DNA from: Pseudomonadota bacterium
GTDB lineage: Bacteria > Pseudomonadota > Alphaproteobacteria > Rhodobacterales > Rhodobacteraceae
NCBI GenBank assembly: GCA_038530925.1
Contig: JBCBCG010000109.1
Span: forward strand, 1-14,544
Direction: 5' to 3'
DNA: 14,544 nucleotides
Shown here: one piece after another, positions 1-14,544 of the stretch
Layout of the letters: every line of letters starts with the position of its first letter
How positions within the stretch are numbered: position 1 is the stretch's first letter
Position numbers and translations under genes: made by a program
The notes under the pieces: generated by a model
Told to the model about the DNA's origin: nothing
Database searches by the model: none
The model's input: the letters and a program-made list of their open reading frames with translations, nothing else

Positions 1-283
1 TGGAGCGGGAGACCTCATAGGCGAAATCGACATGACCCGGCGTGTCGATGAGGTTCAGAACGTATTCGTCGCCATCTTTCGCTTTGTAATGAAGCCGAAC
101 CGTCTGCGCCTTGATCGTGATGCCGCGTTCACGCTCGATGTCCATACTATCGAGCACTTGGTTGGTCATCTCGCGGTCGCTGAGCGCTCCGGTCATTTGA
201 ATGAGCCGGTCCGCCAGAGTCGATTTTCCGTGGTCGATATGGGCGACGATGGAGAAATTACGGATCTTGGAGAGATCGGTCAT
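1..283 (-). CDS. lepA: Elongation factor 4 (LepA), N-terminal part; the gene continues beyond the left edge of the window
   Basis: Reverse-complement translation from the ATG at 283-281 gives [87 protein letters not shown]. This is the canonical LepA N-terminus with the G1 (AHIDHGKST) and DTPGH GTPase motifs. Confidence 0.9.
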
Positions 284-807
284 GCCAGCCTGTCACTGCG
301 TTGGCCCGTCCGCGGCGGTCAAAGCCCGGCCGGCGCTCGATATGAGCCGGCCTTATACGGCGCCGCGCTCCACACAGCGCATAAAAATGCGACGCCTGCG
401 CGCTTCGACCAGCCCCTCGGCCAATCGCGCGCGCAGGCGTCGCACCCCCTCAAAAGCCGGCTCCTCCTGGCGTGTCCGAACGCCGCGCCCTCCGGCCCCT
501 TCAGCGCCGAGCGGCCTGCTGTTCGCAGCGAGCCCCGGCGCATTCGAGACGGACGCTGAGCGCGCCGCCGCGCCCGCACCCTCTCCAACCCGATCCATGC
601 GCATCTTCAAATCACGCATCTCTCAACATAATCATAATGCGCACAGGTTACGAACCTGTTTTCACGAGAAGAATGATCTTGGCTCACGACTAGTTTTTTC
701 GGACCACTTTGTCGCAGGCGAGATCAACAGGCGCCAGAACGGCGCCTCGGGAAGGATCGTGTGGAAAGACCGCCTCCGCGCGCGCGGACGCCTCCCTCAG
801 GCTGCGC

Positions 808-1161
808 TCAGGCCGCTTGCGCCGCCGCCAGCGCGCTTTCGCTCTCCAAGGCGAAGACAAGCTGACCCGCCACCACGAGCGCTGCGGCCGCGCGCCCAAA
901 CAGGCGCCCGCGCGCCAGACGCAAAGCGCCCGCCGGCTCCGCCATCGCCGCACGCTCCACGATGAACGCGCCGCCGGTTCGCGCGCGCGCCACCACATAT
1001 TGCGGCCAATCCGCCGCCAACTCAGCCTCCGACGCCACCAGCGCCGCCTCCGCGCCTAAGGCGGCGGCCAAATCCGCCGCCGCGGCGCGCGCATTGTCGG
1101 ACAAAACCAGGCGGCGAGGCTGGGAGAAGGCGACTTCATCCTGAAACGGCGCATCGAACAT
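808..1161 (-). CDS. Hypothetical Ala-rich protein of 117 aa. No family is recognised from the sequence.
   Basis: The ORF has high GC3 codon usage typical of this genome (MFDAPFQDEVAFSQPRRLVLSDNARAAAADLAAALGAEAALVASEAELAADWPQYVVARARTGG...). It is divergent from cobB across a short AT-rich promoter region. No clear Shine-Dalgarno sequence was checked and the product could not be assigned. Confidence 0.4.
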   Translation of the reverse strand: MFDAPFQDEVAFSQPRRLVLSDNARAAAADLAAALGAEAALVASEAELAADWPQYVVARARTGGAFIVERAAMAEPAGALRLARGRLFGRAAAALVVAGQLVFALESESALAAAQAA

Positions 1162-1316
1162 GGCGGGCTCCTGCGGCTGGATCGAGCGGCGGCGCGCCGC
1201 TCCGTTAGTTATGTTCTTTCTCCGTTCTAAACCCGCATTAAGAACAAATCAAGAAAATTGATCCGCGCCGCGGTGCGCGCTATGGCGCAACGGCGCGCGA
1301 GTCGGTGGAGGGCATC

Positions 1317-2057
1317 ATGGGCGAGACGGCGGAACCAGGGCGGAAGCGGGCTGAGACGCCGTCGATCGTCATCCTCACTGGCGCGGGGATCTCGGCCGAG
1401 TCAGGTCTCGGCACCTTCCGCGACAAGGATGGTCTTTGGAGCCGGTACGATCTTGAGGAGGTTGCGACGCCGCAAGGCTTCGCGCGCAATCCCAAGCTTG
1501 TTCAAGAGTTCTACAACGCGCGGCGGAAAAACCTGCTCGACGCCAAACCGAACGCCGCGCATGAGGCGCTCGCGAAGCTGCAGCGGGAGCGGCCGGGCCA
1601 CGCGTTGATCGTCACGCAGAACATCGACGATTTGCATGAGCGCGCCGGCGCCGATCCGCAGGACGTGATCCACATGCATGGCGAGCTGCTTAAGGCGCAT
1701 TGCAACGCCTGCGGCGCGCGGCGAGATTGGCGCGAAGATCTTAGCATCGAGGCGCGATGCGATGCCTGTGGAGCCGTCGGCGCGATGCGGCCATCGGTCG
1801 TTTGGTTCGGCGAATACCCGCTGGAGATGGCGCGGATCGAAGAGGCTGTTGAAAACGCGTCGCTCTTCGTTTCGATCGGCACCAGCGGCCAAGTCTATCC
1901 CGCCGCCGGCTATGTTGAGATCGCGCAGATCCATGGCGCGCGCACGCTCGAGCTTAATCTCGAACGCAGCTCATCGTCCTTCGATGAAGCGCGGACAGGC
2001 AAAGCGACCGACATCGTCCCCGCTTGGGTCGAAGAGATCCTCGCCGCTTCGGCCTGA
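1317..2057 (+). CDS. cobB: NAD-dependent protein deacylase (Sir2/CobB sirtuin)
   Basis: The translation contains IVILTGAGISAESGLGTFRD, QNIDDLHERAG and the Zn-binding cysteines (CNACG...CDACG) of sirtuins. A GGAGG Shine-Dalgarno sequence at 1306-1310 precedes the ATG at 1317. The track ORF starts at a GTG at 1305, in frame. Confidence 0.9.
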   Translation: MGETAEPGRKRAETPSIVILTGAGISAESGLGTFRDKDGLWSRYDLEEVATPQGFARNPKLVQEFYNARRKNLLDAKPNAAHEALAKLQRERPGHALIVTQNIDDLHERAGADPQDVIHMHGELLKAHCNACGARRDWREDLSIEARCDACGAVGAMRPSVVWFGEYPLEMARIEEAVENASLFVSIGTSGQVYPAAGYVEIAQIHGARTLELNLERSSSSFDEARTGKATDIVPAWVEEILAASA

Positions 2058-2080
2058 CCGCGCGAAGCCGAATGCGACGC

Positions 2081-2374
2081 TCAGCTCGCTTGGGCTTCGA
2101 GCTGCTTTTGCACCTCGCGCTTCACCTTCACCGCGCGCGGGCTGAGGGTGTCGTCGCCCGCTTTGAGAAGAAACGCGTCCAAACCGCCGCGGTGATCGAC
2201 GGTGCGCAGCGCCGCGGCCGAAACGCGGAAGCGGTAGGAGCGGCCGAGCGCATCGCTCGACAGCGTCACCTGGTTCAGGTTGGGCAACCAGCGCCGGCGC
2301 GTCTTAATATTCGAATGGCTGACATGATTGCCGGTTTGCACGGCCTTGCCGGTTAACTCGCAGCGGCGCGACAT
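2081..2374 (-). CDS. rpmB: 50S ribosomal protein L28
   Basis: [38 protein letters not shown]... is the conserved L28 sequence at 97 aa. A GGAGAG Shine-Dalgarno sequence lies upstream (read on the minus strand) of the ATG at 2374-2372. The 13 N-terminal residues in the six-frame track are an in-frame upstream extension. Confidence 0.9.
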
Positions 2375-2479
2375 CGAGCCTCTCCTCGTCTCGCCGGCTC
2401 TCAACGTCGCCATGCGCTCGCCGGAACCGCTGATCAGCGGCCGCGCAGCGCCGGAATGGAGAGCCGTACGTCATCTCAC

Positions 2480-2516
2480 AAAAAAACAAGACCGCCCTTG
2501 CGACCACAAAGGCGGT
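2480..2516 (-). terminator. Putative rho-independent terminator downstream of meaB (minus strand)
   Basis: On the minus strand there is a hairpin with stem ACCGCC (2491-2496) and GGCGGT (2511-2516), followed by a run of 7 T (plus-strand A run 2480-2486). It lies immediately 3' of the meaB stop codon. The stem is short (6 bp) and the loop long, so it is weak. Confidence 0.35.
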
Positions 2517-2592
2517 GATGAGCGACGGCAATACAGAAAACGAGGGCGCGCGGTCAAGGCGGCGCCGTAGATTGGGCGGCCGCGAGCGCGTT

Positions 2593-3603
2593 TTAACCGC
2601 GGCGGTTGAGAAATGCGGCGACCGCGCGGGCGGCGGCGACTTCCGCGGTCACCGCGCCCGCCTCCACCGCCGCCGCGGCCTCCGCAAACGCCGCCGCCGC
2701 CGCGGTATCGCGGTCGAACGCCTCGAGGAGACCGCGTTCCAGCGCATAGCGCAGCCATTTCGCCGATTGCGCGCGCCGGCGCGCCTCCCGCCATCCTTCT
2801 TCCGCGCGCCAGGCGTCGATGGCCTGCATCCGCTCCCACGCCGCCTCAAGCCCCGCGCCGGTGGCGGCGGAAACCGCCATCGCCGACGGGCAGGCTTCCG
2901 GATCGCCCGGACGCTTGCGCAAAAGCCGAAGAGCGCCGGCGTAATCGGAGGTGGTCGCCTGAGCCTGGGCTGTGAGATCGCCGTCGGCTTTGTTCACCAA
3001 GATCAGATCGGCCAGCTCCATGACGCCGCGCTTGACGCCTTGAAGCTCGTCCCCGCCCGCCGGCGCCAGGAGCAGCACGAAGAGATCGGTCATATCCGCG
3101 ACCATCGTCTCGGACTGGCCGACGCCCACCGTCTCGACCAGAACGGCGTCGAACCCCGCCGCCTCCGCCAACAGGATCGCCTCGCGCGTGCGCCGCGCCA
3201 CGCCGCCCAGCGCGGCGCCCGCCGGCGAAGGGCGGATATAGGCGTTCGGATCGCGCGCCAGGCGCTCCATCCGGGTTTTGTCGCCCAGGATCGAACCGCC
3301 CGTCCGCGCCGAGCTTGGATCCACCGCCAGCACCGCGACCTTGCGGCCCTTCGCTGTCAGCATGCCGCCGAAGCGCTCGATGAAGCTTGATTTGCCCACG
3401 CCCGGCGCGCCGGTCAGCCCGATCCGCAGCGCGCCGCCCGTAACCGGCGCGACCCGCTCCAGCAGCGCTTCGGTGGCGGCGCGGTGATCATCGCGCTGCG
3501 ATTCCGCAAGCGTGATCGCCTGGGAGAGCGCCCGGCGCTCGCCGCGCCGGAGCCTTGCGGCGAGCGTCGCGGCCGCCAGCGCCGGATCGAAAGGCCGCAT
3601 CAC
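2593..3603 (-). CDS. meaB: Methylmalonyl-CoA mutase-associated GTPase MeaB (ArgK / LAO-AO transport ATPase family G-protein chaperone)
   Basis: The translation contains the P-loop [15 protein letters not shown], the DxxG motif and NKADG (G4), plus the characteristic MeaB/ArgK core ([10 protein letters not shown]...[12 protein letters not shown]). The first codon is GTG at 3603 followed by ATG at 3600, so either is a possible start. Confidence 0.88.
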
Positions 3604-3777
3604 GCCGCTCCTTTGAACGCGGCCTGCGCTCGGCCGCAGCGGCGCGGCGCCGAGCTTCCGAGCCCTCCGCGCCGCATTCGCGCCCCGTTTGGCCCCGATC
3701 GCTGCGTCAATCGCATCATCCGCGCGCGGCCCGCTCCCGTCTCCCGCGCCGCGGCGCCTGCTAGGAGATCTCGGCCC

Positions 3778-4575
3778 ATGCTGTTTCGCGCTCTCTCGCC
3801 TTGCAAACCGTCCTCATCGCTCCGCGCCGGCGCGCTGATCGCCGCGCTTTTCGCCGCCGTCCCGCTCGCCGCCGCCGCCAACGCCGCGCCGGAGCGCCCA
3901 GCGGAGGTCAAACACCGCTACAAGGCTTATGTCGGCGGCGTGCTGATCGGCAAAGCCTCTCTGACGACGCGCTTCACCGCGGAGGGCTATAGCAGCGAAG
4001 GCAAGCTCGAGACCGACGGCGTCGCCGGCTGGTTCGTCGCCGCCAAAGCCCAAGCCTCCGCGCTCGGCGCGCTCGACGCCTCGGCGCTTGAGCCCGAGCG
4101 CCTGGATGTGACCGCCGACAGCGATGGCGAAGCCTGGCGCATGAGCATCGCCTTCAGCGGCGGCGCGCCCTCGGAGGTGTCGGCCGAGCCGCCGCTGCGA
4201 AGCCGCAAATGGGACATCGATCCCGCTTCGCAAACCGGCGCGCTCGACCCGATCAGCGCCATCGTCCGCGCCATGACCGGCCCGATGACGAGCGCGAGCG
4301 CCGCCGCGCCCTGCGAGCGCACATTGCCGGTTTTCGATGGCCGCAAACGCTACGACATCGTGCTGGAGGAGCAGATCGACGAGCGCGTGAAGGACGGCGT
4401 CACCATCATCGAATGCGCCGCGCGCTGGACGCGGGTCTCCGGCTTCAAGCCGAAGATGATGCGCAAGCCCGACTATCCCTTCACCGCGCGGTTCGCGATC
4501 CGCGACGGGTTGACCGTGCCGGTGCGCATCTGGGGCGACACGGAGTTCGGCGGCGCTGTGGTGGTTCTCCGCTGA
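3778..4575 (+). CDS. Secreted DUF3108-family protein (signal peptide plus DUF3108-like domain)
   Basis: An AGGAG Shine-Dalgarno sequence lies 8 nt upstream of the ATG at 3778. The N-terminus [36 protein letters not shown] is a typical Sec signal peptide. The body ([14 protein letters not shown]...TDGVAGWF...) resembles DUF3108. The six-frame ORF beginning at 3484 is an Arg-rich upstream extension that overlaps the divergent meaB start and is unlikely to be translated. Confidence 0.65.
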
Positions 4576-4814
4576 CGCGCAAGCGGCTGGCCGACCACTC
4601 TCGGCAGGGGAAATTGCGCGCGAATTCAAGCGCCTCGGCCACAGGGCGCAATTTTCGGCCGCAGCCCTCTTGCAGCGCGACCCCCCGCGGCCACATTGGC
4701 GCGGCGTCTTTCATGGCGTCCGAGCTTCGACGGCGGCGGTTCTGCAGGCCGCTCCGGCGCGCGCCGCTCTGCGGTTGCGTGTGCGCAGGCCGGAAACGCA
4801 TGGCGATCGCACCC

Positions 4815-4889
4815 GTGGGTTTAGCTCAGCGGTAGAGCACTCGGCTGCGGGCCGAGCGGACGGGGGTTCGAGTCCCTTAACCTACTCCA
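4815..4889 (+). tRNA. tRNA with an Arg(ACG)-like body but an atypical anticodon loop CUGCGGG (apparent anticodon GCG). The 3' CCA is encoded.
   Basis: Manual cloverleaf: acceptor 4815-4821 pairs with 4879-4885 (two G-U pairs). D-arm is GCUC/AGCGGUAGA/GAGC. Anticodon stem CUCGG (4840-4844) pairs with CCGAG (4852-4856). The variable loop is 5 nt. T-arm is GGGGG/UUCGAGU/CCCUU. Discriminator U4886 is followed by CCA 4887-4889. The anticodon arm and variable region are near-identical to bacterial tRNA-Arg(ACG) (ACUCGG CUACGAA CCGAG CGG.C), but positions 34, 37 and 38 are all G. Confidence 0.7.
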
Positions 4890-4915
4890 ACGGTACGTCC
4901 ACCAAAACCGGGCGT

Positions 4916-4943
4916 GGAGGTTCGACTCCTCCAAGCGACTTAG
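4916..4943 (+). other. Orphan tRNA 3' fragment: a T-arm (GGAGG UUCGACU CCUCC) plus a 7-nt acceptor-like tail. No matching 5' half is present.
   Basis: The sequence GGAGGTTCGACTCCTCC at 4916-4936 matches the canonical tRNA-Arg(ACG) T-arm GGAGGTTCGAATCCTCC at 16 of 17 positions. There is not enough upstream sequence for a full cloverleaf, and no complementary 5' acceptor (GTCGCTT) is found nearby. Confidence 0.4.
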
Positions 4944-5231
4944 CATCGCTCCAGACTACGGGTCTTCGGAGCTCTGTCCTGGCGGCCTTCGAACGCGCCT
5001 CGGCGTGGGAGAGGAACGCCTGCGCCAAAGCGGCCCTGCGCCGCGGATGACGGCGAAGCCGGCTCCGGGCCAGCGCTGAGGCGCCCGCCCGCAGCCCGCG
5101 ACGCCCGCTCGCCGCGGCCCGCGCGCGGCGGCGTCGCGGCCGAGCTCCGGAGATTCCCGCGCCTTTCGCAGGCGCCCTGACTTCCAAGGCGGCGGGCCCG
5201 GCCCGCCGACAGACAAGACGAGCCGAGACCC

Positions 5232-6425
5232 ATGGCAAAGACGCAAACGCCGATCCTGCCCTCCGCGCCGCGCACCTTGCTCGACGCGATCATGGGCCGC
5301 CAACGCATCATCCTGTCGGAGAATGAGCGCGCGGTACTCCTGGTGAAAGGCCGGCTTGAGGACATCCTCGGCCCCGGCGAACATGTGGTCGCCTACCCCG
5401 ATGCGACAGTGGAGCGGCATAACGTCGAGCTGCCGACCTTCTCCTCCGCCTATGAGCGCGTGCTGATGAACCAGCGGCCCGGCCTTGTGGAGCGGCATCT
5501 CACCGAATTCACCGTCGGCGAGGACGAGATCGGCGTGATCGAGCGCGATGGCCGCATCTTCGCGTTGCTGAAACCCGAAGGCCGCAGCCTGCTCTGGACC
5601 GACTCTGGGCCCTGGAGCCTGACGCGCATCAAGATCCCGGCGGATCTCGCCGTGGAGCGCGATTTGGCCAAGCGGCTTGAGCGGTTTCAGGCGAACGACA
5701 AAGTCAGACGCTTCGAAGTCGCCTCGCATCAGGCGGGCTTGCTCTTCGTCGACGGCGCGCTGCAACGCCGTCTCCCGCCAGGCGCGCACGCGTTTTGGTC
5801 GGTCGGCCCGCGGCTGGAGATGAAGCTGATCGATCTGCGCGCCGTGCCGCTCGATGTGCATGGGCAAGAGATCTTGACGCGCGACCGCGTCTCGATCCGC
5901 GTCAATCTCGCCGCGGAGTATCGGGTGGTGGATCCTGAGAAGGCGGTCGCGGCGGTCGAGGATTTCCGCGACACGCTCTACCGCTCGGTCCAGTTCGCCT
6001 TCCGCAGAACGCTCGGCGCGCGGACGCTGGATGAGATCCTGGAGGAGATGGTCGGCATCGACGCGGATGCTGATGCGGCGCTGCGCGCGGATATGGCGGA
6101 GATCGGGCTCGATGTCGGCGAGATCGCTCTCAAGGATGTGATCCTGCCCGGCGATATGCGCGAGATCCTCAACCAGGTCGTCACCGCCGAGAAACAGGCT
6201 CAAGCCAACGTGATCAAGCGGCGCGAAGAAACGGCGGCGACGCGGTCGCTGCTGAACACGGCGAAGGTGATGGCGGAGAACCCGATCATGCTGCGCCTGA
6301 AGGAGCTCGAAGCGCTGGAGGCGATCGCCGAGAAAGTGGACCGCTTGGTGATTCATAACGGCGCTAAAGGCTTGATGCAGGATGTGGCGCGGCTCGTCGA
6401 GCCGGAGGATGACGAGCCGCTCTGA
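5232..6425 (+). CDS. Slipin-family SPFH/band-7 domain protein (stomatin/prohibitin-like), soluble, with a duplicated N-terminal sub-domain
   Basis: The C-terminal half (LDVHGQEILTRDRVSIRVNLAAEYRVVDPEKAV...LKDVILPGDMREILNQVVTAEKQAQANVIKRREETAA...) is a clear SPFH/band-7 core with the coiled-coil tail. Two N-terminal segments (ENERAVLLVKGRLEDILGPGEHVV and HQAGLLFVDGALQRRLPPGAHAF) look like repeated SPFH starts. No transmembrane segment is evident. Confidence 0.75.
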   Translation: MAKTQTPILPSAPRTLLDAIMGRQRIILSENERAVLLVKGRLEDILGPGEHVVAYPDATVERHNVELPTFSSAYERVLMNQRPGLVERHLTEFTVGEDEIGVIERDGRIFALLKPEGRSLLWTDSGPWSLTRIKIPADLAVERDLAKRLERFQANDKVRRFEVASHQAGLLFVDGALQRRLPPGAHAFWSVGPRLEMKLIDLRAVPLDVHGQEILTRDRVSIRVNLAAEYRVVDPEKAVAAVEDFRDTLYRSVQFAFRRTLGARTLDEILEEMVGIDADADAALRADMAEIGLDVGEIALKDVILPGDMREILNQVVTAEKQAQANVIKRREETAATRSLLNTAKVMAENPIMLRLKELEALEAIAEKVDRLVIHNGAKGLMQDVARLVEPEDDEPL

Positions 6426-6705
6426 CCGGCGGCGCCTCTCAGCTTTGGCCGCGGATCGAGCGGCCGTCGCCCGGCGCGAGCGGGCGGCGGCCTTAGCGCG
6501 AAACGGCGGCGCGGATCACAGCGGCATCAGCAAATAATCACGCCTTTGTGAGCCTGTCGCGGCGACCTCGTTTTCAGCGCACAGCGAACTCTCGCCCGTT
6601 CACCATTTCCGGAGCAGCCGATTACAAACGGTCGATACTTGCTAGATTGAGCCTCATCAACGCGCCGCACAGCACAATGCGGCGCTCAAGACAGGAGGCG
6701 ATGAC

Positions 6706-6981
6706 ATGAATGCACCTGACCGCGTTAGAACGACACGGCCGCGCTCCGTCTATCCGGCGCTCGCGGCGATCATCCTTGGCTTCACCGCCGCGCTGTCCTG
6801 GCCGGCGCTGGCGGATCCTGCGCCGCTGGGCGGGATCGAGACGTCGAGAGATCAGGGCTCTGCTTGGACAGAGGTGAGCGCCGCCTATGATCTGCCGACC
6901 GAGGCGCGCAGCCCCTTCGCCGCGGCGGAGCTGATCCGCGATCCGAACGGGCCGGCTGTTCTGATCCATAGCGAGCGCTAA
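6706..6981 (+). CDS. Small secreted protein of 91 aa with a signal peptide. Function unknown.
   Basis: An AGGAGG Shine-Dalgarno sequence at 6693-6698 lies 7 nt before the ATG. The hydrophobic N-terminus ends in ALA-DP (PALAAIILGFTAALSWPALADP). Codon usage is native high-GC. No family is recognised. Confidence 0.5.
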   Translation: MNAPDRVRTTRPRSVYPALAAIILGFTAALSWPALADPAPLGGIETSRDQGSAWTEVSAAYDLPTEARSPFAAAELIRDPNGPAVLIHSER

Positions 6982-7001
6982 GCGGCGCGCCAGCACCCTT
7001 G

Positions 7002-8432
7002 TCAGGCGGCGCCCAGCGCCGCCTGATAGAATGCGCCGAACGACCGGATCTCCTTGATCGCGGCCTCCAAGGCGCGCCAATCATCCTGCTCGGCGATGGG
7101 CGCCCAAACACCCTCGACGCGATCGATCAACATGGTGGTCGGCTCCAGCCGCCGCGCATATGTCGAGCTGAGCGCGGCCGCTGCGCCTGGGAGAGCCGGC
7201 GCCGCGCGCAAGGCGGCGATCGCCTCCGCCCAAACCGGCGCCTCGTAGGTCTCAGCGATCGGGCTCGCGACGATGCGCCCGACCTTCGCCCCGCCCATCA
7301 AATCGAAGAACACGCGCTCGAAAGGCGGCTTGGTCTCACGCATCGCGGTGTAGAACAGCGTGTTGCGCTCCATCGCCGCCGCCTCATCCTCCGCGCTCAG
7401 CAGCAAGCGCCGATGCGTCGCCAGCGCCGTCTCCCGCACCGCGCGCGCGAAAAACGTCTCGAGGCTCGCTTGCAAAGGCTTCAGCGTCGTGAAGGGCAGC
7501 AGGCACTCCGCCAGGCGCGCCAAATTCCACCCGAGCGCGTCGAGCTGGCGCCCATAAGCATACAGACCGGTCTCGTCGAAATAGGCCGCGGTGAAGCCCG
7601 GCTCGAACAGCGGCAAAAAGCGCCACGGCCCGTAATCGAAGCTCTCGCCAGTGATGACGATGTTGTCGGTGTTGAGGACGCCGTGCACGAACCCTGCGGC
7701 GGTCCATTCCGCGCCGAGCCGCGCCACCGCGCCGACAACGCTGTCATAGAGCGCGACGACAGGATCCGGCGCCGCGGCCGCGTCAGGATAATAGATCTCG
7801 ATCGCGTAATCGATCAGGCGGCGCAGCGCCTCGGTCTCTTCATGCGCGGCCAGGCGCTGGAAAAGGCCGATGCGCAAATGGCTGTAGGAGAGACGCGTCA
7901 ACACGGCCGAGCGCGTGGGCGAGGGCTCGTCATTGCGCTCCAGCGCCTCGCCCGTCTCGATCAAGCTGAAGCTGCGCGAGGTCGAGACGCCCAGCGCTTC
8001 AAGAAGCTCGGTCGCCAAAACCTCGCGCACGCCGCCTTTCAGCGTCAGGCGCCCATCGCCGGAGCGCGACCAGGGCGTTCGGCCCGAGCCCTTCGTCGAG
8101 AAGTCGAGCAGCCGATCCGTGCCGGCCTCGCGCATCTGCGCGTAAAGAAAGCCGCGGCCGTCGCCGAGGTCGGGATTGTAATGGCGGAACTGGTGGCCGT
8201 GATAGCGCAGCGCCAGCGGCTTCGGGATGTTGTCGGGCAACGGCTCGAACCGCGCGAAATGGGCGATCCACTCGGCGTCGGTCAAACCATCCAGACCGAT
8301 CGTCGCCGCAGCGCGGTCGTTCCGGAAGCGAATCGCGCTCTCGGGAAACCGGGCGGCGTCGACAACGTCGAAAAACGCCGGCCCAAGGCTCGGATGGCGC
8401 GGATCGGGGCGGTAGGCGGATGAAACGGGCAT
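7002..8432 (-). CDS. selO: Protein adenylyltransferase SelO (YdiU/UPF0061 family)
   Basis: From the ATG at 8432-8430 the translation MPVSSAYRPDP...LALRYHGHQFRHYNPDLGDGRGFLYAQM...GVLNTDNIVITGESFDYGPWRFL... contains the hallmark SelO motifs. The length of 477 aa matches the family. The 793-aa six-frame ORF is an Arg/His-rich upstream extension that runs through the divergent echA gene and is rejected. Confidence 0.9.
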   Translation of the reverse strand: MPVSSAYRPDPRHPSLGPAFFDVVDAARFPESAIRFRNDRAAATIGLDGLTDAEWIAHFARFEPLPDNIPKPLALRYHGHQFRHYNPDLGDGRGFLYAQMREAGTDRLLDFSTKGSGRTPWSRSGDGRLTLKGGVREVLATELLEALGVSTSRSFSLIETGEALERNDEPSPTRSAVLTRLSYSHLRIGLFQRLAAHEETEALRRLIDYAIEIYYPDAAAAPDPVVALYDSVVGAVARLGAEWTAAGFVHGVLNTDNIVITGESFDYGPWRFLPLFEPGFTAAYFDETGLYAYGRQLDALGWNLARLAECLLPFTTLKPLQASLETFFARAVRETALATHRRLLLSAEDEAAAMERNTLFYTAMRETKPPFERVFFDLMGGAKVGRIVASPIAETYEAPVWAEAIAALRAAPALPGAAAALSSTYARRLEPTTMLIDRVEGVWAPIAEQDDWRALEAAIKEIRSFGAFYQAALGAA

Positions 8433-8702
8433 GCCGCGTGAGGTCGGCGCCGGCGCTGGAAAGTCAACCGGTCGCAGCGCGCATTTGCGCCGCCCCGCCC
8501 GCCGGATCACGACCATCGACCGAGACGCTCGCCTGTCGATCACAGGCGGCCAAGCGCTCGCTCCCCGCGAGACTGTCGAACGGCCCGCCGCGAGGCGTGA
8601 TGCGATCAGCGCTTCGCTTTGGCTGCGCTTTGGCGCAAAATCACTAAGCAGCGCCCGAGCGGCGCTTTCATTCGCATCAAGACGATCGCTGGGAGAGCTG
8701 GA

Positions 8703-9518
8703 ATGGACGGAGACGCCGCGCTGTCGGAGACGCCGCTGCTGATGGAGACGAATGGCGGCGTCGCGACGCTGACGCTGAACCGGCCCAAAGCGATCAACGC
8801 GCTGTCCGAAGAGATGCTGGCGGCGCTGCAAGGCGCGCTTGATGAGATCGCCGCGGATCGCTCGGTCAAAGCGGTGATCCTGCGCGGCGCCGGCGCGCAT
8901 TTCTGCGCCGGACATAATCTCAAAGAGATGACCGCGCGGCGCGCGGATGAAGATGGCGGTCGCGCCTATTTCGAGGCGCTGTTCGCGACTTGCGCCACGA
9001 TGATGAAGACGGTGGTGCGCCTGCCGCAGCCCGTGATCGCCGAGGTCTCGGGCATCGCCACCGCCGCGGGCTGCCAGCTCGTCGCGGCCTGCGATCTCGC
9101 CGTCGCCGGGCGGAGCGCGCGCTTCGCCACCTCCGGCGTCAATATCGGCCTTTTCTGCGCGACGCCGATGGTGGCGCTCAGCCGCAATGTGGCGCGCAAG
9201 CAAGCAATGGAGATGCTGCTGCTCGGCGATTTCGTCCCCGCCGCCCGCGCTGCGGAGATCGGGCTCGTGAACCGCGTCGTTCCCGATGATCAGCTCGAGG
9301 CCGAGACCCGCGCCATGGCCGAGGCGATCGCGAGCAAATCGCCGGTCGCGCTCAAGATCGGCAAGGAGGCCTTCTACGCCCAAGCCGAGATGACGCTCGA
9401 TGAGGCCTACGCCTACGCCGGCCGCGCGATGGCGGAGAACATGATGGCCCGCGACGCCAAAGCCGGCATCGGCGCTTTCATCGAGAAGAAGCCGACGCCT
9501 GACTGGACGGGAGAGTGA
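8703..9518 (+). CDS. Enoyl-CoA hydratase/isomerase (crotonase superfamily) protein
   Basis: Crotonase-fold motifs are present (LTLNRPKAINALS, ILRGAGAHFCAGHNLKEM, oxyanion hole GIATAAGCQL, C-terminal AFIEKKP). The ATG at 8703 is preceded by GGGAGAG. The 28 upstream residues in the track ORF lie in the divergent promoter region. Confidence 0.85.
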   Translation: MDGDAALSETPLLMETNGGVATLTLNRPKAINALSEEMLAALQGALDEIAADRSVKAVILRGAGAHFCAGHNLKEMTARRADEDGGRAYFEALFATCATMMKTVVRLPQPVIAEVSGIATAAGCQLVAACDLAVAGRSARFATSGVNIGLFCATPMVALSRNVARKQAMEMLLLGDFVPAARAAEIGLVNRVVPDDQLEAETRAMAEAIASKSPVALKIGKEAFYAQAEMTLDEAYAYAGRAMAENMMARDAKAGIGAFIEKKPTPDWTGE

Positions 9519-9617
9519 GGCGCGCGGCGAAGCTGCAATAATAAGCCCGCTGCAAGATTAAGGGTATTTCCCGCCTCCCTTCCCAAGTTAAAACTCAAGG
9601 CGAGCGAGAGAAATGAA

Positions 9618-10379
9618 ATGAGAGCTTGGATAATTGCGATCGTTGGTGCGCTTGCGGCAGTTGTAGGAATCGTGGCCGGCACCCTAGACCTTCGCGATCG
9701 CTTTTTTGGTGAAGCGCCGCCTGCGGCCGGATTAAATAACACACAATTTGATGAGTTTATATTACTTGAGCCTGAGGAGTTTGACATATACGCCAACAAA
9801 ACAAAAGACGATCTTTTCATATTTCATGGGAAATTTTTGGAATATGAAGAAATGAATGCCCTGGAGTATGACTATATCTCAAAAGAACTTCGAGTAATTT
9901 TTAAAAACGGCGATGTGGGCATTCTTGACCTCCGAGTCTCTTGCGCAGTAGAGCCATATATTCAGGAGGCGGCCGCAGTGAAAATAGTGAGGACGGAAAA
10001 TCGAGAGCCCGTTGACGGAACCACCTTACCCGTTGAGCAGGTGTACCCGCGATCAAAAATCAGAAAGCCAGCACGTGACAGACAAGGTTACTTTGGCGCA
10101 ACTGTAAGAGATTTCCAGATTGGAGACCCGAAAGACTTTGCACAGAATCTTGGCTTTCCTGGAGCCGTGATTGTAGAACTCACTAAAGGCGGACCCGCAG
10201 CGCTTCATGGTTTCCAGGCTGGAGACCGAATTATAAAGTTCGATGACCGAATACTAAAAGATAGGAAAGAGTTTGTGGAGTGCATAAAGCATTCGCCACC
10301 TGAGGTTGAGTTTGGGTTTTTTGTCATTCGAGGCAATGAAAAAAAATTGATAAAAGCCAAACTTGGATCTGTGAAATAA
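9618..10379 (+). CDS. Membrane-anchored PDZ-domain protein of 253 aa (N-terminal TM helix, ~140-aa unknown domain, C-terminal PDZ). Encoded in a low-GC insert.
   Basis: The N-terminus MRAWIIAIVGALAAVVGIVAG is a single TM/signal-anchor. The C-terminus (GYFGATVRDFQIGDPKDFAQNLGFPGAVIVELTKGGPAALHGFQAGDRIIKFDDRIL...EVEFGFFVIRGNEKKLIKAKLG) fits a PDZ fold with the GLGF-like carboxylate-binding loop (NLGFPG). Codon usage is AT-rich, with many AAA, AAT, GAT and TTT codons, quite unlike the flanking genes. Confidence 0.75.
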   Translation: MRAWIIAIVGALAAVVGIVAGTLDLRDRFFGEAPPAAGLNNTQFDEFILLEPEEFDIYANKTKDDLFIFHGKFLEYEEMNALEYDYISKELRVIFKNGDVGILDLRVSCAVEPYIQEAAAVKIVRTENREPVDGTTLPVEQVYPRSKIRKPARDRQGYFGATVRDFQIGDPKDFAQNLGFPGAVIVELTKGGPAALHGFQAGDRIIKFDDRILKDRKEFVECIKHSPPEVEFGFFVIRGNEKKLIKAKLGSVK

Positions 10380-10425
10380 CGCCAAAATCTAAGAACCTCG
10401 AAATTATTATTCAAATCGGGTTTAC

Positions 10426-11412
10426 TCACTTCTCGGCTACGAAAAGCCCTACAAGATTTGAGGGCGTCACGCCGAGATGGCGCTTATAGGCGCGGCGCAT
10501 GGTTTCTTCGGAGCGGAAGCCGAAGCGGGCGGCGGCGGCCTTAAGGGTGATCTTTTGATCCAGCAACGCGTCGCGCGACGCTTCAACGCGGACGCGCTCA
10601 ACGTAACGCGCCGGCGTCTTTCCCGTTTCGGCTTTGAAGAGCCGCGCGAAATTTCGCTCCGACATATGCGCGCGCGCGGCCATGGTCGGCACGGTGTACG
10701 CGCCGCCTGGATCCTCATGAAGGGCGGCGATCAGCGCGTCGAAACGACCTTTCGCGCTTTCGACTTGTTGGCGAAGACCAGCGCTGAATTGGCTCTGACC
10801 GCCGCGGCGCTTGATCGGCAACACCAGCAGACGCGCAATGCGCAGCGCCTCCTTGCGACCGAGATCCCGCTCCACCAAAGCAAGCGCCAGATCGACGCCC
10901 GATGAAACTCCCGCGGAGGTCCAAACGTCGCCGTGCTCGATGAAGATCTCGTCCGCCTGAACGTCGATGTCCGGATACTCGCGCGCGAGCCTCGCGCATT
11001 CCACCCAATGCGTCGTCGCGCGCTTGCCGGACAAAAGACCAGCCTCCGCCAGGATGAACGCGCCGAGGCACACCGAGCAGAGGCGTCGCCCGGCGCGAGC
11101 CCCTCTTTTCAGCACCGCTGAAAGCTCCATCGAACGGCGCGCCGCGAAGGCGCCGCGCCCGCCGGCGACGATCAGCGTCTGCGCCCGCGCCGCGCCGCGG
11201 AGCTCTGCCGCCGACAACGCCACGATCGTATCCGTCGCCACCGTCCCAGCCCGCTCCGCGTGGAGGCTGAGGCGGTAGGCCGCGGATCCGTCTTGGCGGC
11301 GCGCATCTGAAAAGACCTGAAGCGGTCCCGCGACGTCGAGCAGCTTCACATCGTCATAGACGATCAAAGCGACTGTCAGAGGCGAAGGCGCTTTGGCGGA
11401 ATTTGCTGGCAT
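10426..11412 (-). CDS. GlxA-family transcriptional regulator (DJ-1/PfpI-like N-terminal domain plus AraC-type HTH)
   Basis: The N-terminal domain (VALIVYDDVKLLDVAGPLQVF...CSVCLGAFILAEAGLLSGKRATTHW) has the conserved Cys of DJ-1/PfpI. The C-terminal part (MSERNFARLFKAETGKTPARYVERVRVEASRDALLD...RFGFRSEETMRRAYKRHLGVTPS) is an AraC HTH. Confidence 0.85.
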   Translation of the reverse strand: MPANSAKAPSPLTVALIVYDDVKLLDVAGPLQVFSDARRQDGSAAYRLSLHAERAGTVATDTIVALSAAELRGAARAQTLIVAGGRGAFAARRSMELSAVLKRGARAGRRLCSVCLGAFILAEAGLLSGKRATTHWVECARLAREYPDIDVQADEIFIEHGDVWTSAGVSSGVDLALALVERDLGRKEALRIARLLVLPIKRRGGQSQFSAGLRQQVESAKGRFDALIAALHEDPGGAYTVPTMAARAHMSERNFARLFKAETGKTPARYVERVRVEASRDALLDQKITLKAAAARFGFRSEETMRRAYKRHLGVTPSNLVGLFVAEK

Positions 11413-11495
11413 CGTGTCATTCTGCCAAAGCCCCTTCCTCGCTACAATCTCTTCGTCGAAACCGAGGGCGGGCGCCCACGAACAGGAGCGAAGAG

Positions 11496-11666
11496 ATGAC
11501 GAAACCCCTTAAACTGGCGGATTGCGTGAACAAAACCTGCCCTTGGTCGGGCGAGCCGGTCTCGGCCGATGCGCTGACGCTTCACCAGGGCAAGGTGGTC
11601 GGCTTCTGCAACCCAGGTTGCCGAGACAAATTCGAGAAAGCGATCAAGCACTTTGAAGCGAGCTGA
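11496..11666 (+). CDS. Small YHS/TRASH-like Cys4 metal-binding protein of 56 aa
   Basis: MTKPLKLADCVNKTCPWSGEPVSADALTLHQGKVVGFCNPGCRDKFEKAIKHFEAS has C-x4-C...GK.VGFC.PGC..KF, which matches the YHS-domain pattern (...Y.GK.YYFCS.GC...F). An AGGAG Shine-Dalgarno sequence lies 6 nt upstream of the ATG at 11496. The longer track ORF from 11403 has no Shine-Dalgarno sequence. Confidence 0.55.
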   Translation: MTKPLKLADCVNKTCPWSGEPVSADALTLHQGKVVGFCNPGCRDKFEKAIKHFEAS

Positions 11667-11780
11667 ACACGCTTCGCCAAAGCCGCGCTCAGCCGCTGCG
11701 GCGCAAGAGCGCGATCACCATGCGATACGATCGGCCGCCGATGTCTGCGATGGTCCGCCGCTGCGATCGGACTGGGCGCG

Positions 11781-12626
11781 TCATTTGTAGATCAGCACCG
11801 GGATCGCGCTTTCGCGGATGACTTCTGAGGTCGTGCCGCCGATGACGAGCGTCCGTAGGCGCGAGCGGCCATAGGCGCCCATCACCAGCAGATCCGCCGC
11901 CTCTTGCTCCGCCGCCGCCGGAATCGCCGTTTTCGCGGGACCGGGTAGGATTTTCACCTGCGGCGCCAATCCCGCCGCGCTCAGCTGCGCCGCAGCCTGA
12001 TCGAGGGATCGCCGCGCCCGCTCATCCGGGTCGCCCGCCATCGCGATGACGCAGTCAAGCTGATGAAACAGCGCCGACCGCGAGACCGCCTCGACCGACG
12101 CGAGCGCGCCGGCGCGGCCGTCGAAGGCGATCATGAAGCGCCGGATCTCGCTAAAGGCCCGCGCAGCGACCAGAACCGGCCGGCTCGCCCCGCGCAGGAT
12201 CCGCTCGAGGTTCGAGCCGAGATGGAGTTTGGCGAAATCCGCCGCTTGCCCGCGTTTGCCGACGACGATCAGCTCCGCCTGCTCTTCGCGCGAGGCCAGC
12301 GTCTCCAACAAATCGCCATGCCTAAGCGTCGTCGTCGCCTCAACGCCGGCCGCCGCGACGATCGCCGCCATTTCTTCGAGGTCGAGCCGGGCCTGCTTCA
12401 TCAAGAGTTTGCTGCGTTGCGCGTCGAGGGCCACGAGCTCCTCCAGCAGCTGGCGACGGGCGCCGGCCACCAAGCGCCCCGACCGGTTGTCCGCCGCCTG
12501 CTCGCGCCGCCCGAGCACTTGCATGAGCTCGACCGAGGCGGACAACCGGTCGGCCGACCACGCCGCGTGAGAGGCCACGCTCTGCGAGAAGATCGAGCCG
12601 TCGATCGCGGCCAGAACAGTTGTCAT
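11781..12626 (-). CDS. Universal stress protein with tandem UspA domains
   Basis: There are two USP repeats (MTTVLAAIDGS...ELIVVGKRG...; FMIAFDGRAG...LLVMGAYGRSRLRTLVIGGTTSEVIRESAIPVLIY) with the ATP-binding G-x2-G-x9-G(S/T) motif in the second. It lies in the same orientation as, and downstream of, the SulP gene. Confidence 0.85.
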   Translation of the reverse strand: MTTVLAAIDGSIFSQSVASHAAWSADRLSASVELMQVLGRREQAADNRSGRLVAGARRQLLEELVALDAQRSKLLMKQARLDLEEMAAIVAAAGVEATTTLRHGDLLETLASREEQAELIVVGKRGQAADFAKLHLGSNLERILRGASRPVLVAARAFSEIRRFMIAFDGRAGALASVEAVSRSALFHQLDCVIAMAGDPDERARRSLDQAAAQLSAAGLAPQVKILPGPAKTAIPAAAEQEAADLLVMGAYGRSRLRTLVIGGTTSEVIRESAIPVLIYK

Positions 12627-12716
12627 GCATGCATCTTCCCGTGTGGACGCGACAGGCGCCGCGACGACCGGCTCGCCGAATGGCTCCACTGTCGCGCGGG
12701 GCTGCGCCCGGTCAAG

Positions 12717-14210
12717 TCAGTGCGCCATCAGCTTGTCGTCGAGCGCGCCAGGTTTGTCGTAGACCGCCAATTCGTCGACGATGGTCTCGCTGGCTTGGTT
12801 CAGGCCGATCACCTCGACATCCGCGCCATCGCGCCGAAACTTCATCACCACCGTATCCAGCGCGCCCACGCTCGATATGTCCCAGATATGCGCGCGGTTA
12901 AGATCGATCACAACGTGATCCAAGGCTTCGCGGAAATCAAAGGACGCCAGGAACGCGTCAGCGGAGGCGTAGAACAACTGCCCCTCGACGACATAAGTCC
13001 GCCGTCGCCCGTCATCCGAAAGAGACGAGCTCACCCGGAAGATCTGCGCGATCTTCGCCGCGAAGAAGATCCCCGACAGCAAGACGCCGATCAGCACGCC
13101 GATGGCGAGGTTGTGGGTGGCGACCACGCCGATCACGGTCGCCACCATGACGATGCTGGAGCTGGTTGGGTGCTCTCGCAACTTGCGCAAGGACGACCAG
13201 CTGAAGGTGCCGATCGACACCATGATCATGACGGCGACCAAGGCCGCCATAGGGATCAGGCTGACCCAATCGCCCAGGAACACGACCATGATCAGCAAGA
13301 AGAAGCCGGCGCAAAAGGTCGACAGACGCCCACGTCCGCCCGATTGCACATTGATGATCGACTGCCCGATCATCGCGCAGCCGGCCATGCCGCCGATAAA
13401 GCCGGTGGCGATGTTGGCGACGCCCTGGCCGACGCACTCTTGATTGCGGTCGCTATCGGTATCGGTGAGCTCGTCGACGATCGACGCCGTCATCAGCGAT
13501 TCGAGCAGGCCCACCGACGCGACGCCGACAGAGTAGGGCAGGATGATCAGCAAGGTCTCAAACGTCAGCGGGATGTCGGGCAGCAAGAACACGGGCAGCG
13601 TCGAGGGCAGCTCGCCCATATCGCCCACCGTTCGCAGATCCCAGTCGAAGACGAGCGCCAACGCGGTGATCACAACGATGCAGACCAGCGGCGCCGGCAC
13701 AGCCTTGGTGACGAGCGGCAGCAGATAGAGGACGCCCAAGCCGAACGCGACCAAGGCGTAGGTGAGCGGCGGCACGCCGATCAGCTCCGGGATTTGCGCC
13801 ATGAAGATGAGGATCGCGAGCGCGTTCACGAAGCCCGTCAGCACGGAGCGCGAGACGTAACGCATGACGCGGCCGAGTTTCAGATAGCCGGCGCCGACCT
13901 GCAGCACGCCCGCAAGAACGGTCGCGGCGAGAAGGTATTGCAGGCCATGCTCCTTCACGAGCGTGACCATCAGCACCGCCGTCGCCGCCGTCGCGGCGGA
14001 GATCATGCCAGGCCGGCCGCCCACGAAGGCGATGATGACCGCGATCGAGAACGACGCGTAGAGCCCGACTTTCGGGTCCACACCAGCGATTATGGAGAAT
14101 GCGATCGCTTCAGGGATCAGCGCCAGCGCCACCACCAGGCCGGCCACCATGTCCGCGCGCGCGTTGCCGAACCACTCTGTCCGCCACCGCTCCCAGGTTT
14201 TCGATTCCAA
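12717..14210 (-). CDS. SulP-family inorganic anion (sulfate/bicarbonate) transporter with a C-terminal STAS domain
   Basis: The sequence has multiple TM helices and SulP signature regions ([49 protein letters not shown]), followed by a STAS domain ([21 protein letters not shown]...[27 protein letters not shown]). The longest ORF begins with TTG at 14210. An internal ATG (Met21, about 14150) is an alternative start. Confidence 0.85.
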
Positions 14211-14471
14211 CGCGCACCCTCAACCAAGATCACAGATCGCGTCCCTCCGCGACGCGCCGCCTCTCGTCGCGCAACAAAGAGGCTGTGACCACCGCCGTGT
14301 TGTCGCGCCGCAGCAAAATGGTCGCTGCGATGCAGCAGAGCCATGGGGAGGCCCGCCTGGGCGCTGAGACCGCGGGATTGTCCGATCCGCCCCACGAGGC
14401 GAAAATCGCAATGGCCTCACGCTCTGACGCGGATAGTTTCGGGCTAAGAAGCTCGCCTTGACGCGCATTTC

Positions 14472-14544
14472 GCGCGGTCATGCGCGCGCGGGCGGGCGGC
14501 TCTTGCGCGGTCATACGCGCGCGGGCGGGCGGCTCTTGCGCGCG
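14472..14544. repeat. Tandem direct repeat with a 33-bp unit: at least 2 copies plus the start of a third, running to the window edge
   Basis: 14472-14504 GCGCGGTCATGCGCGCGCGGGCGGGCGGCTCTT and 14505-14537 GCGCGGTCATACGCGCGCGGGCGGGCGGCTCTT differ at a single position. 14538-14544 (GCGCGCG) starts another unit. Confidence 0.7.

Follow-up and report, generated by a model that had tools for sequence, protein, structure and literature searches.

What a cloverleaf called as a tRNA-Arg and a stray T-arm are doing directly upstream of a slipin gene is the question raised by this locus. An earlier note on the window (the whole 14,544-nt stretch of DNA analyzed) had interpreted them as an intact tRNA flanked by fragments of a tRNA-Arg gene, i.e. 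as a scar of integration or recombination, and had offered a tRNA-derived structured RNA element as a fallback. This fallback proved correct: the tRNA and the stray tRNA pieces are the front end of a structured RNA of ~500 bases with tRNA look-alike modules, which is apparently undescribed and is best read as a new structured 5' leader, probably processed by tRNA-maturation enzymes. On balance, we favor the view that the stretch at about 4700-5231 makes up the 5' portion of the slipin transcript and belongs to a conserved ~500-nt structured RNA family (Table 1).

Table 1. Features at the slipin locus of the window.
Feature	Position	Strand	Details	Basis
Candidate promoter	4669..4699	+	CTTGCAG (4669-4675), 15-nt spacer, CCACATTG (4691-4698)	Inference only
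5' leader segment before M1	4707..4814	+	hairpin CCGC-UCU-GCGG (4764-4774); conserved block GTGTGCGCAGGCCGG (4779-4793)	Strong conservation with L001-L004; fold
tRNA-like module M1, called tRNA-Arg-GCG	4815..4889	+	acceptor stem GUGGGUU/AACCUAC; loop CUGCGGG, nominal anticodon GCG	ARAGORN; Rfam RF00005, 61 bits
Vestigial tRNA-like module M2	4890..4932	+	remaining T-arm GGAGG-UUCGACU-CCUCC (4916-4932)	Cloverleaf/hairpins of relatives
Conserved hairpin Hb	4934..4950	+	AGCGA-CUUAGCA-UCGCU; followed by conserved linker CCAGACUAC (4951-4959)	Equivalents in relatives
Multi-helix domain, ~200 nt	4956..5160	+	P1, 4961-4979 with 5138-5155; P2, 4981-4988 with 5013-5020; P4, 5040-5055 with 5102-5118, enclosing conserved internal loop AUGA opposite CGCUCG; P5, 5061-5075 with 5082-5096; conserved GGCCCGC motif, ~5116-5122	cmsearch match, model R1
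Linker to start codon, two hairpins	5159..5231	+	GCGCC-UUUCGCA-GGCGC (5159-5175); GGCGGGCC-C-GGCCCGCC (5191-5207); then GACAGACAAGACGAG (5208-5222)	Fold; AGACAAG-type element in relatives
Slipin-family SPFH protein, 397 aa	5232..6425	+		Pfam Band_7; NCBI 'slipin family protein'; PDB stomatin matches

The RNA occupies a constant position and strand upstream of slipin genes

Relatives of the locus were collected via slipin protein homologues and contig look-ups, together with a metagenome scan; the slipin-protein scan of genome contigs yielded only one locus. The RNA is carried by one slipin (stomatin-like) gene family in bacteria ranging from Alphaproteobacteria (Rhizobiales and Rhodobacterales-type) to Acidobacteria (Bryobacteraceae). 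At approximately 80 loci in these two phyla, in varied genomic contexts, the same layout was found upstream of the slipin homologue. A putative promoter and a brief leader with some structure come first, followed by the tRNA-like module M1 and a second such module, M2, which may be reduced to a remnant. Next are small hairpins (one or two), the domain of ~200 nt, a linker (~70-150 nt across the family) and the slipin ORF. The gene further upstream varies, coding for DUF3108 in the window and in L002-L009, DctM in L010 and other proteins in L011 and L012. Of the 74 loci whose upstream sequence extended over 600 nt or more, 73 contained the T-loop motif between -700 and -180 on the strand of the gene and one on the opposite strand, and ARAGORN called a tRNA in 67; an Rfam tRNA match was obtained for all 20 loci sampled. 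All covariance-model matches (42/42) were located upstream of slipin on the plus strand. The RNA family exists, with constant position and constant strand, and its invariable placement upstream of and on the same strand as the gene is the signature of a leader.

At the locus, no Rfam 15 family except tRNA (RF00005) reached its gathering score; the other matches in a scan of 4300-5300 at E ≤ 10, to gntR-DTE and ceN40 (4601-4744), were weak and far under the gathering scores, and the domain at 4956-5160 matched no Rfam family. A search of open-access papers for tRNA-like elements together with slipin, SPFH or stomatin returned nothing relevant, and a prior description elsewhere is possible.

The candidate promoter lies ~120-145 nt ahead of M1. 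A generic sigma-70 scan detected no promoter in this region (4669..4699); relatives carry promoter-like elements of the CTTG-N17-CTATAG type at about -140 from M1. The candidate is possibly of the heat-shock type. The leader segment that follows is strongly conserved in L001-L004, though the slipin proteins share just 62-69% identity, and a block similar to GTGTGCGCAGGCCGG is present in other clades. At the other end, an AGACAAG-type element repeatedly precedes the start codon in relatives, and P1 stops, with its 3' arm, 70-150 nt short of the start codon and does not reach into the ribosome-binding site. Some relatives have mini-uORFs. The conserved ATGAC within GGATGACGG was considered as a small ORF and rejected, as lengths and frames vary and L005 has no ATG.

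The downstream domain is a covarying multi-helix structure

The domain comprises five stems and is closed by the long helix P1, a long-range pairing that was recovered independently in nearly all loci. A covariance model (R1) built from relatives matched 42 loci at E<5e-4, among them the window at full model length (cmsearch, 33.2 bits, E ~2e-6). RNAalifold on nine sequences predicted 58 pairs, 26 of them with compensatory changes. Two-sided compensatory changes were seen in 54/58 domain pairs and 89.4% of cells paired, versus 63.5% after shuffling and 36-48% when the partners were slid; because the alignment was fitted to the model, these covariation counts are somewhat inflated. The secondary structure of the domain covaries and is a real structure. 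For the acidobacterial relatives, 31 pairs were obtained, 19 of them compensatory; homology of the domain is supported there by RNAalifold and by motifs in common rather than by an E-value from a model. A MAFFT alignment of 36 domains (A4) was left out of the counting because its P1 registers were inconsistent. Thermodynamic folding of 4790-4985 and 4890-4985 gave z-scores of -0.4 to -0.6, which are uninformative for a sequence this rich in GC.

The slipin protein and a possible ribonucleoprotein

Instead of a cis regulator, the locus could encode one or more stand-alone non-coding RNAs that partner the slipin protein as a ribonucleoprotein, an alternative that we regard as unlikely. Across phyla, the RNA and slipin strictly accompany each other as a two-part module, and no further neighbor is conserved. 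In L040, a low-GC relative, a weak terminator-like hairpin directly follows the domain, so that a separate RNA or an attenuator would fit too. Against this stand the leader signature described above and the lack of a U-tract or intrinsic terminator between the RNA and the slipin ORF in the window and in most other loci.

No transmembrane segment was predicted in the 397 amino acids of slipin, and its AF2 model (pLDDT 85) combines three beta-repeats with an SPFH domain and one long helix. [quoted passage not shown] PADLOC defence models matched neither slipin nor its neighbors. A preprint on bacterial MVP homologues deals with other taxa and other proteins. A more specific version, which we consider quite improbable, is that slipin and the RNA form a bacterial vault-like ribonucleoprotein, in which a soluble SPFH cage protein with an MVP-like arrangement of domains would work with or enclose leader-derived tRNA-like RNA(s), M1 being freed as an alanine-accepting, non-decoding small RNA.

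M1 keeps the shape of a tRNA and has a drifting anticodon

The cloverleaf called tRNA-Arg-GCG by ARAGORN was confirmed as such, with a 7-nt anticodon loop in the window (ARAGORN and Rfam). It is, by contrast, not an ordinary tRNA-Arg. Its acceptor stem contains a G3:U70 wobble and is followed by U73 and an encoded CCA. ArgRS recognizes A20 and A/G73 as arginine identity elements, and the window module has neither, its D-loop (AGCGGUA) placing a U at position 20. Moreover, G37 and G38 could pair with C32, giving an alternative 6-bp stem with a loop of 5 nt.

Comparison of the orthologues extends this picture. The anticodons (GCG, TCG, TTG, GTT, CAG, TAG and others) differ at almost every locus, and ~40% of the M1 copies have loops of 6 or 8 nt, the remaining ~60% having 7-nt loops with U33. 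The body of the module is homologous between loci whatever the anticodon, and the encoded CCA is invariant. G3:U70, the AlaRS determinant, is kept in 25/39 CCA-ending modules and the neighboring pair 4:69 covaries among GC, CG and AU; the wobble pair is missing from about a quarter of the M1 copies (e.g. L004, L005 and L028). The discriminator base, which is A73 in tRNA-Ala, is variable among the copies. The E. coli tRNA nearest to the M1 of L011 is tRNA-Ala, and the window module matched no E. coli tRNA at E ≤ 0.01. The anticodon triplets thus vary freely, and tRNA shape, CCA and G3:U70 are conserved.

We therefore consider it very unlikely that the module is an ordinary decoding tRNA-Arg(GCG) gene that by chance lies upstream of an unrelated riboswitch-like leader. 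Its good cloverleaf score, U33, C35 and G36 and the encoded CCA would suit such a gene, but with an anticodon that changes at nearly every locus and a loop that in many cases has 6 or 8 nt, M1 is not a conserved arginine tRNA, and its body resembles tRNA-Ala. A deliberately mistranslating tRNA, alanylated by AlaRS through G3:U70 and reading the drifting anticodon (here Arg CGC/CGU), perhaps under stress, would make use of the conserved wobble pair and CCA, of the majority of copies with a 7-nt loop and U33 and of a possible heat-shock-type promoter. This idea, too, is highly improbable: the loops of 6 or 8 nt are unable to decode, the anticodons are patternless and include a stop anticodon (TTA, L044), and neither a dedicated synthetase nor any other factor is linked.

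The orphan T-arm belongs to a second tRNA-like module

Both hairpins to which the earlier note drew attention downstream of the cloverleaf, the T-arm-like one (4916-4932) and AGCGA-CTTAGCA-TCGCT (4934-4950), are real. The former, GGAGGTTCGACTCCTCC (17 nt), carries the T-loop pattern GGTTCGANTCC, which occurs twice in the window (at 4865 in the tRNA and at 4919 in the orphan arm; 0.03 expected). In relatives, the same position is occupied by a full cloverleaf (L006 and L009) or by three hairpins, D-like, anticodon-like and T-arm (L001-L004). The orphan arm matches the M2 T-arms of relatives, and its stem shows compensatory changes (GGAGG/CCTCC in the window, AGAGG/CCTCT in L001, GAAGG/CCTTC in L002-L004). 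The orphan arm is a vestige of M2, the D and anticodon arms of which were lost in the window lineage. An old deletion, as the earlier note proposed, is therefore an apt description in this narrow sense and not in the sense of a scar.

Across the family, M2 begins 0-3 nt past the CCA of M1; its loop is of the canonical 7 nt, its acceptor stem is short, and in most cases it does not end in CCA. Its positions 34-35 are near maximal entropy and are flanked by conserved C32 and U33 on one side and A37 and A38 on the other; by eye, in a handful of loci, no consistent complementarity of the M2 anticodon with the M1 loop or the Ha/Hb loops was seen, and a specifier-like kissing interaction is possible but gained no support from this comparison. 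Hb-like hairpins with loops of 6-7 nt (e.g. CUUUAAC, CUGUAAC) and linkers of the AGACAUAC or GAGACUAC type precede P1 in relatives.

The 8-mer GCACCCGT (4809-4816), which had been assigned to the 5' end of a tRNA-Arg, is a chance match: 0.34 exact 8-mers of this type are expected in the window, at least one was found in 61/200 shuffles, its last two bases already belong to the real M1 acceptor stem, and the four closest relatives have GAGAAC or GGGGAT at the aligned positions. That the locus retains att-site remnants of a tyrosine-recombinase element targeting a tRNA-Arg gene has next to no probability: a T-arm without its tRNA 27 nt beyond a tRNA and the loss of internal parts of M2 would suit it, but this reading fails because the 3' end of the tRNA is not repeated (GGGGGTTCGAGTCCCTT in the tRNA versus GGAGGTTCGACTCCTCC in the orphan arm; no repeat involving 4800-4960 within the window), no integrase or recombinase is among the ten main ORFs of the 14.5-kb window (Pfam: SIR2, MeaB, DUF3108, Band_7, SelO, PDZ, AraC/DJ-1, Usp and SulP; ORF 32-559 without match), and the same layout recurs at ~80 slipin loci. 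Relatives share the arrangement without an element nearby, in all 11 loci fetched, syntenic or non-syntenic, and in 73/74 overall, an outcome that the earlier note had itself named as refuting the scar.

A possible processing route and its implications

These observations suggest a route in which the tRNA-like modules would serve as substrates or handles for tRNA-recognizing enzymes and not as decoders. The slipin gene would be co-transcribed with the RNA, and M1, a cloverleaf probably derived from tRNA-Ala and ending in the encoded CCA, would be cut out by RNase P, with trimming at the 3' side, to give a small RNA ending in CCA, which AlaRS may alanylate through G3:U70. This cleavage would fix where the rest of the slipin mRNA starts, so that M2 (or what remains of it) and the domain would come first, and the domain could control mRNA stability or translation by binding a ligand or a protein. 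In the clade of the window, M2 lacks an acceptor stem and would offer RNase P no cleavage site, and a different nuclease would have to generate the 3' end of M1.

If true, this reading defines a widespread, apparently undescribed class of structured RNA, ties an uncharacterized membrane-less SPFH protein to RNA biology and offers a testable regulatory element. A drifting anticodon combined with a retained cloverleaf, CCA and G3:U70 is what would be expected if tRNA-processing or tRNA-charging enzymes were recruited to an mRNA leader. It also bears on annotation: the modules are annotated as tRNAs for Arg, Gln, Leu, Asn, Cys etc., which inflates tRNA gene counts and suggests rare isoacceptors (e.g. 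Arg-GCG) that are probably non-decoding.

Comparison with known systems

One parallel is the tRNA-like domain of tmRNA, including the two-piece ssrA of Alphaproteobacteria, in which a module with G3:U70 and CCA and no functional anticodon is joined to a larger structured RNA; recognition by AlaRS and RNase P would be expected for the slipin-leader module as well. Unlike the tmRNA domain, M1 forms a full cloverleaf from one contiguous stretch, D and anticodon arms included, and is not built from the two ends of the RNA, and the slipin leader has no tag reading frame and sits upstream of a protein gene. Neither ARAGORN nor Rfam reported a tmRNA at the locus. In the thrU-tyrU-glyT-thrT-tufB operon of E. 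coli, the transcript likewise carries cloverleaves in front of an ORF, and tRNA-processing enzymes take them out, as may be the case for slipin; the tRNAs of this operon, however, decode and have fixed anticodons, whereas the anticodons of the slipin modules drift, the loops are often malformed and a conserved 200-nt domain follows.

Mimicry that recruits RNase P, the CCA-adding enzyme or a synthetase for purposes other than decoding is known from the MALAT1 mascRNA and from viral tRNA-like structures, and the slipin modules could act similarly; those structures form the 3' ends of eukaryotic or viral RNAs, whereas the slipin modules lie in tandem in a bacterial 5' leader and are apparently derived from tRNA-Ala. 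Bacterial Y RNAs (YrlA), encoded next to rsr, and vault RNA, the partner of the major vault protein, resemble the slipin locus in that a structured RNA with a tRNA-like module neighbors the gene of a protein that forms cages or rings. In its domain order the slipin model is MVP-like, a similarity that may simply reflect the common SPFH fold; unlike these systems, the slipin locus has no Ro/TROVE protein and always shows the leader orientation. Finally, the slipin leader shares with riboswitches, T-box leaders and the tRNA-mimicking thrS operator a covarying multi-helix domain with conserved internal loops at a fixed position before one gene family, but it matches no Rfam family and holds whole tRNA-like modules instead of binding a tRNA.

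Conservation of tRNA-like modules upstream of slipin

The DNA 5' of the slipin gene (a stomatin-like Band_7/SPFH protein) encodes a conserved, covarying family of structured RNA with tRNA-like modules, whose place ahead of a single slipin subfamily is fixed in two phyla or more. The 14.5 kb of the window contain two instances of the T-loop pattern GGTTCGANTCC, for an expectation of 0.03, which shows that the orphan T-arm, reported with its adjacent hairpin (Hb) in the earlier note, is not a chance match. The 5' "acceptor fragment" GCACCCGT (4809–4816) described there is coincidental: the exact 8-mer was found once against 0.34 expected, was present in 61 of 200 shuffles, and the homologous positions of the closest relatives are unrelated in sequence. 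A second ARAGORN call, a tRNA-Ser(TGA) of 100 nt at 4385–4484 (-), lies inside the high-GC3 DUF3108 ORF (3484–4575), went unrecognised by Rfam even at E = 10, and is probably spurious.

Positions of the RNA elements and candidate promoter in the window
Feature	Position	Strand	Remarks
Candidate promoter	4669–4698		CTTGCAG-N15-CCACATTG
Cloverleaf (module M1)	4815–4889	+	ARAGORN tRNA-Arg, anticodon GCG; Rfam tRNA, 61 bits
Orphan T-arm	4916–4932	+	GGAGGTTCGACTCCTCC; 5-bp stem with T-loop, 27 bases 3' of cloverleaf
Hairpin Hb	4934–4950	+	AGCGA-CTTAGCA-TCGCT; directly 3' of orphan T-arm
Structured domain	4956–5160	+	R1 match, 33.2 bits, E ~2e-6
Helix P1	4961–4979/5138–5155		
Helix P2	4981–4988/5013–5020		
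Helix P4	5040–5055/5102–5118		
Helix P5	5061–5075/5082–5096		

Every comparison locus obtained via slipin homologues of 57–69% identity (L001–L012) contained a non-coding gap of 650–1000 nt 5' of slipin with one or two same-strand tRNA-like genes, and these persisted next to differing neighbours (DUF3108 in syntenic loci, a DctM transporter in Neomegalonema, L010, and others in the Mesorhizobium-type L011 and in L012). A further 80 loci (slipin identity 39–57%) came from a metagenome scan, the most distant group being, by NCBI name, Bryobacteraceae (Acidobacteriota). Of the 74 loci whose upstream sequence reached 600 nt or more, 73 have a T-loop motif in the −700 to −180 interval of the slipin strand and one has it on the opposite strand; ARAGORN called a tRNA in 67. 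Rfam tRNA matches were found in all 20 sampled loci, other Rfam families in none. Just 3' of slipin, defence or toxin-antitoxin type genes (TIR_2; Abi_C and KAP NTPase; ParDE) were observed in L004 (5359–6684), L010 (5478–6380 and 8249–9182) and L006 (5307–5918).

Two types of module could be distinguished, the first (M1) and the second (M2) upstream of slipin; the tRNA of the window is a copy of M1. The M1 body is tRNA-Ala-like (GCGGAUGUAGCUCAG..GAGCGCCGG-loop-CCGGAGGUCGCGGGUUCGAnUCC..AUCUGCnCCA, the CCA being invariant), and the Mesorhizobium-type copy matched only tRNA-Ala in a search of E. coli genomes. The M1 anticodon loop is 5–9 nt long and unconserved in sequence; ARAGORN assigned them identities of Arg, Gln, Leu, Asn, Cys, Phe, Tyr, Thr, Glu, Ser, Lys and 'Stop', with some 40% left as '???'. 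Position 3:70 is a G:U wobble in 25 of the 39 CCA-ending modules and pair 4:69 is variable (GC in 19, CG in 10, AU in 4); the wobble is held while neighbouring pairs covary, which points to selection on it. The window copy has the acceptor stem GUGGGUU/AACCUAC (G3:U70), U73, CCA and the loop CUGCGGG. G3:U70 is the established major determinant for AlaRS.

M2 begins 0–3 nt 3' of the M1 CCA and has a canonical CU-NNN-AA loop, with NNN near maximal entropy and C32, U33, A37, A38 and the D and T arms conserved; its acceptor stem comprises only 4–5 pairs and CCA is usually absent. The acidobacterial loci carry a single, M2-like module. M2 is decaying in the window's clade: it is a full cloverleaf in L006 and L009, lacks the acceptor stem in L001–L004 but retains D-like and anticodon-like hairpins as well as the T-arm, and is reduced to the T-arm in the window. 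The T-arm stem shows compensatory changes in this clade (GGAGG/CCTCC, AGAGG/CCTCT, GAAGG/CCTTC), and both Hb and the linker CCAGACUAC have conserved counterparts in relatives. We infer that the modules are kept for tRNA shape rather than for decoding.

A covarying domain precedes the slipin ORF

A simple helix search revealed, between Hb and slipin in nearly every locus, a long-range helix (P1) of 10–19 bp spanning about 180–240 nt, whose arms vary in sequence between loci and retain complementarity. RNAalifold on nine related sequences predicted a five-stem structure of 58 pairs, with compensatory changes in 26, and a covariance model (R1) was built from this alignment. At E < 5e-4 R1 matched 42 loci, the window's domain among them; every match was on the + strand 5' of slipin, and nearly all were full-length. 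In the alignment from the R1 search, standard pairs occupied 89.4% of cells versus 63.5% in column shuffles (0 of 500 reached the observed value) and 36–48% with partners slid by 1–3 columns, changes on both sides were seen in 54 of 58 pairs, and the covariation score was 0.58 versus 0.19 in shuffles and about 0.1 with slid partners; these figures are inflated by an alignment fitted to R1, the margin being large nonetheless. The P4 internal loop, (A/C)UGA opposite CGCUC(G), and a GGCCCGC motif ahead of the P1 3' arm are invariant or nearly so. Acidobacterial loci showed 31 pairs, 19 of them compensatory, and conserved CUGAAACUG and CCCGCC at corresponding positions. No family in Rfam 15 covers the domain.

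Transcription signals and mini-ORFs

A promoter-like element of the CTTG-N17-CTATAG type lies about 140 nt 5' of M1 in many alphaproteobacterial loci and precedes a conserved structured leader. At the equivalent position, the candidate promoters of the window (CCCTCTTGCAG..N15..CCACATTG), L001, L003, L005 (CCCCCTTCACA..GCCCATTT) and L009 (..CCCCATTT) look closer to the sigma-32 heat-shock type than to this Mesorhizobium-like element. No intrinsic terminator was found between the RNA and the slipin ORF in the window. In the low-GC (42%) locus L040 the P1 3' arm is followed directly by a weak terminator-like hairpin (1377–1391) whose tail is T-rich; this hairpin could be an attenuator or an RNA 3' end. 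Several relatives carry, 40–60 nt 5' of the slipin start, a mini-ORF of 2–5 codons with its own Shine-Dalgarno sequence, e.g. AAGGA..ATGACCTAG (L005 ~3396–3407, L009 ~3957–3968, L012 ~3965–3973, L028, L037, L048, L056; ATGCCGCCCTAG and ATGACATAG also recur). L002 and L004 have instead a uORF of 13–14 codons overlapping the slipin start as ATGA, and the window has no mini-ORF before slipin.

Other features of the window

The PDZ-domain ORF (9618–10379, region 9413–10379) has a GC content by codon position of 0.59/0.35/0.41 versus about 0.7/0.5/0.8 in its neighbours, and this compositional outlier may be horizontally acquired. In the SelO ORF (7002–9383 (-), listed as 793 aa) the SelO domain spans residues 328–779 only; the lengthy stretch N-terminal to it may be spurious, an effect of GC-rich sequence with few stop codons. 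Two tandem 33-nt units GCGCATTTCGCGCGGTCATGCGCGCGCGGGCGG, 85% identical, lie at the window's end (14463–14528), with a weaker third copy at 10647–10679.

Interpretation

We favour, with moderate confidence, a processed cis-acting leader. The invariant CCA, the selected G3:U70 and the abutment of M2 on the CCA lead us to propose that M1 is released: RNase P and 3' trimming would free it as an alanine-acceptor-like small RNA, and the slipin mRNA would then begin with the domain, which could control stability or translation.

The main rival reading, which makes the slipin protein and the RNA partners, at its most extreme within a vault-like RNP, appears unlikely. Residues 191–367 form a stomatin-type SPFH domain, which in the AF2 model (pLDDT 85) is preceded by three beta-rich repeats at the N-terminus and followed by a long helix; each repeat resembles the opening strands of an SPFH domain, and no membrane segment is present. 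Foldseek ranked stomatin and HflK/C first and aligned the model nearly whole-chain with major vault protein (423–477 columns, E ~1e-11, TM ~0.35); no RNA-binding domain, defence-system model (PADLOC) or specific NCBIfam model was matched.

The elements picked out in the earlier note very probably represent a conserved structured RNA and not, as it proposed, an integration or recombination scar at a tRNA gene. They do belong together, as parts of this RNA family; the scar reading of them fails and deserves hardly any credence, since the orphan arm differs from the neighbouring tRNA's T-arm and is repeated nowhere in the window, the relatives examined share the arrangement, an outcome that the note itself named as telling against a scar, and no recombinase is encoded among the window genes, in line with the note's remark that no integrase is nearby. 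These genes are of housekeeping type (SIR2, MeaB, DUF3108, slipin/Band_7, SelO, PDZ, AraC/DJ-1, Usp, SulP). A genuine tRNA-Arg, the label of the window copy, and a mistranslating Ala-tRNA are both highly improbable.

The RNA is described neither in Rfam nor in the open-access papers searched, and an earlier description elsewhere is possible. Neither structured leaders nor tRNA mimicry is new as a kind; the novelty lies in their combination at an SPFH gene, where tandem tRNA-derived modules whose anticodons run free occur together with conservation of the AlaRS determinant and a large covarying domain.

What the first reader, a model, noticed from the sequence alone, without database searches (positions are those of the whole stretch)
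4815..4889. tRNA-Arg-like gene with a non-canonical anticodon loop (apparent anticodon GCG, G37, G38)
The cloverleaf is complete and carries an encoded CCA. The anticodon arm and variable loop closely match tRNA-Arg(ACG), but the loop reads C-U-G-C-G-G-G instead of C-U-A-C-G-A-A. Bacteria normally decode CGU, CGC and CGA with A34 converted to inosine by TadA. A genomically encoded G34 Arg tRNA would read only CGC and CGU and would bypass the need for editing. C32 and G38 could also pair, which would shrink the loop to 5 nt, a feature seen in pseudo-tRNAs or regulatory tRNA-like elements. The acceptor stem has two G-U pairs and the T-stem two G-U pairs, so the gene may be decaying. It is either an unusual functional isoacceptor or a tRNA pseudogene tied to the rearrangement scar described in the next finding.
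Basis: seen in the sequence. Interest (0 to 1): 0.6.

Follow-up and report, generated by a model that had tools for sequence, protein, structure and literature searches.

The report
tRNA mimic inside a conserved leader RNA
The "arginine tRNA" is a real cloverleaf, but it is not a decoding tRNA: it is a tRNA-shaped module of a large, apparently undescribed structured RNA that sits just upstream of a stomatin-like (slipin) gene in two bacterial phyla.

Summary
The cloverleaf at 4815-4889 is real (ARAGORN Arg-gcg; Rfam tRNA 61 bits), with an encoded CCA and the loop CUGCGGG. It is neither an Arg isoacceptor nor a decaying pseudogene.

I examined 73 slipin (SPFH) loci from Alphaproteobacteria and Bryobacteraceae (Acidobacteriota). 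In 66 of them a cloverleaf lies at the same place upstream of the slipin gene. Its four stems and its D/T-loop elbow are conserved (94.6% of cells paired, many compensatory changes). Its "anticodon" differs in almost every locus: 34 versions in 53 loci, with loops of 4-9 nt. The discriminator base is random.

The cloverleaf always follows, by 6-17 nt, a covarying ~93-nt three-way-junction motif found in 68 of the 73 loci. A second tRNA-like module often follows it; in this window that module is truncated. A ~200-nt closed multi-helix domain then ends about 75 nt before the slipin start codon.

Rfam 15 and full-text literature searches return nothing for this RNA. My best reading is a non-decoding tRNA mimic within a ~450-nt structured leader or non-coding RNA linked to slipin, probably acting as a handle for RNase P or another tRNA-processing enzyme. 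Function and expression are untested.

The parts
4669..4697 (+). Promoter-like element, CTTGCA-N17-CACATT. The inferred transcription start is near 4704.
   Evidence: Read from the sequence. The same -35/-10 blocks with a 17-nt spacer align in L008-L011. The strict sigma-70 consensus scan found none, so this is inference only.
4706..4798 (+). Three-way-junction (3WJ) motif. P1 is about 4722-4728 paired with 4786-4792. A P2 hairpin follows. P3 is GGYGCGG/CCGURURCC with a conserved 2-nt U-R bulge, capped by a 4-bp stem with a C[NNU]G triloop.
   Evidence: Covariance model R1 scores 66.5 bits, E = 1e-14, and this is its only hit in the window. On 57 sequences 87.4% of cells are paired against 34-43% when partners are slid; 21 of 23 pairs have compensatory changes; 0 of 500 shuffles reach the observed value. 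R1 finds exactly one copy in each of 69 slipin loci.
4815..4889 (+). tRNA-like module 1, the finding itself. Complete cloverleaf with G3-U70, U73, encoded CCA and loop CUGCGGG.
   Evidence: It starts 16 nt after the R1 match; the family range is 6-17 nt.
4890..4933 (+). Degenerate tRNA-like module 2. Only the T-arm (GGAGG-UUCGACU-CCUCC, 4916-4932) survives; the D-arm and the 5' half of the anticodon stem are deleted relative to L008, L009, L011 and L012.
   Evidence: Alignments. Relatives have a second tRNA match 0-4 nt after the CCA of module 1 (Rfam 34-70 bits; ARAGORN).
4934..4950 (+). Small hairpin AGCGA-CUUAGCA-UCGCU between module 2 and the 3' domain.
   Evidence: Read from the sequence. 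Different hairpins occupy the same place in L009, L011 and L012. Covariation was not tested.
4961..5155 (+). Closed multi-helix 3' domain. The 16-bp closing helix pairs 4961-4976 with 5140-5155. Inner helices are 5022-5025/5131-5134, 5030-5033/5119-5122, 5040-5046/5112-5118, 5052-5054/5103-5105 and 5058-5070/5087-5099.
   Evidence: RNAalifold on 11 alphaproteobacterial sequences. 92.1% of cells are paired against 39-48% slid, and 26 of 48 pairs have compensatory changes. Coordinates were mapped. An analogous closed domain exists in the Bryobacteraceae clade. Caveat: the structure was derived from the same alignment it was counted on.
5232..6425 (+). Slipin (SPFH/Band_7) gene. It is the only gene consistently linked to the RNA.

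Best explanation
The element at 4815-4889 is a non-decoding tRNA mimic. It is one domain of a conserved, multi-domain structured RNA of about 450 nt (roughly 4704-5160) that lies directly upstream of, and on the same strand as, a soluble SPFH-family (slipin) gene.

The order of parts is: own promoter, a ~93-nt three-way junction, tRNA-like module 1 with CCA, tRNA-like module 2 (truncated in this window), a small hairpin, a ~200-nt closed multi-helix domain, then ~75 nt and the slipin start codon.

Selection maintains the L-shape determinants: the four stems, the D-stem sequence, G18G19, and the T-stem/T-loop. The anticodon loop and the discriminator base drift freely.

What follows is inferred, not shown. 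The most likely mechanism is that the module acts as a pre-tRNA look-alike read by tRNA-recognising machinery. RNase P would cut at its 5' end. Where module 2 abuts the CCA, RNase P would also cut there and so create a mature CCA 3' end. This would release the three-way-junction RNA and the tRNA-like RNA(s) from a long leader and define the ends of the slipin transcript. I rate the identity claim (a conserved non-decoding tRNA-like domain of a larger RNA) at about 0.8, and the specific RNase P punctuation mechanism at about 0.35.
For: 1. Synteny. The same DUF3108-[630-890 nt gap]-slipin arrangement, with a tRNA-like gene in the gap, occurs in L008-L016. The RNA stays with slipin when the upstream gene differs (L017 GlnD, L018, and the Bryobacteraceae locus L091).

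2. Frequency. Of 73 distinct slipin loci with at least 650 nt of upstream sequence, 68 have the three-way junction and 66 have an ARAGORN-detectable tRNA-like gene. Only 3 have neither.

3. The 'anticodon' is unconstrained. There are 34 different 'anticodons' in 53 loci. ARAGORN reads loops of 6, 7 and 8 nt, and U33 is present in only 28 of the 41 seven-nt loops. Counted on the alignment, alphaproteobacterial loops run from 4 to 9 nt. Pairwise identity is 0.33 in the loop and 0.24 at the discriminator, against 1.00 in the D stem and 0.87 in the T loop.

4. The fold is constrained. 94.6% of cloverleaf cells are paired, against 34-46% when partners are slid. The anticodon stem is 98% paired, with compensatory changes at all 5 pairs.

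5. The flanking domains covary, and the spacing from the three-way junction to the tRNA-like module is fixed at 6-17 nt.

6. Specificity. R1 hits once per slipin locus, always on the + strand and upstream. It finds nothing in the tRNA-Val control loci, and nothing above 20 bits in 666 kb of viral DNA that contains the P3 consensus words.

7. The region is not coding. Conserved blocks contain 1-nt indels, and the ORFs across the region are not conserved between L087 and L091.

8. No intrinsic terminator was found between the RNA and slipin.

9. No Rfam family other than tRNA matches, even at E <= 10. No paper links a tRNA-like element to slipin or SPFH proteins.
Against: There are no expression, processing or aminoacylation data of any kind. 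The transcript boundaries, co-transcription with slipin and RNase P cleavage are all inferred.

Every locus was found through slipin (or through its neighbour DUF3108). The reverse question, whether the RNA ever occurs without slipin, was tested only within the flanks of those loci.

The 3' domain structures came from RNAalifold on the same alignments on which they were counted.

The window is a single 14.5-kb MAG contig. I could not check whether the genome has a canonical tRNA-Arg(ACG) or tadA, so an extra decoding role in this one organism is not strictly excluded.

G3-U70 is kept in 18 of 27 alphaproteobacterial copies. That may reflect a constraint, such as AlaRS recognition, that the processing model does not explain.
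Confidence: 0.8

Rival explanations
1. RNA partner of the slipin protein. The RNA, or its processed tRNA-like and three-way-junction pieces, binds to or is enclosed by the oligomeric cage that SPFH proteins form, giving a ribonucleoprotein loosely analogous to vault or Ro particles.
For: Slipin is the only gene linked to the RNA across two phyla. The protein has no hydrophobic N-terminal anchor, so it is probably soluble. [quoted passage not shown] MVP structures appear among the Foldseek hits, with alignments spanning ~400 columns.
Confidence: 0.12
2. Cis-regulatory leader, riboswitch-like or protein-binding. The three-way junction is a sensor, and the tRNA-like module and 3' domain transmit the signal to slipin translation.
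For: The junction and the bulge of the three-way junction have near-invariant nucleotides, as ligand-binding aptamers do. The RNA ends ~40-75 nt before the slipin ribosome-binding site. Many alphaproteobacterial loci carry a tiny upstream ORF with its own Shine-Dalgarno sequence just before the slipin ATG.
Against: About 350 nt and a full cloverleaf separate the three-way junction from the start codon, which is unlike known expression platforms. No terminator or obvious structure sequestering the ribosome-binding site was identified. This reading overlaps with the best explanation rather than excluding it.
Confidence: 0.2
3. Alanine-accepting tRNA-like RNA. G3-U70 makes it an AlaRS substrate, and it delivers alanine or acts in a tmRNA-like way outside normal decoding.
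For: The window copy has G3-U70 and an encoded CCA. G3-U70 is present in 18 of 27 alphaproteobacterial copies although the acceptor stem as a whole is only 49% identical between pairs. G3-U70 is the main AlaRS determinant (established knowledge).
Against: G3-U70 is present in only 2 of 22 copies in the Bryobacteraceae-like clade. The discriminator is random (U15, C14, A14, G10), and CCA is encoded in only 31 of 53 copies. ARAGORN finds no tmRNA, and Rfam's tmRNA model gives only a 28.6-bit hit, below its gathering score of 47, in one relative. No tag reading frame was found.
Confidence: 0.08
4. A genuine, unusual tRNA-Arg(GCG) that reads CGC and CGU without TadA editing.
For: The cloverleaf is complete with CCA, U33, C35 and a purine at position 37.
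Against: The anticodon is not conserved in any orthologue. Loop length varies from 4 to 9 nt. There is no A20. The discriminator is random across the family. No genome among 185,579 species has this body with a GCG loop.
Confidence: 0.03
5. A decaying tRNA pseudogene left by a rearrangement.
For: There are G-U pairs in the T stem, a truncated tRNA fragment lies next to it, and the loop is odd.
Against: The fold is under purifying selection from Alphaproteobacteria to Acidobacteriota, with compensatory substitutions. Its spacing to a covarying three-way junction is fixed. Only module 2 is degenerate in this window.
Confidence: 0.03

Closest known systems
YrlA / bacterial Y RNAs (Rfam RF02553; partners of the Ro60 orthologue Rsr)
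   Same: A bacterial non-coding RNA that contains a tRNA-shaped module (acceptor, D and T arms with a conserved elbow), does not decode, and is genetically linked to one protein gene. Sub-threshold YrlA matches straddle modules 1 and 2 in four relatives (16-31 bits).
   Different: The scores are far below the gathering score of 69. In YrlA the tRNA-like part is closed by a loop and has no free CCA end. No rsr/TROVE domain turned up in the ten large window ORFs scanned. Here the cloverleaf is complete, has an anticodon arm and usually an encoded CCA, and is flanked by a three-way junction and a ~200-nt domain.
tmRNA tRNA-like domain
   Same: A non-decoding tRNA mimic with G3-U70 and CCA that is processed by RNase P (established knowledge).
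   Different: tmRNA has no anticodon arm, carries a tag reading frame and pseudoknots, and always has G3-U70 and A73. Here the anticodon stem is kept, the discriminator is random, and G3-U70 is clade-specific. ARAGORN and Rfam do not call a tmRNA.
mascRNA / MALAT1 and MEN-beta tRNA-like elements (eukaryotes)
   Same: A tRNA-like cloverleaf embedded in a long transcript whose recognition by RNase P and RNase Z defines the ends of the flanking RNA. This is the mechanism I infer here.
   Different: Those are eukaryotic nuclear lncRNAs with no sequence relationship. Processing has not been tested here.
tRNA genes co-transcribed with mRNAs (for example E. coli thrU-tyrU-glyT-thrT-tufB)
   Same: Cloverleafs lie upstream of a protein gene in one transcript and are separated from it by tRNA-processing enzymes.
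   Different: Those are real tRNAs with conserved anticodons. Here the anticodon is free and the flanks are conserved structured RNA.
Vault RNA with the major vault protein
   Same: A small structured RNA associated with a cage-forming protein whose shoulder domain has the SPFH fold. Vault RNA genes carry tRNA-type box A and box B promoter elements (established knowledge).

Membership tests
Elongator tRNA-Arg (bacterial) | The anticodon is conserved among orthologous genes | tested here: not met
   The orthologous position carries 34 different 'anticodons' in 53 loci.
Elongator tRNA-Arg (bacterial) | A 7-nt anticodon loop with U33 and a purine at 37 | tested here: inconclusive
   Met in the window copy (CUGCGGG). 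In the family, loops range from 4 to 9 nt, and U33 is present in 28 of 41 seven-nt loops.
Elongator tRNA-Arg (bacterial) | ArgRS identity elements A20 and C35 (E. coli and T. thermophilus; established knowledge) | tested here: not met
   The D loop is AGCGGUA, so U follows G18G19. C35 is present. The identity rule comes from the literature and was not assayed.
Elongator tRNA-Arg (bacterial) | Aminoacylated with Arg and used on the ribosome | not testable with these tools
   Needs tRNA-seq or an acid gel.
tRNA pseudogene (neutral decay) | No purifying selection on the cloverleaf; stems accumulate mismatches | tested here: not met
   94.6% of cells are paired over 49 sequences, 15 of 21 pairs have compensatory changes, and the D stem is invariant.
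tmRNA | A tRNA-like domain without an anticodon arm, plus a tag reading frame and pseudoknots | tested here: not met
   ARAGORN finds no tmRNA. There is no Rfam tmRNA match in the window at E <= 10. The anticodon stem is conserved.
YrlA / Y RNA | Reaches the Rfam gathering score, and an rsr (TROVE) gene is adjacent | tested here: not met
   16-31 bits against a gathering score of 69, in relatives only. Pfam on the ten large window ORFs shows no TROVE domain.
tRNA-like (tRNA-mimic) modules of non-coding RNAs | The tRNA L-shape determinants are conserved: acceptor and T helices, and the D/T-loop elbow | tested here: met
   Pairwise identity is 0.87 in the T loop and 1.00 in the D stem. G18G19, G53-C61 and G52-C62 are invariant.
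tRNA-like (tRNA-mimic) modules of non-coding RNAs | The anticodon and identity positions are not under decoding or aaRS constraint | tested here: met
   Pairwise identity is 0.33 in the loop and 0.24 at the discriminator.
tRNA-like (tRNA-mimic) modules of non-coding RNAs | Embedded in, or fixed next to, other conserved structured RNA | tested here: met
   The three-way junction lies 6-17 nt upstream. The 3' domain is supported.
tRNA-like (tRNA-mimic) modules of non-coding RNAs | Recognised or processed by RNase P and other tRNA enzymes | not testable with these tools
   Needs in vitro cleavage or end-mapping.

The most novel reading that the evidence does not exclude
The RNA and the soluble SPFH protein encoded next to it form a bacterial ribonucleoprotein cage. 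The slipin oligomer would bind or enclose the processed tRNA-like and three-way-junction RNAs, a prokaryotic counterpart of the vault (SPFH-fold shoulder plus small tRNA-related RNA) or Ro/Y-RNA principle. The tRNA mimic would serve as the handle for assembly or cargo.
Probability: 0.1. Interest if true: 0.9.

Novelty: new variant of a known kind. Interest (0 to 1): 0.72.

Why it matters
First, annotation. ARAGORN calls these loci as tRNAs of almost every specificity, including a suppressor-like 'tRNA-Stop' call. Such calls can be mistaken for odd isoacceptors, recoding or pseudogenes. In these families a tRNA call directly upstream of slipin should be read as a mimic.

Second, RNA biology. 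If the data hold, this is a large (~430-600 nt), multi-domain, covarying RNA that is absent from Rfam 15. It is conserved from Alphaproteobacteria, including cultivable Mesorhizobium and Nitratireductor, to Acidobacteriota. It contains one or two complete tRNA look-alikes whose anticodon loop evolves freely.

Third, SPFH biology. The RNA is strictly linked to a soluble SPFH protein of unknown function. This gives a testable entry point into what that protein does, and possibly into an RNA-protein relationship not yet described for the SPFH superfamily.

Tried and rejected
- Genome scan. I scanned 185,579 species genomes for this tRNA body with any five central loop bases. Only tRNA-Val(TAC) genes came back, so there are no close tRNA relatives and the source genome is not in the collection.
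- Metagenome pattern scan for the most conserved 3' block: 0 hits.
- Plasmid BLAST of the whole RNA: only tRNA-level matches.
- Rfam at E <= 10 on the window, on five relatives and on a Bryobacteraceae locus: only tRNA and sub-threshold noise.
- tmRNA, including the permuted two-piece form: rejected. There is no ARAGORN or Rfam support, the cloverleaf is intact, and there is no tag frame.
- Hidden protein-coding region or leader peptide across the RNA: rejected because of 1-nt indels and non-conserved ORFs.
- Defence-system membership of slipin or DUF3108: no PADLOC hits.
- Viral-contig pattern scan for the P3 consensus: more than 120 matches. I tested 80 of them with the covariance model and none was real.
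- Single-sequence folding of the tRNA and of the whole leader was uninformative in this 70% GC context (z = -0.4 and -0.6).
- Exact-sequence look-ups of two proteins encoded by the window found no contig record, so the rest of the MAG could not be examined.

Full report
**Observation.** The window is a complete 14,544-bp contig of a MAG labelled 'Pseudomonadota bacterium'. At 4815-4889 (+) ARAGORN calls a 75-nt tRNA-Arg(gcg). The Rfam tRNA model scores it 61.1 bits, E = 2e-11, and it is the only Rfam family in the window at gathering threshold.

The sequence reads GUGGGUU-UA-GCUC-AGCGGUA-GAGC-A-CUCGG-CUGCGGG-CCGAG-CGGAC-GGGGG-UUCGAGU-CCCUU-AACCUAC-U-CCA. The acceptor stem has one G-U pair (G3-U70), not two. 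The discriminator is U73. The base after G18G19 is U, not the A20 that E. coli ArgRS relies on (established knowledge).

The likeness to tRNA-Arg(ACG) is not specific. I scanned one genome for each of 185,579 species with this exact D-arm, anticodon stem and start of the variable loop, leaving the five central loop bases free. The scan returned seven loci, all tRNA-Val(TAC), and none with a GCG loop.

**Context.** The neighbouring genes are SIR2, MeaB and DUF3108 (ending at 4575), then a 656-nt gap, then a Band_7/SPFH 'slipin' gene (5232-6425), followed by SelO. DUF3108 has only three other relatives in 5.8 billion proteins. Their contigs show the same DUF3108-gap-slipin layout; the only one that reaches further upstream (L008) also carries SIR2, L28 and MeaB.

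In that gap each relative has a tRNA-like gene. Two of the three (L008, L009) share nearly the same acceptor, D and T arms as the window; L010's acceptor stem is degenerate. All three carry a different anticodon arm: 'Asn gtt', 'Arg tcg' with a 9-nt loop, and 'Tyr gta'. In two of them a second, acceptor-less tRNA match follows 3-4 nt after the CCA.

The whole gap aligns at 64% mean column identity. Conserved blocks lie both 5' and 3' of the cloverleaf and contain 1-nt indels, so the region is non-coding.

**Extension to more loci.** Loci found through slipin homologues (62-68% identity, plus one Mesorhizobium-type locus at 56%) all show the same picture. The calls there are Gln, Leu, Gln with a long variable arm, Leu plus Cys, an uncallable cloverleaf plus Met, Lys, and a cloverleaf with a 6-nt loop. 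In L017 and L018 the upstream gene is different, so the RNA travels with slipin.

A protein-anchored scan of JGI metagenomes gave 80 further slipin loci at 39-57% identity. An nhmmer profile of the gap hit upstream of slipin in about 65 of them. ARAGORN found one or two tRNA-like genes there with calls all over the genetic code. These include 'tRNA-Stop(tta)' and 2-nt or 4-nt 'anticodons'.

Overall there are 73 distinct loci with at least 650 nt of upstream sequence. Of these, 68 have the upstream motif, 66 have a detectable cloverleaf, and 3 have neither. Named homologues place the nearer clade in Alphaproteobacteria (Mesorhizobium, Nitratireductor, Rhodobacteraceae, Neomegalonema). They place the distant clade in Bryobacteraceae, phylum Acidobacteriota.

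**The cloverleaf is selected as a shape, not as a decoder.** In 53 copies of module 1 there are 34 different 'anticodons'. ARAGORN reads loop lengths of 7 nt (41 copies), 6 nt (8) and 8 nt (4), and U33 is present in 28 of the 41 seven-nt loops. The discriminator is U in 15, C in 14, A in 14 and G in 10. CCA is encoded in 31 of 53.

On a MAFFT alignment of 49 copies, 94.6% of cloverleaf cells pair, against 34-46% when partners are slid. The covariation score is 0.59 against about 0.1. The anticodon stem is 98% paired, with compensatory changes at all five pairs. The D stem, G52-C62 and G53-C61 never vary.

Pairwise identity by region is 1.00 for the D stem, 0.87 for the T loop, 0.74 for the T stem, 0.33 for the anticodon loop and 0.24 for the discriminator. 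The last two are at chance level. Loops in the alphaproteobacterial clade range from 4 to 9 nt.

This rules out a decoding tRNA and a neutral pseudogene. It also argues against any conserved aminoacyl-tRNA synthetase identity. G3-U70 is kept in 18 of 27 alphaproteobacterial copies but in only 2 of 22 in the other clade. It is therefore a clade feature and not a family feature.

**The flanks are structured RNA.** The 5' block is a ~93-nt three-way junction (3WJ). It consists of helix P1, a junction reading AAYRG, hairpin P2, and helix P3. P3 is GGUGCGG/CCGUAURCC with a conserved 2-nt U-R bulge, and it is capped by a 4-bp stem with a C[NNU]G triloop.

On 57 sequences 87.4% of cells pair, against 34-43% slid. 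Of 23 pairs, 21 show compensatory changes, and 0 of 500 shuffles reach the observed value. A covariance model (R1) finds exactly one copy in each of 69 slipin loci, always on the + strand upstream of the cloverleaf. It finds none elsewhere in 487 kb and none in the tRNA-Val control loci. It scores at most 20 bits on 666 kb of viral DNA that contains the P3 consensus words. In the window it scores 66.5 bits at 4706-4798.

The cloverleaf starts 6-17 nt after the model's end in 53 loci.

Downstream, where module 2 is present, it starts 0-2 nt after the CCA of module 1 or overlaps it. It has a 5-bp acceptor-like stem and usually no CCA. In the window module 2 has lost its D-arm and the 5' half of its anticodon stem. 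Only the T-arm at 4916-4932 remains.

A closed domain follows. In the alphaproteobacterial clade a 16-bp helix pairs 4961-4976 with 5140-5155 and encloses five further helices. There, 92.1% of cells pair against 39-48% slid, and 26 of 48 pairs are compensatory. The Bryobacteraceae clade has an analogous closed domain, with 86.9% paired against 34-47% slid and 22 of 32 pairs compensatory. Both clades end in ...CCNGGGGAUYU a few tens of nucleotides before the slipin ribosome-binding site. These two 3' structures were derived from the alignments on which they were counted, so that support is weaker than for the three-way junction and the cloverleaf.

A promoter-like CTTGCA-N17-CACATT lies at 4669-4697, with the same 17-nt spacing conserved in close relatives. 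It places the likely transcription start near 4704. The strict consensus scan found neither a sigma-70 promoter nor an intrinsic terminator in 4400-5400. Both the promoter and co-transcription with slipin are therefore inferences.

**The linked protein.** The slipin matches only Band_7 in Pfam, matches only HflK (the Bryobacteraceae copy also HflC) in NCBIfam and far below those models' cut-offs, and matches nothing in PADLOC. An AlphaFold2 model (pLDDT 79) shows three N-terminal five-stranded beta units, an SPFH domain and a long helix.

A preprint on bacterial MVP homologues concerns different proteins and mentions no RNA.

**Comparison with what is known.** Rfam 15 gives nothing but tRNA at E <= 10, apart from sub-threshold YrlA (16-31 bits; gathering score 69) and Deinococcus Y RNA noise. 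Full-text searches for tRNA-like with slipin, SPFH, vault or structured-RNA surveys found no description.

The closest known kinds are other tRNA mimics. YrlA/Y RNA is gene-linked and non-decoding, but its acceptor is closed by a loop and it pairs with rsr. The tmRNA tRNA-like domain has no anticodon arm. The mascRNA-type elements use RNase P and RNase Z recognition to set transcript ends. The present element differs in three ways. It is a complete cloverleaf, usually with CCA. It is often duplicated in tandem. It is sandwiched between a three-way junction and a large closed domain in front of an SPFH gene.

**Mechanism: shown and inferred.** Shown by comparative analysis: the element is a conserved, non-coding, multi-domain RNA region linked to slipin, and the cloverleaf shape is under selection while the anticodon and the discriminator are not.

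Inferred: it is transcribed from its own promoter as a leader of slipin. The cloverleaf(s) are recognised as pre-tRNA-like substrates, with RNase P cutting at +1. Where module 2 abuts the CCA, the same cut would create a mature CCA end. This would separate the three-way-junction RNA, the tRNA-like RNA(s) and the slipin transcript.

Alternatives that the data do not exclude are a ribonucleoprotein with slipin, a sensor-type cis-regulator, and, for the alphaproteobacterial clade, alanine charging through G3-U70.

**Verdict.** The interpretation as an Arg isoacceptor or a pseudogene is not. The finding points to an apparently undescribed, phylogenetically broad structured RNA with embedded tRNA mimics. 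Expression and function are untested. Because the search was anchored on slipin, the reverse linkage still needs a genome-wide covariance-model search.

Noticed in passing
window 4385-4484 (-): ARAGORN also calls a 100-nt 'tRNA-Ser(tga)' here. It lies inside the DUF3108 coding sequence (the annotated 265-aa product, about 3778-4575 on the + strand) and has no Rfam tRNA match at gathering threshold. It is most likely a false positive.
   Followed up: partly
window 9501-10500: GC content drops sharply to 0.46, against 0.62-0.73 elsewhere. The drop coincides with a PDZ-domain ORF at 9618-10379. This may be horizontally acquired DNA.
   Followed up: no
L034, L021, L025, L013, L016, L047, L056 and others, about 30-60 nt upstream of the slipin ATG: Many alphaproteobacterial loci have a tiny upstream ORF with its own Shine-Dalgarno sequence: AAAGGA, 6-9 nt, a start codon, 1-4 codons, then a stop. 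Examples are ATG ACC TAG, ATG CCG CCC TAG and TTG CGA CGA CGA TAG. It is not evident in the window itself.
   Followed up: partly
Bryobacteraceae-clade loci, for example L087 2037-2056 and L091 2046-2065: A conserved GGAGG, 8-10 nt, then AUG lies immediately 5' of helix P1 of the three-way junction. The ORFs that start there are not conserved beyond the D-arm of the cloverleaf. Its role is unexplained.
   Followed up: partly
L017 about 5333-5386: In this relative, module 1 has an acceptor stem, a D-arm and a T-arm but no anticodon arm at all (GCAUAUG-CA-GCUC..GAGC-GCUUC-GGG-UUCGAUU-CCC-G-GCAUAUGC). This shows the anticodon arm is dispensable.
   Followed up: partly
L013 2845-2938 and L016 5392-5487: Module 1 here carries a long, class-II-like variable arm (94-96 nt in total) in otherwise orthologous context.
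   Followed up: no
L018 5133-5264: Starting at the 3' end of the slipin gene (stop at 5143) and running into the downstream gap in the Mesorhizobium-type locus there is a sub-threshold match to Brucella sRNA CI27 (RF02600; 42.8 bits against a gathering score of 59.8).
   Followed up: no
L012 6496-7821 and L014 7307-7918: The genes directly downstream of slipin vary. One locus has a TIR_2-domain protein and another has a ParD/ParE toxin-antitoxin pair. No conserved third partner is seen.
   Followed up: no
window 7002-9383 (-): The SelO ORF is 793 aa, but the SelO domain covers only residues 328-779. The ~330-aa N-terminal extension may be an over-extended ORF in GC-rich DNA or an extra domain.
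   Followed up: no

What the first reader, a model, noticed from the sequence alone, without database searches (positions are those of the whole stretch)
9520..10425. Low-GC insert of about 0.9 kb carrying a single orphan membrane-anchored PDZ protein, wedged between two convergent native genes
Base composition drops sharply inside this segment. By eye, lines here run at roughly 30-50% GC against about 65-70% elsewhere. The single ORF (9618-10379) uses AT-rich codons foreign to this genome. The boundaries coincide almost exactly with the stop codons of the enoyl-CoA hydratase gene (9518) and the GlxA regulator gene (10426), so this is a compact, recent horizontal insertion at a convergent-terminator junction. 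The protein architecture is TM anchor, uncharacterised ~140-aa domain (EFDIYANKTKDDLFIFHGKFLEYEEMNALEYDYISKELRVIFKNGDVGILDLRV...) and C-terminal PDZ. That is not one of the standard PDZ families (HtrA, RseP, Prc or CtpA), because no protease domain is attached. A solitary acquired membrane PDZ module could act as an adaptor or sensor, or as a fragment of a mobile or defence function. The middle domain looks undescribed.
Basis: partly seen in the sequence, partly recalled or inferred. Interest (0 to 1): 0.7.

Follow-up and report, generated by a model that had tools for sequence, protein, structure and literature searches.

The report
Foreign islet: membrane PDZ protein, new domain
A 0.9-kb stretch of foreign, AT-rich DNA in a GC-rich bacterial chromosome carries one intact gene for a membrane-anchored protein that joins an HtrA-type PDZ domain to a previously undescribed ~95-residue beta domain; the same domain turns up in rare environmental relatives fused to TIR immune domains or on prophage and plasmid DNA, but what it does is still unknown.

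Summary
Window 9520-10425 has 45% GC against 67% (sd 2.6%) elsewhere, z = -8.3. The single ORF (9618-10379) has GC3 of 0.41, against 0.73-0.86 in neighbouring genes. An independent Logan assembly reproduces the ORF and its junction with the GlxA-type gene at 100% identity.

The protein is not a true orphan. A full-length homolog (34% identity) sits in its own 45%-GC islet beside a truncated prophage terminase. Another lies between ArdA and a relaxase. Six relatives fuse the domain to TIR, one to a T4SS coupling ATPase, and most are small standalone proteins in a conserved operon of ~47% GC genomes.

The best reading is a recently acquired accessory gene of the mobile gene pool that encodes a non-catalytic, probably periplasm-facing binding protein. 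Its role at the envelope (exclusion or adaptor) is inferred, not shown. No close relative of the host exists in public data, so the empty-site test could not be run.

The parts
9520..10425 (.). Low-GC islet (45.3% GC in a 67% GC contig)
   Evidence: z = -8.3 against all other 906-bp windows. It is the only such dip in the contig.
9519..9617 (+). Left spacer between the ECH stop and the ORF start. GC is 0.525. It holds a purine-rich GAGAG about 8 nt before the ATG (a possible ribosome-binding site, read from the sequence) and a tandem imperfect 14-nt repeat at 9532-9562. The independent Logan contig ends at 9589.
   Evidence: (repeat D6). The RNA fold is not unusual (z -0.95).
9618..10379 (+). 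Single intact ORF of 253 aa (NCBI name: 'PDZ domain-containing protein'). GC1/2/3 = 0.59/0.35/0.41.
   Evidence: The full-length AlphaFold2 model has pLDDT 85.5.
9627..9707 (+). N-terminal transmembrane anchor (aa 4-30)
   Evidence: Hydropathy 2.61 over aa 5-23. Helix 4-30 in the model.
9708..9752 (+). Low-confidence linker (aa 31-45, Pro/Ala/Gly-rich)
   Evidence: pLDDT 52-53 in this stretch.
9753..10040 (+). Undescribed beta domain (aa 46-141) with motifs DIYxNK, IFHGK, LEYD, KNGD, SCAVEPY and IVRTxNREPVDG. It contains Cys109.
10083..10373 (+). HtrA/DegP-type PDZ domain (aa 156-252). The carboxylate-binding loop G-Y-F-G-A lies at aa 157-161. It contains Cys222.
   Evidence: PF13180, E 1.5e-9. 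DegP-like PDZ1, E 3e-12. Foldseek rmsd 1.7-3.9 A to DegS, HtrA, DegQ and MucD PDZs. Loop columns.
10380..10425 (.). Right spacer of 46 bp (GC 0.348) up to the stop codon of the convergent GlxA-type gene
   Evidence: No terminator-like hairpin. The junction is reproduced in the Logan contig.
8703..9518 (+). Native flank: enoyl-CoA hydratase (GC 0.676, GC3 0.857)
   Evidence: NCBI MEL6979349.1.
10426..11412 (-). Native flank: DJ-1/PfpI + AraC (GlxA-type) regulator (GC 0.653, GC3 0.745)
   Evidence: NCBI MEL6979351.1.

Best explanation
A GC-rich (67%) alphaproteobacterium-like chromosome has recently picked up a 0.9-kb piece of foreign DNA (45% GC) between two convergent housekeeping genes. The piece carries one intact gene. 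Its product is a non-catalytic, two-module binding protein held at the inner membrane by an N-terminal helix. One module is a previously undescribed ~95-residue all-beta domain. The other is an HtrA/DegS-type PDZ with an intact peptide-carboxylate-binding loop. The layout copies DegS (anchor, globular domain, PDZ), but an unrelated beta domain replaces the protease. The gene belongs to a rare, environmental gene pool that moves on mobile elements. Its closest homolog forms its own 45%-GC islet beside a prophage remnant. Another lies on a relaxase/ArdA element. The beta domain is also fused to defence-type TIR domains and to a T4SS coupling ATPase. Shown: the foreign composition, the intact gene, the domain layout, the type of PDZ, the novelty of the beta domain, and the fusions and contexts of relatives. 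Inferred: that the globular part faces the periplasm and is stapled by a Cys109-Cys222 disulfide, and that the protein acts as an envelope adaptor. In that model the PDZ captures a C-terminal peptide of a host or invader envelope protein while the beta domain supplies a second recognition or oligomerisation surface, most likely for exclusion of, or defence against, incoming mobile elements. I put about 0.3 on this last functional step alone; the confidence given here is for the statement as a whole, and the structural and evolutionary description alone would rate about 0.8.
Against: No empty site or closer relative is available, so 'recent insertion' rests on composition alone. No mobility signature exists at the boundaries: no integrase, adjacent tRNA, target-site duplication, terminal inverted repeat or attC. 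The family is absent from 50,697 phage records, 72,556 plasmid records and IMG/VR, so the mobile-element link rests on three contexts of distant relatives. Two other fused relatives (P0004, P0005) sit in unremarkable neighbourhoods. Most family members are standalone chromosomal genes in a conserved operon next to lepA, which does not look like conflict biology. TIR and T4CP fusions must be cytoplasmic, so the domain is not intrinsically periplasmic. The topology call for the window protein itself is weak (1 against 2 K/R). No PADLOC model matches the protein. No ligand or partner is identified.
Confidence: 0.55

Rival explanations
1. The gene is a cytoplasmic sensor or adaptor of an abortive-infection-type system. 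The beta domain is the same invader-sensing or oligomerising module that regulates the TIR NADase in the fused relatives. Here it is tethered to the inner face of the membrane (N-out, C-in), and the PDZ recruits a partner.
For: Six family members are TIR_2 + domain fusions whose TIR parts match defence TIR models. One of them lies in an integrase/TIR/caspase island. The T4CP fusion also places the domain in the cytoplasm. The charge bias around the window protein's single TM helix is weak.
Against: P0002 and P0030 have K/R-rich loops between their TM helices that put the C-terminal part outside, and P0016 has a signal-peptide-like start. The fusion-specific Cys pair suggests an oxidising compartment. 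HtrA-type PDZs are typically periplasmic (established knowledge). No effector gene accompanies the ORF in the window, and PADLOC finds nothing.
Confidence: 0.15
2. The gene is a native, long-resident gene whose AT-richness is maintained for other reasons, such as regulation by a xenogeneic silencer or amino-acid composition. On this view it is not a recent insertion.
For: No empty site could be found. There are no mobility genes or repeats at the boundaries. The boundaries coincide with gene ends, as for any ordinary intergenic gene.
Against: GC3 is 0.41 against 0.73-0.86 in neighbours, and both spacers are GC-poor, so amino-acid usage cannot explain the dip. Homologs keep about 45% GC in hosts of 48% and 63% GC. 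The closest homolog is only 34% identical and lies in an unrelated context. No ECH ortholog locus carries such a gene.
Confidence: 0.08
3. The gene is a truncated or degraded HtrA-family (S1C) or S41 protease that kept its anchor and PDZ. The middle domain would then be a decayed protease barrel.
For: The layout of anchor, globular domain and HtrA-type PDZ is that of DegS. The PDZ is most similar to DegP/DegS PDZs. Some Foldseek alignments to HtrA proteases extend to 170-280 columns.
Confidence: 0.03
4. The finding is an assembly or binning artefact: the low-GC piece belongs to another organism and was joined in by the assembler.
For: The source is a MAG contig. The independent Logan contig stops at 9589, inside the left spacer. 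The PDZ protein itself is recorded from NCBI only.
Against: The Logan contig spans the whole ORF, the right junction and 3 kb of GC-rich host DNA at 100% identity. An internal 0.9-kb chimeric insert would need two false joins. The ORF is recorded only from NCBI because it is cut by the end of the Logan contig.
Confidence: 0.04

Closest known systems
DegS / HtrA-family (MEROPS S1C) membrane-anchored periplasmic PDZ proteases
   Same: Both have an N-terminal membrane anchor followed by a globular domain and a C-terminal PDZ. The PDZ is of the same sequence and structural type, including a Phi-G-Phi carboxylate-binding loop (GYFGA).
   Different: No trypsin-like protease domain and no catalytic triad are present. 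The position of the protease is taken by an unrelated ~95-aa beta domain with no detectable structural relative. The protein can therefore bind but not cleave.
Phage 'morons' and prophage- or plasmid-encoded membrane exclusion proteins (e.g. T4 Imm/Sp, P22 SieA, plasmid entry-exclusion proteins; from general knowledge)
   Same: Both are a single, compact, compositionally foreign gene for a small membrane-anchored protein. In the closest homolog the gene lies on the opposite strand next to prophage structural genes, and in another relative it lies on a relaxase/ArdA element.
   Different: There is no sequence or fold similarity to any known exclusion protein. No exclusion phenotype has been tested. 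The window has no prophage or plasmid genes at all, and no PDZ-based exclusion protein turned up in the literature search.
Bacterial defence TIR proteins with C-terminal sensor domains (ThsB-like, TIR-SAVED, pAgo-associated TIR)
   Same: Six relatives carry the same beta domain directly after a TIR_2 domain that matches these defence TIR models. This suggests the domain can act as a regulatory or sensing partner of an effector.
   Different: The window protein has no TIR or other effector. The beta domain is not SAVED, PNTD or any domain in PADLOC.
Tudor / SH3-like barrels (Pfam LBR_tudor PF09465)
   Same: Three of 24 family members match LBR_tudor over about 32 residues around the conserved 'KDG' hairpin (best E 2.4e-7).

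Membership tests
PDZ domain (Pfam PF13180 PDZ_2 / HtrA-type PDZ) | Profile match above the curated threshold | tested here: met
   PF13180 scores 38.4 bits against a cut-off of 27 (E 1.5e-9, aa 177-249). PF17820 scores 27.7 against 27.
PDZ domain (Pfam PF13180 PDZ_2 / HtrA-type PDZ) | PDZ fold superposable on solved HtrA-family PDZs | tested here: met
   Foldseek gives rmsd 1.7-3.9 A over about 100 columns to DegS (4rqy), H. pylori HtrA (7xs0), DegQ (3pv2) and MucD (8k2y), probability 1.00.
PDZ domain (Pfam PF13180 PDZ_2 / HtrA-type PDZ) | Carboxylate-binding Phi-G-Phi loop present | tested here: met
   G157-Y-F-G-A161 aligns with GYLGV (P0002), RIGV (P0030) and GWLGV of DegP-like PDZ1. Actual peptide binding was not tested.
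HtrA/DegP/DegS serine proteases (S1C) | Trypsin-like protease domain with a His-Asp-Ser triad N-terminal to the PDZ | tested here: not met
S41 C-terminal processing peptidases (Prc/CtpA) and M50 RseP | Peptidase_S41 or M50 catalytic domain | tested here: not met
   No such Pfam hit. RseP models match only the PDZ (aa 183-229), far below their cut-offs.
Horizontally acquired genomic islet | Base composition and codon usage deviating from the host | tested here: met
   GC 0.453 against 0.671 (z -8.3). GC3 0.41 against 0.73-0.86.
Horizontally acquired genomic islet | Absence from the same locus in close relatives (empty site) | not testable with these tools
   ECH and GlxA are singletons at 90% identity among 15 billion proteins. 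The best ECH loci (<= 76%) and GlxA loci (<= 50%) share no synteny.
Horizontally acquired genomic islet | Mobility signatures (integrase or transposase, flanking tRNA, direct or inverted repeats, attC) | tested here: not met
   There are no such genes in the contig. The nearest tRNA is 4.6 kb away. Only chance-level repeats are present. There is no attC-like core pair.
Known anti-phage defence systems (PADLOC-DB 2.0) | Match to any defence-system protein model | tested here: not met
   There are 0 families for the window protein and for P0002, P0008, P0030 and P0105. Only the TIR or T4CP parts of fused relatives match.
Phage protein families (PHROGs v4) | Match over the beta domain | tested here: not met
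   Only the PDZ part matches phrog_11383 (unknown function, E 8e-5). The standalone domain protein gives no hit.
Tudor / SH3-like barrel (PF09465 LBR_tudor) | Profile or structural match of the domain core | tested here: inconclusive

The most novel reading that the evidence does not exclude
The ~95-residue beta domain is a new fold. It serves as a recognition or oligomerisation module of prokaryotic conflict systems: it gates TIR NADases in the cytoplasm and, when disulfide-stapled to an HtrA-type PDZ on the outer face of the inner membrane, forms a single-gene, protease-less 'DegS mimic'. Mobile elements would carry this as a minimal cargo islet to block incoming phage or conjugative DNA, or to hijack envelope-stress signalling.
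Probability: 0.2. Interest if true: 0.7.

Novelty: new variant of a known kind. Interest (0 to 1): 0.5.

Why it matters
Single-gene foreign islets are ordinary, and a PDZ protein is not surprising in itself. What is new is the partner domain. It is compact, confidently modelled and well conserved, and it has no entry in Pfam, NCBIfam, PHROGs, PADLOC or the PDB and no structural neighbour. Yet it is combined with three kinds of modules: TIR immune domains, a T4SS coupling ATPase and an HtrA-type PDZ. That makes it a concrete candidate for a new domain family, and a small, tractable target for structure determination and for phage or conjugation challenge assays. If the exclusion or adaptor reading holds, it would be the first PDZ-based, non-proteolytic envelope factor carried by mobile elements. 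If it does not hold, the result is still a clean definition of a new domain of unknown function and of its distribution.

Tried and rejected
1. Empty-site test. ECH was searched against 185,579 GTDB species genomes. The 80 loci kept were <= 76% identical, and none had GlxA or SelO next to ECH. GlxA against JGI metagenomes gave <= 50% identity. Cluster look-ups showed both flanking proteins are singletons. The test is impossible with the data at hand.

2. Degraded protease. Rejected.

4. Tudor lead. The LBR_tudor match is real for 3 of 24 relatives but not for the window protein, and it is not significant against solved Tudor chains. Left as inconclusive.

5. Direct phage or plasmid membership. 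tblastn of the protein and of a consensus domain against INPHARED phages and PLSDB plasmids gave no match.

6. Shared cassette boundaries. blastn between the window islet and the P0002 islet gave only chance matches.

7. Insertion signatures. Direct and inverted repeats were at chance level. There is no attC, no terminator, and the spacer RNA folds are unremarkable.

8. Last word-indexed search. The search with the full-length alignment A1 was swamped by TIR and PDZ candidates and returned only two proteins.

9. Giant neighbour of the standalone family. The 1450-1950-aa protein has no Pfam or PDB match and gave no functional lead.

10. Literature. No paper describes a PDZ-based exclusion or defence protein or this domain.

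Full report
OBSERVATION. The composition drop is real and unique in the contig. In 200-nt windows, GC falls from 0.62-0.74 to 0.37-0.52 between about 9600 and 10500. No other part of the 14.5-kb window behaves this way. The segment 9520-10425 has GC 0.453, against 0.671 +/- 0.026 (minimum 0.616) for all equal-size windows elsewhere, z = -8.3. It holds one long ORF, 9618-10379 on the plus strand, 253 aa. The ORF's third-position GC is 0.41, against 0.73-0.86 in nine neighbouring genes. Both short spacers are GC-poor as well (0.525 and 0.348).

An enoyl-CoA hydratase ends at 9518, and a DJ-1/PfpI + AraC (GlxA-type) regulator on the minus strand ends at 10426. The rest of the window is ordinary chromosome: SIR2, MeaB, DUF3108, tRNA-Arg, SelO, Usp and a SulP permease. 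It has no integrase, transposase or phage gene.

The window is the whole of an NCBI MAG contig ('Pseudomonadota bacterium'), and the ORF is annotated there as 'PDZ domain-containing protein'. An independent Logan assembly of run SRR22824326 reproduces window 9589-13395 at 100% identity. That span covers the entire ORF, the 46-bp spacer, the GlxA-type gene and 2 kb beyond, so the right junction is not an assembly artefact. The Logan contig stops inside the left spacer, so the left junction is supported by the MAG assembly only.

THE PROTEIN. A full-length AlphaFold2 model (pLDDT 85.5) shows a TM helix (aa 4-30), a low-confidence Pro/Ala-rich linker (31-45), an all-beta domain (46-141), a short linker and a PDZ (156-252).

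The PDZ passes Pfam's threshold (PF13180, 38.4 against 27 bits). By sequence it is closest to PDZ1 of DegP-like proteases (E 3e-12, aa 146-252 only). It superposes on the PDZs of DegS, HtrA, DegQ and MucD at 1.7-3.9 A over about 100 columns. Its first strand carries G-Y-F-G-A. This aligns with the Phi-G-Phi carboxylate-binding loop of HtrA-type PDZs (the role of that loop is established knowledge for DegS and DegP). The module therefore looks competent to bind C-terminal peptides.

THE MIDDLE DOMAIN IS A NEW FAMILY, NOT AN ORPHAN. At 90% clustering the protein is a singleton among 5.8 billion clusters. An exhaustive phmmer scan of 1.84 billion representatives tells a different story. It found a full-length homolog, P0002 (273 aa, 34% identity, E 3e-42), and about 20 further representatives that match only aa 46-142.

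Their alignment (A2) shows a compact, well-conserved module. The consensus is roughly LFxPDExDIYxNKxTxExxIFHGKxIDY..LEY..VxVVxKDG..LDLGVxIQWLVRPY...IVRTxNGExxDGxxVPL. A profile search added 53 more proteins, all 106-175 aa, all without any Pfam domain and without informative names.

The domain has no match in any library searched:
- Pfam
- NCBIfam
- PHROGs
- PADLOC
- PDB sequences, even at E <= 10
- BFVD structures

One lead remains. Three of 24 members hit Pfam LBR_tudor around the 'KDG' hairpin (best E 2.4e-7). The window protein does not, and the match to solved Tudor chains is not significant (E 0.5). I leave this as inconclusive.

ARCHITECTURES AND CONTEXTS OF RELATIVES.

(i) Standalone proteins. 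In four of four long contigs examined, the gene follows a giant protein (1450-1950 aa) with no Pfam or PDB match. It is followed by a divergent paralog of itself (E 1e-9 to 1e-12 against my profile) and a small ORF, next to lepA, in genomes of 0.465-0.49 GC. This is a conserved chromosomal operon of one lineage. Two family members come from MAGs named Micavibrio and Bdellovibrionales.

(ii) TIR_2 + domain. There are six representatives (P0005, P0014, P0020, P0057, P0061, P0108). Their TIR parts match pAgo-associated TIR, SAVED-TIR and ThsB models. P0014 lies in an island with a phage-type integrase, a second TIR protein and a caspase-like peptidase. P0005 sits in an unremarkable neighbourhood.

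(iii) T4SS coupling ATPase. P0004 is a VirD4/TraG-like ATPase with two C-terminal copies of the domain. Its neighbourhood is not obviously mobile.

(iv) Membrane anchor + domain + PDZ, the window's own layout. The members are P0002, P0030 and P0016. P0002 is seen in two samples that are one locus (99.7% identity). Its gene has 0.446 GC and sits, with a 97-aa gene, in a ~1.4-kb low-GC islet inside 0.62-0.64 GC DNA. That islet directly abuts the last 144 aa of a terminase large subunit, an HNH endonuclease and an HK97-type capsid gene, and lies on the opposite strand. P0030 (gene GC 0.462) lies between ArdA, Fic and resolvase on one side and a relaxase on the other.

The window's subfamily therefore keeps about 45% GC whatever the host, and it appears in or beside mobile DNA in two of the three other cases. 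The family is nevertheless absent from the phage, plasmid and IMG/VR collections. The mobile-element link is suggestive rather than statistical.

TOPOLOGY AND THE CYSTEINE PAIR. By hydropathy and the positive-inside rule, the C-terminal part of P0002 and P0030 lies outside the cytoplasm. P0016 starts with a signal-peptide-like segment. The window protein is weakly N-in/C-out.

The window protein has exactly two cysteines, C109 in the beta domain and C222 in the PDZ. Both are conserved in P0002 and P0030. Both are replaced together in P0016. In every PDZ-less family member, C109 is replaced by Trp (Ser in one). None of the 14 HtrA-type PDZs aligned has a Cys at the position of C222. In P0001 and P0002 the neighbouring invariant Arg of the WLVRPY motif is reversed to Glu.

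A disulfide would fit a periplasmic location and a rigid two-domain unit. The TIR and T4CP fusions show that the domain also works in the cytoplasm.

HOW IT MOST LIKELY WORKS. What is shown: foreign composition, an intact gene, a confident fold, a HtrA-type PDZ with a binding loop, a new beta domain, and relatives on or beside mobile elements or fused to immune effectors.

What is inferred is the following. The gene is cargo from a ~45% GC mobile gene pool that landed between two convergent genes. Its product sits in the inner membrane with the beta domain and PDZ in the periplasm. This layout copies DegS but has no protease. It would act by binding: the PDZ captures a C-terminal peptide, and the beta domain gives a second recognition or oligomerisation surface.

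The most plausible biological role for such a single mobile gene is exclusion of, or defence against, incoming elements, or modulation of envelope-stress signalling. I put about 0.3 on that functional step. I put about 0.8 on the structural and evolutionary description, and 0.55 on the explanation as a whole.

RIVALS. Four alternatives were considered:
- A cytoplasmic sensor or adaptor role, as in the TIR fusions (0.15).
- An old resident gene with odd composition (0.08). This is contradicted by GC3 and the GC-poor spacers, but it is not excluded for lack of relatives.
- An assembly artefact (0.04). This is contradicted by the Logan contig, at least for the right junction.
- A degraded protease (0.03).

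NOVELTY AND INTEREST. The islet itself is ordinary. The HtrA-type PDZ is known. The beta domain is a genuinely undescribed family with no structural neighbour and informative fusions. I rate the finding a new variant of a known kind (a protease-less, DegS-like PDZ protein built on a new domain, carried as a foreign islet), with interest 0.5. It is a solid lead for a new domain family and a testable candidate for an envelope-level conflict function, but no function has been demonstrated.

Noticed in passing
L131 1-7272; L132 1376-7013; L133 1258-7053; L141 2545-8046: There is a conserved operon in ~47-49% GC genomes. It consists of a giant protein (1450-1950 aa) with no Pfam or PDB match, the standalone beta-domain protein, a divergent paralog of it (121-125 aa), and a 50-103-aa ORF. 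It always lies next to lepA, SIMPL and DUF3137 genes. This looks like the family's 'home' context and is itself entirely uncharacterised.
   Followed up: partly
L138 920-4984 (protein P0004): P0004 is a 1354-aa VirD4/TraG-type coupling-protein ATPase. It also matches PADLOC 'mad8' at E 1e-10. It carries two tandem copies of the beta domain at its C-terminus (aa 1100-1204 and 1246-1346). Its neighbourhood has no other conjugation genes.
   Followed up: partly
L139 2920-14085: A TIR + beta-domain protein sits in an island with a phage-type integrase, an HTH_3 regulator, a second TIR_2 protein and a caspase-like Peptidase_C14. The adjacent AMP-binding and ECH genes are called as several short fragments, so they may be pseudogenes or carry frameshifts.
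   Followed up: no
L135 2139-3950 (= L134 1563-3370): The low-GC islet carrying P0002 and a 97-aa coiled-coil/TM gene directly abuts a terminase large-subunit gene of which only the last 144 aa (nuclease domain) remain. The islet appears to have replaced the 5' part of terL in a prophage remnant.
   Followed up: partly
window 4385-4484 (-): ARAGORN calls a 100-nt tRNA-Ser(tga) inside the DUF3108 ORF (3484-4575). Rfam at gathering threshold finds only the tRNA-Arg at 4815-4886, so the tRNA-Ser call is probably a false positive.
   Followed up: no
window 11403-11666 (+): An 87-aa Cys-rich ORF (...CPWSGEPV...GFCNPGCRDKFEK...) is divergently oriented from the GlxA-type regulator. It has no Pfam match, and its exact sequence is not in the protein collection, so it is not called with this start in the public annotation.
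   Followed up: no
window 9532-9562 and 9589: A tandem imperfect 14-nt repeat (GCTGCAATAATAAG / GCTGCAAGATTAAG) lies in the left spacer just after the ECH stop. The independent Logan contig ends 27 nt further on, at 9589. This could reflect a graph branch, and so possible population heterogeneity at the left junction, or simply low coverage.
   Followed up: no
window 7002-9383 (-): A 793-aa minus-strand ORF runs from the SelO gene through the antisense strand of the ECH gene. Only its C-terminal ~480 aa (SelO) look real. This kind of long antisense ORF is a typical artefact of 67% GC DNA and should not be read as a gene.
   Followed up: no
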